Assembly (NCBI GenBank): GCA_035493035.1
Contig: DATJIS010000011.1
Location: forward strand, 11,470-75,469
Direction: 5' to 3'
DNA: 64,000 nucleotides
From: Casimicrobiaceae bacterium
GTDB lineage: Bacteria; Pseudomonadota; Gammaproteobacteria; Burkholderiales; Casimicrobiaceae
Part shown: one piece after another, positions 1-64,000 of the stretch
Position numbering within the stretch: the stretch's first letter is position 1
Layout of the letters: every line of letters begins with the position of its first letter
Notes under the pieces: generated by a model
What the model was told of the DNA's origin: nothing
Seen by the model: the letters and a program-made list of their open reading frames with translations, nothing else
The model's database searches: none
Made by a program: the position numbers and the translations under genes

Positions 1-1
1 G

Positions 2-910
2 CTCGTCGCGATCCTGGCGCAGGGTCACCTCCTCGTCGAAGGCGTGCCCGGGCTCGCGAAGACGCTGACGGTCAAGACGCTCGCGCGCACCATTCGCGGA
101 TCGTTCAAGCGCATCCAGTTCACGCCCGACCTCGTGCCCGCGGACCTCGTCGGCACGCGCATCTACAACCAGAAGACCGGCGATTTCGCGACCTCGCTCG
201 GGCCGGTCTTCACCAACCTGCTCCTCGCCGACGAGATCAATCGCGCGCCGGCCAAGGTGCAGAGCGCGCTGCTCGAGGTCATGCAGGAGTACCAGGTGAC
301 CATCGCCGGCGAGACGCACCACGTGCACGAGCCGTTCCTCGTGATGGCGACGCAGAACCCCATCGAGACCGAGGGCACGTACCCGCTGCCCGAGGCGCAG
401 GTCGACCGCTTCATGATGAAGGTGCTGGTCGGGTACCCGACCGAGGAAGAGGAATTCGTCATCGTGCAGCGCGTGACCGGTGTGGGCAAGGAGCTCGTGC
501 CGGTCGCGACCACCGACCAGCTCGTCGCGCTGCAGCGCGAATGCCGCAAGGGCTACGTCGATCCGTCGCTCGTCCAGTACGCGGTGAAGATCGTCGCGGC
601 GACGCGCGAGCCCGATCGCTACGGCATCAAGGATCTGTCGCGCTACCTGCAATTCGGGGCGAGCCCGCGCGGGTCGATCCACCTGATCGAGGGCGCGCGC
701 GCGCTCGCGTTCCTGCGCGGGCGCGACTACGTCCTGCCGCAGGACGTCACCGACCTGATCCCCGATGTGCTGCGGCATCGCCTCGTGCTTTCGTACGAGG
801 CGCTGGCCGAAGGATTGACGTCCGACAACCTGCTCGTGAAGATCATGCAGCAGATTCCCGCGCCCGATAAGCCGCTCGAAGCGCATGTCCGACTCGCACC
901 GCAGCTCTGA
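2..910 (+). CDS. MoxR-family AAA+ ATPase (5' end cut by window edge)
   Basis: The frame is open from nt 2. The translation reads ...GHLLVEGVPGLAKT (Walker A), LLADEINRAPAKVQSALLEVMQE (Walker B region) and MATQNPIETEGTYPLPEAQVDRF, the typical MoxR/AAA_3 pattern. Confidence 0.9.
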   Translation, partial: LVAILAQGHLLVEGVPGLAKTLTVKTLARTIRGSFKRIQFTPDLVPADLVGTRIYNQKTGDFATSLGPVFTNLLLADEINRAPAKVQSALLEVMQEYQVTIAGETHHVHEPFLVMATQNPIETEGTYPLPEAQVDRFMMKVLVGYPTEEEEFVIVQRVTGVGKELVPVATTDQLVALQRECRKGYVDPSLVQYAVKIVAATREPDRYGIKDLSRYLQFGASPRGSIHLIEGARALAFLRGRDYVLPQDVTDLIPDVLRHRLVLSYEALAEGLTSDNLLVKIMQQIPAPDKPLEAHVRLAPQL

Positions 911-1820
911 GGCGATCCTGCGCCGCCTCGAGTGGACCGTCATCCGGCGGCTCGACGGCCTCCTGCACGGCGACTACCGCACGCTCTTCCGCGGGTTCGG
1001 CCTCGACCTCGCGGACCTGCGTGAGTACCAGTACCACGACGACGTCCGGCACATCGACTGGAACGTCACGGCGCGCCTGCAGACGCCCTACGTGCGCGAG
1101 TTCAACGAGGATCGCGAGATCACCGCCTGGTTCCTGCTCGACCTCAGTCCCTCGATCGACTTCGGCTCGGGCGACGTGCGCAAGCGCTCGGTGTCGGTCG
1201 ATTTCGTCACCGTGCTCGCGCGCCTCCTCACGCGCCACGGCAACAAGGTCGGCGCGCTCTTCTACGGCGACACCGTCGATGCGGTGATTCCGGCGAGCGG
1301 CGGCCGCCGCCACGTGCTGCACATCCTGCACCGCATGCTGACGCGCCCCGAGCTGCCGCGCGCGCAGGCGACGAACCTGCAGGTGTTCCTGCAGGCGGCG
1401 CAGTCGATGATCCGGCGGCGCTCGCTGGTCTTCGTGGTGTCGGACTTCATCAGCCAGCCGGGATGGGACCGGCCGCTGTCGATCCTCGCGCAGCACAACG
1501 AGATCCTCGCGGTGCGCCTGTACGACCCGCTCGAGATGGAGCTTCCCGACCTCGGCATGGTCGTGGTGCAGGACGCCGAGACCGGGGAGCAGCTCTTCGT
1601 GGACACGCACGACCGCCGCTTTCGCAAGCGCTTCGCGCGACTCGCCGAGGAGCGCGAGCAGGCGCTGCGTACGGCGCTGCGCGCCGCGGCGGTCGACACG
1701 CTCGAGCTGTCCACGGCGGACGATCTCGTCGATTCCATCATGCGCTTCGCCGACCTGCGCAAGCGGCGCAGCCAGCTCGCGCAGGGCGGCGCGCTCCCGG
1801 CGCATATCACCGCGGCCTGA
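885..1820 (+). CDS. DUF58 domain protein (MoxR-associated)
   Basis: 311 aa with LREYQYHDDVRHIDWNVTARLQTPYVREF, the DUF58 signature. It overlaps the moxR end and sits in the canonical MoxR-DUF58-VWA order. Confidence 0.85.
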   Translation: MSDSHRSSEAILRRLEWTVIRRLDGLLHGDYRTLFRGFGLDLADLREYQYHDDVRHIDWNVTARLQTPYVREFNEDREITAWFLLDLSPSIDFGSGDVRKRSVSVDFVTVLARLLTRHGNKVGALFYGDTVDAVIPASGGRRHVLHILHRMLTRPELPRAQATNLQVFLQAAQSMIRRRSLVFVVSDFISQPGWDRPLSILAQHNEILAVRLYDPLEMELPDLGMVVVQDAETGEQLFVDTHDRRFRKRFARLAEEREQALRTALRAAAVDTLELSTADDLVDSIMRFADLRKRRSQLAQGGALPAHITAA

Positions 1821-1825
1821 GCCTC

Positions 1826-2872
1826 ATGACGTTCCTGTGGCCGCACATGCTCTACCTGCTGGCCGGCGTGCCGGTGGTGATCGCGCTCTACCTGTGGCTC
1901 CTGCGACGCAAGAAGCAGCAGGCGGTGCGCTACGCGAGCCTCGGGCTCATTCGCGGCGCGATGGGCATGGGCTCGCGCTTCCGCCGGCACGTTCCGCCGG
2001 CGCTGTTCCTGATCGCGCTGATCCTGATGGTGCTGGGCATCGCGCGGCCGGCGGCGGTGATCACGCTGCCGTCGCAGCACGAGACGGTGATCCTCGCGAT
2101 GGACGTGTCCGGCAGCATGCGCGCCGGCGACGTCGAGCCCAATCGCCTCACCGCGGCGCAGAACGCCGCGAAGCAGTTCATCAACGACCAGCCGAGCACC
2201 GCGAAGATCGGCATCGTCACGTTCGCCGGCACCGCGGCGCTCGTGCAGCCCCCCACCCAGAACAAGGACGATCTGGTCGCGGCGATCGACCGCATGCAGC
2301 TGCAGCGGGCCACCGCCATCGGCAGCGGCATCCTCGTGTCGCTCAAGGCCATCTTTCCCGACGTCGAGTTCGACCTTCGCGGGAGCAATCCGCGTCCCGA
2401 GGCGAATCGCGCGTCGCGCTCGCTCGACAAGAAGGACGCGACCGACTCCAAGGACGTGAAGCCCGTGCCGCCCGGGTCCTACCAGGCTGCGGCGATCATC
2501 CTGCTGACCGACGGGCAGACCACGACCGGCCCGGATCCGATCGAAGCGGCGCGCATGGCGGCCGATCGTGGCGTGCGCATCTTCACCGTCGGCGTCGGAA
2601 CGGTGAACGGCGAGGTGATCGGCTTCGAAGGTTGGTCGATGCGCGTGCGCCTCGACGAGGATTCGCTGAAGTCGATCGCCAACATCACGCGCGGCGAGTA
2701 CTTCTACGCCGGCACCGCGCTCGACCTGAAGAAGATCTACTCCGACCTCAACACGAAGCTCGTGTTCGAGAAGAAGGAGACGGAGATCACCGCGCTCTTC
2801 GCGGCGGCGGCGACCCTGCTCGCCGTGATCGCCGCCATGCTCTCCGTCATGTGGTTCAACCGGATTCTCTAG
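1826..2872 (+). CDS. von Willebrand factor A domain membrane protein (BatA-like)
   Basis: Internal ATG of ORF 1463..2872. N-terminal TM segment (MTFLWPHMLYLLAGVPVVIALYLWLL), a MIDAS-like motif (VILAMDVSGSM), and a C-terminal TM segment. Confidence 0.85.
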   Translation: MTFLWPHMLYLLAGVPVVIALYLWLLRRKKQQAVRYASLGLIRGAMGMGSRFRRHVPPALFLIALILMVLGIARPAAVITLPSQHETVILAMDVSGSMRAGDVEPNRLTAAQNAAKQFINDQPSTAKIGIVTFAGTAALVQPPTQNKDDLVAAIDRMQLQRATAIGSGILVSLKAIFPDVEFDLRGSNPRPEANRASRSLDKKDATDSKDVKPVPPGSYQAAAIILLTDGQTTTGPDPIEAARMAADRGVRIFTVGVGTVNGEVIGFEGWSMRVRLDEDSLKSIANITRGEYFYAGTALDLKKIYSDLNTKLVFEKKETEITALFAAAATLLAVIAAMLSVMWFNRIL

Positions 2873-2925
2873 CGCCGACACGCCTGCGGCGTCCCCGTGG
2901 CGCCGCCGCTCGCGCGACAAATCTC

Positions 2926-3717
2926 ATGGATCTTCAGCTACGTGGCCGTCGGGCGCTGGTGACCGGAAGCACCGCGGGCATCGGATATGCCATCGCGGCG
3001 GCGCTCGCCCGCGAAGGCGCTCGCGTCGTCGTCAACGGACGCACGCAGCAAGGCGTCGACGATGCCGTGGCGCGGTTGCGCAGCGAGGCGGGGCCCGATG
3101 TCGAAGGCTTCGCCGGCGACGCCGCGTCGGCGGAGGTTGCCGAACGGCTCGCACGCACGCATCCGGATGTCGAGATCCTCGTGAACAATCTCGGCATCTT
3201 CGAGGCGAAGCCGTTCGACGCCATTCCCGACGAAGACTGGCGCCGCTTCTTCGAGGTCAACGTGCTCTCCGGCGTCCGGCTCGCGCGCCTCTACCTGCCG
3301 TCGATGCGCGCGCGCAACTGGGGGCGCATCATCTTCATCTCGAGCGAGAGCGCGGTGCAGATTCCCCCCGAGATGATCCACTATGGCACCACCAAGACGG
3401 CGCAGCTCGCGGTGTCGCGCGGCCTCGCCGAGTCGCTGGCCGGCACGGGCATCACCGTGAACTGCGTGCTGCCGGGACCCACGCGCTCGCGCGGGGTCAA
3501 CGATTTCGTCGATTCCCTCGCACGCACGCAAGGCAAGTCGTTCGATGCATTCGAGCGCGAGTTCTTCGACAACGTGCGCCCGACGTCGCTCATCCGCCGG
3601 TTCGCGAGCCCCGACGAGGTCGCGCCGCTCGTCGCGTACGTGGCGAGCCCGCTGGCGTCCGCCACGACGGGCGCGGCGCTCCGTGTCGACGGCGGCGTCG
3701 TGAAATCCGCTTTCTAG
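2926..3717 (+). CDS. SDR-family oxidoreductase
   Basis: Internal ATG of ORF 1837..3717. ALVTGSTAGIGYAIA matches the TGxxxGIG cofactor motif. YGTTKTA matches the YxxxK catalytic motif. The length is typical of classical SDRs. Confidence 0.85.
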   Translation: MDLQLRGRRALVTGSTAGIGYAIAAALAREGARVVVNGRTQQGVDDAVARLRSEAGPDVEGFAGDAASAEVAERLARTHPDVEILVNNLGIFEAKPFDAIPDEDWRRFFEVNVLSGVRLARLYLPSMRARNWGRIIFISSESAVQIPPEMIHYGTTKTAQLAVSRGLAESLAGTGITVNCVLPGPTRSRGVNDFVDSLARTQGKSFDAFEREFFDNVRPTSLIRRFASPDEVAPLVAYVASPLASATTGAALRVDGGVVKSAF

Positions 3718-3787
3718 GGGAAGAGGCGCGCCGCAGGCGATGTTCGCTGCTCGCAGCCGGCGTTTCCGGCCGGCTAAGGAGCAGGCG

Positions 3788-4885
3788 ATGATGCGCGCAT
3801 TCAGGGGGTTGGCCGCCGCGGCTTTCGGTTGTCTTGCGCTGCCCGCGGCGGCGTCGTTCCACACGTGGGTGATCGAGCAGCTGTACTCGAACGCCGACGG
3901 CACGGTCCAGTACGTGATGCTCCACGAGTCGGCAGGCTTCGACGGGGAGAGCTTTCTCAACGGCTACACGCTGACCAGCACGCACGCCGGCGTGACCAAG
4001 ACGTTCACGTTCACCAAGGCGCTGCCCGGCACGGCGACCGCGGGCAGGCGCTTCCTCATCGCGACGCAGGGCTACGCGGATCTCGCGAGCAAATCGGCAA
4101 CGCCCGGCATGGGCATGTCGCCGCCGCTCTACTACTACCCGCCGCCCCCGCCGCCGCCCCCGCCGCAGCCACCCGTCGTGGCGAACGGGCAGCCCGACTT
4201 CGTGATGCCCAACGGTTTCCTGGCGACCGACGGCGGCACGCTCAACTACGCGGGCGTGGATCAGATGACGTACGCCGCGCTGCCCACCGACGGCCTGAAT
4301 GCGCTGAACCGCGCCGGCACGACGGGGCCGGCAACGCCGATGAACTTCGCCGGCATCAGCACGGCGCTGTCCGCGACGCCCGTGACCTTGGTCGAGTTCT
4401 ACAATGCGGCGCTCGATCACTATTTCGTGAGCGCCCTGCAGCCCGACATCGATGCGCTCGACACGGGGCGCATCGCGGGGTGGATGCGTACCGGCCTGTC
4501 GTTCAAGGTGTTTCCCACGGCCGCCGCCGGCAGCGCCGGCGTGAATGGCGTGTGCCGCTTCCTCATTCCGCCCGAGCACGGCGATTCCCACTTCTTCTCC
4601 GCGTCGCCGGACGAATGCAATGCCGTCCTCGCGAAGATCGGCGTCGACCCGAACTACAGCGGCTACGTGGAGGAAACGGCCAGCGCGTTCTTCATCGCGC
4701 TGCCCGACACGACGACCGGCGCGTGTCCCGCCGGCACGACGCCCGTGTATCGGCTCTTCAACAACCGGACTGACGCGAATCACCGCTATACGACGGACGC
4801 GACGGTGAAGGCGGCGATGATCGCGCGCGGCTACATCGCCGAAGGCTACGGGCCCGACGCCACCATCATGTGCGCACCGGCCTGA
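3788..4885 (+). CDS. Secreted protein: LTD-like N-domain, poly-proline linker, DUF5648-like C-terminal domain
   Basis: AAGGAG lies 6 nt upstream of the ATG at 3788. Signal peptide MMRAFRGLAAAAFGCLALPAAAS. A PPPPPPPPPPQPP run is present. The C-terminal ~160 aa are clearly paralogous to the C-terminus of CDS 30670..32202 (FYNAALDHYF / YYNAGFDHYF; CPAGTTPVYRLFN / CPAGTLPVYRLYN; NHRYTTD / NHRFTTD). Confidence 0.75.
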   Translation: MMRAFRGLAAAAFGCLALPAAASFHTWVIEQLYSNADGTVQYVMLHESAGFDGESFLNGYTLTSTHAGVTKTFTFTKALPGTATAGRRFLIATQGYADLASKSATPGMGMSPPLYYYPPPPPPPPPQPPVVANGQPDFVMPNGFLATDGGTLNYAGVDQMTYAALPTDGLNALNRAGTTGPATPMNFAGISTALSATPVTLVEFYNAALDHYFVSALQPDIDALDTGRIAGWMRTGLSFKVFPTAAAGSAGVNGVCRFLIPPEHGDSHFFSASPDECNAVLAKIGVDPNYSGYVEETASAFFIALPDTTTGACPAGTTPVYRLFNNRTDANHRYTTDATVKAAMIARGYIAEGYGPDATIMCAPA

Positions 4886-4966
4886 CGGCCGGGTGGCCGT
4901 TACGCCCGCTATACTGCCGACCAGTCCAAACCGGCCGGCAGCCCCTCGGGGCCGCGTTCCCGTGCG

Positions 4967-5302
4967 ATGAACGAAAGCGCGGATGCGGCGGTGTCGTCGA
5001 CGACCGGCACGCCGCATCACGGGCGTGCCCGTCTGCTCGGCGCCGTCTCGGTGATCCTCGGCGCGTTGCCCGCGGTCTACGCGGCGGTGCACGCGCTCGT
5101 GCCGATCGCCATGCCGAGCGCGTTTCCCTGGCCGTGGTTCGGCCTGGCGCTCGCCGCCGCCGTCGTTGCCGTTGCAGCGCTTCGTGCGCGACCGCGCGGC
5201 GCGCTCGCCGCCGGCCTCGCGGTGCTCGGCCTCGTGCTCGCGCTGGTGCTGCCGGCGCTGATCGGCTTCGTATTCGTGCACTACCTCAACTGGAGCTCCT
5301 GA
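4967..5302 (+). CDS. Small hydrophobic membrane protein (hypothetical)
   Basis: 111 aa with three predicted hydrophobic segments. Third-position GC is high, like the neighbouring genes. Its stop directly abuts the next start at 5303. Confidence 0.55.
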   Translation: MNESADAAVSSTTGTPHHGRARLLGAVSVILGALPAVYAAVHALVPIAMPSAFPWPWFGLALAAAVVAVAALRARPRGALAAGLAVLGLVLALVLPALIGFVFVHYLNWSS

Positions 5303-5635
5303 ATGCAGAGGGCATTTCGTCTTGCGTGCGGGCTGGGCGCGCTGGCGCTCGCGACGGTTGCGTGCGGCGCGCATGCGGCGGCGCTCGCCAAGGACACGCG
5401 CGTGCGCGTGCAGGCGTCGGGCATCGAGCCCGGCTGGCACGAGGGCCGTGTCGGCATCGCGGGATCGGGATGCACCATGATCCTGCTCGATGCGAAGACG
5501 AAGAGCGGCTACACCATGGTGTCGCTGCACGGCGCCGCACAGCTCCAGCGCAAGGAAGGCGCCGGCTGGGTCGACGTCCCGGTGAAGGCGCTGGCCGCGG
5601 AGGAACCGAAGGCCTGCCACGGCGACAACGACTGA
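5303..5635 (+). CDS. Small secreted protein or lipoprotein (hypothetical)
   Basis: 110 aa. N-terminal signal peptide MQRAFRLACGLGALALATVACGAHA. Genome-typical codon bias. The start abuts the preceding stop. Confidence 0.55.
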   Translation: MQRAFRLACGLGALALATVACGAHAAALAKDTRVRVQASGIEPGWHEGRVGIAGSGCTMILLDAKTKSGYTMVSLHGAAQLQRKEGAGWVDVPVKALAAEEPKACHGDND

Positions 5636-5655
5636 ACGCCGGATCGGCCGCGCAC

Positions 5656-6156
5656 ATGGCTTCGTCGTCCAAACCGCCGGGAGCCGCGGACGAGCGCGAG
5701 AGCGTCTCGCTCGTTCAGGCCACCGAGAACGTCATCGACGAATGCCGGATGGTGCTGCCGGGGATCCAGGCGCTCTTCGGCTTCCAGCTCATCGTCGTCT
5801 TCTCCGACGGCTTCGACAGCCACGTGAGCGACACGGGCCGCGTGCTGCATCTCGCCGCGACCGGCCTCGTGGCGATCGCGGTGGCGCTGATCATGACGCC
5901 GGCGGCGTTCCATCGCCAGACCGCGACGCGGCACGTGTCGTCGGGCTTCCTGCGCCTCGCGTCCCGCCTCCTGATCCTCAGCATGCTGCCGCTCGCCATC
6001 GGGATCTCGCTCGATTTCTATCTCGTCGCGCGCGTGGTGGTCGACTTCGGCGTCGCGCTCGGCGCCGCCGTGGTGCTGTTCCTCATCTTCATGGCGCTCT
6101 GGTACGGGCTGCCGCGGCTGCGCCGCATGCGCGATCTCGCCGGCGCGAAGGATTGA
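5656..6156 (+). CDS. DUF6328-like membrane protein
   Basis: Internal ATG of ORF 4870..6156. Contains ATENVIDECRMVLPGIQALFGFQLIVVFSDGF followed by three TM segments. The pattern is recalled from the DUF6328 family. Confidence 0.6.
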   Translation: MASSSKPPGAADERESVSLVQATENVIDECRMVLPGIQALFGFQLIVVFSDGFDSHVSDTGRVLHLAATGLVAIAVALIMTPAAFHRQTATRHVSSGFLRLASRLLILSMLPLAIGISLDFYLVARVVVDFGVALGAAVVLFLIFMALWYGLPRLRRMRDLAGAKD

Positions 6157-6162
6157 CGCCGC

Positions 6163-6525
6163 GTGCGCGAGCGCGTCATCGCCGACGCGCTGGTCGTGGC
6201 GCATCTCGCGTTCATCCTGTTCGTGCTGTTCGGCGGCCTGCTGACCGTCTGGCGCCGCGCGTTCGCGCTGCTGCACCTGCCCGCGCTCGCGTGGGGGCTG
6301 TACACCGAGGCGACGGCGACCATCTGCCCGCTGACGCCGCTGGAGAACGCATTCCGCCACGCCGCGGGACAGGCCGGCTACGCCGGCGGCTTCGTCGAGC
6401 ACTACCTCGTGCGGGTGATCTATCCGCCCGGACTGACGCCCACGACCCAGGTCGCGATCGCGGTGTTCCTGGTCGTGTTCAACGCCGGCGTGTACGCGTG
6501 GACGTTGCGGCGACAACGAACGTGA
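6163..6525 (+). CDS. DUF2784 domain membrane protein
   Basis: GTG start, 120 aa. Contains ...TICPLTPLENAFRHAAGQAGYAGGFVEHYL... with flanking TM helices, typical of DUF2784. Confidence 0.65.
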   Translation: MRERVIADALVVAHLAFILFVLFGGLLTVWRRAFALLHLPALAWGLYTEATATICPLTPLENAFRHAAGQAGYAGGFVEHYLVRVIYPPGLTPTTQVAIAVFLVVFNAGVYAWTLRRQRT

Positions 6526-7662
6526 CTACGTCGTCACCAGCTTCTTGTGCGCCGAAACGCTCATGAGCACGCCCAGGCCGATGAAGAGCGAGATGAGCGC
6601 CGTGCCGCCGTACGACACCAGCGGCAAGGGAACGCCCACCACCGGCAGCACGCCGCTTACCATGCCCATGTTCACGAAGGCGTAGGTGAAGAACATCAAC
6701 GTGACGGCGCCGGCGAGCAGCCGCGCGAAGAGCGTCGACGCGTTCGCGGTGATGACCATCGCGCGCGAGATGAGCAGCAGGTAGAGCACGAGCAGCAGCG
6801 CGTTGCCGATCAGGCCGAACTCCTCGCCGAACACCGCGAAGATGAAGTCGGTGTGCTTCTCGGGCAGGAAGTCGAGGTGTGTCTGCGTGCCGTTCAGCCA
6901 GCCCTTGCCGATCACGCCGCCCGAGCCGAGCGCGATCGACGCCTGCGTCGAGTGATACCCGGCGCCCAGTGGATCGCGCGTCGGATCGATGAAGGTCAAC
7001 ACCCGCTCGCGCTGGTAGCCGTGCAGGTGGAACCAGGCGAGCGGCCCGGCGTCCTCGCCGAGGGTGAAGAGCGCGACCACGCCCGCCGTGCCCACGGCGA
7101 ACAGCGCGACGATGATCTTCCACGACAGCCCCGCGAGGTACAGCACGTAGAAGCCGGACGCGGCGATGAGCAGCGCCGTCCCGAGATCGGGCTGGCGCTT
7201 GATGAGGTACACCGGAACCACGATCAGGATGCTCGCCACCACGAAGTCCTTCCAGCCGATGCGTCCCTCGAATTTCTGGAAGTACCAGGCGAGCATCATC
7301 GGGAGCGCGATCTTCATGAGCTCGGAGGGCTGGAAGCGCGCGACGCCGAGATTGAGCCAGCGCCGCGATCCGTTCACCACGACGCCGAACAGGGCGACGC
7401 CGACGAGCATGATCACTGCGACCGCGTAGAGCGGAACCGCCATGCGCGCGAGCGTCTGCGGCGGGACGTTCGCCGCGACCCACATCAGCACGACGGCGAA
7501 GCCGATGCTCGCGAGCTGGCTGGTAACGCGGGGAACGCTCTCGTCCGCCGCCGAGAACAGCGTGACCAGCCCCACGCCGACGATCGCCAGCGCGCACGCG
7601 AAGAGCATCGAGTCGATGCGGCGCGTGAGCACTTCCCACACGCGCGAGAGAAAGTTCAGCAT
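6526..7662 (-). CDS. rodA: Rod shape-determining protein RodA (SEDS family)
   Basis: The C-terminal 378 aa of ORF 6526..8409, starting at MLNFLSRVW. Contains FQPSELMKIALPMMLAWY, KRQPDLGTALL, HTDFIFAVFGEEFGLIG and PLPLVSYGGTAL. The TGATG junction shares 1 nt between the mrdA stop and the rodA start. Confidence 0.95.
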   Translation of the reverse strand: MLNFLSRVWEVLTRRIDSMLFACALAIVGVGLVTLFSAADESVPRVTSQLASIGFAVVLMWVAANVPPQTLARMAVPLYAVAVIMLVGVALFGVVVNGSRRWLNLGVARFQPSELMKIALPMMLAWYFQKFEGRIGWKDFVVASILIVVPVYLIKRQPDLGTALLIAASGFYVLYLAGLSWKIIVALFAVGTAGVVALFTLGEDAGPLAWFHLHGYQRERVLTFIDPTRDPLGAGYHSTQASIALGSGGVIGKGWLNGTQTHLDFLPEKHTDFIFAVFGEEFGLIGNALLLVLYLLLISRAMVITANASTLFARLLAGAVTLMFFTYAFVNMGMVSGVLPVVGVPLPLVSYGGTALISLFIGLGVLMSVSAHKKLVTT

Positions 7663-9614
7663 CAGTCGCTCTCGTCGTCGGACGGCTTGTCGGCGCCCGC
7701 CGGCACCGGGCCGGGCTCGTTGCTGCCGAGCAGGTAATAGTCGAACACCTTGCGGGCGATCGGCGCGGCGGCCTGCGCACCGAAGCCGCCGTTCTCGACC
7801 AGCACGGCGACCGCGATGCGCGGCTGGTCCGCCGGCGCATAGGCCATGAACCAGGCGTGGTCGCGCAGCCGCTCGTCGAGCTTGTGCTCGGAATATTTCT
7901 CGCCCTTGAGCGAGAACACCTGCGCCGTGCCGGTCTTGCCCGCGCTCGGATACCGGGCATCCTTGAAGGCCGCCGCGCTCGTGCCTTCCTTGTTCACGCC
8001 CTGCAGCGCGTGCTTGATGAACGCGAGGTACTCGGGCTTGATGTCCAGCCGCGAGGAGGGCTGCGCCGCGATCTCGCGAACCGCGCCGGTGCGCACGTCC
8101 TGCACCGACTTCACGAGATGCGGCGTGTACCCCACGCCGTCGTTGGCGATCATCGCGATGGCGTGCGCGAGCTGCATCGGCGTGAATGCGTTGTAGCCCT
8201 GGCCGATGCCCGCCGAGATCGAGTCGCCGAGGTACCACTTCGCGTCCTTCGGGAACCGCTGGCGCTTCCAGGCACGCGACGGCAGCGTGCCGGTCAGCTC
8301 GCCCTCGATGTCGATGCCCGTCTTCGCGCCGAAGCCGAACGCCGACAGGAATCGCGCGGTTTCGTCGATGTCGGTCTCGCTCGCGAGCTGGTAGTAATAG
8401 GTGTCGCACGACACGACGATGGAGCGGTACATGTCGACCGTGCCGTGGCCACCCGGCTTGTCGTCCCGGAACACGTGCGCCTGTCCGGGAATCTGGAAGA
8501 AGCCGCGGTCGAAGATCGCCTGCTGCGGCGTGCGCTTGCCCGAGTTGAGCGCCGACATGGCGAGGAACGGCTTGATCGTCGATCCGGGCGGATACGCGCC
8601 GCGCAACGGCCGGTTGAGCAGCGGCTTGTCGGGCGATTCGTTCAGCTCCTGCCAGTTGGCGGGATCGATGCCGTCGACGAACAGATTGGGGTCGAAGCCG
8701 GGCTTGGAGACGAACGCCAGCACGTCGCCGGAGGTCGGATCGATGGCCACGAGCGCGCCGCGCCGGTCGCCGAACGCCGCTTCGGCAGCCTGTTGCAGCT
8801 TGATGTCGAGCGACAACCGCAGGTTGTTGCCGGACACCGGCGGCGTGCGCGACAGCGTGCGCACCGCGCGCCCGCCGGCGTCGACCTCGACGTCTTCCAC
8901 GCCGGTGATGCCGTGCAGCTCGCGCTCGTACGAGAGCTCGACGCCGACCTTGCCGATGTAGTCCGTGCCCTTGTAGTTGGCGGTGTCGTCCCAGTCGGCG
9001 ATGCGCTCGAGATCCTTGTCGGTGATCCGGCCGATGTACCCGACGACGTGCGACGCCAGCGCGCCGAACGGGTATTGGCGGAAGAGGCGGGCCTTGATCT
9101 CGACACCGGGAAAGCGGTAGCGATTGACGGCAAAGCGCGCCACTTCCTGGTCGGTGAGGCGCGTGCGCAGCGGCAGGCTCTCGAAGTTCTTCGATTCCTC
9201 GAGCAGCTTCTTGAAGCGCTTGCGGTCACGCGGCTGCACGTCCACGATCTCGGCGAGCTGGTCGATCGTCTGGTCGAGATTGCGCACGCGCGACGGCGTC
9301 ACCTCCAGGGTGTACGCGGAATAGCTCTGCGCGAGCACGATGCCGTTGCGGTCGGTGATCACGCCGCGGTTGGGCACGATCGGGACGATGGCGATGCGAT
9401 TCGTCTCGGCGAGCGTCTGGAAGTGCGCGTGCTGCACGACCTGCAGGTAGAAGAAGCGCGCGAACAGTCCCGCGAAGGCGACCACGACCAGGGCGCCCGC
9501 GACCATCAGGCGACGACGGAAATAGAAGAGCTCGCGCTCGGGATTGCGCAGCTCCGAGGCGCCGAAGCCCGACGCCCGGCGACGCGACGCGAAGAGGAGA
9601 CGACGCCGGTTCAC
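7662..9614 (-). CDS. mrdA: Penicillin-binding protein 2 (elongasome transpeptidase)
   Basis: 650 aa. Contains the STIKP (SxxK), SAG (SxN-like) and KTGTAQ (KTG) motifs. It sits in the mreBCD-mrdA-rodA order. Confidence 0.95.
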   Translation of the reverse strand: MNRRRLLFASRRRASGFGASELRNPERELFYFRRRLMVAGALVVVAFAGLFARFFYLQVVQHAHFQTLAETNRIAIVPIVPNRGVITDRNGIVLAQSYSAYTLEVTPSRVRNLDQTIDQLAEIVDVQPRDRKRFKKLLEESKNFESLPLRTRLTDQEVARFAVNRYRFPGVEIKARLFRQYPFGALASHVVGYIGRITDKDLERIADWDDTANYKGTDYIGKVGVELSYERELHGITGVEDVEVDAGGRAVRTLSRTPPVSGNNLRLSLDIKLQQAAEAAFGDRRGALVAIDPTSGDVLAFVSKPGFDPNLFVDGIDPANWQELNESPDKPLLNRPLRGAYPPGSTIKPFLAMSALNSGKRTPQQAIFDRGFFQIPGQAHVFRDDKPGGHGTVDMYRSIVVSCDTYYYQLASETDIDETARFLSAFGFGAKTGIDIEGELTGTLPSRAWKRQRFPKDAKWYLGDSISAGIGQGYNAFTPMQLAHAIAMIANDGVGYTPHLVKSVQDVRTGAVREIAAQPSSRLDIKPEYLAFIKHALQGVNKEGTSAAAFKDARYPSAGKTGTAQVFSLKGEKYSEHKLDERLRDHAWFMAYAPADQPRIAVAVLVENGGFGAQAAAPIARKVFDYYLLGSNEPGPVPAGADKPSDDESD

Positions 9615-9617
9615 GCG

Positions 9618-10157
9618 CTATACCTCGCTGCGGCGCCGCGGCCGCTGCGGGCGCTGCAGCAGCACGGACAACAGCGGCCACAGCAACGCGCCGACGACCG
9701 GAGGCGCGGCGTACGTCCAGCGCGGCAACGGCGCACCGCCGATGAAGCGCACGAGCAGCACGAGCAGCGCACAGACCGCGAGCAGCACCGCGACCTGCAC
9801 CGCCTGCTGCCACAACGGAAAGCGCAGCACGCGACGCCGGAAATAATCGGCGGCGAAGGCGAGCACGGCATACGCGAGGGCGTGCTGCCCGAAAAGGGTC
9901 GCGTCGGCGACGTCCATCGCGAGTCCGACGAACCACGCGGTGCCCACGCCGACCTGCCGCGGCGCCTGGATGCACCAGTACAGCAGCACGACCGCAAGGA
10001 AGTCGGGGCGCAGCGCGAGTGCCACGCCGGACACCGGCACCATGTTCAGCATGAACGCGGCCAGGATGGTCGCGACCACGAACCATGGGTGCGGCGGCCG
10101 GAGGATCTCCTCGGGCGCTGCAGGCGTGAATGTGCCCACGTCGGGAAGGACCCTCAC
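9618..10157 (-). CDS. mreD: Rod shape-determining protein MreD
   Basis: 179 aa polytopic membrane protein located between mreC and mrdA. The start (GTG at 10157) is uncertain. Confidence 0.8.
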   Translation of the reverse strand: MRVLPDVGTFTPAAPEEILRPPHPWFVVATILAAFMLNMVPVSGVALALRPDFLAVVLLYWCIQAPRQVGVGTAWFVGLAMDVADATLFGQHALAYAVLAFAADYFRRRVLRFPLWQQAVQVAVLLAVCALLVLLVRFIGGAPLPRWTYAAPPVVGALLWPLLSVLLQRPQRPRRRSEV

Positions 10158-10177
10158 GCGACCGCGTCCTTCGGAAT

Positions 10178-10287
10178 GCTCATCCGCGCCGGCCGTTGCC
10201 CCTGCCGCGCCACGCTCATCCGCGCCGCCCCTTGCCCCTGCCGCGCCACGCTCATCCGCGCCGCCCCTTGCCCCGGCCGCGCTTCAC
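10178..10287. repeat. Three tandem 36-bp direct repeats spanning the mreC stop codon and the mreC-mreD spacer
   Basis: Copy 1 is 10178..10213 and copy 2 is 10214..10249, with 2 mismatches between them. Copy 3 is about 10250..10287 and is the real mreC 3' end. On the minus strand each copy encodes ...RGRGKGRRG followed by TGA, in the same frame. Confidence 0.9.
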
Positions 10288-11169
10288 GCCGTCGCTTTCG
10301 GCGGGCTCTTCCGGGCGCGCCGGACTTGCGGCCGCCTGCGCGAGCACGAGCACCTGCATGCTGCGGTCGACGCCCGCCAGCGGCTTCACCGCGATGCGCG
10401 CGAACATCTGCCCGGTGTCGCGCTCGATGTCCATCACCTCCGCGACCGGCAGGTTGGGCGGATACGTGCCGTCGATGCCGGAGGTCACGAGGCGATCGCC
10501 CACTCGCACGTCGGCGGAGGGCGCGGTGAAGCGCAACTCCGGCGCGCGACCGGTGCCGTTGCCGTACAGCACGCTGCGCACGCCGCTGCGCTCGACCTTG
10601 ACGGGGACCGCCTGATCCTTGTCGGTGACCAGCGTCACCTCGGCCATGTAGGGAAATACGCGCGTGACCTGACCGACGACACCGCGATCGTCGATCACGG
10701 CCTCGCCGGATGCAAGCCCCGCGTGCGTGCCCTTGTCGACGAAGAGCTTCTGCGTGAACGGGTCGCGGCCGGTGTAGAGCACTTCGGCGGCCGTCGCCGC
10801 GCCACCGTAGCGCGCCTGCAGGTCGAGCAGCGTCTTCAGCCGCGCGTTCTCGTCACGCAGCTCGGAATACGCGCCGACGACGGGTGCCTGCGCGATCAGG
10901 CGCTCGCGCAGGTCCTCGTTCTCCTCGGCGAGGCGTGCCTTGTCGGCGAAATAGCGTCCGACCCACGCGACGGCCTCGATCGGCATCTCCACGGCGCGCT
11001 GCACCGGATAGAGCACCGTGCCGGCGAACTGGCGGATGTTCTCGAGATAGCGGTAACGCGTGTCGGCGAACAGCAGCGCGAGTGACAGCACACCGAAAAA
11101 CGCGAGTCGCGCGAGCGGGCTCGGCCCCCGGTGGAAGAAGGCCGGAGGTTCGACGGGAATCGGGCGCAT
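10252..11169 (-). CDS. mreC: Rod shape-determining protein MreC
   Basis: 305 aa. N-terminal TM segment, a coiled-coil region (ENEDLRERL...LRDENARLKTLL) and a beta-barrel region (GVVGQVTRV..., GLASGEAVID). It sits between mreB and mreD. Confidence 0.9.
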   Translation of the reverse strand: MRPIPVEPPAFFHRGPSPLARLAFFGVLSLALLFADTRYRYLENIRQFAGTVLYPVQRAVEMPIEAVAWVGRYFADKARLAEENEDLRERLIAQAPVVGAYSELRDENARLKTLLDLQARYGGAATAAEVLYTGRDPFTQKLFVDKGTHAGLASGEAVIDDRGVVGQVTRVFPYMAEVTLVTDKDQAVPVKVERSGVRSVLYGNGTGRAPELRFTAPSADVRVGDRLVTSGIDGTYPPNLPVAEVMDIERDTGQMFARIAVKPLAGVDRSMQVLVLAQAAASPARPEEPAESDGVKRGRGKGRRG

Positions 11170-11222
11170 TGCAACTGCTCAGACGGGCGCGTGGAGAGGA
11201 ACGTGCGCACCCACGATCCGTC

Positions 11223-12757
<1,535 letters not shown>

Positions 12758-12759
12758 CG

Positions 12760-14226
12760 ATGGAGACGGTCGCCGACCTCGCCGCCGCGCTGCGCGCCCG
12801 GAAGCTCTCCAGCGTCGAGCTGACCGAGCAGACGCTGACGCGTATCGAGGCGGCGCAGCAGGCGCTCAACGCGTTCATCACCGTCGACCGTGACGGCGCG
12901 CTGGCGGCGGCACGCGCGGCCGACGCCGCGATCGCGCGCGGCGATGCGCCGCCGCTCGCCGGCATCCCCATCGCGCACAAGGACGTGCTGATGACCGCGG
13001 GCCTGCGCACCACGTGCGGGTCGCGCATGCTCGACAACTTCACCGCGCCGTACGACGCGCACGTCGTGCAAGGCCTGAAGGCCGCCGGCACGGTGCTGGT
13101 CGGCAAGACGAACATGGACGAGTTCGCGATGGGCTCGTCCAACGAGACTTCCTGGTACGGCCCGGTACGCAACCCCTGGGACACGCGGTATGTGCCGGGC
13201 GGCAGCTCGGGCGGGTCGGCGGCGTCGGTGGCGGCGCGACTCGTGCCGGCCGCGACCGGCACCGACACGGGCGGCTCGATCCGCCAGCCCGCAGCGCTTT
13301 CGGGGGTCTGCGGCCTGAAACCCACGTACGGCATCTGCTCGCGCTACGGCTTGATCGCATTCGCGTCGAGCCTCGACACGCCGGGCCCGTTCGCGCGCAC
13401 CGCCGAGGATTGCGCATTGCTGCTGAACGCGATGGCGGGTCACGACGCGCGCGACTCGACGTCCATCGACCGGCCGAAGGAGGATTACGCGCGCAAGCTC
13501 CGGCAAGCCGGCGGCGCGCGCCCGCTCGAAGGACTGCGGATCGGCCTGCCGCGCGAATACTTCGGCGATGGCGTCGCGCCGGACGTCATGTCGGCCATGG
13601 AAACGGTGATCGCGGACCTGCGCAAGCTCGGCGCGACCACGGTGGACGTGACGCTGCCGGCGGTGAAGTACTCCGTGCCCGTGTACTACGTGATCGCGCC
13701 CGCCGAAGCGTCGTCGAACCTCTCGCGCTTCGACGGCGTGCGGTACGGCCATCGCGCGACACAGTACCGCGACCTCACCGACATGTACTGCAAGACGCGC
13801 GCGGAGGGCTTCGGCGCGGAGGTGAAGCGGCGCATCCTGGTAGGCACGTACGTGCTGTCGCACGGTTATTACGACGCGTATTACCTGAAAGCGCAGCAGG
13901 TGCGGCGCCTGATCTCCGACGATTTCCAGCGAGCGTTCGCACAGTGCGAGATCATCCTCGGCCCCACCGCGCCGACGGCCGCGTTCGAGCTCGGCGCGAA
14001 GACCGACGACCCCGTGCAGATGTATCTCAACGACATCTTCACCATCGCCGGCAACCTCACGGGCACGCCGGCAATCTCCATCCCGGGCGGCCTGTCGCAT
14101 CAGGGTCTTCCGATCGGGCTGCAATTGCAGGCCAACTATTTCGAGGAAGCGCGCCTGCTCGAAGTCGCACATCGCTTCCAGCAGGCGACCGACTGGCACC
14201 GGCGCGCGCCGGCGTTCGCGACATGA
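12760..14226 (+). CDS. gatA: Glu/Asp-tRNA amidotransferase subunit A
   Basis: 488 aa. Amidase signature [13 protein letters not shown]...[12 protein letters not shown], with typical GatA termini. Confidence 0.95.
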
Positions 14227-15725
14227 CGCGCGACTACGAAGTCGTCATCGGTCTCGAGACGCACGCGCAGCTGTCGACGGCCGCGAAGATCTTCTCGGGC
14301 TCATCGACGCGCTTCGGCGCGGCGCCCAACACGCAGGCGTCGGCGGTAGACATCGCGCTGCCCGGCGTGCTGCCGGTGCTGAACCGGGGCGCGGTCGAGC
14401 GCGCGATCCGCTTCGGACTGGCGGTCGGGGGAACGATCAACACGCGCAGCGTCTTCGCACGCAAGAACTACTTCTACCCCGATCTGCCGAAGGGCTACCA
14501 GATCTCGCAGTACGAGATCCCCGTCGTGCAGGGCGGCGGCATCACGATCGTCACCGAGGCGGGCGAGAAGCGCGTGCGGCTCACGCGCGCGCACCTCGAG
14601 GAGGACGCCGGCAAGTCGCTGCACGAAGACTTCCATGGCATGACCGGCATCGATCTGAATCGCGCGGGCACGCCGCTGCTCGAGATCGTGTCCGAGCCCG
14701 ACCTGCGCAGCGCCGCCGAGGCAGTCGCGTACGCGAAGACGCTGCACAGCCTCGTCATGTGGATCGGCATCTGCGACGGCAACATGCAGGAAGGCAGTTT
14801 CCGCTGCGACGCCAACGTCTCGGTGCGTCCCAGGGGCGAGACCCGGCTCGGCACGCGCTGCGAGATCAAGAACCTCAACAGCTTCCGCTTCCTGCAGCAT
14901 GCGATCGAGTTCGAGGTGCGGCGTCAGATCGAGCTCGTCGAGGACGGCGGCACGGTCGTGCAGGAGACGCGCCTCTACGACCCTGACCGCAACGAGACGC
15001 GCTCGATGCGTAGCAAGGAAGAGGCGCACGACTACCGCTATTTTCCCGATCCCGACCTTCCGCCACTCGTGATCGACCCGGCCTGGATCGAGCGCACCGA
15101 GCGCGACATGCCGGAGCTCCCCGACGCGATGCGCGAGCGCTTCGTGGCCTCTCACGGGATCAGCGCGTACGAGGCGACCGCGCTCACGTCCAGCCCTGCG
15201 ATGGCGCGCTATTTCGAGGACACGGTCACGGCGCTGGGTGCGCAGCACGCTCGGCTCGCGGCGACGTGGATCCTCGGCGAAGTGTCCGCGGCGCTGAATC
15301 GCGCGGAGCTCGACATCGCGCAGGCGAAGGTCGATGCGCGAGCGCTCGCGGGCCTGCTCGCGCGCATCGTCGACAACACGATCTCCGGCAAGGCCGCGAA
15401 AGACGTCTTCGACGAGATGTGGCGGCGAACTTCAAGCATCGAAGTGCCGCTGACGAGCCTTGGAATGCGAGCCACCGCGGGTTCTCTCACCGCATTCGTC
15501 GACAGCATCATCGATGAAAAGGGCCTGCGCCAGATCTCCGACGAAGGCGCGATCGCCAAGCTGGTGGACGACGTGCTCGCGGCGAACGCGGGCATCGTCG
15601 CCGAATATCGCACCGGCAAGGAAAAGGCGTTCAACTCGCTCGTGGGCAAGGTGATGGGCGCATCGAAGGGCAAGGCCAATCCCGCGCGGGTGAACGCGCT
15701 CCTGAAGCGCAAGCTCGGCGCCTGA
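14223..15725 (+). CDS. gatB: Glu/Asp-tRNA amidotransferase subunit B (with an atypical ~20-aa insertion in the C-terminal domain)
   Basis: ATGA overlap with gatA. Reads [19 protein letters not shown]..., [15 protein letters not shown] and [13 protein letters not shown]. 500 aa. Confidence 0.95.
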
Positions 15726-16216
15726 TGAGGCTGCGTCATGTGACGGCTACGGCGCTGCTTCTGGCGGCGTGCGCACAAACGCCGCAGGAACCCACCGAGC
15801 CAACCGCCGTGCCACCGGCGCAACCAAGCGCGCCGCCCGTCACCGTGTCGCCGCCCGCACCGCCGGCGCCTCCCGCGGGGACACCGGCAGCGAAACCGGC
15901 GCCGACCCGGCCGTTCACGCAGACCGGGGAAGTGTCGTTCTACGCCGCCAGCTTCACCGGCAAGAAGACGGCCAGCGGCGACATCTTCGATCCGCAGGCT
16001 CTGACGATGGCGCATCGCACGCTGCCCTTCGGCACGCGGGTGCGCGTGACCAACCTGAAGAACGGGCGCAGCGTCGAGGTCGTCGTCAACGACCGCGGGC
16101 CGGCGGTCGAGGGACGCATCGCCGATCTGTCGCCCGCGGCGGCGCGCGCCATCGGCCTGACCGACGACGGCGGCGTAACCCGCGCACGGATCGAAGTCGT
16201 CTCGACGCCGGATTAG
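15725..16216 (+). CDS. rlpA: RlpA-family lipoprotein (DPBB domain, no SPOR domain)
   Basis: Lipobox LLLAAC, then a Pro/Ala-rich linker. The DPBB core reads SFYAASFTGKKTASGDIFDPQALTMAHRTLPFGTRVRVTNLKNGRSVEVVVNDRGP. Confidence 0.85.
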   Translation: MRLRHVTATALLLAACAQTPQEPTEPTAVPPAQPSAPPVTVSPPAPPAPPAGTPAAKPAPTRPFTQTGEVSFYAASFTGKKTASGDIFDPQALTMAHRTLPFGTRVRVTNLKNGRSVEVVVNDRGPAVEGRIADLSPAAARAIGLTDDGGVTRARIEVVSTPD

Positions 16217-16240
16217 CGCCGGACATTGCGCAAGAACGAC

Positions 16241-16262
16241 AAGGGCGGCCTTGGCCGCCCTT
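16241..16262. terminator. Bidirectional hairpin between convergent rlpA and the PEP-CTERM gene
   Basis: Perfect inverted repeat aagggcggcc-tt-ggccgccctt. It lies 25 nt after the rlpA stop and 23 nt after the convergent gene's stop. The flanking U-tracts are weak. Confidence 0.55.
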
Positions 16263-16284
16263 GTGGCTTGCTAGCAGGGTTCGG

Positions 16285-17043
16285 CTAGCGGCGCTTGGCT
16301 TTCCGGCTTGCGCCCAGGCCGATGAGCGCTGCCCCCAGCAACAGGATCGACGCAGGCTCCGGCACGCTGGGAAGCGGCGTGCAATTGACCGTGCAGGTGC
16401 CCGGAATGAAGGTGTCCGGGGTCGTACCGAAGGAGAACGTCACGTTCGATATCGTCGTGTCCTGCGTGATCCCGGACAGCGCGAGCGTGAACGTCGCCGG
16501 GCCGATCACCGATGAGTTGAATTGGACCAGGCTGGCGTTCGAGTTGGGGAACGAGGTGGCGGACGGCAGGATCATCTGCGAGGGCTTGCCACCACCGATG
16601 GCCTCAAGGGTGATGCTGGTCCCGCTCACCGAGCCGTTCGTGAACCAGCGGGTGGGTGTCGAGTCCCCGGTGCGGGCATCTGTCGCGACAAGCGTCACGT
16701 TGCCGGCATTGTCGAGGTTTCCGAACTGCCCCGTCGCAGTCTCCGTTCCAACTGTCCCGACGTCGTCGCTCAGGTCGAAGGAGATGTCGCTCAGCGCCTG
16801 GCCGGCGCTGACGACCTGGCTCGCCGTGAGCAGGTTCGTCAAGGTCAGTGTCAGGAGGCCGTTCTCGACGTCGAAATCGGCCTGCGCGGATACGGGTTCG
16901 GCCGAGTTCTGAGAATTGAAGCCTGACCCGGTGAACGTGATGAGCGTGGCCGATGCCCCTGACGAAGCCATCGCCAGCGCAACGGCGGCCGGGATCAGGA
17001 AACGGCGTGTCCAACCCTTATGGACTGAAATCTGCTGATACAT
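16285..17043 (-). CDS. PEP-CTERM sorting-signal surface protein
   Basis: 252 aa with an N-terminal signal peptide. The C-terminus VPEPASILLLGAALIGLGASRKAKRR has the PEP motif, a TM helix and a basic tail. The body is Thr/Ser/Asn/Gly-rich. GC is visibly lower than the flanking genes. Confidence 0.85.
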   Translation of the reverse strand: MYQQISVHKGWTRRFLIPAAVALAMASSGASATLITFTGSGFNSQNSAEPVSAQADFDVENGLLTLTLTNLLTASQVVSAGQALSDISFDLSDDVGTVGTETATGQFGNLDNAGNVTLVATDARTGDSTPTRWFTNGSVSGTSITLEAIGGGKPSQMILPSATSFPNSNASLVQFNSSVIGPATFTLALSGITQDTTISNVTFSFGTTPDTFIPGTCTVNCTPLPSVPEPASILLLGAALIGLGASRKAKRR

Positions 17044-17444
17044 GGTGACCCCTGAACGTGCGGTTGTTGTGGCAACACTTTAAGCAAGTCGTAAGCCCGG
17101 CGACGTAAGACCTTCTTATCACAAAGATTTACTGTACCCGACAGACCCGGCGAAACAGGTCTGTAAACCTCGCCGACAGAGGTGCAAACTGCGCGAGAAC
17201 GTCGAGGCTGATACCAGCGCAACGCGGGGGTTCGACCCCGCGCCCGCGAAATCGCCGCATTGCCGCGAGCCGCACATGAAAATGCAAGCAGGAGCAGGTC
17301 AATCGGTGTTCCTGCGATCGACGTCCATCTTTTGCGCCCAACCCGGCCGGGAAACGGGACAACGCTGTGTGCATGTTTGCGATTTCGAGGAAGCGGAAGA
17401 GCTGTAAGCCGGCACGACACCGGTAGCAGCGCTGCGAGAAGACC

Positions 17445-19109
<1,665 letters not shown>

Positions 19110-19224
19110 TGGGAGCTGCCGCGGAAAATGCCGGTAAGCCCGTGATTATGGCAGGCGCCGGCGACCGCTTCCTGCTAGCCGGTTCACCTCGCTGTCCCGG
19201 CACGACGACCGCGCCGCGCGCACG

Positions 19225-19252
19225 AAAAAAAACGGGCGCGATGGCGCCCGTT
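19225..19252 (-). terminator. Rho-independent terminator downstream of the DUF4124 gene
   Basis: The minus strand reads AACGGGCGC-CAUC-GCGCCCGUU followed by UUUUUUU. It lies about 20 nt after the stop at 19272. Confidence 0.8.
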
Positions 19253-19271
19253 CGTGGCTCCTGTCTGAGCT

Positions 19272-19928
19272 CTATTTCGTCGCTGTCGGCGCCAGGCCTT
19301 CTTTTGCCTGTGCGATCGCCCGCAGCTCGCGCCAGCGCGCCTTGTCGGCATCGTAACGCGCCGTGACGGCGGTGGCTTCACGCTTCTTTTCCGCGATGAG
19401 CGCGTCCTGCTTCGCAAGCTCCTCGCCGATGCTCTCCATCTCGCGCTCGAACGCCGGCGGGACCGGCTTGTCGCCGAAGCTCTTGCGCTTGTCCTCGAGC
19501 TCGACGCGCCGCTTGGTGAGCTGCACGCTGTACGCCTGCGCGGACTGCACCTGCGTGTCGATCGTCGCAAGGGCGCGCGAGCGTGCGAGATCGATCTCGT
19601 CCTCGCTCGTATAGGACTGCATCAGCGCGCGGTCGCGACGGTCGACCACCTCGCGCTCGCGCGCGAGCTGCCGCTGGCGCTCCTCCTCGGCCACCTTGGC
19701 GCGGCGCTGCTCGAGGGTTGGCGCGGGATCCGTGCGCTTGACGGGAAGGCCCTGCTTGTTGAGCTCGACGCTGCCCTTGTCGACGGCTTCGGGCGGCATC
19801 TTGTCGGTGTAATGCACCATCCCCTTGTCGTCGACCCACTTGTACGTCGCCGCCGCGGCCGTCGTGGCGAGGAGCAGCGCTGCCATCGTTACGGTGACGA
19901 TGCGCGCGATGCCGGGGGAAGTCTGCAT
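19272..19928 (-). CDS. DUF4124 domain protein with a coiled-coil C-terminal region
   Basis: Internal ATG of ORF 19272..20114, chosen to avoid overlapping pyrE. Has a signal peptide, then YKWVDDKGMVHYTDKMPPEAV, which is the DUF4124 motif. Confidence 0.75.
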   Translation of the reverse strand: MQTSPGIARIVTVTMAALLLATTAAAATYKWVDDKGMVHYTDKMPPEAVDKGSVELNKQGLPVKRTDPAPTLEQRRAKVAEEERQRQLAREREVVDRRDRALMQSYTSEDEIDLARSRALATIDTQVQSAQAYSVQLTKRRVELEDKRKSFGDKPVPPAFEREMESIGEELAKQDALIAEKKREATAVTARYDADKARWRELRAIAQAKEGLAPTATK

Positions 19929-19956
19929 GTGCGGTTTACCGTTGTCGGTCGTGGGT

Positions 19957-20598
19957 TCAGTGCGCGCCATACTGGCTGCGGTAGGCGGAAACCGCGTCAC
20001 GTTGCGCGGCGAGCTCGGGGCGTGCGGCGAGGAATTGCATGACGTCGTCGAGCGTCGCGATGGCGACCACCGGCACGCCGAAGCGGTCGCGCACTTCCTG
20101 CACCGCGGACACATCGCCCTGGCCGCGCTCCATGCGATCGAGCGCGATCAGCACGCCGGCAACCGTTGCGCCCTGCGCGCGAATGGTGTCGACCGATTCG
20201 CGCACGGACGTGCCGGCCGTGATGACATCGTCGACGACGAGCACGCGGCCGGCCAGCGGAGCCCCGACCAGGCTGCCGCCTTCGCCATGATCCTTCGCTT
20301 CCTTGCGATTGAAGCTGTACGGCAAATTGTGACCTTTTTCGGCAAGCGCGATCGCGGTCGCGGCCGCAAGCGTGATGCCCTTGTAGGCCGGACCGAAGAG
20401 TTGGTCGCATGCGAGGCCCGAGTCGAGCAGCGCGGTTGCGTAAAATCCGCCCAGCCTGCGCAGGCTCTCGCCGTCGTTGAACAGTCCAGCGTTGAAGAAG
20501 TAGGGGCTTTGCCGTCCCGCCTTGGTGACGAATGAGCCGAAACGTAGCACTTCGCGTGCCATCGCGAAGGCGAGGAACTCCTGGCGGAAGTCGGACAT
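19957..20598 (-). CDS. pyrE: Orotate phosphoribosyltransferase
   Basis: 213 aa. PRPP-binding motif [14 protein letters not shown]. Typical PyrE N-terminus ([29 protein letters not shown]). Confidence 0.95.
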
Positions 20599-20654
20599 CG
20601 CGGCAAGGATACGCGGGATTTGCCGCGCGAATTATAGCGATCGGCGGTGCGAGC

Positions 20655-21431
20655 ATGAGGATCATCACCTGCAACGTCAACGGGCTCCGTGCGGCGGAAC
20701 GCAAGGGTTTCGCGCGCTGGCTCGCGCGCGTCGAGCCGTGGGACGTCGTGTGCGTGCAGGAGATCAAATGCGTCGACGCCGACGTTCCGCGCAACCTGCG
20801 CTCGCCGCGCAAGTCGTACGCGGCGTTCCATCATGCCGAGCGCAAGGGCTACAGCGGCGTGGCGTTGTATGCGAAGCGCCCGCATCGCGCCGCAGGCGGA
20901 TTCGGCCACGTCGAGTTCGACCCCGAGGGCCGCTACCTCCAGGCGGACTTCGACGCGCTGTCCGTCATCAGCGTGTACCTGCCGAGCGGGTCGAGCGGAC
21001 CGCACCGGCAGGCCTCGAAGTTCCGCTTTCTGGACGCCTTCCTGCCGCATCTCGAGCAACTCGTCCGATCGGGCCGCGAGGTGATCCTGTGCGGCGACTG
21101 GAACATCGCGCACCAGCCGATCGATCTTCGCAACTGGCGTGCGAACCAGAAGAACTCGGGCTTCCTGCCCGAGGAGCGCGCGTGGCTCACGCGCGTCTTC
21201 GAGGATCTGGGTTTCGTCGACGTGTTCCGCAAGGTCGATCCGCGTCCCGATCAGTACACGTGGTGGTCGAACCGCGGCCAGGCGTGGGCGAAGAACGTCG
21301 GATGGCGCATCGACTACCAGATCGCCACGCCGGGCATCGCGACCACCGCGCGCGCCGCCTCGATCTACAAGAACCGGCGTTTCTCCGACCACGCGCCGTT
21401 GATCATCGATTACGACTTCGAGCTGCGGTGA
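20655..21431 (+). CDS. xth: Exodeoxyribonuclease III
   Basis: Internal ATG of ORF 20532..21431. Reads MRIITCNVNGLRAAERKGF...VVCVQEIK, ...GDWNIAH... and ...SDHAPLIIDY. Confidence 0.9.
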   Translation: MRIITCNVNGLRAAERKGFARWLARVEPWDVVCVQEIKCVDADVPRNLRSPRKSYAAFHHAERKGYSGVALYAKRPHRAAGGFGHVEFDPEGRYLQADFDALSVISVYLPSGSSGPHRQASKFRFLDAFLPHLEQLVRSGREVILCGDWNIAHQPIDLRNWRANQKNSGFLPEERAWLTRVFEDLGFVDVFRKVDPRPDQYTWWSNRGQAWAKNVGWRIDYQIATPGIATTARAASIYKNRRFSDHAPLIIDYDFELR

Positions 21432-21469
21432 TCTCGATGTCGCGTGCGACCGACCCGTAGGACCTCGCC

Positions 21470-23416
<1,947 letters not shown>

Positions 23417-23439
23417 CGCGCGCAGCGAGTCGCGTGCAG

Positions 23440-24198
23440 TCAGCCGATCGACGGACCCGGCCGGTAGAACAGGTACACCGCGAAGCCCAGCGTGTCGCGT
23501 CCCCAGCGCAGATACGCGTCGCGCCAGCGCCGGCTGCGATCGAGCATGGCCTTCGCGTCGGGGTCGTCCGGCTGCTGGCGCACGTAGCGCTCGATCGAGC
23601 GGTTGTACTTCCACTCGTATTCGTCCCATTCGTCCGGCGATGCGGTCGCTGCATGCATGGGAACGAGGCCCGCCTCGATGCCCGCATTCACGTTGCCGCG
23701 ATGGTCGAGGAACTGCGAGTCGGGGCCGCCGAGCAACGCGAGGTACTCGGCGTTCGGACGCGCGCGCCAATAGCCTTCACCGATCAGCACGTAACCGCCC
23801 GACTTCGTCCACGTCTTCAGCTGGCGGCAGATGCCGCCCATGCCGCCAGGAATCCCGCCGCCGCCAAGCATCACCGAAAGATGGAACGTCTCCGGGTCGG
23901 CCTGGAAGTCGCGGATGTCGGTGTCGTCGAGGTGCAGCTTGCCGAGCGCGCCCGTCCATTCGGCACGCTCGCGCGCGGCATCCAGCATGTACGAAGAGTG
24001 GTCGATCGCGACCACCGTCGAACCGAAGCGCTCGATGATGCGCAGGCTGAGCTCGGCACGTCCGCAGCCGAGATCGAGCACGCGCGACGATTCGTCGAGC
24101 GGCAGAAGATCGAGCACCCGCTCGATCTTCGCGGCCGAGATGGGATTGCAGTAGTCGTGATCGCGGTGCGCGATCGCGCTGAATTTCTGTGGGTTCAT
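23440..24198 (-). CDS. Class I SAM-dependent methyltransferase
   Basis: 252 aa. Motif I reads [14 protein letters not shown]. The start overlaps the ampG stop (ATGA). Confidence 0.8.
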   Translation of the reverse strand: MNPQKFSAIAHRDHDYCNPISAAKIERVLDLLPLDESSRVLDLGCGRAELSLRIIERFGSTVVAIDHSSYMLDAARERAEWTGALGKLHLDDTDIRDFQADPETFHLSVMLGGGGIPGGMGGICRQLKTWTKSGGYVLIGEGYWRARPNAEYLALLGGPDSQFLDHRGNVNAGIEAGLVPMHAATASPDEWDEYEWKYNRSIERYVRQQPDDPDAKAMLDRSRRWRDAYLRWGRDTLGFAVYLFYRPGPSIG

Positions 24199-25526
24199 CC
24201 GCCTCCCGCGGAAGGTCCGGCCGGCGCGGCGCCTTGGGACTCCGGCACCCGCTCACGCCAGGGCGCGACACGCAAGAGTAATGCCATCCCGGGCAGCGCG
24301 AGCACTGTGCATAACAGGAAGAAATCCAGCCAGCCGAGGCGCTCGACGATCCAGCCGGTCGAGGCGTTGACGAGCGCGCGCGGCACGACCGCCAGGCTCG
24401 TGAAGAGCGCGAACTGCGTCGCGGTATAGCGGGGGTCGGTGGCACGGGCGATGTAGGCCGTGAACGCGACCGTGCCGAGCCCCACGCCGAGCGCCTCGAA
24501 CGCGATCACGACCGCGAGCAGCACGCGGTCGGGCCGGTGCACGTATGCGAGCCACGCGAACCCGAGGATGGCCACGACCTGCACGGCACCGAAGACCCAC
24601 AGCGCGCGATTGATGCCGATGCGCACCATCCACAGGCCGCCGAGGAGCCCGCCGAGGAGGCTCGTCCACAGGCCGGCGTTCTTGGCGATCACGCCGATGT
24701 CGGTCTTGCTGAAGCCCATGTCGAGATAGAACGGCGTCGCGAGCGCGGTGGCCATCGAGTCGCCGAGCTTGTAGAGGAATATGAACGCGAGCACGAGCAG
24801 CGCCGCGCGAACGCCGTTGCGCGCCAGGAATTCGTGGAAGGGCTCGACGACCGCTTCGCGCAGCGTCGTCGGTCGTCCGTGCACGAGCGCGGGCTCGGAC
24901 ACGAGCAGGGTCATCGCGATGCCGGGCAGCATGAAAAGCGCCGTGATCCCGAAAACCGTCGACCACGGCAGGTGGTCGGCGAGGATCAGCGCGAGCGCGC
25001 CCGGCACGAGGCTCGCGACGCGATACGCGTTGACGTGGATCGACGTTCCGAGGCCGAGCTCGGGGTCGGGAAGGATCTCGCGGCGAAACGCGTCGAGCAC
25101 GATGTCCTGCGATGCCGAGAAGAACGCCACGGCGGCCGAAAGGCCCACGACGCGCCACACATCCGTCGTCGGATCGAGCGCGCCCAGGAGCGGAATGGCT
25201 CCGAGCAGCAGGAGCTGCGTGACCAGCATCCAGCCGCGGCGGCGGCCGAGCAGCGGCAGCGCGTAGCGATCGACGAGCGGCGACCACAGGAATTTCCACG
25301 TGTACGGCAGCTGCACGAGCGTGAAGAAGCCGATCGTCTTGAGGTCGACGCCTTCGGTGCGCAGCCATGCGGGAAGCAGGTTGACGAGCAGCCACAGCGG
25401 CAGGCCCGACGAGAACCCGGTGAACACGCAAATCAGAATGCGCCGGTTGAGCAGCGCCTCGTGCAGCGTTTCGCGAGACTCGGCGCGCGACGACGCCTGC
25501 ACCGGTTCGGAACGCGGTTCCCCCAT
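24195..25526 (-). CDS. ampG: AmpG-family muropeptide MFS permease
   Basis: Internal ATG of ORF 24195..25613. Reads FSSGLPLWLLVNLLPAWLRTEGVDLKTIGFFTLVQLPYTWKFLWSPLVDRY. About 12 TM segments. Confidence 0.85.
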   Translation of the reverse strand: MGEPRSEPVQASSRAESRETLHEALLNRRILICVFTGFSSGLPLWLLVNLLPAWLRTEGVDLKTIGFFTLVQLPYTWKFLWSPLVDRYALPLLGRRRGWMLVTQLLLLGAIPLLGALDPTTDVWRVVGLSAAVAFFSASQDIVLDAFRREILPDPELGLGTSIHVNAYRVASLVPGALALILADHLPWSTVFGITALFMLPGIAMTLLVSEPALVHGRPTTLREAVVEPFHEFLARNGVRAALLVLAFIFLYKLGDSMATALATPFYLDMGFSKTDIGVIAKNAGLWTSLLGGLLGGLWMVRIGINRALWVFGAVQVVAILGFAWLAYVHRPDRVLLAVVIAFEALGVGLGTVAFTAYIARATDPRYTATQFALFTSLAVVPRALVNASTGWIVERLGWLDFFLLCTVLALPGMALLLRVAPWRERVPESQGAAPAGPSAGGG

Positions 25527-25612
25527 CGCCGCGATTCTAACCAGCGATGCCGCGACAGGGTTTCCAGGCGGGCGTAACATCGTCCCGGGCAGCCTCAGGA
25601 GCAAACGCGGCA

Positions 25613-27562
25613 ATGGGCGACGGCGGTCAGACCCAGCGGCTCGCGGCCATCCTGGCTGCCGATGCGGCGGGCTACTCGCGCCTGATGGAGGCCGACGAGC
25701 ACGCGACGCTGGCCGCGCTGGAAGCGGCGCGCGACGTGTTCGTGCGTGCGGCCGCCGCGAATCATGGCCGCGTCGTCAACACCGCGGGCGATTCGGTGCT
25801 CGCGATCTTCGACTCCGCCGCCGGCGCGGTGGCCGCGGCCATCGACGTGCAGCGCGCGCTCGGAGCCGCGCCGCACGAGGCGTCCGCGGATCAGATTCTT
25901 CAGTTTCGTATCGGCGTGCACCTCGGCGACGTCATGCACAGCCCATCAGGCGACGTGCATGGCGACGGCGTCAACATCGCGGCCCGTCTGCAGACGCTGG
26001 CCAAGCCGGGCGGCGTGGTGGTCTCCGAAGCCGTGCGCAGCGCCGTCAAGCAGCGCGTCGCCGTCGACTTCGACGACCTCGGTCGTCAGAAAGCGAAGAA
26101 CATCGCCGAGCCCGTCCGCGCGTTCGCGATACGAATGGGGCAGATCCGCGGTGCTGCGCGTTCACATCCCGTGCTGTCCTTCCGCGCGGTTGCGTACGCC
26201 GGCGTGGCAGTGCTGGTCGCCGTCGCGATCGCGGGGGGCGCCTGGTGGCGGCCGTGGACGGCTTTGCAGCCGCCGGTCGCCGTCACCGCAGCCGGGTCGG
26301 GCGCTGCGCTCTCGGGCAAGCCATCCATCGCGGTGCTGCCCTTCGACAACGTGGGCGGCGAGGCGCAGCAGGCTTATTTCGCCGACGGCATCACCGACGA
26401 CCTCATCACTGATCTGTCCAAGGTGGGCGGCCTTTTCGTCATCGCACGTAACTCGACATTCGCCTATAAGGGCAAATCGCAGGACATCCGCGACATCGGC
26501 AAGGCGCTGGGCGCGCGCTATGTACTCGAAGGAAGCGTACGCCGCTCCGGCGACAGCGTTCGCGTCAATGCGCAGCTCATCGACACCGCCAGCGGCGGAC
26601 ACGTGTGGGCCGATCGCTACGACGGCGACCTTCGCAACATCTTCAGCGTGCAGGACACGATCGCGCGAAGCGTAGCGAAGGCGCTGTCAGTGGAGCTGAC
26701 CAAGGACGAAAGCAACAAGGTCGCCAACCGTGGGACCGGCAACGCGCAGGCCTACGACGTGTTCCTGCGCGGCTGGCAGCATTACCAGCAGCAGACGCCC
26801 GAGGAATTTTCGGCGGCGATCGACGACTTCAAGCAATCGGTCGCGATCGACCCGGCCTACACCCGTGCATACGCGGCGCTCGCCGCGGTCTACTGGGATG
26901 CGTATACGCGCTTCTGGGGTACGCCCGGCGTGGTGTCGAGTAACACACATGACGGCTCGATCACCCACGCCTGGCAGGACTCGCGATACGACGCAGAGCA
27001 GTATCTCGCCAAGGCGATGGCGGCGCCTACGGCGCTCGCGCACGAAGTGGCGAGCGCGATGCTCGTCCAGTCGGGCCAGCACGACGACGCGATTGCGGAG
27101 GCGAGGCGGGCCGTAGAGAGCGACCCAAGCGACGCCGAGGGTCACATCGCGCTCGCGCGCGCGCTATCGTTCGCGGGACAGCCTGCGGAAGCACTCGACG
27201 CCGTCGACCGGGCCATGCGGCTCAATCCGCACTATCCGTCGAGCTACCTGTACCAGCGCGGCCTCGCGCAGTTCGCGCTCGACCGCCTCGTGGACGCGAG
27301 GGAGTCTTTGCAACGCGCCGTCGACGTGAATCCCGACGACTACTGGTCGCGGCGCCTGCTGCTGTCGGTCTATGGGCTCACGGGACGACAAGACGACGCC
27401 GCGCGGCTGATCGCCACGATCAAAACCAGCGATCGCCGCGGGCGATCGTCGAGCTACGATCCGCTCACGATTCGTGCCGTGGCGTACTGGTTTCCCTTCG
27501 CGAAACCGGCGGATGCCAAGCGCTTCGCCTCGGGGCTCGCCAAGGCCGGCGTGCCCGATTGA
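25613..27562 (+). CDS. Class III adenylate/guanylate cyclase domain - TM - TolB_N-like - TPR protein
   Basis: Internal ATG of ORF 25547..27562. The N-terminus reads LAAILAADAAGYSRLM...NTAGDSVLAIF...IGVHLGDV (CHD fold). One TM segment. Then PSIAVLPFDNVGGEAQQAYFADGITDDLITDLSK (TolB-like), followed by C-terminal TPR-like repeats. Confidence 0.8.
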   Translation: MGDGGQTQRLAAILAADAAGYSRLMEADEHATLAALEAARDVFVRAAAANHGRVVNTAGDSVLAIFDSAAGAVAAAIDVQRALGAAPHEASADQILQFRIGVHLGDVMHSPSGDVHGDGVNIAARLQTLAKPGGVVVSEAVRSAVKQRVAVDFDDLGRQKAKNIAEPVRAFAIRMGQIRGAARSHPVLSFRAVAYAGVAVLVAVAIAGGAWWRPWTALQPPVAVTAAGSGAALSGKPSIAVLPFDNVGGEAQQAYFADGITDDLITDLSKVGGLFVIARNSTFAYKGKSQDIRDIGKALGARYVLEGSVRRSGDSVRVNAQLIDTASGGHVWADRYDGDLRNIFSVQDTIARSVAKALSVELTKDESNKVANRGTGNAQAYDVFLRGWQHYQQQTPEEFSAAIDDFKQSVAIDPAYTRAYAALAAVYWDAYTRFWGTPGVVSSNTHDGSITHAWQDSRYDAEQYLAKAMAAPTALAHEVASAMLVQSGQHDDAIAEARRAVESDPSDAEGHIALARALSFAGQPAEALDAVDRAMRLNPHYPSSYLYQRGLAQFALDRLVDARESLQRAVDVNPDDYWSRRLLLSVYGLTGRQDDAARLIATIKTSDRRGRSSSYDPLTIRAVAYWFPFAKPADAKRFASGLAKAGVPD

Positions 27563-27568
27563 AGAAGC

Positions 27569-28399
27569 TCAGAAGCGCGCCGCCTCGCCAGGCTTGAGCT
27601 CGATCATCTTGATAGGCGCATGCCCGAGCGCCGCCTTGAGCTCCGCCGGGGTGCGGTTGATGACGGGAAACGTCCCGTAGTGCATCGGAATTACCTGCTT
27701 AGGATGGATAAGCTCGCGCAGCGCATAGGCTGCACCCTCCGGATCCATGGTGAAGTGCCCGCCGATCGAGACGATCGCGAGGTCCGGCTTGAACATGCGT
27801 CCGATCAGCGCCATGTCCCCGAAGACATCGGTGTCGCCGGAATCGTAGATCGTGAAGCCGTTCTCGAACTCGATCACGTAGCCGACTGCCGTGCCGCCGT
27901 CGAAGAACCGCACTCCGGTGGCGTCGGGCTTCAGGCTCAGCATGTCGATTGACGAGGAATGGTCCGCGTGCACCATGTGGATCTTGATGCCGGGACCCAG
28001 CGGCGCGACCGTGCCGCCCTTGTTGAAGCCGATGGTCTTCGAGGCGTCCAACACTCCGAGCGCAACGAGATTGTTCGCGAGCTCGTAGTTCGCCACCACC
28101 ATCGCGCCGGTGGACTGGGCGAGCTCGACGAGGTCGCCCACATGGTCGGGGTGACCATGCGTAACGAGGATCAGATCGACCTTGCCAATGGCGGCGAGGT
28201 CCTTGTACTTGAGCGGGGTGCGCGGATTCTTCTTCAGGAACGGATCGACAACGATCACCTTGCCGCTCACGCTGGTGATGCGGAAGGTGGCGTGCCCCAG
28301 CCACAGCACCTCGATCTGCTCCGACGCGGCCTGTGCCTGGTGCGCCCACAGCAGGAGGGCGGCCATCACCGTCACGGCCGCCCTGGTCACGAACATCAT
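27569..28399 (-). CDS. Secreted metallo-beta-lactamase-fold hydrolase (UPF0173-like)
   Basis: GGGAGG RBS upstream of the ATG at 28399, followed by a signal peptide. Contains ILVTHGHPDHVGD (HxHxDH) and WLGHATFRI. Confidence 0.8.
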   Translation of the reverse strand: MMFVTRAAVTVMAALLLWAHQAQAASEQIEVLWLGHATFRITSVSGKVIVVDPFLKKNPRTPLKYKDLAAIGKVDLILVTHGHPDHVGDLVELAQSTGAMVVANYELANNLVALGVLDASKTIGFNKGGTVAPLGPGIKIHMVHADHSSSIDMLSLKPDATGVRFFDGGTAVGYVIEFENGFTIYDSGDTDVFGDMALIGRMFKPDLAIVSIGGHFTMDPEGAAYALRELIHPKQVIPMHYGTFPVINRTPAELKAALGHAPIKMIELKPGEAARF

Positions 28400-28459
28400 G
28401 GTGCCTCCCGAGGGCGGTGCGCGGCGAATCATACGCCCGGCGCACGCGGGCCGGCGATG

Positions 28460-30295
28460 CTAGGCGCGACGAAACCGATAGATCGCGAGCTCGCCGCGCG
28501 CATTGGGCGCGAAGTTCACCGGCCGCGCGCGCGACAGCACGACACGATCGACGATGTCGAGGCCGCGCGCGGCGAGGAACGCGTCGAAGTCGGCCACGGT
28601 GCAAAGATGGATGTTCGGCGTGTCGTACCACTGGTACGGCAGCGACTTGGACACGGGCATGCGCCCGCGCAGAATCTGCAATCGGTGCGACCAGTGGCCG
28701 AAGTTCGGAAACGTGATGATCGCCTCGCGCCCGACGCGCAGCATCTCGGCGACGATCTCCTCGATATGTCGCATCGCCTGCAGCGTCTGCGACAGGATCA
28801 CGCAATCGAAGGCGCCGTCGTCGAAGCCCGCGAGACCGCGCTCGAGATCGCTCTGGATCACGTCCACGCCGTTGCGCAGACTGGCGAGCAGGCCGGCTTC
28901 GGCGATCTCGATGCCGTAGCCCGTCGCGCCGCGCGTGCGGCGCAGGTGCGCGAGGAGCGTGCCGTCGCCGCAGCCGAGGTCGAGCACCCGCGCGCCGTGC
29001 CCGATCCAGCCCGCGATGACCGCGTAATCGGCGCGGAGCCCTTCGTCGGCTGGCTGCGGTCCCTCGGAAACCCGGGGCACGGCATGGAGGGTCGTGACGG
29101 GCGTGCGCGGCTCCGGCGGTGACGCCCGCTGCTGCGCGATGCGCTCGAAGTAGCTGCGCACCACCGCGTGGTACTGCGGGTTGTCGAGGAGGAACGCGTC
29201 GTGGCCGTGCGGCGCGACGATCTCGGCGTACGAGACCTCGTGACGGCGGCGCACGAGCGCGCGCACGATCTCGCGCGAGCGCGCCACCGGGAACCGCCAA
29301 TCGGTGGTGAATCCCACCACGAGAAATTGCGAGCGCGCGGGCGCCAGCGCCTGCGCGAGATCGCCGCCGGTCTTCGACGCCGGATCGAAGTAGTCGAGCG
29401 CCTTGGTGATGCGCAGGTACGTGTTCGCGTCGTAGTAGTCCGCGAACTTCTCGCCCTGGTAGCGCAGGTACGACTCGATCTGGAACTCGGGCGCGAAGGA
29501 GAAGCGAAGCCCTTCGCGCAGCTGCCGTCCGAAGCGCGTCTCCATCTGCTCGTCGGACAGGTACGTGATGTGGCCGATCATGCGCGCCACGCGAAGCCCG
29601 CGGCGCGGCTTCGTGCCGTGCGCGTAGAAATGACCGTCGAAGAACTCGGGGTCGGTCATGATGGCCTGGCGTGCGACCTCGTTGAACGCGATGTTCTCCG
29701 CCGAAAGGTTGGGCGCCGCCGCGATCACGAGCGCGTGCCGGATCCGCTCGGGAAAGCGCACCGCCCAGGCGAGCGCCTGCATGCCGCCCAGGCTTCCGCC
29801 CATCACGGCAGCCCATTGCCGGATCCCGAGCCGATCCGCGAGCCGGGCCTGCGCATCGACCCAGTCCTCGACGGTCACGATGGGAAAGTCGCTGCCCCAC
29901 GGCTCTCCGGTGTCGGGATTGATGGACTGCGGCCCCGTGGAGCCGAAGCAGCTTCCGATGTTGTTGACGCCGACGACGTGGAAGCGGTTGGTATCGAGCG
30001 GCTTGCCCGGCCCCACCATGTTGTCCCACCAGCCGACGTTGTCCGGCTCCCCCGCGTACACGCCGGCCACGTGATGCGACGCGTTGAGCGCATGGCAGAT
30101 CAGCACCGCATTGCTGGCGTCCGCGTTGAGCGTGCCGTAGGACTCGTACGCCACGTCGTACGCGGGCAGCGCGCGCCCGCAGGCGAGCGGAAGCGGCTCG
30201 GCGAAGTGCGCGATGCGCGGCTCGACCACGCCGACCGACGTCTCGGGTGCGTGCGCGGTGTCGGCACCGCCGGTGGTAGCTGCAAACGACGCCAT
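28460..30295 (-). CDS. metX-metW: Fused homoserine O-acyltransferase MetX / methionine biosynthesis protein MetW
   Basis: A single 611-aa ORF. Residues 1 to ~387 are MetX (alpha/beta hydrolase, [10 protein letters not shown] nucleophile elbow, GHDAFLLD). A ~32-aa Pro-rich linker follows. The last 192 aa are MetW ([32 protein letters not shown]...). There is no stop codon or frame change between the two parts. Confidence 0.85.
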
Positions 30296-30343
30296 GCGTG
30301 AAGTCGTTCCCGGAAGCGGGTGCCCGGTGTCTCGACCGTCCTG

Positions 30344-30381
30344 AAATGAAAAACCCGACCAGCTTGGGCTGCGGTCGGGTT
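30344..30381 (-). terminator. Intrinsic terminator (attenuator) inside the metXW 5' leader
   Basis: The minus strand reads AACCCGACC-GCAGCCCAAGCU-GGUCGGGUU followed by UUUCAUUU. It lies about 50 nt upstream of the metXW ATG. Confidence 0.7.
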
Positions 30382-30491
30382 GATACGGCGCTTGCGCCGC
30401 GACAACACCGCTTTAGCCGTATTTGTCGGGCGCGAAACGCGTCGCCCCGCGCCCGCAAGCTGGCTCAAATCGGCGCGTCGCCGCCATTCTA
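30382..30491 (-). promoter_or_regulatory. Structured metXW leader (riboswitch-like, class unassigned) with a candidate -10 TAGAAT
   Basis: TAGAAT lies at 30491..30486 on the minus strand. The hairpin CGCGCC-GAUUUGAGCCAGCUUGCG-GGCGCG follows. Its loop segment GAGCCAGCUUGCGGGC is complementary, with two 1-nt bulges, to GCCCAAGCUGGUC, which overlaps the terminator loop and 3' arm. Confidence 0.4.
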
Positions 30492-30669
30492 CTCCGCTCG
30501 CGATATCGCTCGACGGAGCGCCTCCGCCGGCCCCGCAAGGCCGCTTGCCGACAAACGGCCGCGTTTCGCATTGCCCCGGCCCATGACACTGGAATAATAT
30601 GCCGGCGTCATGGCGCGATCCGTGAGGCGTCGCTGCCCTGCCGAACAACAACGACTCCTGGAGTGGTCC

Positions 30670-32202
30670 ATGGCAGTGAGGCGGCTCGTCTTCGGCGTCG
30701 TTTGCATGCTCGCTGCCGCCTTCGCGGCCACCGCGGCGCACGCGCAAAACGCGACGCGCGGATCGCAGATCTATGGCCAGTCGCCCTGGGGGTGCGCCGA
30801 CTGCCATGGCAGCAACCCGCGCAACGATCCCGAGAGCGGGCAACCGTCCGGCGGCGTGAAGTCGGGAACGGTGTGGCAGAACATCCTCCTCGGCATCAAC
30901 GGTCCGATCGATGGCCACACGGACATGACGGACCTGCTGAAGCCGTTCTACGACCAGCAGCTCATCAGCGACGCCGATCTGCAGGACATCTCGGCCTATC
31001 TGCAGCAGGTGTTCAACGGCACGGGCGGCGGCGGCGGCGGTGGAAATCCCGGAACGATCTCGGCCGCGGCGTCGCTCGGCTTCGGAACCGTCAACACCGG
31101 GGCGAGCAACCTGCAAAGCCTCACCGTCACGGTGAGCTCGGCCGCCGTGACCTTCGCTTCGGTGAGCATCTCCGGCGCGCACTCCGGCGACTTCAGCGTC
31201 TCGAGCAATGGCTGCAACGGCGCCGTGAACCCGGGGTCCTGCCAGATCGGGGTGTCCTTCCAGCCGTCGGCCGCGGGCACCCGCAACGCCACGCTGACCA
31301 TCGCGAGCAACGCCACGAATGGCGCGACCAAGACCGTGGCACTCAATGGAACAGGCAACGTCGTGTCGACCGGCACCGGGCAGCTCAGCGCGCCGGCGAC
31401 CGTCACGCTTCCCGATACGGCGGTGGGCGCACAGAGCGCGGCGTCGACCGTGACGGTCAGGAACGTCGGCTCGGCGGCCGTCAACGTCGCGAGCGTCACG
31501 TCGAGCAGCGCGGAGTTCCTCTTGACCTCGAACGCGTGCAGCGGGGCAACCGTGCAACCCGGCGCGGCGTGCCAGTTCAGCGTCGCCTTCAGGCCGTCGA
31601 CCGCCGGCGCGCGCAACGCAACGCTGTCGATCTCGAGCAGCGCCACCGGCAGTCCGCAGGCCGTCACCGCGCTGGGCAACGGAACCGCTACCGGCGGTGG
31701 CGGCACCAAGGTGCTCGCCGTCGAGTATTACAACGCCGGCTTCGATCACTACTTCATCACCGCGATTCCCGACGAGATCACCAAGCTCGACAACGGCACG
31801 TTCGTCGGCTGGCAGCGCACGGGATTCACCTTCAACGTCTATGCGGCGACGAATCCGCCGGCGGGCAGCTCGACGGTGCACCGGTTCTTCAGCACCAGCT
31901 TCGCGCCCAAGAGCTCGCATTTCTACACGGCGAATCCGGCGGAGTTCAACACCGTGCTCGCGAATCCGAACTGGCAATACGAGGGCGACGTGTTCAACGT
32001 GCCGATGCCGAGCGCGGACGGCTCGTGTCCCGCGGGGACGCTGCCGGTCTATCGCCTGTACAACAACGGCCAGGGCGGCGCACCCAACCACCGCTTCACG
32101 ACGGACCTCACGACGCGCGACGGCATGCTGAGCCGCCCGCCCGACAAGGCGTGGGTTGCCGAGGGCGCGGGAATCGGCGTGGGAATGTGCGCCCCGCAGT
32201 GA
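30670..32202 (+). CDS. Secreted multidomain protein: c-type cytochrome domain, Gly linker, two Ig-like (choice-of-anchor-D/HYDIN-like) repeats, DUF5648-like C-terminal domain
   Basis: GGAG RBS upstream of the ATG at 30670. Signal peptide MAVRRLVFGVVCMLAAAFAATAAHA. CADCH heme-binding motif at 30793..30807. GGGGGGG linker. Two ~100-aa internal repeats (...SGDFSVSSNGCNGAVNPGSCQIGVSFQPSAAGTRNATLTI... / ...SAEFLLTSNACSGATVQPGAACQFSVAFRPSTAGARNATLSI...). The C-terminus is paralogous to CDS 3788..4885. Confidence 0.8.
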   Translation: MAVRRLVFGVVCMLAAAFAATAAHAQNATRGSQIYGQSPWGCADCHGSNPRNDPESGQPSGGVKSGTVWQNILLGINGPIDGHTDMTDLLKPFYDQQLISDADLQDISAYLQQVFNGTGGGGGGGNPGTISAAASLGFGTVNTGASNLQSLTVTVSSAAVTFASVSISGAHSGDFSVSSNGCNGAVNPGSCQIGVSFQPSAAGTRNATLTIASNATNGATKTVALNGTGNVVSTGTGQLSAPATVTLPDTAVGAQSAASTVTVRNVGSAAVNVASVTSSSAEFLLTSNACSGATVQPGAACQFSVAFRPSTAGARNATLSISSSATGSPQAVTALGNGTATGGGGTKVLAVEYYNAGFDHYFITAIPDEITKLDNGTFVGWQRTGFTFNVYAATNPPAGSSTVHRFFSTSFAPKSSHFYTANPAEFNTVLANPNWQYEGDVFNVPMPSADGSCPAGTLPVYRLYNNGQGGAPNHRFTTDLTTRDGMLSRPPDKAWVAEGAGIGVGMCAPQ

Positions 32203-32206
32203 CGGA

Positions 32207-33112
32207 TCAGGACGCCTGAGGCGTTTCGTCGCTCACGATTCCGCCGTCGCGATCGACCAGCAGGAAGCGATAGCGCTGCTCGCGCAGGAACGTGGCCGCA
32301 TCCGGCCGCAGCATCGCGATGGTCGCGAGGCTGCCCGCGACGATGCACAGCGGGGCCACGACGCTCACCGATTGCCAGCGATCCATCGGCCAGCCGGTGC
32401 GCGGATCGAGGATGTGGCAATAGCGCCGGCCCTGGATCTCGAAGTAGCGCTCGTAATCGCCGCTCGTGGCGACGGCCGCGTCGCGCAGCTCGACCGCGCC
32501 GATCACGCCACCCGGTTTGCGCGGATGAACGATGCCGACGCGCCACGGTGCACCGGTCGGCTGGCTGCCGAGCGCGCGCACGTCGCCGGCGAGGTTCACG
32601 AGCGCGTTGGCGACGCCCGCATCGGCGAGCACGGTCGCGGCCCGATCCGCCGCGTATTCCTTGCCGATCCCGCCGAAGTCGATCTCCATGCCGGCCTCGG
32701 GCAGGCGTATGGACGTTTCGCTCCATTCGACGCGCGCCCAGCCGATGAGCCGGCGCAGCGCGTCGACCTCGCTTGCCTGCGGCAACCGCGGCGGATCGCG
32801 TCGAAAATCCCAGGCGCGCCTCAGCACACCCGACGTGACGTCGAACGCGGCGTCGCTCAGCCGATGGCACTCGTCGGCGTAGCGCAGCAGCGCGGCCGTT
32901 TCCGTGTCGATGGGCACCGCGGCGCGGCCGGCTGCGCGATTGATCCTGCTCGTGATCGCGTCGTCGCGATAGCGCGAGTACTTCGCCTCGATGCGCTGCA
33001 CCTCGGCGGTCGCGGCGCGCGCAGCAGCGGCGGCCGTCGACGCGTCGGCGGCATCGATGGTGAGCTCGTGCTCCGCCGCCATCGCGCGGAACGTGAAGCG
33101 GAACAGCGCCAC
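32207..33112 (-). CDS. apbE: FAD:protein FMN transferase (ApbE family)
   Basis: The C-terminal part of ORF 32207..34225. Contains FDVTSG, IDFGGIGKEYAADRA, VNLAGDV, ATSGDYERYF and HILDPRTGWP. I chose the GTG at 33112, 2 nt after the upstream stop. The ATG at 33082 is an alternative start. No signal peptide is evident. Confidence 0.85.
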   Translation of the reverse strand: MALFRFTFRAMAAEHELTIDAADASTAAAAARAATAEVQRIEAKYSRYRDDAITSRINRAAGRAAVPIDTETAALLRYADECHRLSDAAFDVTSGVLRRAWDFRRDPPRLPQASEVDALRRLIGWARVEWSETSIRLPEAGMEIDFGGIGKEYAADRAATVLADAGVANALVNLAGDVRALGSQPTGAPWRVGIVHPRKPGGVIGAVELRDAAVATSGDYERYFEIQGRRYCHILDPRTGWPMDRWQSVSVVAPLCIVAGSLATIAMLRPDAATFLREQRYRFLLVDRDGGIVSDETPQAS

Positions 33113-33114
33113 CG

Positions 33115-34251
33115 CTAGAAGGTTTTCTGGACGCCTGCCTCGATCCAGCGTGCGGAGAAATCGAGCAGCCCTTCGCTGCCCGCGCCGAACAGATGCCAGC
33201 TCGACCTCTGGCGATAGAAGCTTACCGCGACGTCCGCGCTCCAGCCATCGGCGAACTGCTTGTCGAGCCGCAGGCTCGGCGTGAACGCGCCGAACGCCGA
33301 CAGGCGCGTGTCGGCGGTGTACGGCTGGCCCGGCCGCAATCCGTTGCCGAGCGGCGGGCCGTAGAAGAAGAACGCGTTGTCCTGCGTGATGTAGCGCAGC
33401 CCCGGCGTCAGAGTGAATCCCTGCGTCAACGGCTGCGCCCATTCGACGTCGAGCGTGTGCGAATCGGCGTGCCAGGAATCGTTGATGTACCGGTAGGACA
33501 GACGCAGCGTGGCGTCGAACTTCGGCACGTACTGGTTGTAGCGGGTGAGCCACGCGAACACGTTGCGCGTGTCGGGACGGCGGTCGAGCGGCTTGTACGG
33601 ATCGTTGTAGTAGCCGCGTCCGTCGGAGTACGTGAGGTTGGACTCGATGATCGCGCCCGCGTTGAGCACCTGCGTGACGCCGACCAGGAAGTCGTAGGTC
33701 TCGCGGTGCTTGCCTTCGGCGGCGCCGTTGGTCGGGTTGACGTCGTCGTGCGCGCCGCCGACGCCGAACGCCCACGTGCGGTTCTTGTCCGCCGTCCAGG
33801 TCCGGAGGTCCATGGAAAGCGCGCGCGACAGGTAGTCGCGCTCGACGGAATACGCGCCGCCGACGCCGATCGCGAAGCGGTCGTAGTACTTCGTGACCTT
33901 GAGGTCGCCGGCCTTGCGGTAATCGGTCACGCCGAGGCCCGAGGCGCCCGACAAGGTGTTGAAGTACAGCACCGACGCGCCCGACATGGCGTCGTAGACG
34001 AGCGAGCCCTCGACCGACAGCGTGTCGGTGATGGGCTTCAGCACGTAGAGCGACGGGCTTCGAACCGTCATGCGGTCCGCGCCGGGCTGCCAATCGCGGT
34101 AGTCGAAATAGCGCAGCGCGACGACCCCCTGGTCCGGCGCCGTCTGCGCGTGCGCCGCGGCGGGGAGGATTCCGGGCAACGCGAGCGCCGCGGCGAGCAG
34201 CGCGTTGCCGCGTCGCTCGCCGCAACGCTCGTCAGTTGCAGCCACAACCAC
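33115..34251 (-). CDS. DUF3570-like secreted, probable outer-membrane beta-barrel protein
   Basis: 378 aa, GTG start. Signal peptide ...RRGNALLAAALALPGILPAAAHA. Alternating beta-strand-like composition with a C-terminal aromatic residue (…GVQKTF). Contains DAMSGAS and TLSGAS motifs. Confidence 0.75.
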   Translation of the reverse strand: MVVAATDERCGERRGNALLAAALALPGILPAAAHAQTAPDQGVVALRYFDYRDWQPGADRMTVRSPSLYVLKPITDTLSVEGSLVYDAMSGASVLYFNTLSGASGLGVTDYRKAGDLKVTKYYDRFAIGVGGAYSVERDYLSRALSMDLRTWTADKNRTWAFGVGGAHDDVNPTNGAAEGKHRETYDFLVGVTQVLNAGAIIESNLTYSDGRGYYNDPYKPLDRRPDTRNVFAWLTRYNQYVPKFDATLRLSYRYINDSWHADSHTLDVEWAQPLTQGFTLTPGLRYITQDNAFFFYGPPLGNGLRPGQPYTADTRLSAFGAFTPSLRLDKQFADGWSADVAVSFYRQRSSWHLFGAGSEGLLDFSARWIEAGVQKTF

Positions 34252-34450
34252 CTCCGCCGACGCCGTAACCGCCGCCGGCGGCTTCCTTGCTCTGGTAGAT
34301 GTGCTGCGTCGCCTTGGCCGTCAACGGATCGCGATCGAGCTGCATCTGGGGCTTGGCGAGGTCGCCCTTTTCCCAAGGCTGCGGCGGCGCGAACGACGCG
34401 CAGCCCGCGCACGCAAGGACGACGAGGAGGACGCAGGCGGACCGGCGCAT
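34232..34450 (-). CDS. DUF4266 lipoprotein
   Basis: 72 aa. Lipobox VLACAGC. Contains PWEKGDLAKPQM...HIYQSKEAAGGGYGVGGGGCGCN, the DUF4266 pattern as I recall it, including the terminal GGCGCN. It overlaps the next gene by 20 nt. Confidence 0.75.
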   Translation of the reverse strand: MRRSACVLLVVLACAGCASFAPPQPWEKGDLAKPQMQLDRDPLTAKATQHIYQSKEAAGGGYGVGGGGCGCN

Positions 34451-34461
34451 CGACGCTCGCC

Positions 34462-34968
34462 CTACCGCGCCGCGAGCAGTTCGCGAATGCGGCCCTCGAC
34501 GGCCGCCTTGTCTTCGTCGCGGAAGCCCTGCTCCACCATCACCACGCGGCCGCTGCGATCGACGAGGTACGAGCTCGGCATGCCTTTCACCGCGTACGCC
34601 GACGGCGTCGCGCCGGCCGCATCGTAGACGACGGTGAAGCGCGCCGGCGTGGCGGCGAGGAACCGCTGCGCATCCTCGGCCTTCTTGTCGACGTTGACCG
34701 CGACGATGGTGAAGCCGTCGCGCCCGTAGCGGGCGGCGAGCTCGTTCATCCAGGGAAAGGACCGCTTGCACGGCCCGCACCACGACGCCCAAAAATCCAC
34801 GTACACGACCTGCCCGCGCAGGCGCTCGAGCGCAATGGTTTCGCCTTGCGAGGTCGCGAGCGAGAACGGCGGCGCAGCGTCTCCGATGCCGACGGCAACC
34901 GCCGAACCGGTGTGAAGCATCGCGGCCAGCGCGACGCTCGCCCAGCGAAGGAGTACGGATCGTTTCAT
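34462..34968 (-). CDS. TlpA-like periplasmic thiol:disulfide oxidoreductase
   Basis: The last 168 aa of ORF 34462..36519. Signal peptide MKRSVLLRWASVALAAML. Active site FWASWCGPCK (CxxC). Redoxin fold. Confidence 0.85.
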   Translation of the reverse strand: MKRSVLLRWASVALAAMLHTGSAVAVGIGDAAPPFSLATSQGETIALERLRGQVVYVDFWASWCGPCKRSFPWMNELAARYGRDGFTIVAVNVDKKAEDAQRFLAATPARFTVVYDAAGATPSAYAVKGMPSSYLVDRSGRVVMVEQGFRDEDKAAVEGRIRELLAAR

Positions 34969-35099
34969 GACATTGGCATTATTGCAGGCTCGCGGACGGC
35001 GACTCAACACCGGCCGACGACTGGCAGACGCACGGCCGTACGCGGTTGCGCAAACAGCAGTGTCGCGCGGCCATTCCGGACGCTTCGTCCCGGCCGCGC

Positions 35100-36839
35100 C
35101 TAGGCGTTCAGCTTCTCGAGGAGCGCGGCGATGCGCGCGGGATCGTCGGCGCGCTTCAGGCGGTCGACGATCGGCACGATCTGCGACAGATCGGTGTGCA
35201 GCACGCGCTGCTTGACGTTCAGCAAATGCGCGGGATGCATCGAGAAATCGCGCAGGCCGAGGCCGAGGAGGAGGCGCGTCATCGGAAGCTCCCCGGCCAT
35301 CTCGCCGCACACCGCGATCGGGATGCTCGCCTTGTTCGCGGTGCCGATCGCCATCGCGAGCAGCTTCACCACCGCGGGATGCATCGGATCGTAGAGATGC
35401 GACACGCTGTCGTCGGCGCGATCCACCGCGAGGGTGTACTGGATGAGGTCGTTCGTGCCGATCGACATGAAATCGAGCTTGCGCAGGAACGAGCCCATGG
35501 CGATGACCGCCGCCGGAATCTCGATCATGCCGCCGAGCTGGACGTCGGGCGCGAACGGGATGTCCTGCTCGCGCAGCTGCTCCTTCGCCTGCTCGAGCAG
35601 CGCCATGGTCTGGTCGACCTCGCCGACCGAGGCGAGCATCGGAATCAGGATGCGCACCTTGCCGTAGTGCGACGCGCGCAGGATCGCCCGGAGCTGCGTG
35701 AGGAAGAGCCGCGGCTCGGCCAGGCAGAACCGAACCGCGCGCAAGCCGAGCGCGGGATTGGGCGCGACGCGCGCGAGCCCGTCGAGTCCTTCCTTGCTCT
35801 TGTCCGCGCCCAGGTCGAACGTGCGGATGGTGACCGGCTTGCCGCCCATGCCCTCGGCCACCTGCCGATAAGCCTCGAACTGCTCGTCCTCGGTCGGCAG
35901 ACCCTCGCGGTTGAGGAACAGGAACTCCGAACGGAAAAGTCCCACGCCGCCGGCGCCGTTCTCGATCGCCTGAGCGAGGTCGTCGGGCAGCTCGATGTTC
36001 GCGTTGAGCTCCACGTGCACGCCGTCGATCGTCTGCGCGGGCTTCGAGCGCAGGCGCTTCAGCTTCTGCCGGGCGAGGTCGAGCTCGTTCTGCTTGAGCC
36101 GGTACTCCTGGAGCACCGCACGGTCGGGGTTGACGATGACGACGTGATGGTTGCCGTCGACGATGAGCAGCTCGCCATCGCGTATCAGCGCCCGCGCGTT
36201 GTGCGTCGCGACCACCGCGGGAACGTTGAGACCGCGCGCCACGATGGCCGTATGCGACGTGACGCCGCCGAGATCGGTGAGGAAGGCGGCGAAGTGATGA
36301 TGCTTGAACTGGATCACGTCGGCGGGTGACAGGTCGTGCGCGACGACGATCGTCTGTTCTTCCGCCGACGCGGCGCGCAGGGCACCCGGGCGGCCCATGA
36401 GGCGCTTCAGCACGCGCTCGCCGACCTGGAACACGTCCGCCTTCCGCTCGCGAAGATACGCGTCCTCGATCTGCTCGAATTGCTCGACCAGCACGCCGAG
36501 CTGCTGCGTGAGCGCCCACTCGGCATTGCAGCGCTGCTCGGCGATGATCCGCTTCGGCACCTCGGACAGCGTCGGATCGTTGAGGATCATCCAGTGCACG
36601 TCGAGGAATGCGCCGAACTCGCCCGGTACGTCACCCGACGTCATCGCGCGATGCAATGCCTCGAGCTCGAGCTGAACGTCCTTCACGGCCGCGTCGAAGC
36701 GGTCGATCTCGGCCGGCACCTGCTTCGCGGGGACGTTGTAGTGCGCGACCTCGAGCATCGCGTGCGAGACGAGCTGGGCCCGTCCGATCGCGATGCCGCC
36801 CGAAACGCCGATGCCGTGCAGCGCGAAGCTGACGTTCAC
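35100..36839 (-). CDS. ptsI: Phosphoenolpyruvate-protein phosphotransferase (PTS Enzyme I)
   Basis: 579 aa. Reads GIGVSGGIAIGRA, GGVTSHTAIVARGLNVPAV (active-site His), and MIEIPAA...FMSIGTNDLIQY. GGAGG RBS. Confidence 0.95.
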   Translation of the reverse strand: MNVSFALHGIGVSGGIAIGRAQLVSHAMLEVAHYNVPAKQVPAEIDRFDAAVKDVQLELEALHRAMTSGDVPGEFGAFLDVHWMILNDPTLSEVPKRIIAEQRCNAEWALTQQLGVLVEQFEQIEDAYLRERKADVFQVGERVLKRLMGRPGALRAASAEEQTIVVAHDLSPADVIQFKHHHFAAFLTDLGGVTSHTAIVARGLNVPAVVATHNARALIRDGELLIVDGNHHVVIVNPDRAVLQEYRLKQNELDLARQKLKRLRSKPAQTIDGVHVELNANIELPDDLAQAIENGAGGVGLFRSEFLFLNREGLPTEDEQFEAYRQVAEGMGGKPVTIRTFDLGADKSKEGLDGLARVAPNPALGLRAVRFCLAEPRLFLTQLRAILRASHYGKVRILIPMLASVGEVDQTMALLEQAKEQLREQDIPFAPDVQLGGMIEIPAAVIAMGSFLRKLDFMSIGTNDLIQYTLAVDRADDSVSHLYDPMHPAVVKLLAMAIGTANKASIPIAVCGEMAGELPMTRLLLGLGLRDFSMHPAHLLNVKQRVLHTDLSQIVPIVDRLKRADDPARIAALLEKLNA

Positions 36840-36855
36840 CGGAAGCCTCCGGCGT

Positions 36856-37125
36856 TCAGGCGCGCTGCTCGAGACCCTGGTCGAACAACTGGACGAGCGC
36901 GCTCATTGCCGCCTGCTCGTCCGGGCCGTCGACTTCCAGCCGCACGGTGGAGCCCACCGCGGCTGCAAGCATCATGACAGCCACGATGCTGCGCGCGCTC
37001 GCGCGCCGTCCCGCGACGACGAGGCACACGTTGGCACGGAAATGCGACGCCAGCGCGACAATGCGTGCGCAGGCGCGCGCGTGAAGACCGTGTGGATTGG
37101 TGACCGGCACTTCGCGAATCTGCAT
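36856..37125 (-). CDS. HPr-family phosphocarrier protein (second, diverged copy)
   Basis: 89 aa. GLHARACA carries the His15 equivalent. ARSIVAVMML carries the Ser46 equivalent. By eye it is roughly 45% identical to the upstream HPr. Confidence 0.85.
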   Translation of the reverse strand: MQIREVPVTNPHGLHARACARIVALASHFRANVCLVVAGRRASARSIVAVMMLAAAVGSTVRLEVDGPDEQAAMSALVQLFDQGLEQRA

Positions 37126-37254
37126 GATGCGGCTCCACGGGGTGGGTGGGAGGCTTCCTATGGAGCCGGCCGCGCGCGGATAGGTTCCACGCTGTTACGC
37201 AACGAGCCGAACGTGCGGAGCGGGGCCGGATTCGCGACGCGGCCGCGCTCATCG

Positions 37255-37524
37255 TCACTGTCCTTCGCCGAAGCAGTCGCGGATGAGCGCGCACAGCGCG
37301 TCCATCGCCTGCTGCTCGTCGGGACCTTCGATCTCCAGCGTGATCTTCGATCCCTTGCCGGCCGCGAGCATCATCACGCCCATGATGCTCTTTGCGTTCA
37401 CCTTGCGGCCGTTGCGCCCGATCTGCACCTCGCTCTGAAAGCGCGCTGCAAGCTGGGTGAGCTTCGCCGACGCGCGTGCGTGAAGCCCGAGCTTGTTGAC
37501 GATCTCAACCTCGCGTTGCTGCAT
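37255..37524 (-). CDS. ptsH: HPr phosphocarrier protein
   Basis: 89 aa. Reads MQQREVEIVNKLGLHARASAKL...VNAKSIMGVMMLAAGKGS. Confidence 0.9.
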   Translation of the reverse strand: MQQREVEIVNKLGLHARASAKLTQLAARFQSEVQIGRNGRKVNAKSIMGVMMLAAGKGSKITLEIEGPDEQQAMDALCALIRDCFGEGQ

Positions 37525-37918
37525 AGACGGGATCGATCTCCACGTGCAGCACGCCCTCGCACCCGCCGGAGATCGCCTTCTTCACCAGCATGTCGAGGCC
37601 CTTGTTGCGATAGGTGAACGCGCGAACGAGCATCGGCAGGTTCACGCCCGATACGATCTCCACGTGACCGGGTTGCGCGAGCTTGATCGCGAGATTGCAC
37701 GGCGTCGCGCCGTACAGGTCGGAGAAAACCAGCACGCCTTCGCCGGTGTCGAGCGATGCGATCGCGGTGCGCGCCCGCGGCAGCATGGCGGTGGGATCGT
37801 CGGTGGCCGCGACGTCGAGCACCTCGAACTGCGCCGGACGTGCGCCCAGGACATGCGTCACGGCCTCGACCAGGCTGTCGCCGAGCGAGCCGTGCGCGAT
37901 GATGAGGACGCCGATCAT
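37505..37918 (-). CDS. PTS EIIA component, mannose/fructose family
   Basis: Internal ATG of ORF 37505..37945. MIGVLIIAHGSLGDSL carries the active-site His. It sits in the EIIA(Man)-HPr-EI order typical of betaproteobacteria. Confidence 0.85.
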   Translation of the reverse strand: MIGVLIIAHGSLGDSLVEAVTHVLGARPAQFEVLDVAATDDPTAMLPRARTAIASLDTGEGVLVFSDLYGATPCNLAIKLAQPGHVEIVSGVNLPMLVRAFTYRNKGLDMLVKKAISGGCEGVLHVEIDPVYAATRG

Positions 37919-37990
37919 GGGATCTCGCGCGCTGGATGTTAGCACGCACTTACGCGATTCGCTCGCGGTGACGCGGACCGTTGCGCAAGC

Positions 37991-38935
37991 CTAGCCGTCG
38001 CAGGCGGCGACCAGCGCATCCGCGAAAAGCCCCGGGACGTCGAAGCCCGATTGCTGCGAGATCTCGACGAAGCACGTCGGGCTGGTGACGTTCACTTCCG
38101 TGAGATAAGGGCCGATCACGTCGATTCCAACCACGATGAGGCCGTCGCGCCACAGCGTGGGCGCCATCGCCTCGCCGATTTCGCGATCGCGCGCCGTCAG
38201 CGGACGCGCCACCCCGCGACCGCCGGCGGCGAGATTGCCGCGGGTCTCGCCCGGCTTGGGAATGCGCGCCAGGCAATACGGCACGACCTCGCCTGCGATC
38301 ACGAGGATGCGCTTGTCACCGTCGACGATCTCGGGAATGTACTTCTGCGCCATGACGGTGCGCGAGCCGTACAGCGACACCGCTTCGAGAATCGCGTTGC
38401 GATTGGGATCGTCGTGGCGCACGCGAAAGATCGATGCGCCGCCCATGCCGTCGAGGGGCTTGACGACGACGTCGCGATGCTCGTCGATGAACGCGCCGAG
38501 CCGGGCCATGTCGCGCGTGGCGAGCGTGGTGGTGATCAGATGCTGGAACTTCGCGATCGCCATCTTCTCGTTGTAGTCGCGTATCGCGCGCGGCTTGTTG
38601 AAGACGCGGGCGCCCTGCGCCTCCGCGGCCTCGAGGAGATACGTCGAGTACACGTACTCCATGTCGAACGGCGGGTCCTTGCGCATCACCACCGCGGCGA
38701 AGTCGCGCAGCGGCCGCTCGTGCGCATCGCCTTCGCGATACCAGTCGTGATCGTCGTCGAGGAGGTCGAGCGGGCGGCTGCGTGCGTACGTCACGCCCTC
38801 GCGCCAATAGAGATCCGACTGCGTCATGGCGTGAATGCGATGGCCGCGCCCGGCGAGCGCACGCATCATCGAGATGCTCGTGTCCTTGTACGCCTTCAGG
38901 AACGGCAGCGGGTCGAGGATGAACGCGAAATCCAT
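37991..38935 (-). CDS. gshB: Glutathione synthetase (ATP-grasp)
   Basis: 314 aa. Reads MDFAFILDPLPFLKAYKDTSISMM..., VVKPLDGMGGASIF and GDKRILVIAG. Confidence 0.9.
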   Translation of the reverse strand: MDFAFILDPLPFLKAYKDTSISMMRALAGRGHRIHAMTQSDLYWREGVTYARSRPLDLLDDDHDWYREGDAHERPLRDFAAVVMRKDPPFDMEYVYSTYLLEAAEAQGARVFNKPRAIRDYNEKMAIAKFQHLITTTLATRDMARLGAFIDEHRDVVVKPLDGMGGASIFRVRHDDPNRNAILEAVSLYGSRTVMAQKYIPEIVDGDKRILVIAGEVVPYCLARIPKPGETRGNLAAGGRGVARPLTARDREIGEAMAPTLWRDGLIVVGIDVIGPYLTEVNVTSPTCFVEISQQSGFDVPGLFADALVAACDG

Positions 38936-38997
38936 GGCGGGACGCGGCAGCCGCGCGCGATGCGCGGGAGGACCGGCATCGTATCAAACGCCGCGGG

Positions 38998-39348
38998 TCA
39001 ACGCAGGAGACGCTGCAGTGCGCGCAATTCTGGAGCCGCGGCCGTGGCGGCGAGGCGCTCGCTCTCGCGATAGCGGTGCACGACCTCCTCGCCGACTGGC
39101 GTCAACCGCGTGCCGCCGCCGCGCTCTCCGCCCGCCTCCGCCTCGACCACCGCGGTGCGGAAGCAGCGGTTCATGGTGTCGACCAGAAGCCATGCGCGGC
39201 GATACGACATGTCGAGGCTCTTCGCGGCCGCGGTGATCGAGCCCGTGCGCGCAATGGCCTCCAGCAGCGCGACCTTGCCGGGGCCGAGCGCGATGTCCTC
39301 GCCCTTGGTGAGGCGCAGCCGGAAGTGCACGCGCGACCCCGCCGTCAC
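38998..39348 (-). CDS. ModE N-terminal-domain-like winged-helix regulator (no molybdate-binding domains)
   Basis: GTG start in a GTGA overlap with the amidase stop. 116 aa. Reads LGPGKVALLEAIARTGSITAAAKSLDMSYRRAWLLVDTMN. Confidence 0.7.
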   Translation of the reverse strand: MTAGSRVHFRLRLTKGEDIALGPGKVALLEAIARTGSITAAAKSLDMSYRRAWLLVDTMNRCFRTAVVEAEAGGERGGGTRLTPVGEEVVHRYRESERLAATAAAPELRALQRLLR

Positions 39349-40688
39349 GGCGCAACCGGCGACGATGCGACACCTGCTGATTCCAGCCGGGCCGCGAGGT
39401 GCACGAGCCACGCTTCGCGGCGCGGCGGCGCGAAGAGCTGAACGCCCATGGGAAGCCGCCCCGGGCGCGCGATGGGAACCGTCAGCGCGGGACAATCGGT
39501 GCCCGCGAGCGGCTGCGTGAACCAGCCGAGCATCGGTCCGGTGGGCGCCTCGACGCCGGCGATGTCGAGCGTGGCCGTGCCGATCCGCGGCGCGACGCAC
39601 GGCGTGGCGGGCATGACCAGCACGTCCACGTCGGCGAAAAGGCGCCGCAGCGCCTCGTTGTGCCAGCGGCGAAAGCGCTGCGCCTGCAGGTACCACTGCG
39701 CGGGCAGCAGCGCGTGCGCGAGGAAGCGCGTGCGCGTGGCAGGGTCGAACTGCGCGAGCCGCGTGCGCAGGAGGCCGAGCTTGCCGGTCGCGCTTTCGCT
39801 CGCGTTGATGAGCGTCGACGCCGCACGCGCGCGCTTCGCCTGCGGAAACTCGACCACGCGTGTTGCGCCGAGTGCGTGCAGCGCGCGGGCGACGGCCTCG
39901 CGAGCGTCGGCGTCGAGCCGTTCGCCAAAATAGCCGCCCGCCGCTGCGACGCGGAGCGCCTGCGCCGGCGGCGCATCGTATCGATCGGCCATCACCGCAT
40001 GAGCAAGCCCGATATCGGCCGCGCTGCGCGCCAGCGGGCCGAGCGTGCTGATCGTGCCGCCGCTGCCGAGCACGCCGGTGGCATCGATGTCGCCACGCGT
40101 CGGGCGCAGGCCGAAAATGCCGCACAGCGAGGCGGGAAGGCGCACCGAGCCCAGCGCGTCGCTACCGATGGCGAGCGGCACGAGCCCCGCCGCGACGGCG
40201 GCCGCGCAACCGCCGGACGAGCCGCCGGGCGTGCGCGTCGGGTCGTGCGGGTTACGCGTCGTGCCGAAGGTCGCGTTCTCGGTCGTGCCGCCCATCCCGA
40301 ACTCGTCCATGTTGAGCGCGCCGACGCAGATCGCGCCTTGCGCTTCGAGTCGGCGCACGACCTCCGCATCGCGCCGCGCCGGCGGCGCATCGCGATACAG
40401 CGCCGAGCCCGCCGTCGTCGGCAGCCCCGCGATGTCGATCATGGCTTTCACGCCGAACGGCACGCCGGCGAGGGGCCCCGGCGCGACGCCGCGCGCGCGG
40501 GCTTCGTCGAGCTGCGTTGCGCGCCGGCGCGCGCGCTCCAACGCAATCGCGGTGAAGGCATTGAGTCCGGTGTTGCGCGCCTCGATGCGCGCCAGCGCCG
40601 CGTCGATCACGGCACGCGCCGGCATACCGTCCTTGACGGCGGCCGCGATTGCAACCGCCGTGGCTTCGGCGCCGAGCGCCGCGGTCAT
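39345..40688 (-). CDS. Amidase-signature enzyme (AtzE/GatA-like)
   Basis: 447 aa. Reads GVPFGVKAMIDIAG and GGSSGGCAAAVAAGLVPLAIGSDALGSVRLPAS. It is paired with an upstream small GatC/AtzG-like ORF. Confidence 0.85.
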   Translation of the reverse strand: MTAALGAEATAVAIAAAVKDGMPARAVIDAALARIEARNTGLNAFTAIALERARRRATQLDEARARGVAPGPLAGVPFGVKAMIDIAGLPTTAGSALYRDAPPARRDAEVVRRLEAQGAICVGALNMDEFGMGGTTENATFGTTRNPHDPTRTPGGSSGGCAAAVAAGLVPLAIGSDALGSVRLPASLCGIFGLRPTRGDIDATGVLGSGGTISTLGPLARSAADIGLAHAVMADRYDAPPAQALRVAAAGGYFGERLDADAREAVARALHALGATRVVEFPQAKRARAASTLINASESATGKLGLLRTRLAQFDPATRTRFLAHALLPAQWYLQAQRFRRWHNEALRRLFADVDVLVMPATPCVAPRIGTATLDIAGVEAPTGPMLGWFTQPLAGTDCPALTVPIARPGRLPMGVQLFAPPRREAWLVHLAARLESAGVASSPVAP

Positions 40689-40846
40689 GCGGACGATTCG
40701 GGCGGCAGCTCGAACGCGAGCACGTCCTGCGCGAGCGCGTGCAGGCGCGCGATGTTGGCCGCGACCGCTTCGCGGTCCTCCGCCGGAATCGGCAGATCGA
40801 TCGCCGCCGCGGCGGCGTCGACGAAGGCGCCGGGATCGAAGGTCAT
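40685..40846 (-). CDS. Small AtzG/DUF4089-like amidase partner protein
   Basis: 53 aa (MTFDPGAFVDAAAAAIDLPIPAEDREAVAANIARLHALAQDVLAFELP...). ATGA overlaps on both sides. The IPxxxxxxVxxNLxxL pattern resembles GatC/AtzG. Confidence 0.6.
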   Translation of the reverse strand: MTFDPGAFVDAAAAAIDLPIPAEDREAVAANIARLHALAQDVLAFELPPESSA

Positions 40847-41124
40847 GCCTGCGCGCGGCGACTGCGCACGTTGTGGATGTGCACCCAGCTGCCCCGCGTA
40901 ATCGGTGCCGTGGCCTCGCCGATGCACTCGCCGTACTTGATCACCGCGTCGCCGGGCTTCAGGTCCGCGAGCGCGATCTTGTGACACAGGGCGACGGCCT
41001 CGTTCGCACGAACCTCGATCACGCCGTCGGTGCGCTTCACGCGCACGGTCTCGCCGGCAGCGACCGGTTGCAGCAGCGTGGCAACGTTGTCCTCCTGCGC
41101 CAGCGCGGTCGCATGCCAGCTCAC
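40843..41124 (-). CDS. UxaA-family dehydratase small subunit (SAF domain)
   Basis: 93 aa. Reads DNVATLLQPVAAGETV...CHKIALADLKPGDAVIKYGECIGEATAPITRGSWVHIHNV. Confidence 0.85.
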   Translation of the reverse strand: MSWHATALAQEDNVATLLQPVAAGETVRVKRTDGVIEVRANEAVALCHKIALADLKPGDAVIKYGECIGEATAPITRGSWVHIHNVRSRRAQA

Positions 41125-41152
41125 GTGCGCACCCCGGCGCGCTGGGCCGCGC

Positions 41153-42313
41153 TCACAGCGCCGGCCCCAGGCGGCTCACGACGTCCTCGCCTTCGTCGAG
41201 GATCTCGCCCCACGTCAGCATGCCGGAGGCGACCTCGAGCATCAGTCCCTGCAGCCGCTGCGCGGCCTCCTCGAGCGTCGCGCGCCGCTCGAAGACGTCG
41301 CTCGCGTCGAAGTCGAGCTGCTCGCCGAGCCTTCGCGTCGCCACCGGATTGGCGCAGATCTTGATGGTGGGCGCGATGCCGCTCACGAAGCTGTTGCCGA
41401 CACCCGTCGTGAACAGCACGATCTGCGCGCCGCTCGCGACAAGCCCCCCCACTGATTCCGGCGCATACGCCGGGGCGTCCATGAGGTAGAGGCCCGGACC
41501 GGGGACCCGATCGGCGATCTCGATCACGCCGCGAATCGGTGCGCGTCCGCCCTTGGCGATGGAACCGAGCGACTTCTCCTCGATGGTGGTGAGCCCGGCG
41601 GCGATGTTGGTCGGCCCGGGGTTGTTGCCGAGCAGATCCATGCCGGCGTCGATCGCCGCACGCTCGCGCCGCAGCACGGCCTGCTCGATGTCGTGCGCCA
41701 CCCGTGCGTCGCGAGCCCGCGCGGTCAGCAGGTGCTCGGCGCCGAGCCATTCGACCGTCTCGCCGAACACGGCGCGGCCGCCCGCGGCGACCAGTGCATC
41801 CACGACAGTGCCCACGAGCGGATTCGACACGAGGCCCGACGTCGGATCCGAGCGCCCGCATTCCATGCCGAGGAAGAGCTCCGAAAAATCGGCGCGCGAG
41901 CGGCGCAGGCGCGAGGCCTCGCGCAGCATGCGCGCAGCCGTGCGAACGCCGCGCTCCGTCATGGTGATCGCGTCGTGCTCGCACGCGTCGAAGACGAGCG
42001 CCTCGACCGCTCGCCCGGTGGCCCCGATGTCCTGCGCGATGCGCTCCACCAGCGGCGGCGTCGCGCCGACGACGACGACGGCCGCGACGTTGGGATGGCA
42101 GCCGAACGCCGTCAGCGCGCGCTCGTGGAGCCGCGCGTCGTCGCCGAGGAGCCCGCTGCCGTATTGCGTGGTGATCACGCGCGCACCCGGGACGCAGCGG
42201 CCGATGCGCCGCGCGGTCGGGCCGGTCAGCCCCGTGACCGACAGGATGAGCACGTGGTTGCGCACGCCCACGGTTCCGTCGGCGCGGCGATAACCCTCGA
42301 AGGTCGCGCTCAA
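41153..42313 (-). CDS. UxaA-family dehydratase large subunit
   Basis: 386 aa, TTG start. Reads FEGYRRADGTVGVRNHVLILSVTGLTG..., corresponding to the C-terminal domain of altronate/galactarate dehydratase. Confidence 0.85.
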   Translation of the reverse strand: MSATFEGYRRADGTVGVRNHVLILSVTGLTGPTARRIGRCVPGARVITTQYGSGLLGDDARLHERALTAFGCHPNVAAVVVVGATPPLVERIAQDIGATGRAVEALVFDACEHDAITMTERGVRTAARMLREASRLRRSRADFSELFLGMECGRSDPTSGLVSNPLVGTVVDALVAAGGRAVFGETVEWLGAEHLLTARARDARVAHDIEQAVLRRERAAIDAGMDLLGNNPGPTNIAAGLTTIEEKSLGSIAKGGRAPIRGVIEIADRVPGPGLYLMDAPAYAPESVGGLVASGAQIVLFTTGVGNSFVSGIAPTIKICANPVATRRLGEQLDFDASDVFERRATLEEAAQRLQGLMLEVASGMLTWGEILDEGEDVVSRLGPAL

Positions 42314-42344
42314 GCGTCCTCCTGCGCGCGGCGCCCGTCGGGGC

Positions 42345-43355
42345 TCATGCCGCGACTGCGCCCACCGGCGCGTGGGTGGGCAGGAGGCCCTCGTGCTTCA
42401 GCTCCTGCCACAGGGCATCGGGCAGCGGCATGGTCGACCAGCGCAGGTTGGTGTCGACTTCCTGCCGCGTACGATAGCCGCACACCGCGGATACGACGGC
42501 CGGATGCGCGAGCGTGAACTGCAGCGCGGCCGCGCCGAGCGGCGTGCCGTGGCGCGCGCACACCGCCTCCAGCCTGCGCGTCCGCTCCACGATCTCCGGC
42601 CCCGCCTCGGCGTAGAAGTAAGTCGCGCCGGCGACGGCGCCCGTGGCCAGGATGCCCGAGTTGAACGGTGACGCGACGATCACGCCGATGCCGCTGTGCG
42701 CGCAATGCGGCAGCAGCTCCTCCAGCGCCTGCGAATGCTCGAGCAGGGTGTAGCCGCCCGCGAGCATGAAGCAGTCGAAGCTGCCCGCGCGCGCGAACCG
42801 CATGCACACGTCGGGGCCCTTGACCCCGACGCCGATCGCTCGGATCACGCCCTCGCTGCGCAGCCGCTCGAGCGCCGGATACGCGCCCTCCATCGCCTCG
42901 ACGAAGCGACGCTCGTAATCGGCACCCTGCCAGCGCGGATTGACGTCGTGGATGAACACGATGTCCGCGCGGCACAGGCCGAGCCGTTGCAGGCTGTCCT
43001 CCAGCGCGCGCATCACGCCGTCGTAGCTGTAGTCGTACCACGGCTCGAACGAAAGCCGGTCTTCGGGCGGCGGGTTCACGCAACGCGGCGCGAGGCGCCG
43101 CCCGACCTTGGTCGAAAGGACGAACTCGTCGCGACGCCGCTGTCGCAGCGCCGTCCCGAAGAAGTGCTCGCCGAGGCCACTCGAATACAGCGGTGCGGTG
43201 TCGAAATAGCGAAAGCCGCGATCGTAGGCGTAGGCGAGGAGCTGTGTCGCATCGCGCTCGGTGCGCACGGTGAAGAGGCTGCCGCCGCCGTAGCCGAGGC
43301 GTGGCAGCGCAATCGCCTCGCCCGCAGCCGGCGCGCCCGCGCGGACGACCTTCAT
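42345..43355 (-). CDS. Aldo/keto reductase
   Basis: The last 336 aa of ORF 42345..44729. Reads LGYGGGSLF, RYFDTAPLYSSGLGE, LSTKVGR and IGVGV. ATGA overlap with the SBP gene stop. Confidence 0.85.
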   Translation of the reverse strand: MKVVRAGAPAAGEAIALPRLGYGGGSLFTVRTERDATQLLAYAYDRGFRYFDTAPLYSSGLGEHFFGTALRQRRRDEFVLSTKVGRRLAPRCVNPPPEDRLSFEPWYDYSYDGVMRALEDSLQRLGLCRADIVFIHDVNPRWQGADYERRFVEAMEGAYPALERLRSEGVIRAIGVGVKGPDVCMRFARAGSFDCFMLAGGYTLLEHSQALEELLPHCAHSGIGVIVASPFNSGILATGAVAGATYFYAEAGPEIVERTRRLEAVCARHGTPLGAAALQFTLAHPAVVSAVCGYRTRQEVDTNLRWSTMPLPDALWQELKHEGLLPTHAPVGAVAA

Positions 43356-44698
43356 TTCAGATCCGGCAGCCGGCCGGTCTTGCGTCCGCTTCGCGCAATC
43401 AGCTCCTGCACTTCGGCGGCCGCTCGATTGAGCGCTTCGGCCGGCGCGCTCTTGCCGATGATGCATTCGTTGAGGCGCAGCGACACGATCGACGACATCT
43501 GGGCCGCTTCGGGAATGACCGCGTACATCTTGGCCACGCGCGAATTGTCGCTTTGCGCCTTGAGGAAGCGGAACTTCGGGTCCCGCGCGAGCGGCGTCTG
43601 CCCGAGGTCGACGCGAACCGGCACCGCGCCATAGCGCGTATATGCGAGCTGGTGGTCGAGCGTCTGGAACCACGTGAGGAACTCGAGCGCCGCCTTCTGT
43701 CGCTCGATCGGCACGTTGCGCGCGATGGCGCCGATCCAGTGACCCGCGCGGCTCGCGTGGTGGCCGCCTTCGCCGCGCGGGATCAATGCCGTGTCGAACT
43801 TGCCGACGACCGCCGACTTGTTCGGATCCTCGAGCTGCGCCCATGCGCCGACGATGCCGATCGTCTGCGCCGCCTTGCCGGTGGCCATGAGCTGGATCAT
43901 CTGGCTCTGGCCCACCGAGCCCGCCGTGGGATAGCCGCCTGCCTTGCCGAGCTTCAGGTAGAACTCCAGCGCGCGCAGCGCCGCGGGGCTGTTGAGCGCG
44001 ACCGTGAAGTCGCCTGCGCTCGCGTTGACGAAGACGTCGCCGCCGAAGCTGAACAGGTAGTTGGAGAAATCGGCGAGCGCCGACTCGCGATCGTCGCGAT
44101 GCACGAAGCCGTACACGCGCGAGCCGTCGTTGAGCTTCTGCGCGTTGGCGAGCACCTGGTCCCACGTCTCGGGCACTTTGAGCCCGTGCCTGTCGTACAG
44201 GTCCTTGCGGTAATAGAACACCTCGACGTTGCCGTTCACCGGCACGCCCATGAGCTTGCCGCCGTGCGGATCGAAGGTGCGGAGCTTTTCGTTCCAGTAG
44301 ATCGTGCCGCCATACGTGCTGACCTGCGGGTCGAGCTTGTAGCCGGGCACGAGCTCGCCGATGGGCGTGAGGAATCCCCCGTCGAAGAATTCGACCATCC
44401 AGTTGTTGTCGATGGCGAGCAGGTCGTACGAGCCGGTTTGCGCGCGCAGCGAGTTGCGGATCTTGTCGAGCGCGCCGGCGTAGGGATTCACGTCGAGCTC
44501 GATCGCGTTGCCCGTCTCGTTCTTGTATTGCTCGACCAGGCGGCGAAAGCCGTCGAACCACGGCGACTGGTTGATCACCATCGTGATCGGCGGCACGCGC
44601 ACGGGCTTCTGCGCGCGCGCGAAGCCCGGCAGGAGCACGGCGCAGCCCGCGGCCGCGGCCCGTCGAATGAAGCGGCGTCGATCCGTCGGGAGGGTCAT
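43352..44698 (-). CDS. ABC transporter substrate-binding protein (carbohydrate-type, family 1) with Tat signal
   Basis: GGAGG lies 5 nt upstream of the ATG at 44698. MTLPTDRRRFIRRAAAAGCAVLL is a twin-arginine signal. The SBP fold has the expected length. Confidence 0.85.
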   Translation of the reverse strand: MTLPTDRRRFIRRAAAAGCAVLLPGFARAQKPVRVPPITMVINQSPWFDGFRRLVEQYKNETGNAIELDVNPYAGALDKIRNSLRAQTGSYDLLAIDNNWMVEFFDGGFLTPIGELVPGYKLDPQVSTYGGTIYWNEKLRTFDPHGGKLMGVPVNGNVEVFYYRKDLYDRHGLKVPETWDQVLANAQKLNDGSRVYGFVHRDDRESALADFSNYLFSFGGDVFVNASAGDFTVALNSPAALRALEFYLKLGKAGGYPTAGSVGQSQMIQLMATGKAAQTIGIVGAWAQLEDPNKSAVVGKFDTALIPRGEGGHHASRAGHWIGAIARNVPIERQKAALEFLTWFQTLDHQLAYTRYGAVPVRVDLGQTPLARDPKFRFLKAQSDNSRVAKMYAVIPEAAQMSSIVSLRLNECIIGKSAPAEALNRAAAEVQELIARSGRKTGRLPDLK

Positions 44699-44747
44699 CG
44701 AACCTCCGGTTGTGTTCATGGTGGCGCAATCATGGAACGCGCCGGGG

Positions 44748-44763
44748 ATGATTGCGCAATCAT
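44748..44763. promoter_or_regulatory. Candidate LacI-family operator (perfect 16-bp palindrome)
   Basis: ATGATTGCGCAATCAT lies in the divergent intergenic region between the SBP operon and lacI-permease operon. An extra half-site, GCGCAATCAT, lies at 44724..44733. Confidence 0.55.
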
Positions 44764-44813
44764 CCAAATCTTGCTACCGTCCCCGCGGCCTGTCAAACGC
44801 GCCTCCTGCACCG

Positions 44814-45854
44814 GTGACCCGCTTCCATCGCCGCCCTGCGTCCGCCGAACCGGTCGCACGCCCGGCGCGCCTGGTGGACGTCGCGCGGGTCGCGCAGCTC
44901 TCGCCGATCACCGTGTCGCGCGCGCTGCGCGAGCCTCACAAGGTTTCCATCCACGCGCGCGCGCGCGTCGCGGCCGCCGTCGCCGAGACCGGCTACGTTC
45001 CCGACCTCGTTGCCAGCAGCCTCACCAGCCGGCGCACGCGCCTCGTCGGGCTCGTGATCCCGACGATCACGGCGTCGATCTACGCATCCACCGTCGCCGG
45101 CCTCACCGAAGTGCTGCGGGCGCGCAATTTCGAGGCGCTGATCGGCGACAGCGGCTACACGCTGGACGGCGAGCGCAAGCTCGTGGCCGCATTCCTGGGA
45201 CGGCGCGCGGACGGCGTCATCCTGAGCAACGTCGAGCATGCCGACGCGACGCGCATCCTGCTGTCGCGGGCGCGCGTTCCGGTCGTGGAGACCGGCAATC
45301 TCACCACCGATCCGATCGACATGGTGGTGGGATTCTCCAACCACGCCGCGGCGCGCGCGATGATGGATCACCTGGCGGCGCGCGGCCATCGCACCATCGG
45401 GTTCATCGGCGCCGCGACGACGGGCAATCCGCAGGCTGCCGACCGCCGCCGCGCCTATGACGACGCGGTGAACGCGCACGGCCTCGCGCATGCGCCGACG
45501 CTCGCGATCGAGTGCGCTTCCGACCTCGGCGCCGGCGCGGACGCGTTGCTGCGCATCCTCGAGCGGCATCCCGAGACCACCGCCGTGTTCGCGGCAAGCG
45601 AGGTGCGCGCGATCGGCGCATTGCTCGAATGCCAGCGCCGCGGCTGGAAGGTGCCCGACCGCATCGCGCTGGCCGGCTTCAACGATGCGGGATTGGGCGC
45701 ATGGCTCGTCCCCGCGCTCACGACGGTGCGCGTCCCCCGGGACGAGATCGGCCGGCGCGCCGCCCGGATGATCCTCGACCGGCTGGAGGGGCGTCCCGTC
45801 CCCGAACCGGTCGTGGACCTCGGCTACGAGATCGTGGTGCGCGGGAGCACGTGA
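44814..45854 (+). CDS. LacI-family transcriptional regulator
   Basis: Reads LVDVARVAQLSPITVSRALREPHKVSIHARARVAAAVAETGYVPDLVASSL (HTH), then a periplasmic-binding-fold domain. The start is uncertain; I chose the GTG at 44814 because upstream ATGs fall inside the operator/promoter region. Confidence 0.8.
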   Translation: MTRFHRRPASAEPVARPARLVDVARVAQLSPITVSRALREPHKVSIHARARVAAAVAETGYVPDLVASSLTSRRTRLVGLVIPTITASIYASTVAGLTEVLRARNFEALIGDSGYTLDGERKLVAAFLGRRADGVILSNVEHADATRILLSRARVPVVETGNLTTDPIDMVVGFSNHAAARAMMDHLAARGHRTIGFIGAATTGNPQAADRRRAYDDAVNAHGLAHAPTLAIECASDLGAGADALLRILERHPETTAVFAASEVRAIGALLECQRRGWKVPDRIALAGFNDAGLGAWLVPALTTVRVPRDEIGRRAARMILDRLEGRPVPEPVVDLGYEIVVRGST

Positions 45855-46735
45855 GCGCGGTTGCCCACCGCCGGGCGGGCCGCTGGTGGACGCTTGCGCC
45901 GGCGCTGATGCTCTTCGCGCTCATCGCAGTCGCGCCGATCGGCGAGCTTCTCGCGATGAGTCTATCGCGCATCGACTGGATCGGCGGTTCCGCGCACTGG
46001 CGCTTCGTGGGCTTCGATCAGTACGCGCAGGTCCTTCGTGACACGCTGTTCCGCGCCGGCGTGGTCAATACCGTCATCTTCGCCGTCGCCGGCGTGCTCG
46101 TTCAGATGGTGCTCGGCTTCGCGCTCGCGCTGATGACGACGCGCGTGACGCGCGGGCGCGTGCTGTACCGAAGCGTGTTCCTCCTGCCGATCCTCGTGCC
46201 GGGGATCGTGATCGGCGCCATCTGGAAGCTGATGTACAACTTCGACTTCGGCGTGCTGAACCAGATCACCGGCGTCCTCGGCCTGCCCGCAGTCGACTGG
46301 CTCGGCAACGGCGCGACCGCGCTTGCGGCCGTGATCGCCGTCGACGTGTGGCACTGGACGCCCTTCGTGTTCCTGCTGATGCTCGCCGGGCTCGAAAGCC
46401 TGCCCCGGGACGTGTTCGAGGCCGCGCACGTCGACGGCGCGACGCTCGTCGACGAGCTCCGTTACGTCACGCTGCCGCTGATGCTGCCGACCATCACCGT
46501 GACGCTGGTGTTCCGCGTCCTCGTCGGCGTCAAGGTGTTCGACGAGATCTATCTCCTCACCGGCGGTGGGCCGGGCACCGCCACCGAGGTCGTGAGCTAC
46601 ACGATCTTCCGGCGATTCTTCACCGAAGGCCAGACCGGCTACGGGTCGGCGATGTCGGTGGTGGTGCTGTTCGCGCTGGCGCTGCTCTTCATCGTCGCGC
46701 GCGCCGCGACGCAGCGGCGAACGGTGCTCGCATGA
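45851..46735 (+). CDS. Carbohydrate ABC transporter permease (MalF/UgpA-like)
   Basis: GTGA overlap with the lacI stop. Six TM segments. EAA-type loop ESLPRDVFEAAHVDGAT. Confidence 0.85.
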   Translation: MSAVAHRRAGRWWTLAPALMLFALIAVAPIGELLAMSLSRIDWIGGSAHWRFVGFDQYAQVLRDTLFRAGVVNTVIFAVAGVLVQMVLGFALALMTTRVTRGRVLYRSVFLLPILVPGIVIGAIWKLMYNFDFGVLNQITGVLGLPAVDWLGNGATALAAVIAVDVWHWTPFVFLLMLAGLESLPRDVFEAAHVDGATLVDELRYVTLPLMLPTITVTLVFRVLVGVKVFDEIYLLTGGGPGTATEVVSYTIFRRFFTEGQTGYGSAMSVVVLFALALLFIVARAATQRRTVLA

Positions 46736-47559
46736 AGCGCGCGCGAGCCGAGGCGGTGGCGCTCCACACCGGGCTCGCCGTGGCGGCGCTGATCGTGCTG
46801 TTTCCGTTCGCGTGGATCGCGCTCGCGGCGTTCAAGACTCAGATCTCGCTCCTCAGCGGCGAGGTCGCGTTCACGCCCACCGCGGCGAACTTCGACGAGC
46901 TGCTCTTCTCCAGCACGTCCGATTACATTGCGAACTTCGCGAACAGCTTCGTGATCGCGGGCTGCAGCACGCTGATCGTGCTGGCCACCGCCACGCTGGC
47001 CGCGTATTCGATCGAGCGCATGGCGTGGCCGCGCATGGCGGTGCACGCGTTCCTGCTCGGCGCGGCGGTGTTCAACGCGATTCCCGCGATCACGCTGGTC
47101 GGCGCGTGGTACGTCATGTTCCGCGCGATCGGCCTGTACAACACCTACGCCGCCGTGATCCTCGCGCACGCGACGCTCAACCTGCCGATCGGCATCTGGC
47201 TGATGGCGACGTTCGTGCGCGAGGTCCCGCCCGAGCTCGAGGAGGCGGCCCGCATCGACGGCGCGGGCACGCTGGCGATGATCTGGCGCGTCATCGTGCC
47301 GGTCGTCATGCCGGGCATCGCGGCAACCGCCATCCTGGTGTTCATCCACAGCTGGAACGAGTTCGTCGTCGCGCTGAACCTCACCGCGCGGCAGACCGCC
47401 ACCGTGCCCGTGGCCATCGCAAAGTACGCGCAGGAGAACGAGACGCGCTACGGCGAGATGGCGGCGGGCGCGGTGCTGTCCACGCTGCCCGCATTGCTGC
47501 TGCTGTTCGTCGCGCAGCGACACATCGTTCGGGGCCTCACCGCCGGCGCGGTGAAATGA
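46732..47559 (+). CDS. Carbohydrate ABC transporter permease (MalG/UgpE-like)
   Basis: ATGA overlap with the preceding gene. EAA loop PPELEEAARIDGAGTLAMIWRVIVPV. Confidence 0.85.
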   Translation: MKRARAEAVALHTGLAVAALIVLFPFAWIALAAFKTQISLLSGEVAFTPTAANFDELLFSSTSDYIANFANSFVIAGCSTLIVLATATLAAYSIERMAWPRMAVHAFLLGAAVFNAIPAITLVGAWYVMFRAIGLYNTYAAVILAHATLNLPIGIWLMATFVREVPPELEEAARIDGAGTLAMIWRVIVPVVMPGIAATAILVFIHSWNEFVVALNLTARQTATVPVAIAKYAQENETRYGEMAAGAVLSTLPALLLLFVAQRHIVRGLTAGAVK

Positions 47560-47630
47560 GATCGGCCTCGCCGCGCGCGGGAGAGGATCGGCGCACAAGG
47601 CGGTTCGTCTAGAATCGCCTCAACCACGAC

Positions 47631-49187
47631 GTGGCGGGCGGACCGATGAGTGCATTGGAAGAGAGGTTGCGCGCGCTGGCACCTGCGCTGCCGCGGCTGT
47701 TGCGGGGCATCGAGAAGGAGAGCCTGCGCGTGCGGCCGGACGGATCGCTGGCGCTGACGCCTCATCCTGCCGGGCTCGGCTCGGCGCTGACGCATCCGCA
47801 CGTCACCACCGATTTCAGCGAGTCGCAGCTCGAGCTCATCACCGGCGCGCACGCCAGCGTGCGCGAGCTCACGGGCGAGCTCACCGAGCTGCACGCCTTC
47901 GTCCTGCGCGAGATCGGCGACGAGCTCATGTGGTGCGCGAGCATGCCGTGCCAGCTGCCGGAAGAACATTCGATTCCGCTCGGGCGCTACGGCACCTCCA
48001 ACATCGGCCGCGCCAAGACGGTGTACCGCACCGGACTCGCGTATCGCTACGGCCGGCGCATGCAGACGATCTCCGGCCTGCACTACAACTTCTCGGTCGC
48101 GCCCGACGTGTGGCCCATCGACGGCGTCGGGGATGCCAACGAGGGCTACTTCGCGCTGATCCGCAACTTCCGCCGGCACGCGTGGCTGCTGCTGTACCTG
48201 TTCGGCGCCTCTCCCGCGGTGTGCTCGTCCTTCGTCGCGGGACGGCAGCACGCGCTCACCGAGCTCGCGCCGGGAACGCTGCACCTGCCGTACGCGACGT
48301 CGCTGCGCATGGGGCGGCTCGGCTATCTCAGTGAAGCGCAGGACGCGCTCGCCGTCAGCTACAACGATCTCGAGAGCTACGGCGAATCGCTCGCCGACGC
48401 GCTCACGCGGCCGTATCCGCCCTACGAAGCGATCGGCATCCGCGACGGCGACGAGTACCGCCAGCTCTCCACGACGCTGCTGCAGATCGAGAACGAGTTC
48501 TACAGCACGATCCGGCCCAAGCGCGTGATCGAGCCGGGCGAGCGCCCGCTGCACGCGCTGCGCGAGCGTGGCGTGGAATACGTCGAGGTTCGCGCGATGG
48601 ATCTCGACCCGTTCTCCGCGATCGGCATCGCGCCGGCGACGTCGCGCTTCCTCGACGTGTTCCTGCTGCACTGCCTCCTGACCGACAGCGCGCTCGACTC
48701 GCCGCAGGAGGTGCAATCGATCAACCGCAACAAGCAGCGCGTCGCGCAGCGCGGGCGCGAGCCGGGGCTGCGGCTGGATCGCGACGGCGAGGAGATCGAG
48801 CTGCACGCGTGGGCTCGCGAGATCCTGGCGCAATGCATGCCGATCGCGGCGGCGCTCGACACGGCGTATCGCGGCAACGGCTACACGCAGGCGGTGGCGG
48901 CGGCGCAGGCGGTCGTCCGCGAGCCGGATGCGCTGCCTTCAGCGCGGATGCTGCGCGAGATACGGGAGCGCTACGACGGCTCGTACGTGCGCTTCGTGCT
49001 CGCGTACTCGCAGCGACATCGCGAGACGCTCACCGCCGAGCCGCTGTCGGCCGAGATCCAGGCACGGATGGTCGAGGCAGCCACGGCGTCGCTCGACAAG
49101 CAGCGGCGCATCGAAGCGGCCGACATCGTCGACTTCGAGACGTTCCGGCGGCGCTACCTGTCGCCCGAGTCGCTCGTCGTACGCTAG
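47631..49187 (+). CDS. gshA: Glutamate-cysteine ligase (proteobacterial type)
   Basis: 518 aa. Reads RGIEKESLRV, TTDFSESQLELITG and MQTISGLHYNFS. The start is either the GTG at 47631 or the ATG at 47646. Confidence 0.9.
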   Translation: MAGGPMSALEERLRALAPALPRLLRGIEKESLRVRPDGSLALTPHPAGLGSALTHPHVTTDFSESQLELITGAHASVRELTGELTELHAFVLREIGDELMWCASMPCQLPEEHSIPLGRYGTSNIGRAKTVYRTGLAYRYGRRMQTISGLHYNFSVAPDVWPIDGVGDANEGYFALIRNFRRHAWLLLYLFGASPAVCSSFVAGRQHALTELAPGTLHLPYATSLRMGRLGYLSEAQDALAVSYNDLESYGESLADALTRPYPPYEAIGIRDGDEYRQLSTTLLQIENEFYSTIRPKRVIEPGERPLHALRERGVEYVEVRAMDLDPFSAIGIAPATSRFLDVFLLHCLLTDSALDSPQEVQSINRNKQRVAQRGREPGLRLDRDGEEIELHAWAREILAQCMPIAAALDTAYRGNGYTQAVAAAQAVVREPDALPSARMLREIRERYDGSYVRFVLAYSQRHRETLTAEPLSAEIQARMVEAATASLDKQRRIEAADIVDFETFRRRYLSPESLVVR

Positions 49188-50218
49188 CCGGCGAGCTCCC
49201 GCGTGAGCTGGGCTGCAGGCACTTCCCTGCAGCCGGTCGCGTTCTGGCCGCTCCATAGCGGCGAGAAGTCGCCCGATCCCCTCGCTTCGGCCTTGGCCCG
49301 TAACGGCGCCATCGCCGCCGTGGCGAGTGGAAACGCCGGCGCCCTGGCACTCATCGGCCCGACCTCGCGCATGATGCGATTCACGATCCCGCGCGCGGGC
49401 CGGCCGGTGAACACGTTGGTGAGCGCGGTATGGCGCGCGCCTTCGCTCTTCAGCGCCGCGCGATGCAGCGCGGACGTGGTCGCCTCCGGGCACAGCAGAT
49501 ACGCCGTGCCGAGCTGAACGCCGGATGCGCCGAGCGCCAGCGCGGCCGCCACGCCGCGCGCGTCGGCGATCCCACCGGCCGCGATGACCGGCACGCGTAC
49601 CGCACGGGCCACCTGGGGCACCAGCGCCAGCGTGCCGACCTGCGTGGTCAGGTCGTCGGTGAGGAAATTGCCCCGATGCCCGCCCGCTTCGGCGCCCTGC
49701 GCGATGATCGCGTCGACGCCCTGCGCCTCGAGCCATCGCGCCTCGTCCACGGTGGTCGCCGAGGCGAGCACCTTGGCGTTCCACGTGCGCACGCGCGCGA
49801 GCAGCGCCTCGGACGGCAGGCCGAAATGGAAGCTCACCACGCGCGGCCGGAATTCGGCGAGCACGTCGGCCGCCGCGGCGGTGAACGGTGCACGTCCCGG
49901 CCCGGCCGGGATGCCCGCGGGATCGATGCCGAATTCGCGGTAGTACGGGTCGAGCGTCGTGCGCCATGCAGCTTCGCGCTGCGCATCGGGCACGGGCTCC
50001 GCGTGACAGAAGAAGTTGACGTTGTACGGCCGGTCGGTCTGTGCCGCGATGGCCGCGAGCTCCTTGCGCATCCCGTCCACGGACAGCAGCGCGCAGGGCA
50101 GCGAGCCGAGGCCGCCGGCGTTGGACACCGCGACGGCGAGCGTGCCGGCCTGCACGCCGGCCATCGGCGCCTGGATGATGGGCAACGCCATGCCGAGCAA
50201 CTGGGTGAGCGCGTTCAT
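49184..50218 (-). CDS. Nitronate monooxygenase (NMO family, FMN-dependent)
   Basis: 344 aa. Reads PIIQAPMAGVQAGTLAVAVSNAGGLGSL and IAAGGIADARG. Confidence 0.85.
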   Translation of the reverse strand: MNALTQLLGMALPIIQAPMAGVQAGTLAVAVSNAGGLGSLPCALLSVDGMRKELAAIAAQTDRPYNVNFFCHAEPVPDAQREAAWRTTLDPYYREFGIDPAGIPAGPGRAPFTAAAADVLAEFRPRVVSFHFGLPSEALLARVRTWNAKVLASATTVDEARWLEAQGVDAIIAQGAEAGGHRGNFLTDDLTTQVGTLALVPQVARAVRVPVIAAGGIADARGVAAALALGASGVQLGTAYLLCPEATTSALHRAALKSEGARHTALTNVFTGRPARGIVNRIMREVGPMSARAPAFPLATAAMAPLRAKAEARGSGDFSPLWSGQNATGCREVPAAQLTRELAG

Positions 50219-50304
50219 GCGAACCTCCGGAGTCGATAGACTACCGACGCATCGTGCGTCGGTGTCGTCACATTATCTTGCGCCTCGTGAAATCCCGTTC
50301 ACCC

Positions 50305-50865
50305 ATGGTGCTCGCCTGGCCCGCGATGGAGCACCTCGCGAGCTACGCGGCGGCGCTGCGCCGGGGGTGGTCGCCGGACAACGTGCGCGGGGCGGCCGCG
50401 GCCCGTGACGAGCTCGCGCGCATCGAGCACGACCCGACGGGATTCGTCGCGGCACAGGTCGATCGCGAGGCGCGCGGCGAGCCCGTCACGCTGCCGGACG
50501 GCAGCGTCGTTGCGCGGCTGCCGGGCTATCGTTTGTGGATCTGGGACGGCGAGCTCTGCGGCGTCATAGGACTTCGCTGGCAGCGCGGCACGGGGGCGCT
50601 GCCGCCGCATTGCCTCGGGCACGTGGGCTATTCGGTCGTGCCCTGGAAGCGCCAGCTCGGCTATGCGAGCTCGGCGCTGCGCCAGCTGCTGCCGCTCGCC
50701 AAGTCGGAAGGCCTGCCCTACGTCGACATCACCACCGACGTCGACAACGTTCCCTCACAGCGCGTCATCGAGGTGTGCGGCGGTGTCCTGCTGGGCGAGT
50801 TCATGAAGCCGGCGGCCTTCGGAGGCAAGCCGGGGTTGCGCTTCAGGATCGATCTCGCGCGCTGA
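50305..50865 (+). CDS. GNAT-family N-acetyltransferase
   Basis: Internal ATG of ORF 50254..50865. Reads IGLRWQ...HVGYSVVPWKRQLGYASSALRQLL...NVPSQRVIEVCGG. The start is uncertain. Confidence 0.7.
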   Translation: MVLAWPAMEHLASYAAALRRGWSPDNVRGAAAARDELARIEHDPTGFVAAQVDREARGEPVTLPDGSVVARLPGYRLWIWDGELCGVIGLRWQRGTGALPPHCLGHVGYSVVPWKRQLGYASSALRQLLPLAKSEGLPYVDITTDVDNVPSQRVIEVCGGVLLGEFMKPAAFGGKPGLRFRIDLAR

Positions 50866-50873
50866 CCGTCCGC

Positions 50874-51611
50874 TCACGCGCCGATCGCGGCTTCCATCTC
50901 CGCGAACGTGCGCGGAACGTCGTGCCCGGGGTGCAACGCCACGCCGAGCTGACGCGCGATCTGCGTGAGCGAGAAGATGCCGCGTATCGTGCGCACCGGC
51001 GACGCCGCGTCGATGGCGGCTTCGATCACCAGCGCGTGCTGCCGGCCGGTGCGTCGCAGGCTCGCCACGATGTCGCCCACGCGGGCGCGAAGCACGTCCT
51101 GCAGGTCCATGGTCTCGAGCAGGTCGGCGGGCGTCATGACGTCGCGCACGAGCACGTCGTCGTGCGTCACCCCGCGCTGCTGGGCGCGGAGCACCGGCTT
51201 TTCGCCGAGGAGGTCGGTCGCCGTGATGATGCCCTGCACGTCACCGTCCGGGCCGAGCACGAAGAGCGCGCGCACGCGATGGGCGATCATCGCCTCCTGC
51301 GCTTCGCGGATCGTGGCGAGCGCCCGCGTGCACACCGCGCCGACGTGCGTGAGATCGGTCATCACGTCGATGGCGGGCGAGTCGGCCTGCACCCGCGCGG
51401 CCTCCGTGACCGCGGGCAGCCGGTACGTCGCGCCGGGCCGCGCCTTCGACTCGGCCAGCGCCTGGTACGCCGCGCCGAGCGGCCGCAGCCCGCTGGCGGG
51501 TCGCACCGGACGGTCGCTCGCGTGCCCGAAGCCCGAGAACATGCGCTCGACGAACTGCGTCCTGGGCGGCGCTGCGTCGTCTTCCATTGCGGGACTGGGT
51601 TGATTGGCCAT
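50874..51611 (-). CDS. CBS domain pair protein
   Basis: 245 aa with two CBS-like units (IDVMTDL...VLGPDGDVQGIITATDLL; VRDVMTPADLLE...). Confidence 0.75.
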   Translation of the reverse strand: MANQPSPAMEDDAAPPRTQFVERMFSGFGHASDRPVRPASGLRPLGAAYQALAESKARPGATYRLPAVTEAARVQADSPAIDVMTDLTHVGAVCTRALATIREAQEAMIAHRVRALFVLGPDGDVQGIITATDLLGEKPVLRAQQRGVTHDDVLVRDVMTPADLLETMDLQDVLRARVGDIVASLRRTGRQHALVIEAAIDAASPVRTIRGIFSLTQIARQLGVALHPGHDVPRTFAEMEAAIGA

Positions 51612-51701
51612 CGTTCGCTCCGCGGTATCAGGTTTGGAGTGCGTTCGCGCGCTTCGGTTGCACGGCGTGCCGCACGCGCGGCACAGGTGTTTCGCCGGGC
51701 G

Positions 51702-53663
51702 TCACTGCCTCGGCTCCGAGCCGGTGAGCTGGTCGTGGCCGATGTGCGCGGCTTCGAGCGCGCCCGGCTGCTCGATCTCCAGCGCCAGCTCGTCCTCGTT
51801 CGCCGCGGCGGCGGGCACGGCCGGGCCCTCGTCGTCGGCCTCGTCCCCGAGGAACCCGCCGCTCTGGTGCTCCCACAGGCGCGCATAGAGCCCGTTCCGT
51901 GCGAGCAGCTGTCGGTGCGTTCCCTGCTCGACGATGCGGCCCTGGTCGAGCACGATGAGCCGATCCATCGCCGCGATGGTCGAGAGGCGATGCGCGATGG
52001 CGACCACCGTCTTGCCCTCCATGAGGCGGTAGAGGCTTTGCTGGATCGCCGCCTCGACTTCGGAATCGAGCGCGCTCGTCGCCTCGTCGAGGAGCAGGAT
52101 CGGGGCGTCCTTCAGCATCACCCGCGCGATCGCGATGCGCTGGCGCTGCCCGCCCGAAAGCTTCACGCCGCGCTCGCCGACGTGCGCTTCGTAGGCGGCG
52201 CGCCCCTTCGCATCGGCCAGCCCGGCGATGAAGGCGTCCGCCTCCGCCCGGCGTGCGGCCGCCTCCATGCTCGCGTCGCTCGCGTCGGGACGTCCGTACA
52301 CGATGTTGTCGCGCACCGAGCGGTGCAACAGCGACGTGTCCTGCGTGACCATCCCGATCTGCGCACGCAGGCTCTCCTGCGTGCAGTGGGCGATGTCCTG
52401 GCCGTCGACGAGTATGCGTCCGGATTCGGCATCGTAGAAGCGCAGCAGCAGGTTCACGATCGTCGACTTGCCCGAGCCCGAGCGGCCGACCAGGCCGATC
52501 TTCTCCCCCGGCGCGATGGTGAGCGTCAGATCGTCGATGACACGCGTCGCGCCGCCGTAGCCGAAGCTCACGTGCTCGAAGCGGATCTCGCCTCGCGTCA
52601 CCGCGATCGGCTTCGCGTCCGGACGGTCCACGACCGTGTGCACGCGCGCGAGCGTGTTGATGCCGTCCTGCACCGTGCCGATGTACTCGAAGAGCGACGC
52701 CATCTCCCACATCACCCAGTGCGAGATGCCGTTGAGCCGCAGCGCCATCGCCGTGGCGGCCGCGACCGCGCCGACCCCGACCTGGCCCTGCATCCACAGC
52801 CACAGCGTCAAGCCCGCGGAGCTGCCGATCAGCGCCATCGACAGGGCATGGTTGACGATCTCGAAGGCCGTGACGAGGCGCATCTGCACGTGCACGGTGC
52901 CGAGGAATTCCCGCATCGCCCCGCGCGCGAAGCCCGCCTCGCGCTGCGCGTGCGAGAAGAGCTTCACCGTCGCGATGTTGGTGTAGGCGTCGGTGATGCG
53001 CCCGGTCATGAGCGAGCGCGCGTCGGCCTGGTCGCGCGCGACGCGGCCAAGGCGCGGCACGAAGTACCACAGGCTCAGCGCGTACAGCGCGAGCCACGCG
53101 AGAAAGCCCGTCATCAGCCAGGCGTCGAAGCCGCCCAGCACCGCGAGCATGGTCGCGAAATAGATGACGACGAACACGAGCAGCTCGGCGAAGATCATCC
53201 AGCAGTCGCGCACGGCGAGCGCGGTCTGCATGACCTTGGCGGCGATGCGGCCGGCGAACTCGTCCTGGTAGAACGCGATGCTCTGCGCCAGCATCAGCCG
53301 GTGGAAATTCCAGCGCAGTCGCATGGGGAAGTTGCCGGCCAGCGTCTGCTGCTTGATGAGCGACTGCAGCGCAACCAGCACCAGGCTGCTGGCGAGGATC
53401 GCGCCGAGGAGGATCAGCGTGCCCTTCTGCTGCGCCCACAGCTCCGTCGGCTTCACGCCGGCCATCCAGTCCACGACGTGGCCGAGCATGCTGAACAGCA
53501 GCGCCTCGAACGCGCCGATGCCCGCCGTCAGGATCGTCATCGCGAGCAGGTAGCGCCTCAGGCCGTGCGTGCACGCCCAGAGGAACGCCCAGAAGCCGCG
53601 CGGCGGCGTGGCCGGGGGCGCTTCCGGATACGGATCTACGAGTCGTTCGAAGAAGCCGAACAT
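51702..53663 (-). CDS. ABC exporter, fused permease/ATPase (MsbA-type fold)
   Basis: 653 aa. Six TM segments, then an NBD with GRSGSGKST, LSGGQRQRIAIAR and LLLDEATSALD. Acidic C-terminal tail. Confidence 0.9.
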   Translation of the reverse strand: MFGFFERLVDPYPEAPPATPPRGFWAFLWACTHGLRRYLLAMTILTAGIGAFEALLFSMLGHVVDWMAGVKPTELWAQQKGTLILLGAILASSLVLVALQSLIKQQTLAGNFPMRLRWNFHRLMLAQSIAFYQDEFAGRIAAKVMQTALAVRDCWMIFAELLVFVVIYFATMLAVLGGFDAWLMTGFLAWLALYALSLWYFVPRLGRVARDQADARSLMTGRITDAYTNIATVKLFSHAQREAGFARGAMREFLGTVHVQMRLVTAFEIVNHALSMALIGSSAGLTLWLWMQGQVGVGAVAAATAMALRLNGISHWVMWEMASLFEYIGTVQDGINTLARVHTVVDRPDAKPIAVTRGEIRFEHVSFGYGGATRVIDDLTLTIAPGEKIGLVGRSGSGKSTIVNLLLRFYDAESGRILVDGQDIAHCTQESLRAQIGMVTQDTSLLHRSVRDNIVYGRPDASDASMEAAARRAEADAFIAGLADAKGRAAYEAHVGERGVKLSGGQRQRIAIARVMLKDAPILLLDEATSALDSEVEAAIQQSLYRLMEGKTVVAIAHRLSTIAAMDRLIVLDQGRIVEQGTHRQLLARNGLYARLWEHQSGGFLGDEADDEGPAVPAAAANEDELALEIEQPGALEAAHIGHDQLTGSEPRQ

Positions 53664-53745
53664 GGCGGCACGGGCACGATGGCGTCGGAGGCGCCACTGT
53701 ACCGCGGGCGCCTGCGAGGCAAGCGCGCGCCGGCGATGCGGGGTG

Positions 53746-55584
53746 CTACTCGACCGTCACGGACTTCGCGAGGTTGCGCGGCTTGTCGACGTCGGTGCCG
53801 CGAATCACCGCGGCGTGATACGCGAGCAGCTGCAACGGGATCACGTGGACTACGGGTGACAGCAAGCCGCGGTGCTCCGCGACACGAAGCAGATGGATGC
53901 CGTCGCCAGGTGTGATGCTGCTGTCCAGGTCCGCGACGACGTAGAGCTCGCCGCCGCGCGCGCGCACTTCCTGCAGGTTCGACTTGAGCTTCTCGAGCAG
54001 CGTGTCGTTCGGCGCGATGGCCACCACCGGCATGTTCGCATCGACGAGCGCCAGCGGACCGTGCTTCAGCTCGCCGGCGGGATACGCCTCGGCGTGGATG
54101 TAGGAGATCTCCTTCAGCTTCAGCGCGCCTTCGAGGGCGATCGGGTAGTGCAGGCCGCGGCCGAGGAAGAGCGCGTGCTCCTTGCGGGCGAACGCCTCGG
54201 CCCACGACATGAGATGCGGCTCGAGCGCAAGCGCACCGCGCACGGCCGCCGGAAGGTGGCGCAGCGCGTCGAGATGCGCGGCCTCCTGCTCGGCCGTGAG
54301 GCGACCGCGGACCTTGGCCAGCGTCAGCGCCAACAGGAACTGGGCGAGCAACTGCGTGGTGAACGCCTTCGTCGACGCGACGCCGACCTCGGCGCCGGCG
54401 CGCGTGAGGAACACCATGTCCGTCTGGCGCACCATCGAGCTCGTCGCGACGTTGCAGATGGCGAGCGCATGCCGGTGGCCGAGCGTCCGCGCGTGCTTGA
54501 GCGCCGCCAGCGTGTCGGCGGTCTCGCCGGACTGCGACACGACGACCACCAGCGCGTCGTCCTGCGGGACGCTGTCGCGATAGCGATATTCGCTCGCGAT
54601 CTCGACGGTGCACGGAATGCGCGCCATCGTCTCGATCCATTGCTTCGCGACCAGGCTCGAGTAATAGCTCGTGCCGCACGCCAGGACGAGCACCGAGCGC
54701 ACGCGGGGCAGCACCGCGGCCGCGGCCGCGCCGAAGAGCCCGGGTCCCACTTCGGTGATGCCGTCGAGCGTATCGGCCAGCGCGCGCGGCTGCTCGAAGA
54801 TCTCCTTCTGCATGTAATGGCGATACGGCCCCAGCTCGACCGCGTCGCCCGAGCCGGCAATCTCCACGATGCTGCGCGTCACGCGCGCGCCCGCCGCATC
54901 GACGATGGCGTAGCGTTCACGACGCACGTCGGCGAGATCGCCTTCCTCGAGATAGACGACGCGATGCGTGACCGGCAGCAGCGCAGCCGCGTCGGACGCG
55001 AGGAAATGGTCCGTCTCGCCCAGCCCGACCACCAGCGGGCTGCCCTGGCGGGCCCCGACGACGCGACCGGGCTCGCGCGTCGAGATCACCGCGATGGCGT
55101 ACGCCCCCCTGAACTCGCTCACGGCGAGCTGAACGGCGGACAGCAGGTCGCGGTTGGCGGCGCCGTGCCAGTGCGCGTGCACGAGGTGCGCGATGACCTC
55201 GGTGTCGGTCTGCGTGCGGAAGACGTAGCCCTGCGCCTTGAGGCGCTCGCGCAGCTCCTCGTAGTTCTCGATGATGCCGTTGTGCACGACCGCGATCTCT
55301 CCGCCGGAGAGATGCGGGTGCGCGTTGTCGGGCGTCGGCGCGCCGTGCGTCGCCCACCGCGTGTGCGATATGCCGGTGGTCGCGTGCAGGTCCTTTGCCG
55401 TGGCCTGCGCGGCGAGATCGGCGACGCGCGCCGTCGACACCAGGCGCTCGAGCGCGGGGCTCGAGCCGCCGTTGATCACCGCGAGGCCGGTCGAGTCGTA
55501 GCCGCGATATTCGAGGCGGCGAATGCCCTCGATCAGGATCGGAACGACGTTACGGTCCGACGTTGCACCGACGATGCCACACAT
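53746..55584 (-). CDS. glmS: Glutamine-fructose-6-phosphate aminotransferase
   Basis: 612 aa. Starts MCGIVGA and ends with the hallmark C-terminus ...[13 protein letters not shown]. Confidence 0.97.
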
Positions 55585-55599
55585 GCGCCTATCCGCCTT

Positions 55600-56976
55600 T
55601 CAGCCCTTGGGTTCCTTGCGGGGCCGCTTCCAGCCCGGGATCGTCACCTGGCGTGCGCGCGCGACGCACAGCGTGTCCTGCGGCACGTCGTCGACGATCG
55701 TGCTGCCGCCGCCGACCGTCGCGCCGGCGCCGATCGTCACCGGTGCGACGAGCACGCAATTCGAGCCTACGTGCACGTTGTCGCCGATCACCGTCTTGTG
55801 CTTGCGCGCGCCGTCGTAGTTCGCGGTGATCGAGCCGGCGCCGTAGTTCACCCCCGCGCCCACCGACGAGTCGCCGATGTACGCGAGGTGATTCGCCTTG
55901 GCGCCGCGGCCGAGCGTGCTCGCCTTGATCTCGACGAAGTTGCCGACGTGGACGTCCGCGTCGAGCGCCGCGCCGGGACGCAGCCGCGCGTAGGGCCCGA
56001 TGCGCGCATTCCGTCCGATCTCCGCGCCATCCAGGTGACAGAACGCCTCGACCTGGGTGTCGCGTCCGACGGTCACGTCTCGCAGCACGCAATAGGGGCC
56101 GATGCGCACGCCCTCGTCGAGCCGCACGCGCCCCTCGAACACGCAGCCCACGTCGATCGTCACGTCGCGCGCGCAGTCGAGCGTGCCGCGCACGTCGATG
56201 CGCGACGGGTCGCCGAGCGTCACGCCGGCGATCATCAGGGCGTGCGCGCGACGCTGCTGCATCAGCCGTTCGGCGGCGGCGAGCTGCGCGCGGTCGTTGA
56301 TGCCGCCGACCTCGCGCTCGTCCGGCGCGAGCTCGGCGACCACGTCGATGCCGTCGCGGCGCGCCAGCGCGATCACGTCGGTGAGGTAGTACTCGTTCTG
56401 CGCGTTGTGCGGCGTGAGCTCGGCCACCCACCGCGCAAGCACCTGCGTCGGCGCGGCGATGAAGCCCGTATTGATCTCGTCGATGGCGCGCTGCTTCTCG
56501 TCGGCGTCGCGGTGCTCGACGATCGCCTCGACCTGCCCGGCGGCGCTGCGCACGATGCGACCGAGGCCCGACGGATCGCGCATGCGCACGGTGAGCACGG
56601 CAAGGCGACCATGGCGTGCATGCGCGACGAGCGCTTCGAGCGACGCGGCCGGCACGAGCGGAACGTCGCCGAGGCCGACCAGCGTGACCCCATCACCGGG
56701 CAGCGCGGTCAGTGCGACCCGCGTCGCGTCGCCGGTGCCGCGCGGCGGATCCTGGCGCACGAAGCGCAGGTCCGGTGCCGCGAGCGCCTGCTCCACCGCG
56801 TCCGCGCCGAACCCGACGACCAGCGCGATGGCGCGCGGGGCGAGCGTGCGCATCGTGTCGATCACGTGCTGCACCATCGGGCGACCGGCCAGCGCGTGGA
56901 GCATCTTCGGCTGCGCGGATTGCATGCGCTTGCCCTGGCCGGCGGCCAGGATGGCGATGTTGAGGGGGGACGGCAC
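55600..56976 (-). CDS. glmU: Bifunctional GlcNAc-1-P uridyltransferase / GlcN-1-P acetyltransferase
   Basis: 458 aa. Reads ILAAGQGKRM. The C-terminal half has left-handed beta-helix hexapeptide repeats. Confidence 0.95.
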   Translation of the reverse strand: MPSPLNIAILAAGQGKRMQSAQPKMLHALAGRPMVQHVIDTMRTLAPRAIALVVGFGADAVEQALAAPDLRFVRQDPPRGTGDATRVALTALPGDGVTLVGLGDVPLVPAASLEALVAHARHGRLAVLTVRMRDPSGLGRIVRSAAGQVEAIVEHRDADEKQRAIDEINTGFIAAPTQVLARWVAELTPHNAQNEYYLTDVIALARRDGIDVVAELAPDEREVGGINDRAQLAAAERLMQQRRAHALMIAGVTLGDPSRIDVRGTLDCARDVTIDVGCVFEGRVRLDEGVRIGPYCVLRDVTVGRDTQVEAFCHLDGAEIGRNARIGPYARLRPGAALDADVHVGNFVEIKASTLGRGAKANHLAYIGDSSVGAGVNYGAGSITANYDGARKHKTVIGDNVHVGSNCVLVAPVTIGAGATVGGGSTIVDDVPQDTLCVARARQVTIPGWKRPRKEPKG

Positions 56977-57070
56977 GGCGGCGACCAGGACGACGAGCGG
57001 AGACGGCGATGATACGCCACGGCGGCGCGCGCACCGCCGCCGCGCGTCGACCGGCGAGGGTGGTGACGGG

Positions 57071-57307
57071 TCAGTGCGTGCCGGTCTTGAGGCGCGGCGT
57101 CCGCGCGACCGCGAAATCGAACACGCGGCCCATGTGCGGCTGGTCGAGCCGCCGCGGCACCGCCTGCTCGCGGCAGTCGACGATCTCGCACTGAAGGTAC
57201 ATCTGGCGCAGCCGGCGCTCGGCGTCGGCGAGCGATCCCGCCATGATCGAGATGTTGTCGACGCGCTGTCCCGTCCGGGTTCTGATGTTGAAGCCGTATC
57301 GAATCAT
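57071..57307 (-). CDS. Hypothetical small protein
   Basis: 78 aa starting at an internal ATG (MIRYGFNIRTRTGQRVDNISIMAGSLADAERRLRQMYLQCEIV...). Codon bias is genome-typical. I recognise no family. Confidence 0.4.
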   Translation of the reverse strand: MIRYGFNIRTRTGQRVDNISIMAGSLADAERRLRQMYLQCEIVDCREQAVPRRLDQPHMGRVFDFAVARTPRLKTGTH

Positions 57308-57510
57308 GCCGCGCTCCGTGCAGGGTTCGTCGCCGTGAGACGACAGCGATGCAAGAGGCATACCGCAGGTCCATGCCACCCGACGAACGTCGCATCCGCC
57401 GTGCGGCCCGGTCAGGATGGATGCGTAATTTCCTTAAAAACCGGGCAACTGCAAGAGAGTGTGCACTTACACGGCGCTGCCGGCGCGACGTCATTCGTCG
57501 AATTTCACGG

Positions 57511-57540
57511 TTGGCGCAATCGTTCGCGTAACGGCAGAAT
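57511..57540 (+). promoter_or_regulatory. Candidate sigma70 promoter upstream of the zinc-ribbon/Yip1 gene
   Basis: TTGGCG, an 18-nt spacer, then CAGAAT. It lies about 55 nt upstream of the ATG at 57594. This is only a motif match by eye. Confidence 0.25.
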
Positions 57541-57593
57541 CGCGGGCGCATGCGCCCCCACGCGCGCACCACTTGCTCAGGAGAACCACCACG

Positions 57594-59111
57594 ATGTTCT
57601 GCCCACAGTGCGGTAAACCCCTCCAGGCAGGCGCCCGCTTCTGCGGCAATTGCGGGGCGACGATTGCGCCGGCCGCCGCAGCCGAGGCGCCCGCGGTACC
57701 GGCCGCAGCGGCGGACGTTTCGAAGGCGCAGGCGGAAACGTTCACGGCACCGCGCGTCGACCCCGCACCGGGCGGCGTCCCGCCGCCGGGTGCCCAGATG
57801 TCACGGGTCATCGAGCGCGTCAAGCGCATCCTGTTGTCGCCACGCACCGAGTGGCCGGTGATCGCCGCGGAGCCGAAGACGGCGCGGGACATCTACCTCG
57901 GGTACGTCGCGCCGCTCGCCGCGATCGGCGTCGTCGCGTCCTTCATCGGGGCGACGACCATCGGCGTGAGCGTGCCGTTGCTCGGCACCATGCGCACGCC
58001 CGTCGTGCCGGCGCTCCTCGGGGCGATCCTCCATTTCCTGTTGACCTTCGTCGGCGTCTTCGTCATCGCGCTCATCGTCGACGCGCTCGCGCCGACGTTC
58101 GGCGGCCAGAAGGACGCGCTGCGCTCGCTCAAGGTCACGGCGTACAGCTTCACGGCGGCGTGGGTCGCGGCGGTCGTGACGATCATTCCCCTGCTGGGCA
58201 TCCTCGCGTTGCTGGGCTCGCTGTACGGCCTGTACCTGCTGTACCTCGGCCTGCCGGTCCTGATGCGCAATCCGCCGGAGAAGTCGATCGGCTACACCAT
58301 CGTGATCGTCATCTGCGCATTCGTGCTGATGTTCATCGTCAGCATGGTGAGCGGTGCGGTGATCGGCATGATGGGGTCCGGCCCCGGCATGCTCGGCAAG
58401 GCGGGCCATGCGAGCGACGCGCAAAGCGCCGACGCCGCAGCGGCGATCGTCTCCAAGATGATGGGTGGCGAGAGCACCGCCGACCAGGCGCGCATGAAGG
58501 ACGCCATGAGCACGCTGCAAAAGCTCGGCGAGCAGGCGGACACGGCCGAGAAGAACGCGCGCGCGACCGGCGGCGACCCGTCCGTGGCGGGGGCCAACGC
58601 GGTCGACATGGATGCCGCGGTGAAGGCGGTCGGCACGATGATGTCGGGCGGCAAGGACGTAAAGCCGGTCGACTTCCATCAGCTCAAGGACCTCCTGCCC
58701 GCGTCGCTGCCGGGGGGCCTCAACCGCACCGAGGCGAGCGGACAGAGCGGCGAGGCGATGGGCATGAAGGCGTCCAGCGCCACCGCGACGTACAGCGACG
58801 GCGCCCACGCCGGCGTCACGATCGAGATCGCCGACATCGGAGCGCTCTCCGGGCTTGCCAGCATGGCGTCGCGCTTCGACCCGAAGGTGGAGAAGGAGAC
58901 GGCGACCGGCTACGAGCGCACGCGCACGGTCAGCGGCCTGCTCGTGCACGAGCAGTACGATCGCCAGGCCCGCAGCGGCGAGACCGCGGTGCTCGTGAAC
59001 AATCGCTTCAGCGTGACCGTGCGCGGGCACGGTGTGGACGCCGGCCAGCTCACCGGAGCGCTGCAGGCGGTCGACTTGTCGAGGCTCGCGAAAGTCGTCG
59101 TCGCGAAGTAA
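57594..59111 (+). CDS. Zinc-ribbon / Yip1-domain membrane protein with an uncharacterised C-terminal soluble domain
   Basis: AGGAGA RBS. MFCPQCGKPLQAGARFCGNCG is a CxxC...CxxC zinc ribbon. A Pro/Ala linker follows. Five TM segments form a Yip1-like core (ILLSPRTEWPVIAAE...). About 230 aa of C-terminal region has no family I recognise. Confidence 0.8.
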   Translation: MFCPQCGKPLQAGARFCGNCGATIAPAAAAEAPAVPAAAADVSKAQAETFTAPRVDPAPGGVPPPGAQMSRVIERVKRILLSPRTEWPVIAAEPKTARDIYLGYVAPLAAIGVVASFIGATTIGVSVPLLGTMRTPVVPALLGAILHFLLTFVGVFVIALIVDALAPTFGGQKDALRSLKVTAYSFTAAWVAAVVTIIPLLGILALLGSLYGLYLLYLGLPVLMRNPPEKSIGYTIVIVICAFVLMFIVSMVSGAVIGMMGSGPGMLGKAGHASDAQSADAAAAIVSKMMGGESTADQARMKDAMSTLQKLGEQADTAEKNARATGGDPSVAGANAVDMDAAVKAVGTMMSGGKDVKPVDFHQLKDLLPASLPGGLNRTEASGQSGEAMGMKASSATATYSDGAHAGVTIEIADIGALSGLASMASRFDPKVEKETATGYERTRTVSGLLVHEQYDRQARSGETAVLVNNRFSVTVRGHGVDAGQLTGALQAVDLSRLAKVVVAK

Positions 59112-59156
59112 GCACTCGCTTGACCGCGTGCCGCCGGTCAGCGTGAAGATGCCGCA

Positions 59157-59966
59157 TCAGCGTCGACGCGCCGACAGCAGCAGTTCCGCGACCTCGGCGA
59201 ATCCTTCGCCGGCCTCGGCGTCCGTGATGTAGGCGGGCGGCGTCGGAACGAGATCGAGAAAGCGCCGCAGGTTGGCGACTCCGATCGCGTGCGGAAAGAA
59301 AGCGAACATCGACGCGTCGTTGGGCGCGTCGCCCACGTAGACGTAGTGCTCGCGCTCGGCGCCGAGATCGACGCCGAACGCGCTGGCGAAGAGTCGCCGC
59401 GTGGTGGCCAGCTTGTCGTGCTCGCCGTACCAGCCGTGCACGTGGATCGAGGACACGGCGGTGGACAGCCCCTCGGCGCGCAGCATCGCGACGATGCGAT
59501 CGACGTCCCGTCGTGCCAGCGGGGTCACGCGCTCGGACCAGTCGATCGCGAGGTCGGTTTCGCGTCGATGCTCGTCGACCGCAAGAGCCGCGCCGGGCAC
59601 GGCCGCAACGATGCGCTCGCCGATCGCCGCCAGCGCCACCCGCTGCCGCGCGCGCTCGTCGGCGTCGTGCTCGTAATGCGCGGCGATCGCGCCCGTGCTC
59701 GGCTCGCGCCGCATCCACACGCCGCCGTTCTCCCCGACGATCGCGGCGAGCGGCCATTCGCCGAGCAGCCGCTCGCACAGTCCCGCCGGGCGGCCCGTGA
59801 TGGCTACCACCGGAATGCCGGCCGCGCCCAATGCGTCGAGGGACGCGCGCGCGTGCGGAGGCAGCACCCCGCCGGTGGTGAGCGTGTCGTCGATGTCCGT
59901 CAGCACGCCGCGCATGGCGCGCGCGACCTCGTGCGGCATGGTGCGAAGCGGTGCCGGCTCGCTCAT
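59157..59966 (-). CDS. HAD-superfamily (IIB-like) phosphatase
   Basis: The last 269 aa of ORF 59157..61337. VLTDIDDTL matches DxDxT. ITGRP and YVGDAPNDASMF are present. ATGA overlap with the glpD stop. Confidence 0.8.
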   Translation of the reverse strand: MSEPAPLRTMPHEVARAMRGVLTDIDDTLTTGGVLPPHARASLDALGAAGIPVVAITGRPAGLCERLLGEWPLAAIVGENGGVWMRREPSTGAIAAHYEHDADERARQRVALAAIGERIVAAVPGAALAVDEHRRETDLAIDWSERVTPLARRDVDRIVAMLRAEGLSTAVSSIHVHGWYGEHDKLATTRRLFASAFGVDLGAEREHYVYVGDAPNDASMFAFFPHAIGVANLRRFLDLVPTPPAYITDAEAGEGFAEVAELLLSARRR

Positions 59967-61471
59967 GCCCGCGCGTGCGCGTCCATGCGCTGGGCAACGC
60001 GCGCGCGCTGGGCGGGCGTCATCGGCAAGCCGCATTTCGTGCGCCGCCACAGCACGTCGTCGGCATCGCGTGCCCATTCGTGCTCGACGAGCCACGCGAG
60101 CTCGCGCTCGGTGAGCCCGCCGCCGAAATCTTCGCCCATGTCGGCAGCGCTGCGCACGCCCGACAGGAGCTGCAGGCTCGCCGCGCCATGGCGCCGTGCG
60201 ATGCCGGTGACGACATCCTTCGACAGCATGGCGTGGCGCGCGACGAGGTCCGCAATGAAGGCCTCGCGTCCGCCGGGAAGATCGCCGCCCGGCAGCACGG
60301 CATCGCGCGTCCACGGCGCGCCGATGCGCGGGAAGAACGGCGCGAGCTCGGCCAGCGCGTGCTCGGCGAGCTTGCGGTACGTGGTGATCTTGCCGCCGTA
60401 CACCGACAACAGCGGCGCGCGATCGGCACCCGGCGGACCCGGCAGCGCATCGGACTTCAGCACGTAGTCGCGCGTGATGGCGGAGGGATCGGACGATCCG
60501 TCGTCGTAGAGCGGCCGTACGCCGCTGTACGTCCACACGATGTCGTCGCGCCGGAGCGGCGCAGCGAGGTACTCGTTGGCGAGCCCGAGCAGGTACCGCA
60601 CCTCGTCGTCGGTGATGGGCGGATCGTCGTAATCCTCGACCGCCACGTCGGTGGTGCCGATGAGCGAGTAGCGATCGAGCCACGGAATGACGAACACGAT
60701 GCGCTGGTCGGCGTTCTGCAGGATGTACGCATGCGCCTGCGCATGCACGCGCGGCACCACGATGTGACTGCCCTTCACGTGGCGCACGCGCGCATTCAGC
60801 GTCACGCCCCGCACGGTGGACAGCACGTCCTGCACCCACGGGCCCGCCGCGTTGACGATGGCGCGCGCGCGGAGGGTCGCGGCGCCCTGCGGTCCGTCGA
60901 CCGACGCGCGCCACGCGCCGTCCTCGCGCGTGGCGCCGAGGAATCGCACGCCGACCTGGATATCGGCGCCCCGCGCGCGCGCATCGACGGCGTTCGTCAC
61001 CACCAGACGCGCGTCGTCCACCTGCGCGTCCGAATACACGAAGCCGCGGCGAAACCGCGGCTTCAGTCCGGCGCCGTAGCGCGAGTGATCGAGGCGCACG
61101 CCGCGCGATCGCGGCAGCGTCATCCGGCCGCCGAGCCGGTCGTAGAGAAAGAGGCCGGCGCGGATCATCCACGCGCGGCGCAGGTGCGGCTCGTGCGGCA
61201 GCACGAACTCGAGCGGCTCGATCAGGTGCGGCGCGGCATGCAGCAGGACCTCGCGCTCCGCGAGCGCCTCGGCGACGAGCCGGAACTCGTAGTGCTCGAG
61301 ATAGCGCAGCCCGCCGTGGATGAGCTTGGTGCTCCACGACGAGGTATGCGCCGCGAGATCGTCCTGCTCGACCAGGACCACGGAGAGGCCGCGGCCGGCG
61401 GCATCCCTGGCGATGCCGACGCCGTTGATGCCGCCGCCGACGATCAGCAGATCATGGATCGCGGGCGTCAT
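59963..61471 (-). CDS. glpD: FAD-dependent glycerol-3-phosphate dehydrogenase
   Basis: Internal ATG of ORF 59963..61546. Reads HDLLIVGGGINGVGIARDAAGRGLSVVLVEQDDLAAHTSSWSTKLIHGGLRYLE. Confidence 0.9.
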   Translation of the reverse strand: MTPAIHDLLIVGGGINGVGIARDAAGRGLSVVLVEQDDLAAHTSSWSTKLIHGGLRYLEHYEFRLVAEALAEREVLLHAAPHLIEPLEFVLPHEPHLRRAWMIRAGLFLYDRLGGRMTLPRSRGVRLDHSRYGAGLKPRFRRGFVYSDAQVDDARLVVTNAVDARARGADIQVGVRFLGATREDGAWRASVDGPQGAATLRARAIVNAAGPWVQDVLSTVRGVTLNARVRHVKGSHIVVPRVHAQAHAYILQNADQRIVFVIPWLDRYSLIGTTDVAVEDYDDPPITDDEVRYLLGLANEYLAAPLRRDDIVWTYSGVRPLYDDGSSDPSAITRDYVLKSDALPGPPGADRAPLLSVYGGKITTYRKLAEHALAELAPFFPRIGAPWTRDAVLPGGDLPGGREAFIADLVARHAMLSKDVVTGIARRHGAASLQLLSGVRSAADMGEDFGGGLTERELAWLVEHEWARDADDVLWRRTKCGLPMTPAQRARVAQRMDAHARA

Positions 61472-61657
61472 GGACGCCGGCAATTTTACCGAATGCGCGC
61501 GTCCTCGCCGCGCTCGACGGCGATGGCCGCGAACGCGCACGATCACGCGTCGAACCGGACGTGCGCGCGACGCCGATGCGTTCCAGCTCGGCGCGATCCG
61601 CGCAGCCGGCAGGCGTCGGCCGCCGAAGCCGTTGCGGTAGAGCCTTGTACGGCGTCG

Positions 61658-63073
<1,416 letters not shown>

Positions 63074-63183
63074 GATCGAATGGTACTCCCCTGGAGCACG
63101 CTGACCGGCTCGGCGCGCTCGCCTCGCCCGCCGTGGAGGACACGCTGTACCGGCCTCGCAGCGCAGGAACGCGAGGCGCGTCG

Positions 63184-64000
63184 CTACGCCGCCTTGCGTC
63201 GCCGCACGCGGGTCACGGCGTGAGTTGCCGGCAGCAGCCCGCGCAGCTCCCCGACCAGCTCCAGCTGCCGCTCGTCGAGCTTGAAGTGCGCCTCGATGTT
63301 GTCGAGCATCCTCCGCGCGACGCGCCGGTCCGAGGCCGTGCGGAGGAGCGCCGGCAGCGAGCGCTTCGCGCGCTGCGGCTCGAACTCGACGACGATGGTT
63401 TCCTCCTGCAGCAGGCGCCGCCGCTCGTCGTCGGACATGGCCTCGATGTCCATCTCCTTCAGCACGATATCGCGCACGCGCTGCATGTACGAAAGGCTGA
63501 GCTTGCCGTGCCCGGCACGCGAGATGAGCATCGCCATGCGGGCGAGGCCCTCGCGGCGGCCGCCCTGCTCGAGCGTATCGAGCACCTGGCGCACCGCGGG
63601 CAGCGCGCGCGGATCGAAGCGCGCCTGGCGGCGGATCTCCGCGCGCTCGTCGGCCATCGACAGCGACCACATGTTTCCATAGACCTGGAAGAACGCCGCC
63701 TCCGACGCCGCATCGCGCAGATCGCGATAAAGATCGAGCGATGCGCCGATGCACTCCGAGGCGAAATGCTCCATCGCCACCGGCACCGAGTCGTCGCGGC
63801 GCACGCGTCGCGAGGCGCGCGCAGCCGAGGCGAGGTAGGGCAGCGGCCACAGCCACGGGTTCTTGTCGGAGATCATCCAGCGCTCCACGCGCAGCGGATG
63901 CCAGTCGCGCAGCGTGCTCGCGAGCCATTCCGGCGTCGCCTCGCGCACCCAGGGGCGCACGAGCAGCGAATACGCGCGCTCGGTGAGCTCGGAGAGCGCG
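63184..64000 (-). CDS. C-terminal part of a DUF3141-like protein (5' end beyond window)
   Basis: The frame stays open to the window edge (…[25 protein letters not shown]...[20 protein letters not shown]...). The family assignment is from memory only. Confidence 0.45.

Follow-up and report, generated by a model that had tools for sequence, protein, structure and literature searches.

A DUF3570 flavinylation cluster of a Casimicrobiaceae bacterium with a leaderless ApbE and a predicted outer-membrane barrel as its putative substrate

Four tightly coupled genes in a 64-kb window (the whole 64,000-nt stretch of DNA that was analyzed) from a Casimicrobiaceae bacterium are best explained as one operon encoding a DUF3570 flavinylation system, in the form that has no adjacent DsbD gene, and we rate this explanation, taken whole, a little better than even. 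The cluster type was already described by Méheust et al. 2021 (eLife 10:e66878, PMC8238504), who showed by experiment that the cognate ApbE attaches flavin to DUF3570 at two [S/T]GA[S/T] motifs, the pair being DUF3570 and ApbE of Chlorobium luteolum expressed in E. coli. The novelty of the cluster is thus largely gone, as an earlier note on this DNA had allowed in the event of prior publication. That note had also counted both DUFs as lacking an assigned function and had seen no ApbE client nearby; both statements fail for DUF3570, which has been shown by experiment to be an ApbE substrate and has both motifs in the window protein. The note's general idea, a module for thiol/flavin electron transfer, agrees with what Méheust et al. 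2021 had hypothesized. Their survey (PMC8238504) counted 227 clusters that include DsbD and 316 in which no DsbD is adjacent; the window cluster belongs to the latter group, sharing with the published clusters ApbE, a two-motif DUF3570, a thioredoxin-like protein, and a DUF4266 protein with a C-terminal CxC, and differing in that the thioredoxin-like gene is PF13899 there and Redoxin/AhpC-TSA here.

Our additions extend that study and do not contradict it. They are that DUF3570 is modelled as a 16-stranded outer-membrane barrel with its flavin sites on a long loop, that the linked ApbE lacks a signal peptide (about 140 loci examined) and has Gly in place of the catalytic Asp285, and that distant lineages repeatedly have a secreted cytochrome c-Ig-repeat protein next to the cluster. 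The text of Méheust et al. 2021 contains neither "beta-barrel" nor "cytosolic ApbE", and TonB receptors are the only context in which it names the outer membrane; no mention of a cytochrome c-Ig neighbour for the DUF3570 cluster was found in it. The system is widespread and therefore still worth attention, the DUF3570 family comprising 1509 clusters at 50% identity.

The four genes lie on the same strand (Table 1), with a gap of 11 nt, a 20-nt overlap, and a gap of 2 nt between DUF3570 and apbE, and these coordinates agree exactly with the arrangement and spacings given in the earlier note, whose reading of an operon-like coupling was correct. Its four family assignments all proved strong when the Pfam search was run (ApbE: PF02424, 2.3e-79, 267 bits vs. 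a curated cut-off of 25.6; DUF3570: PF12094, 4.4e-59; DUF4266: PF14086, 1.7e-23; thioredoxin: Redoxin 1e-24, AhpC-TSA 5e-22, Thioredoxin 1e-12). Upstream of the thioredoxin gene, a scan for the promoter consensus returned one site where 0.3 were expected, which is weak evidence for the sigma-70-like match.

Table 1. Positions of the cluster genes, the flavinylation motifs, and neighbouring features in the window
Feature	Position (nt)	Strand	Remarks
TlpA-like thioredoxin gene	34968-34462	minus	168 aa, ATG start
DUF4266 lipoprotein gene	34450-34232	minus	72 aa, ends GGGGCGCN
DUF3570 gene	34251-33115	minus	378 aa, GTG start
apbE	33112-32207	minus	301 aa, GTG start
Sigma-70-like promoter match, TTGAGT-18-AATAAT + TG	34978..35007	minus	ends ~10 nt before the thioredoxin ATG
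Flavinylation motif 1, D87-A-M-S-G-A-S93	33973..33993	minus	predicted FMN site Ser93
Flavinylation motif 2, N98-T-L-S-G-A-S104	33940..33960	minus	predicted FMN site Ser104
Secreted cytochrome c-Ig protein	30610..32202	plus	convergent; likely start 30670 or 30676

The co-occurrence of the four genes was followed in two locus scans. The loci from the first (alignment A3) all belonged to Casimicrobiaceae and further Burkholderiales relatives, and because of this limit metagenomes were scanned next, with an alignment from a distant clade; both collection scans yielded more than 580 loci apiece. Nearly all of the ~170 related loci of sufficient length have the four genes together, as the check proposed in the earlier note would have it, and across these loci (30-90% identity) the set occurs in two gene orders with frames that overlap or abut. 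In almost every related locus, apbE and DUF3570 stand next to each other. The association of the four genes is not due to chance.

The two putative flavinylation sites of the DUF3570 protein are well conserved. Motif 1 fits the consensus D-x-x-[S/T]-G-A-[S/T], is invariant in close homologues, and is nearly invariant family-wide (29-76% identity), and both S90-G-A-S93 and S101-G-A-S104 are invariant or nearly so in 40 close homologues. Residues G102, A103, and S104 of motif 2 are invariant in close homologues; this second motif is kept in most distant homologues and missing from a subset. On these motifs we predict the window DUF3570 to be an ApbE substrate, flavinylation itself having been shown for the C. 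luteolum pair only. The signal peptide ends at about AHA/Q (residue 35; the slash marks its end) and the last residue of the protein is Phe, in line with a conserved ALLAAALALPG...AxA/Q segment and a terminal ...KTF in the alignments. Export by the Tat route, considered for the sequence "ERRGN" of the window protein, was rejected: the twin arginine is unconserved, and low-GC homologues have Lys-rich n-regions.

DUF3570 is predicted to be a 16-stranded outer-membrane beta-barrel. Modelled alone, as the earlier note had recommended, it gave a 16-stranded barrel in AF2 (pLDDT 78, pTM 0.77) in which one side has turns of at most 5 residues and the opposite side has all the long loops, the longest of 29 residues. 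The top matches in a Foldseek search of the PDB were all outer-membrane barrels (FadL, PelB, OmpG, OccK, and the polysaccharide secretin 4y25). In the model, motif 1 begins where strand 3 ends and continues into the beta3-beta4 loop, which shares its face with the rest of the long loops and with the majority of conserved residues; the confidence of this flavin loop is low (pLDDT <50). The orientation of the modelled barrel was assigned by convention, long loops being taken as extracellular. Some homologues tolerate long Pro-rich inserts between the two flavinylation motifs. The sole experimental hint on an outer-membrane location is the insolubility of C. luteolum DUF3570 when deprived of its signal peptide (Méheust et al. 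2021, PMC8238504).

The ApbE of the window matches 13 solved ApbE structures and conserves the catalytic Ser217 (in TSGDYER) and His233 (in YCHILDP), which are Ser241 and His257 in V. cholerae numbering. PDB alignments place Gly260 at the position of the conserved Asp285 (A-D-x-L-x-T, V. cholerae numbering), and a Gly stands there in 143/143 DUF3570-linked ApbEs; with Asp285 lost, the DUF3570-linked ApbE might work differently. The protein also has neither signal peptide nor lipobox, one or the other of which is typical of the ApbE family, not strictly defining. Its start is 10 residues ahead of the conserved methionine of the core (in the F-R-A-M segment), and its alignment to the E. coli ApbE model pairs residue 9 with position 40 and continues from there. 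Leaderless ApbEs were likewise found in 82 close loci, in ~70 distant metagenome loci, and in the apbE-bearing single distant loci. A hidden signal peptide read from an upstream start overlapping DUF3570 was rejected, the upstream frame being hydrophilic in the window and closed in many homologous loci by in-frame stops 2-10 codons ahead of the apbE start. Lacking a signal peptide, the ApbE is presumably cytoplasmic, and the view that this enzyme acts on extracytoplasmic proteins does not suit a protein with no export signal at all.

The cytosolic ApbE of Klebsiella pneumoniae and the ApbE domains of trypanosomatid fumarate reductase are also leaderless and act in the cytoplasm, where FAD is available to them. 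Their clients are soluble cytoplasmic enzymes, whereas the window client is a signal-peptide protein modelled as a barrel, and the window ApbE, unlike theirs, is without the conserved Asp285. Even though insoluble, C. luteolum DUF3570 minus its signal peptide acquired flavin in the cytoplasm of E. coli (Méheust et al. 2021, PMC8238504), so that ApbE is able to act on a non-native substrate. In the mechanism that we propose, the presumably cytoplasmic ApbE would attach FMN from FAD to Ser93 and Ser104 of DUF3570, probably on the unfolded precursor prior to Sec export. A literature search for a direct precedent of Sec export of an FMN-bearing chain found none. If the flavin is attached before Sec and carried to the outer membrane, the supply of FAD outside the cytoplasm would be solved.

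The thioredoxin-like protein is, as judged from its sequence, a TlpA/ResA-like periplasmic thiol-disulfide oxidoreductase without an equivalog-level match: it scores 106.9, 63.7, and 61.2 bits with the NCBIfam ResA, TlpA, and DsbE models, below the respective equivalog cut-offs of 170, 230, and 123. Its active site is W-C64-G-P-C67 (nt 34779-34768), and residues 1-25 read as an N-terminal hydrophobic, signal-like segment. Proteins of the TlpA/ResA/DsbE type are reductases in known systems, and DsbD is the usual electron donor for TlpA-like thioredoxins. A tblastn search of the 64-kb window with the DsbD of locus L087 as query found no DsbD, and neither DsbD nor CcdA was found in the window or in any of the 82 close loci; DsbD is adjacent in ~18/80 distant loci. 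This distribution leaves the term "self-contained", which the earlier note had applied to the module, unsupported.

The 72-aa DUF4266 lipoprotein with a C-terminal Cys-Gly-Cys was borne out. It has a lipobox Cys17 (nt 34402-34400) with Ala at +2 and ends in V-G-G-G-G-C69-G-C71-N72 (nt 34246-34235), and both C17 and the VGGGGCGCN tail are invariant in an alignment of 29 homologues (alignment A4). The structure prediction suggested for DUF4266 alone yielded no fold beyond the signal helix, the AF2 model being disordered past it (pLDDT 58.6). A search for natural DUF4266-DUF3570 fusions found none; long apparent "fusions" were rejected as frameshift artefacts or loop insertions.

The most likely mechanism, in which we place moderate confidence, is a relay at the outer membrane from thiol to CGC-tail lipoprotein to FMN, and possibly on to haem. 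As we infer where the components reside, in what order and direction electrons flow, and what the physiological substrate is, exported DUF3570 would assemble as a 16-stranded outer-membrane barrel whose long beta3-beta4 loop, part of the conserved face with the long loops, carries both flavins, and DUF4266 would be a small, intrinsically disordered outer-membrane lipoprotein whose Gly4-Cys-Gly-Cys-Asn tail serves as a mobile dithiol/disulfide shuttle. A DsbD or CcdA encoded elsewhere would reduce the TlpA-like thioredoxin, which would in turn reduce the CGC tail; the CGC dithiol would then reduce FMN in a two-electron step, and FMN would pass single electrons to an acceptor, the best candidate being the neighbouring cytochrome c-Ig protein. 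Flavins turn two-electron thiol chemistry into one-electron haem chemistry. Mia40 (CPC) to Erv1 (FAD) to cytochrome c is a relay of this thiol-to-haem type, and in Erv2p a flexible C-terminal Cys-Gly-Cys tail shuttles the disulfide to the flavin site. The likeness of the proposed relay to Mia40-Erv1/ALR-cytochrome c and Erv2p lies in a flexible CxC shuttle that serves a flavin (two electrons), which in turn serves cytochrome c (single electrons). There is no kinship of sequence or fold, the compartment and the likely direction differ, and the flavin would be FMN, phosphoester-bound to a barrel loop, as against FAD in Erv1/ALR.

We offer as a tentative proposal that DUF3570 might be a "flavoporin", its still unfolded precursor flavinylated in the cytoplasm, ahead of Sec export, by a dedicated subfamily of leaderless, Asp285-lacking ApbE and its barrel threaded by the disordered CGC lipoprotein, so as to form a non-haem thiol-electron conduit to the surface cytochrome c-Ig protein or external acceptors; thiol electrons derived from DsbD and thioredoxin would thereby bring about one-electron reduction of an acceptor across the outer membrane. 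Such a conduit would resemble the MtrCAB/PioAB porin-cytochrome systems, in which an outer-membrane barrel with a redox cofactor and a lipoprotein or surface cytochrome link the periplasm to the outside. By this analogy the likeness would be functional only, not membership: MtrCAB/PioAB use a multihaem cytochrome, whereas the window has no multihaem protein and the electron input would be thiol-based, and the window barrel, with 16 strands in the model, is sequence-unrelated and would carry its own covalent FMN, whereas the MtrAB type has a barrel of at least 20 strands that sheathes a multihaem cytochrome. MtrB is not among the 50 Foldseek matches listed for DUF3570. Two testable ideas are raised: that an outer-membrane barrel may itself be a carrier of a redox cofactor, and that a thiol-driven, flavin-mediated electron route to the cell surface may run parallel to the multihaem conduits.

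The cluster could instead encode a periplasm-facing reductase, in which the barrel would be an anchor or scaffold with its flavin loop turned toward the periplasm or the lumen, no electrons would cross the outer membrane, and a periplasmic substrate such as ferric iron or ferric siderophores would be reduced for iron assimilation. We consider this unlikely. The low modelling confidence of the flavin loop leaves its position open, and the cytochrome partner is not universal, both of which are in its favour; however, the face that bears the long loops, where the flavin sites and the majority of conserved residues are found, is either external or lumen-lining in known outer-membrane proteins, the long Pro-rich inserts suggest an exposed flavin loop, and no iron-transport gene stands beside the cluster in the window.

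Lower still is the probability that we give to an oxidative relay like Mia40-Erv1-cytochrome c, with the flavinylated barrel and the CGC lipoprotein oxidising the thioredoxin and, by way of it, thiols of envelope proteins, electrons passing to cytochrome c or oxygen, and disulfide formation, not electron export, as the purpose. The logic of the parts is the same (CxC shuttle, flavin, and cytochrome c neighbour), and an adjacent DsbD to supply reductant is lacking from the window and from 82/82 close loci. Against this, the extra adjacent redox gene, when present, is DsbD, an importer of reductant (~18/80 loci), and the thioredoxin is of a type that acts reductively in known systems; the thiol-flavin-haem path is the same in either direction, and sequence separates the two readings poorly. 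That the four genes are independent neighbours, with ApbE serving Nqr, Rnf, or NosR elsewhere, the thioredoxin serving cytochrome c maturation (in which TlpA/ResA/DsbE-like proteins are common, and a cytochrome gene does adjoin), and the DUFs being unrelated envelope proteins, is already close to refuted by their joint travel through ~170 loci of 30-90% identity in two orders with overlapping or abutting frames, by the lack of a signal peptide in ApbE, which would keep it from periplasmic clients, and by the cognate ApbE-DUF3570 pair shown to work together (Méheust et al. 2021).

For the preferred thiol-to-flavin relay, the cytochrome c-Ig protein is a candidate accessory partner. Its gene stops 4 nt from the apbE stop, and the protein has a signal peptide, a cytochrome c domain with C62-A-D-C-H66 (CxxCH; nt 30793-30807), two Ig-like (ASH / choice-of-anchor D) domains, and DUF5648 (Pfam, NCBIfam). 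The remark on this neighbour in the earlier note proved relevant, as cytochrome c-Ig proteins recur beside the cluster in distant lineages. The window protein is collinear with cytochrome c-Ig-JDVT-CTERM proteins of distant loci, whose genes lie upstream of the thioredoxin gene, and the JDVT-CTERM signal of the distant-locus protein scores above the NCBIfam cut-off; across lineages the cytochrome c-Ig protein adjoins the cluster in three arrangements. Haft 2023 (bioRxiv 10.1101/2023.06.07.544157) placed JDVT-CTERM proteins beside DUF4266/DUF3570/TlpA genes and proposed a functional partnership; in the part of that preprint considered here, the partner is not described as a cytochrome c-Ig repeat protein. 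The Haft-type proteins end in JDVT-CTERM and are co-directional, whereas the window homologue ends in DUF5648 and is convergent. A cytochrome c domain is present in 14/82 close loci and the cytochrome c-Ig protein in ~10/80 distant loci; a partner found in a minority of loci cannot be obligatory, and in the close clade the cytochrome neighbour may be plain synteny (ptsI ... metXW). A Cys near the C-terminus of DUF5648 is conserved, and is probably part of the domain, not a redox tail.

The four minus-strand genes that the earlier note had described as tightly coupled were confirmed as such by their ORF coordinates and spacing, and their four family assignments were borne out by Pfam (Redoxin, DUF4266, DUF3570, and ApbE). 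The GTG start of DUF3570 lies inside the DUF4266 gene, with which 20 nt are shared, and 2 nt separate the DUF3570 stop from the GTG start of ApbE. A promoter-like match was found just 5′ of the thioredoxin ATG, and no convincing terminator was found within the four-gene cluster. The window has a G+C content of ~69%, and its nearest relatives, at up to 88-92% protein identity, are metagenome-assembled genomes of Casimicrobiaceae (Burkholderiales).

Cluster genes and cytochrome proteins (window positions unless a related locus, L147 or L153, is named)
Feature	Position	Strand or orientation	Details
Thioredoxin-fold protein	34968-34462	minus	168 aa; active site W-C64-G-P-C67; Pfam Redoxin 1e-24
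DUF4266 protein	34450-34232	minus	72 aa; C-terminus GGGGCGCN; Pfam 1.7e-23
DUF3570 protein	34251-33115	minus	378 aa; GTG start; Pfam 4.4e-59
ApbE	33112-32207	minus	301 aa; GTG start; Pfam 2.3e-79
Cytochrome fusion protein	30610-32202	convergent to cluster	CxxCH cytochrome c + two Ig-like (choice-of-anchor D) + DUF5648
Cytochrome c-Ig protein	L147:2792-4912		
Cytochrome c-Ig protein	L153:2871-5033		

The cluster belongs to the published DUF3570 flavinylation kind. A previous study (Méheust 2021, PMC8238504) found apbE genes without a known substrate adjoining DUF3570, recognized two conserved [S/T]GA[S/T] motifs in DUF3570, and showed experimentally that Chlorobium luteolum DUF3570 is flavinylated in E. 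coli by its cognate ApbE, labelling being abolished only when both serines were mutated. The same study reported clusters in which ApbE occurs with DUF3570, a thioredoxin-like protein, and DUF4266 (227 with DsbD and 316 without), pointed out the C-terminal CxC of DUF4266, and suggested that these clusters form a hybrid system of thioredoxin/flavin electron transfer whose function was unknown. Because this cluster type is already published, its novelty is low. The window DUF3570 carries both motifs (D87-A-M-S-G-A-S93 and N98-T-L-S-G-A-S104), which are invariant or nearly so in an alignment of 40 close homologues; motif 1 is nearly invariant down to 29% identity, and motif 2 is missing from a subset of homologues. 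This ApbE client lies directly upstream of apbE, and the earlier note, right about gene families and coupling, was therefore wrong in stating that no client is nearby. Three features are added to the published work: the predicted barrel fold of DUF3570, a leaderless Gly285 ApbE subfamily, and a recurrent cytochrome c-Ig partner. They are not treated in the literature examined on DUF3570/DUF4266 clusters, and they set up clear experiments. A perfect ApbE flavinylation motif (“DAVSGASP”) was also seen in a 306-aa protein whose gene closely precedes the thioredoxin gene of a distant cluster (L090:6312-7232); this protein is otherwise unrelated, with no Pfam match on record.

The co-occurrence check proposed in the earlier note was run, and the gene set recurs in both close and distant loci. 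A genome scan returned at least 591 loci, and the best 80 together with two directly looked-up loci gave 82 close loci; the order thioredoxin - DUF4266 - DUF3570 - ApbE was found in nearly all of them, and ptsI ... metXW synteny surrounds the cluster in many. A metagenome scan with a distant-clade seed returned at least 581 loci, and there too the four genes co-occur, in two orders, with thioredoxin either first or after apbE. DsbD adjoins the cluster in ~18 of 80 distant loci and is absent from the 64-kb window and from the 82 close loci, so that our locus is placed in the published class without DsbD. Single distant representatives keep the core gene set except for two, L083 and L085, the latter being a short contig with no apbE visible on it. 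In L083, a low-GC distant DUF3570 (L083:6490-7623, ~30% identity) stands alone, with DUF4266, thioredoxin, and ApbE all absent within 6-8 kb. At 50% identity and E-values up to 1e-3, DUF3570 groups into 1509 clusters.

The predicted structure of DUF3570 is an outer-membrane barrel: the AF2 model (pLDDT 78, pTM 0.77) has 16 antiparallel strands, with turns of at most five residues on one side and every long loop (the longest 29 residues) on the opposite side. Top Foldseek matches in the PDB were all outer-membrane barrels at ~10% identity, including FadL, PelB, OmpG, OccK/OprD, and a polysaccharide outer-membrane secretin (4y25), and the alignments show a conserved signal peptide and a C-terminal Phe across the family. 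In the model, motif 1 begins where strand 3 ends, and the two motifs extend into the beta3-beta4 loop, which is modelled with low confidence. This loop is on the long-loop face, as are most of the invariant DUF3570 residues (D50-P56, S135-Y140, G211-R229, and R286-G321). By the usual outer-membrane topology, with periplasmic termini, the long-loop face would be external or line the lumen. The text of Méheust 2021 (PMC8238504) does not contain “beta-barrel”, and its sole mention of “outer membrane” concerns TonB receptors; a 2024 follow-up from the same group (mSystems, PMC11334425) never names DUF3570; it gives “the outer membrane” as one location of flavinylated domains and discusses no outer-membrane substrate. 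Some DUF3570 homologues (P0171, P0256, P0245, and P0182) have Pro/Thr-rich low-complexity inserts of 50-150 residues between the motifs, and Pro-rich inserts in this beta3-beta4 loop can reach 100 residues or more.

The window ApbE starts 10 residues ahead of the conserved core methionine in the F-R-A-M segment, its alignment to the E. coli ApbE model begins at model position 40, and the reading frame upstream of its start is hydrophilic. The start is no more than 12 residues before the core in all 82 close loci, in ~70 distant metagenome loci, and likewise in the apbE-bearing single distant loci, with in-frame stops 2-10 codons upstream in many loci. A signal peptide is therefore ruled out by the short N-terminus and these upstream stops, and none was present in any DUF3570-linked ApbE examined (the window and loci among L001-L172). 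Cytosolic ApbEs exist, but they are cited with cytosolic clients, and the conserved residues of the catalytic center are Ser241, His257, and Asp285 (2025 review). The window ApbE retains Ser217 and His233 and has Gly260 at the Asp285 position, where Gly was found in all DUF3570-linked ApbEs examined (143/143). The simplest reading is that DUF3570 would be flavinylated in the cytoplasm, as an unfolded precursor, before Sec export. This fits the published DUF3570 construct, which acquired its flavin in the cytoplasm of E. coli while insoluble (Méheust 2021, PMC8238504).

The cytochrome fusion gene noticed earlier does end 4 nt from the apbE stop, in convergent orientation. In distant loci, the gene directly preceding the thioredoxin gene, in the same orientation, encodes a cytochrome c-Ig protein (L147, L149, L153, L156, L166, L169, and L170; L158 and L172 hold partial copies). 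The distant protein combines a cytochrome c domain and about five choice-of-anchor-D Ig repeats with a signal peptide and the sorting signal JDVT-CTERM, which scored above the NCBIfam cut-off in both proteins scanned (L147 and L153). The window protein is collinear with these across the cytochrome and Ig parts (E = 9e-19), and differs in its C-terminal part, which is DUF5648 instead of JDVT-CTERM. At the same position upstream of the thioredoxin gene, another related locus (L092) has a PKD-PKD-cytochrome c lipoprotein. The association with the cluster recurs without being universal: 14 of the 82 close loci have a homologous cytochrome c domain and 39 of the 82 the DUF5648 part, and a cytochrome c-Ig protein is present in an estimated third or so of distant loci with enough upstream DNA. 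A preprint (Haft 2023, 10.1101/2023.06.07.544157) places JDVT-CTERM proteins beside DUF4266/DUF3570/TlpA genes, proposing a partnership, and also proposes cleavage of JDVT-CTERM after Cys. If so cleaved, the cytochrome c-Ig protein and DUF4266 would both end in Gly4-Cys; the JDVT-CTERM signature “GGGGC(S/T)” resembles the invariant DUF4266 end GGGGCGCN. In two loci (L166:2922-5696 and L156:2979-5702), the cytochrome c-Ig-JDVT-CTERM frame continues without a stop into the TlpA-like thioredoxin, which may reflect either a genuine fusion or loss of the stop codon. The window encodes a second DUF5648-domain protein (3869-4885, plus strand), ending in “...IMCAPA”, similar to the “...GMCAPQ” end of the cytochrome fusion, and the C-terminal Cys of DUF5648 tails is conserved across related loci.

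Among DUF4266 homologues, the lipobox Cys is invariant with Ala or Gly at +2, the PPQPWEKG segment is conserved, and the C-terminal VGGGGCGCN is invariant. Modelled alone, mature DUF4266 has no predicted structure, which is consistent with a peptide that becomes ordered on binding a partner or threading into one. The recurrent DUF3570 N-terminus “VAATD” (V/M-A-A-T-D/E) is the out-of-frame reading of the DUF4266 GGCGCN-stop codons (window 34232-34251), and the 20-nt overlap is therefore conserved family-wide.

A flavin is a natural two-electron/one-electron converter, and functional precedents are found in the Mia40-Erv1-cytochrome c relay and the CGC tail of Erv2p. We propose that DsbD/CcdA encoded elsewhere would reduce the TlpA-like thioredoxin, which in turn would reduce the DUF4266 CGC tail; the CGC dithiol would then reduce both FMNs carried by the DUF3570 barrel, and these would pass electrons to a one-electron acceptor, for which the cytochrome c-Ig protein is the strongest candidate. 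The cluster might instead be a periplasm-facing reductase, e.g., for iron assimilation, a role at which the VIT1 link (Méheust 2021, PMC8238504) hints and which we consider rather unlikely. An oxidative, disulfide-forming role appears improbable, and mere adjacency of functionally separate genes is nearly excluded.

Two other gene arrangements were noted in the window. Tandem HPr genes (36856-37125 and 37255-37524, minus strand) are flanked by genes for PTS enzyme I (35100-36839) and an EIIA-Man-type protein (37505-37945), the latter followed by glutathione synthetase (37991-38935), and this arrangement recurs in the related locus L001. MetX (homoserine O-succinyl/acetyltransferase) and MetW form a single 611-aa reading frame (28460-30295, minus strand), which is called as one gene in L001 and in a second related locus, L002.

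What the first reader, a model, noticed from the sequence alone, without database searches (positions are those of the whole stretch)
33940..33993. Two ApbE-type flavinylation-like motifs (D-A-M-S-G-A-S and T-L-S-G-A-S) in the DUF3570 protein next to apbE
The translation reads ...SLVYDAMSGASVLYFNTLSGASGLGV... Known ApbE substrates (NqrB/C, RnfD/G and others) carry FMN on the last Thr/Ser of a D-x-x-(S/T)-G-A-(T/S) motif. The first occurrence here matches that pattern exactly, with Ser as the acceptor. A second SGAS lies 11 residues later. The gene ends 2 nt before apbE. This makes the DUF3570 protein a direct candidate flavoprotein client. A flavinylated barrel-like envelope protein would be unusual.
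Basis: partly seen in the sequence, partly recalled or inferred. Interest (0 to 1): 0.7.

Follow-up and report, generated by a model that had tools for sequence, protein, structure and literature searches.

The report
Known flavin-tagged DUF3570 barrel protein
The two SGAS motifs are real and conserved, but they lie in a protein family (DUF3570) already shown by experiment in 2021 to receive covalent flavin from the neighbouring ApbE enzyme, so this is a rediscovery with a few unexplained side details.

Summary
The minus-strand ORF 33115-34251 is a DUF3570 protein (Pfam E 4e-59). It carries DAMSGAS (S93) and LSGAS (S104), and its stop lies 2 nt before an apbE gene.

Méheust et al. 2021 (eLife, PMC8238504) showed that Chlorobium luteolum DUF3570 is flavinylated by its cognate ApbE at two [S/T]GA[S/T] sites. 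They also described this exact gene cluster: thioredoxin-like, DUF4266, DUF3570, ApbE, with or without DsbD.

Three nuances came out of this work:
- **Only S93 matches a validated site.** It aligns with C. luteolum S122 and its motif is nearly invariant (93/98 diverse homologues). S104 lies at a lineage-variable second site (strict motif in 49/98). The other validated site, S78, sits in an insertion that this protein lacks.
- **The protein is a predicted outer-membrane barrel.** AlphaFold predicts 16 strands (pLDDT 87), with all flavin sites on the long-loop side.
- **The cluster ApbE has no signal peptide.** This holds here, in about 49 related loci and in C. luteolum, although its substrate is Sec-exported. 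The paper does not discuss this compartment mismatch.

Novelty is low. The side puzzle is moderately interesting.

The parts
33115..34251 (-). DUF3570 gene (378 aa from the GTG start). It is the predicted ApbE substrate and a predicted 16-stranded outer-membrane beta-barrel that ends ...GVQKTF.
   Evidence: Pfam PF12094 E 4.4e-59. AF2 model pLDDT 87.2, pTM 0.84, about 16 strands. Foldseek hits are only OM barrels.
34147..34251 (-). Predicted Sec signal peptide of DUF3570 (about aa 1-35, ...LLAAALALPGILPAAAHA|Q).
   Evidence: Read from the sequence. pLDDT is below 50 for aa 1-35. The h-region and AxA are conserved in the A1 consensus. The best 12-aa KD window is 2.39. No dedicated signal-peptide predictor was available.
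33973..33993 (-). Flavinylation site B: D87-A-M-S-G-A-S93, a full ApbE motif with S93 as acceptor.
   Evidence: It aligns with the validated S122 motif of C. luteolum P0236. The [ST]GA[ST] motif is kept in 93/98 representatives and D87 in 92/99 alignment rows. D87, G91 and A92 are invariant in A1.
33940..33960 (-). Flavinylation site C: N98-T-L-S-G-A-S104, a probable second acceptor (S104) in loop L2.
   Evidence: The second motif is kept in 117/120 close homologues and 89/120 Chlorobi-like homologues, but in only 49/98 diverse representatives. C. luteolum has GLSAME here. pLDDT is 62-75.
32207..33112 (-). apbE gene (301 aa, FAD:protein FMN transferase). It has no signal peptide or lipobox.
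   Evidence: Pfam PF02424 E 2.3e-79. PDB ApbE/FmnB hits reach E 1e-37, with the TSGDYERY and HILDP blocks kept. NCBIfam ApbE profile position 40 aligns to aa 9.
34232..34450 (-). DUF4266 gene (72 aa): a small predicted lipoprotein with a Gly-rich tail that ends CGCN.
   Evidence: Pfam PF14086 E 2e-23. Start and sequence. The same GGGCGCN end is seen in C. luteolum, T. tepidum and Methyloprofundus.
34462..34968 (-). TlpA/ResA-like periplasmic thioredoxin (168 aa, WCGPC active site, signal peptide).
   Evidence: Pfam Redoxin E 1.3e-24 and AhpC-TSA. NCBIfam ResA/TlpA-like hits are all below their curated cut-offs. ATG start.
34978..35007 (-). Promoter-like site (TTGAGT-18-AATAAT) just upstream of the thioredoxin ATG; a possible operon promoter.
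   Evidence: Consensus scan only. One site was found against 0.3 expected.

Best explanation
The ORF is an ordinary orthologue of the DUF3570 family, a published class of ApbE substrates. It sits in the canonical four-gene module: TlpA-like thioredoxin, DUF4266 CXC lipoprotein, DUF3570, ApbE.

ApbE uses FAD and Mg2+ to attach FMN by a phosphoester bond to S93. This is close to certain, because S93 is homologous to a validated site. It probably also modifies S104, which is inferred from conservation only.

The mature protein is predicted to be a 16-stranded outer-membrane beta-barrel. The flavin sites lie at the end of strand 3 and in loop L2, on the long-loop side, which is extracellular by the usual OMP topology rule.

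The module is thought to relay electrons from DsbD (encoded elsewhere in this genome), through the thioredoxin and the DUF4266 CXC motif, to the flavins and on to an unknown acceptor.

The cluster ApbE has no export signal and ApbE recognises a short linear motif. Flavinylation therefore most likely happens on the unfolded precursor in the cytoplasm, before Sec export. This last step is inference.
For: - **Family and neighbours:** Pfam assignments of all four genes.
- **Published experiment and cluster description:** PMC8238504.
- **Conserved gene order:** thioredoxin, DUF4266, DUF3570, ApbE in nearly all of 51 genome loci, in C. luteolum, and in T. tepidum and Methyloprofundus.
- **Site B:** S93 aligns to the validated S122. 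The motif is present in 93/98 representatives.
- **Site C:** present in 117/120 close and 89/120 Chlorobi-like homologues.
- **Chance:** P = 0.002 or less.
- **Barrel:** AF2 pLDDT 87, 16 strands, short turns alternating with long loops. PDB neighbours are all OM barrels. The C. luteolum model puts S78 in loop L1 and S122 at the end of strand 3, on the same side.
- **ApbE is intact:** TSGDYERY and HILDP blocks kept.
- **ApbE has no signal peptide:** here and in 49 loci; 22 of these have 25 or fewer open codons before the first conserved strand.
- **Linear motif:** a 7-residue motif suffices for ApbE (PMC12052999).
- **Published substrate:** flavinylated although most of it was recovered from the insoluble pellet.
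Against: - There is no experiment on this protein.
- S104 has N rather than D at -6. Its site is lost in about half of diverse homologues, including the only tested one.
- The window protein has V94 where 92/94 homologues have Pro after the acceptor.
- No DsbD lies in the 64 kb window.
- The closest relative (L001, 88% identity) has no apbE next to DUF3570.
- I know of no precedent for a Sec/BAM substrate that carries a covalent flavin added in the cytoplasm. Known cytosolic ApbEs serve cytosolic targets.
- Barrel orientation and the lumen-facing position of S93 rest on a model and a weak hydrophobicity alternation. I could not inspect model coordinates.
Confidence: 0.85

Rival explanations
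1. Only S93 is flavinylated in this protein. The second SGAS (S104) is a conserved loop element that ApbE does not modify.
For: Site C lacks the Asp at -6. The strict motif is absent in 49/98 diverse homologues, which then carry a single motif. It has never been tested, because C. luteolum has GLSAME at this position. It lies in the least confident part of the model.
Against: LSGAS is kept in 117/120 close and 89/120 Chlorobi-like homologues. In the Chlorobi-like set, proteins that lack site C often carry a replacement motif in loop L1 (16 A+B, 0 A+B+C), which suggests selection for two flavins. An Asp-to-Ala change at -6 has only minor effects in another substrate (PMC12052999).
Confidence: 0.25
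2. Flavinylation happens in the periplasm, not the cytoplasm. Either the cluster ApbE reaches the periplasm by a non-classical route, or a second, secreted ApbE encoded elsewhere in the genome does the work in vivo.
For: Nearly all characterised ApbEs that act on exported proteins are periplasmic lipoproteins, and cytosolic S. enterica ApbE could not complement (PMC12052999). Only 64 kb of this genome is visible, so a second apbE cannot be excluded. L001 has no adjacent apbE.
Against: The signal-less ApbE is conserved next to DUF3570 across Beta- and Gammaproteobacteria and Chlorobi. The C. luteolum cluster ApbE is sufficient in the E. coli cytoplasm. The modified residues are predicted to lie on the far, extracellular side of the folded barrel, out of reach of a periplasmic enzyme after folding.
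Confidence: 0.35
3. The SGAS motifs are chance or purely structural features of an Ala/Gly/Ser-rich protein, and the protein carries no flavin.
For: A, G and S are abundant in this GC-rich genome's proteins. P(at least one motif) by shuffling is 0.07.
Against: Two motifs within 15 residues have P = 0.0002. D87, G91 and A92 are invariant across about 40%-identical clades. There is direct experimental flavinylation of a homologue at the aligned serine. An apbE gene is adjacent.
Confidence: 0.03

Closest known systems
Chlorobium (Pelodictyon) luteolum DSM 273 DUF3570 (ABB24424.1) with cognate ApbE (ABB24423.1), Méheust et al. 2021, eLife 10:e66878
   Same: Same Pfam family and same gene order (thioredoxin, DUF4266, DUF3570, ApbE). 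39% identity. Same predicted 16-strand barrel. Window S93 aligns to the validated S122. The ApbE also lacks a signal peptide.
   Different: The C. luteolum second site (S78) lies in a 30-residue insertion between strands 1 and 2 that the window protein lacks. The window's second site (S104, loop L2) is GLSAME in C. luteolum. The C. luteolum cluster includes DsbD; the window has none.
FMN_bind-domain ApbE substrates (NqrC, NqrB, RnfG, RnfD, PplA, NosR, PceC)
   Same: Same enzyme family and same D-x-x-[S/T]-G-A-[S/T] acceptor motif, with FMN phosphoester-linked to the last Ser/Thr (PMC12052999).
   Different: DUF3570 has no FMN_bind (PF04205) domain. It is a predicted outer-membrane beta-barrel, not a periplasmic alpha/beta domain or inner-membrane subunit. 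Its acceptor is Ser rather than the preferred Thr. Its ApbE is signal-less, whereas those substrates use periplasmic lipoprotein ApbEs.
DUF2271, the other ApbE substrate family found in the same study
   Same: It was discovered by the same route: an orphan apbE next to a DUF with a conserved [S/T]GA[S/T] motif.
   Different: It has a single motif, a different fold and different partners (PepSY-like proteins, iron uptake). It is not homologous to DUF3570.
Porin-cytochrome conduits (MtrCAB type); analogy from general knowledge only
   Same: The concept is the same: an outer-membrane beta-barrel that houses or carries redox cofactors to pass electrons across the outer membrane.
   Different: Mtr uses multihaem cytochromes threaded through a 26-strand barrel. 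Here the cofactor would be FMN bonded covalently to the barrel itself. There is no homology, and the function of DUF3570 is untested.
Cytosolic ApbE of Klebsiella pneumoniae (fumarate reductase maturation)
   Same: It is an ApbE without a signal peptide that acts in the cytoplasm (PMC12052999).
   Different: Its substrate is a soluble cytoplasmic enzyme. Here the substrate carries a Sec signal peptide and is a predicted outer-membrane protein.

Membership tests
DUF3570 flavinylation substrates (PF12094; Méheust 2021) | Significant match to Pfam PF12094 | tested here: met
   E 4.4e-59, 200.8 bits against a cut-off of 25.
DUF3570 flavinylation substrates (PF12094; Méheust 2021) | [S/T]GA[S/T] motif at the position of the validated C. 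luteolum S122 site | tested here: met
   DAMSGAS (S93) aligns with DAVSGAS (S122). The motif is present in 93/98 representatives.
DUF3570 flavinylation substrates (PF12094; Méheust 2021) | A second [S/T]GA[S/T] motif | tested here: met
   LSGAS is at residues 100-104. This B+C architecture is the commonest one (117/120, 89/120 and 46 of about 100).
DUF3570 flavinylation substrates (PF12094; Méheust 2021) | The second motif is positionally equivalent to the other validated site (C. luteolum S78) | tested here: not met
   S78 lies in an insertion between strands 1 and 2 that is absent from the window protein. Window S104 aligns to GLSAME.
DUF3570 flavinylation substrates (PF12094; Méheust 2021) | Adjacent cognate apbE, with thioredoxin-like and DUF4266 genes in the cluster | tested here: met
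   All four genes are contiguous on the minus strand. The same order is found in nearly all related loci.
DUF3570 flavinylation substrates (PF12094; Méheust 2021) | DsbD co-localised (DsbD subclass; optional, since 316 published clusters lack it) | tested here: not met
   tblastn with C. luteolum DsbD finds only the thioredoxin gene in the 64 kb window.
DUF3570 flavinylation substrates (PF12094; Méheust 2021) | Covalent FMN demonstrated on the protein | not testable with these tools
   This needs co-expression, UV-fluorescent SDS-PAGE and mass spectrometry.
ApbE FAD:protein FMN transferase (PF02424) | ApbE domain with conserved Mg/FAD and catalytic blocks | tested here: met
   Pfam E 2.3e-79. 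PDB ApbE/FmnB hits reach E 1e-37, with TSGDYERY and HILDP aligned.
ApbE FAD:protein FMN transferase (PF02424) | N-terminal signal peptide or lipobox, typical of ApbEs that serve exported substrates | tested here: not met
   The domain starts at about aa 3. E. coli-type profile position 40 aligns to aa 9. The same is seen in 49 loci.
FMN_bind-domain ApbE substrates (PF04205) | Presence of an FMN_bind domain | tested here: not met
   PF12094 is the only Pfam hit at E <= 0.01.
Outer-membrane beta-barrel proteins (BAM substrates) | Signal peptide, even-stranded antiparallel barrel with alternating short turns and long loops, and a C-terminal aromatic residue | tested here: met
   AF2 gives 16 strands, turns of 2-5 residues and loops up to 29 residues. 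Foldseek gives FadL, OmpG, PelB and BcsC at E 1e-9 to 1e-10. The protein ends ...QKTF. Localisation itself was not tested.

The most novel reading that the evidence does not exclude
DUF3570 would be an outer-membrane beta-barrel that carries one or two covalently bound FMNs at its extracellular-side mouth. A cytoplasmic, signal-less ApbE would install them on the unfolded precursor, so that a flavin-bearing polypeptide passes through SecYEG and BAM. The barrel would then act as a flavin-based electron conduit across the outer membrane, fed from the periplasm by a thiol relay (DsbD, TlpA-like thioredoxin, then the Gly-rich CGCN tail of the DUF4266 lipoprotein). In the library searched no paper describes DUF3570 as a barrel or as an outer-membrane protein. 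The source paper never mentions a cytosolic ApbE.
Probability: 0.35. Interest if true: 0.65.

Novelty: already known. Interest (0 to 1): 0.27.

Why it matters
The finding as written does not change anything. The DUF3570/ApbE relationship, the two-motif logic and this exact gene cluster were published in 2021. This locus is one more orthologue, from an uncultured Casimicrobiaceae-like betaproteobacterium.

The loose ends are more useful:
- The tested protein and the common architecture differ in where the second flavin sits, so site C remains unvalidated.
- The substrate is predicted to be an outer-membrane barrel with flavin sites on the outer side.
- Its dedicated flavin transferase has no export signal in any lineage examined.

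If cytoplasmic flavinylation before export is real, it would be an unusual way to mature a redox cofactor protein. It would also point to a flavin-based alternative to porin-cytochrome electron conduits.

Tried and rejected
- **DsbD in the window:** tblastn with C. luteolum DsbD found none. The window therefore belongs to the published class of clusters without a co-localised DsbD.
- **eLife supplements:** I searched the held files for ABB24423, ABB24424 and PF12094, hoping to see the authors' signal-peptide calls. There were no hits in the held text.
- **Mutant residue numbers:** I searched the paper for S78 and S122. They are not in the text, so I inferred the mutated residues from the fact that P0236 has exactly two [ST]GA[ST] motifs.
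- **NCBIfam:** no model exists for DUF3570 or DUF4266.
- **Foldseek against PDB:** it gave only generic outer-membrane barrels with TM 0.4-0.5 and no specific family.
- **Tat export:** I considered it because the window signal peptide has 'ERRGN'. I rejected it as a general route because the Chlorobi homologues have no RR.
- **Longer ApbE with a signal peptide:** I considered an ApbE that starts upstream and overlaps DUF3570. I rejected this because 22/49 loci have an in-frame stop within 25 codons of the first conserved strand. Of the loci with more than 30 open codons, only two (L010, L050) have a strongly hydrophobic 12-residue window, and both lie in frames more than 300 codons long that overlap the DUF3570 gene.
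- **Model geometry:** I could not obtain coordinates, so lumen versus lipid facing of S93 rests on a weak hydrophobicity alternation.
- **Complex prediction:** a DUF4266-DUF3570 complex could not be submitted under the tool's input rules.

Full report
**1. The observation**

The minus-strand ORF 33115..34251 encodes 378 aa from a GTG start. Window 33940-33993 on that strand translates to DAMSGASVLYFNTLSGAS. SGAS occupies residues 90-93 and 101-104, so the acceptor serines are S93 and S104 as stated.

The protein matches Pfam DUF3570 (PF12094) at E 4.4e-59. Its TAG stop (33115-33117) is followed by two bases and then a GTG at 33112. That GTG opens a 301-aa ORF matching Pfam ApbE at E 2.3e-79.

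Upstream on the same strand are two more genes:
- a 72-aa DUF4266 lipoprotein (34232..34450) that ends GGGGCGCN;
- a 168-aa TlpA/ResA-like thioredoxin (34462..34968) with a WCGPC active site.

Shuffling the protein gives P = 0.002 for two or more [ST]GA[ST] motifs and P = 0.0002 for two within 15 residues. One caveat applies: the second site has Asn, not Asp, at position -6.

**2. It is already known**

A full-text search found Méheust et al. 2021 (eLife 10:e66878, PMC8238504). The paper's abstract names DUF2271 and DUF3570 as two domains of unknown function that are flavinylated by ApbE. The paper reports the following:
- two conserved [S/T]GA[S/T] motifs in 228 ApbE-associated DUF3570 proteins;
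- flavinylation of Chlorobium luteolum DUF3570 (ABB24424.1) when co-expressed with its cognate ApbE;
- loss of the signal only when both serines are changed to alanine.

It also describes the gene cluster ApbE + DUF3570 + thioredoxin-like + DUF4266. DsbD is present in 227 such clusters, and 316 further clusters lack a co-localised DsbD. The authors propose a hybrid thiol/flavin electron-transfer system of unknown function.

The window has no DsbD, so it belongs to the second class. Apart from that paper and its preprint, only two other papers in the held library mention DUF3570, PF12094 or DUF4266, and both do so in passing. The 2025 ApbE review does not mention DUF3570.

**3. Relatives**

The closest proteins are metagenomic 'hypothetical proteins' of up to 92% identity.

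A genome scan returned 51 loci. Most are Casimicrobiaceae, Burkholderiales or other betaproteobacterial MAGs, and the best is 88% identical. Nearly all keep the order thioredoxin, DUF4266, DUF3570, ApbE.

I recovered the experimentally tested protein itself (P0236, Pelodictyon/Chlorobium luteolum, on the 2,364,842-bp genome). Its locus reads thioredoxin, DUF4266, DUF3570, ApbE, DsbD. Gammaproteobacterial examples (Thermochromatium tepidum, Methyloprofundus) show the same four genes.

**4. Which of the two sites is validated**

C. luteolum DUF3570 has exactly two [ST]GA[ST] motifs, ending at S78 and S122. An alignment of 97 full-length cluster representatives (50%-identity clusters), plus the window protein and C. 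luteolum, shows three things:
- Window D87-S93 aligns with C. luteolum D116-S122.
- Window S104 aligns with a non-motif stretch (GLSAME).
- C. luteolum S78 lies in an insertion of about 30 residues that the window protein lacks.

I call the three positions site A (the insertion), site B (S93/S122) and site C (S104).

Site B is close to invariant. The strict motif is present in 93/98 proteins, Asp at -6 in 92/99 alignment rows and Pro after the acceptor in 94/98. The window is unusual in having Val at that last position.

Site C is lineage-variable. The strict motif is present in 49/98 proteins, or 60/98 if relaxed. About half of the family carries a single motif.

In the Chlorobi-like set, 89 proteins have B+C, 16 have A+B, 15 have B only and none has A+B+C. 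Sites A and C therefore look like alternative homes for a second flavin.

The window has the common B+C architecture. The only published experiment was done on an A+B protein. Flavinylation of S93 therefore rests on homology to a proven site. Flavinylation of S104 rests on conservation alone.

The review states that the motif is D-x-x-[S/T]-G-A-[S/T], that seven residues suffice, and that Asp-to-Ala has minor effects. Asn98 therefore does not exclude S104.

**5. Structure**

AlphaFold2 with a 94-sequence alignment gives a confident model (mean pLDDT 87.2, pTM 0.84). It has about 16 antiparallel strands. Turns of 2-5 residues alternate with loops of up to 29 residues.

Foldseek against the PDB returns only outer-membrane barrels (FadL, OmpG, PelB, BcsC, Occ porins, CymA, TonB-dependent receptor barrels). 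E-values are 1e-9 to 1e-10 and TM-scores are 0.4-0.5. This indicates the generic fold rather than a specific family.

The protein has a Sec-type signal peptide (…AAAHA|Q) and ends in Phe.

By the standard OMP topology rule (termini and short turns periplasmic, long loops outside), S93 is at the outer end of strand 3 and S104 is in loop L2. A model of the C. luteolum protein (pLDDT 84.4) puts S78 in a disordered loop L1 and S122 at the end of strand 3, on the same side.

Residue alternation suggests that D87 and S93 face the lumen, along with invariant R112 and Y122 and nearly invariant D116 on the next strand. That signal is weak, and I could not inspect coordinates.

The eLife paper contains no occurrence of 'barrel'. 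It does note that most of the C. luteolum protein was in the insoluble pellet and was purified in 6 M guanidine. That fits an outer-membrane protein expressed in the cytoplasm.

**6. An unexplained compartment mismatch**

The ApbE here begins VALFRFTFRAMAAE…, which is directly at the first conserved strand. Position 40 of the E. coli-type ApbE profile aligns to residue 9.

The same holds in every related locus examined, including the C. luteolum enzyme used in the experiment (MDIFRFGFTAMAG…, with a stop one codon upstream) and the gammaproteobacterial ones. In 22 of 49 loci, 25 or fewer open codons precede the conserved AM[GAS]. That leaves no room for a signal peptide.

The enzyme looks intact, with the TSGDYERY and HILDP blocks kept.

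By contrast, the thioredoxin, DUF4266 and DUF3570 all have export signals. The review says most ApbEs are secreted lipoproteins and that the known cytosolic ones serve cytosolic targets.

The simplest reading is that the unfolded DUF3570 precursor is flavinylated in the cytoplasm and exported with FMN attached. This is inference. From memory rather than from a tool result, adhesins glycosylated in the cytoplasm (AIDA-I/Aah, HMW1/HMW1C) are a loose precedent for modification before Sec export.

The rival is that ApbE, or a second ApbE, acts in the periplasm. This cannot be excluded from 64 kb of sequence.

**7. Verdict**

The finding is already published, and this locus is an ordinary orthologue.

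The residual interest lies in three points: the unvalidated site C, the predicted outer-membrane barrel with outward-side flavin sites, and the family-wide signal-less ApbE.

Noticed in passing
window 32207-33112 (-); also L002-L056 and L052 7288-8208: The ApbE encoded next to DUF3570 has no signal peptide or lipobox. This holds in the window, in about 49 related loci from Beta- and Gammaproteobacteria and Chlorobi, and in the C. luteolum enzyme used in the published experiment. Its substrate is Sec-exported and is a predicted outer-membrane barrel.
   Followed up: partly
L001 7101-7180 (Casimicrobiaceae SMAG_U3758): The closest genomic relative (88% identical DUF3570, same flanking synteny) has no apbE after DUF3570. 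Only 79 nt separate its stop from the convergent cytochrome-c/ASH/DUF5648 gene, so apbE was lost there or moved elsewhere.
   Followed up: partly
P0121-P0240 (Chlorobi-like DUF3570 set); L052 6001-7254: The second flavinylation motif sits either in loop L2 (89 proteins) or in an insertion in loop L1 (16 proteins, including the experimentally tested C. luteolum protein), but never in both. A further 15 proteins have only the core site.
   Followed up: partly
window 33970-33972 (codon V94): The residue after the acceptor Ser93 is Val in this protein (and in P0001), whereas 92 of 94 aligned homologues have Pro. The effect on ApbE recognition is unknown.
   Followed up: no
window 30610-32202 (+): A 530-aa secreted protein lies convergent to apbE. 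It combines a cytochrome c domain, two ASH/Ig-like domains and a DUF5648 domain. It is conserved at the same position in L001. A functional link to the flavin module is not established.
   Followed up: no
window 28460-30295 (-): This is a 611-aa ORF. The same gene lies at the same place in L001. From reading the translation only (no domain search was run), it looks like a fusion of homoserine O-acetyltransferase (MetX) with MetW.
   Followed up: no
window 34232-34251 (-): The DUF3570 GTG start overlaps the last 20 nt of the DUF4266 gene, inside the codons for its conserved CGCN tail. This suggests translational coupling.
   Followed up: no
L056 6001-7134 (P0386 locus): This is an orphan DUF3570 gene in an AT-rich genome. 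It has both SGAS motifs, but no thioredoxin or ApbE gene was called within 6 kb, and a six-frame read of the roughly 1.1 kb upstream gap showed no DUF4266. Its neighbours are a CHASE-GGDEF-EAL protein and ribonucleotide reductase.
   Followed up: no
L004 7104-7692 and L005 7062-7709: In two Casimicrobiaceae-like loci, about 590-650 nt separate DUF3570 from apbE, against 2-130 nt in most other loci. This suggests an inserted small gene or element.
   Followed up: no
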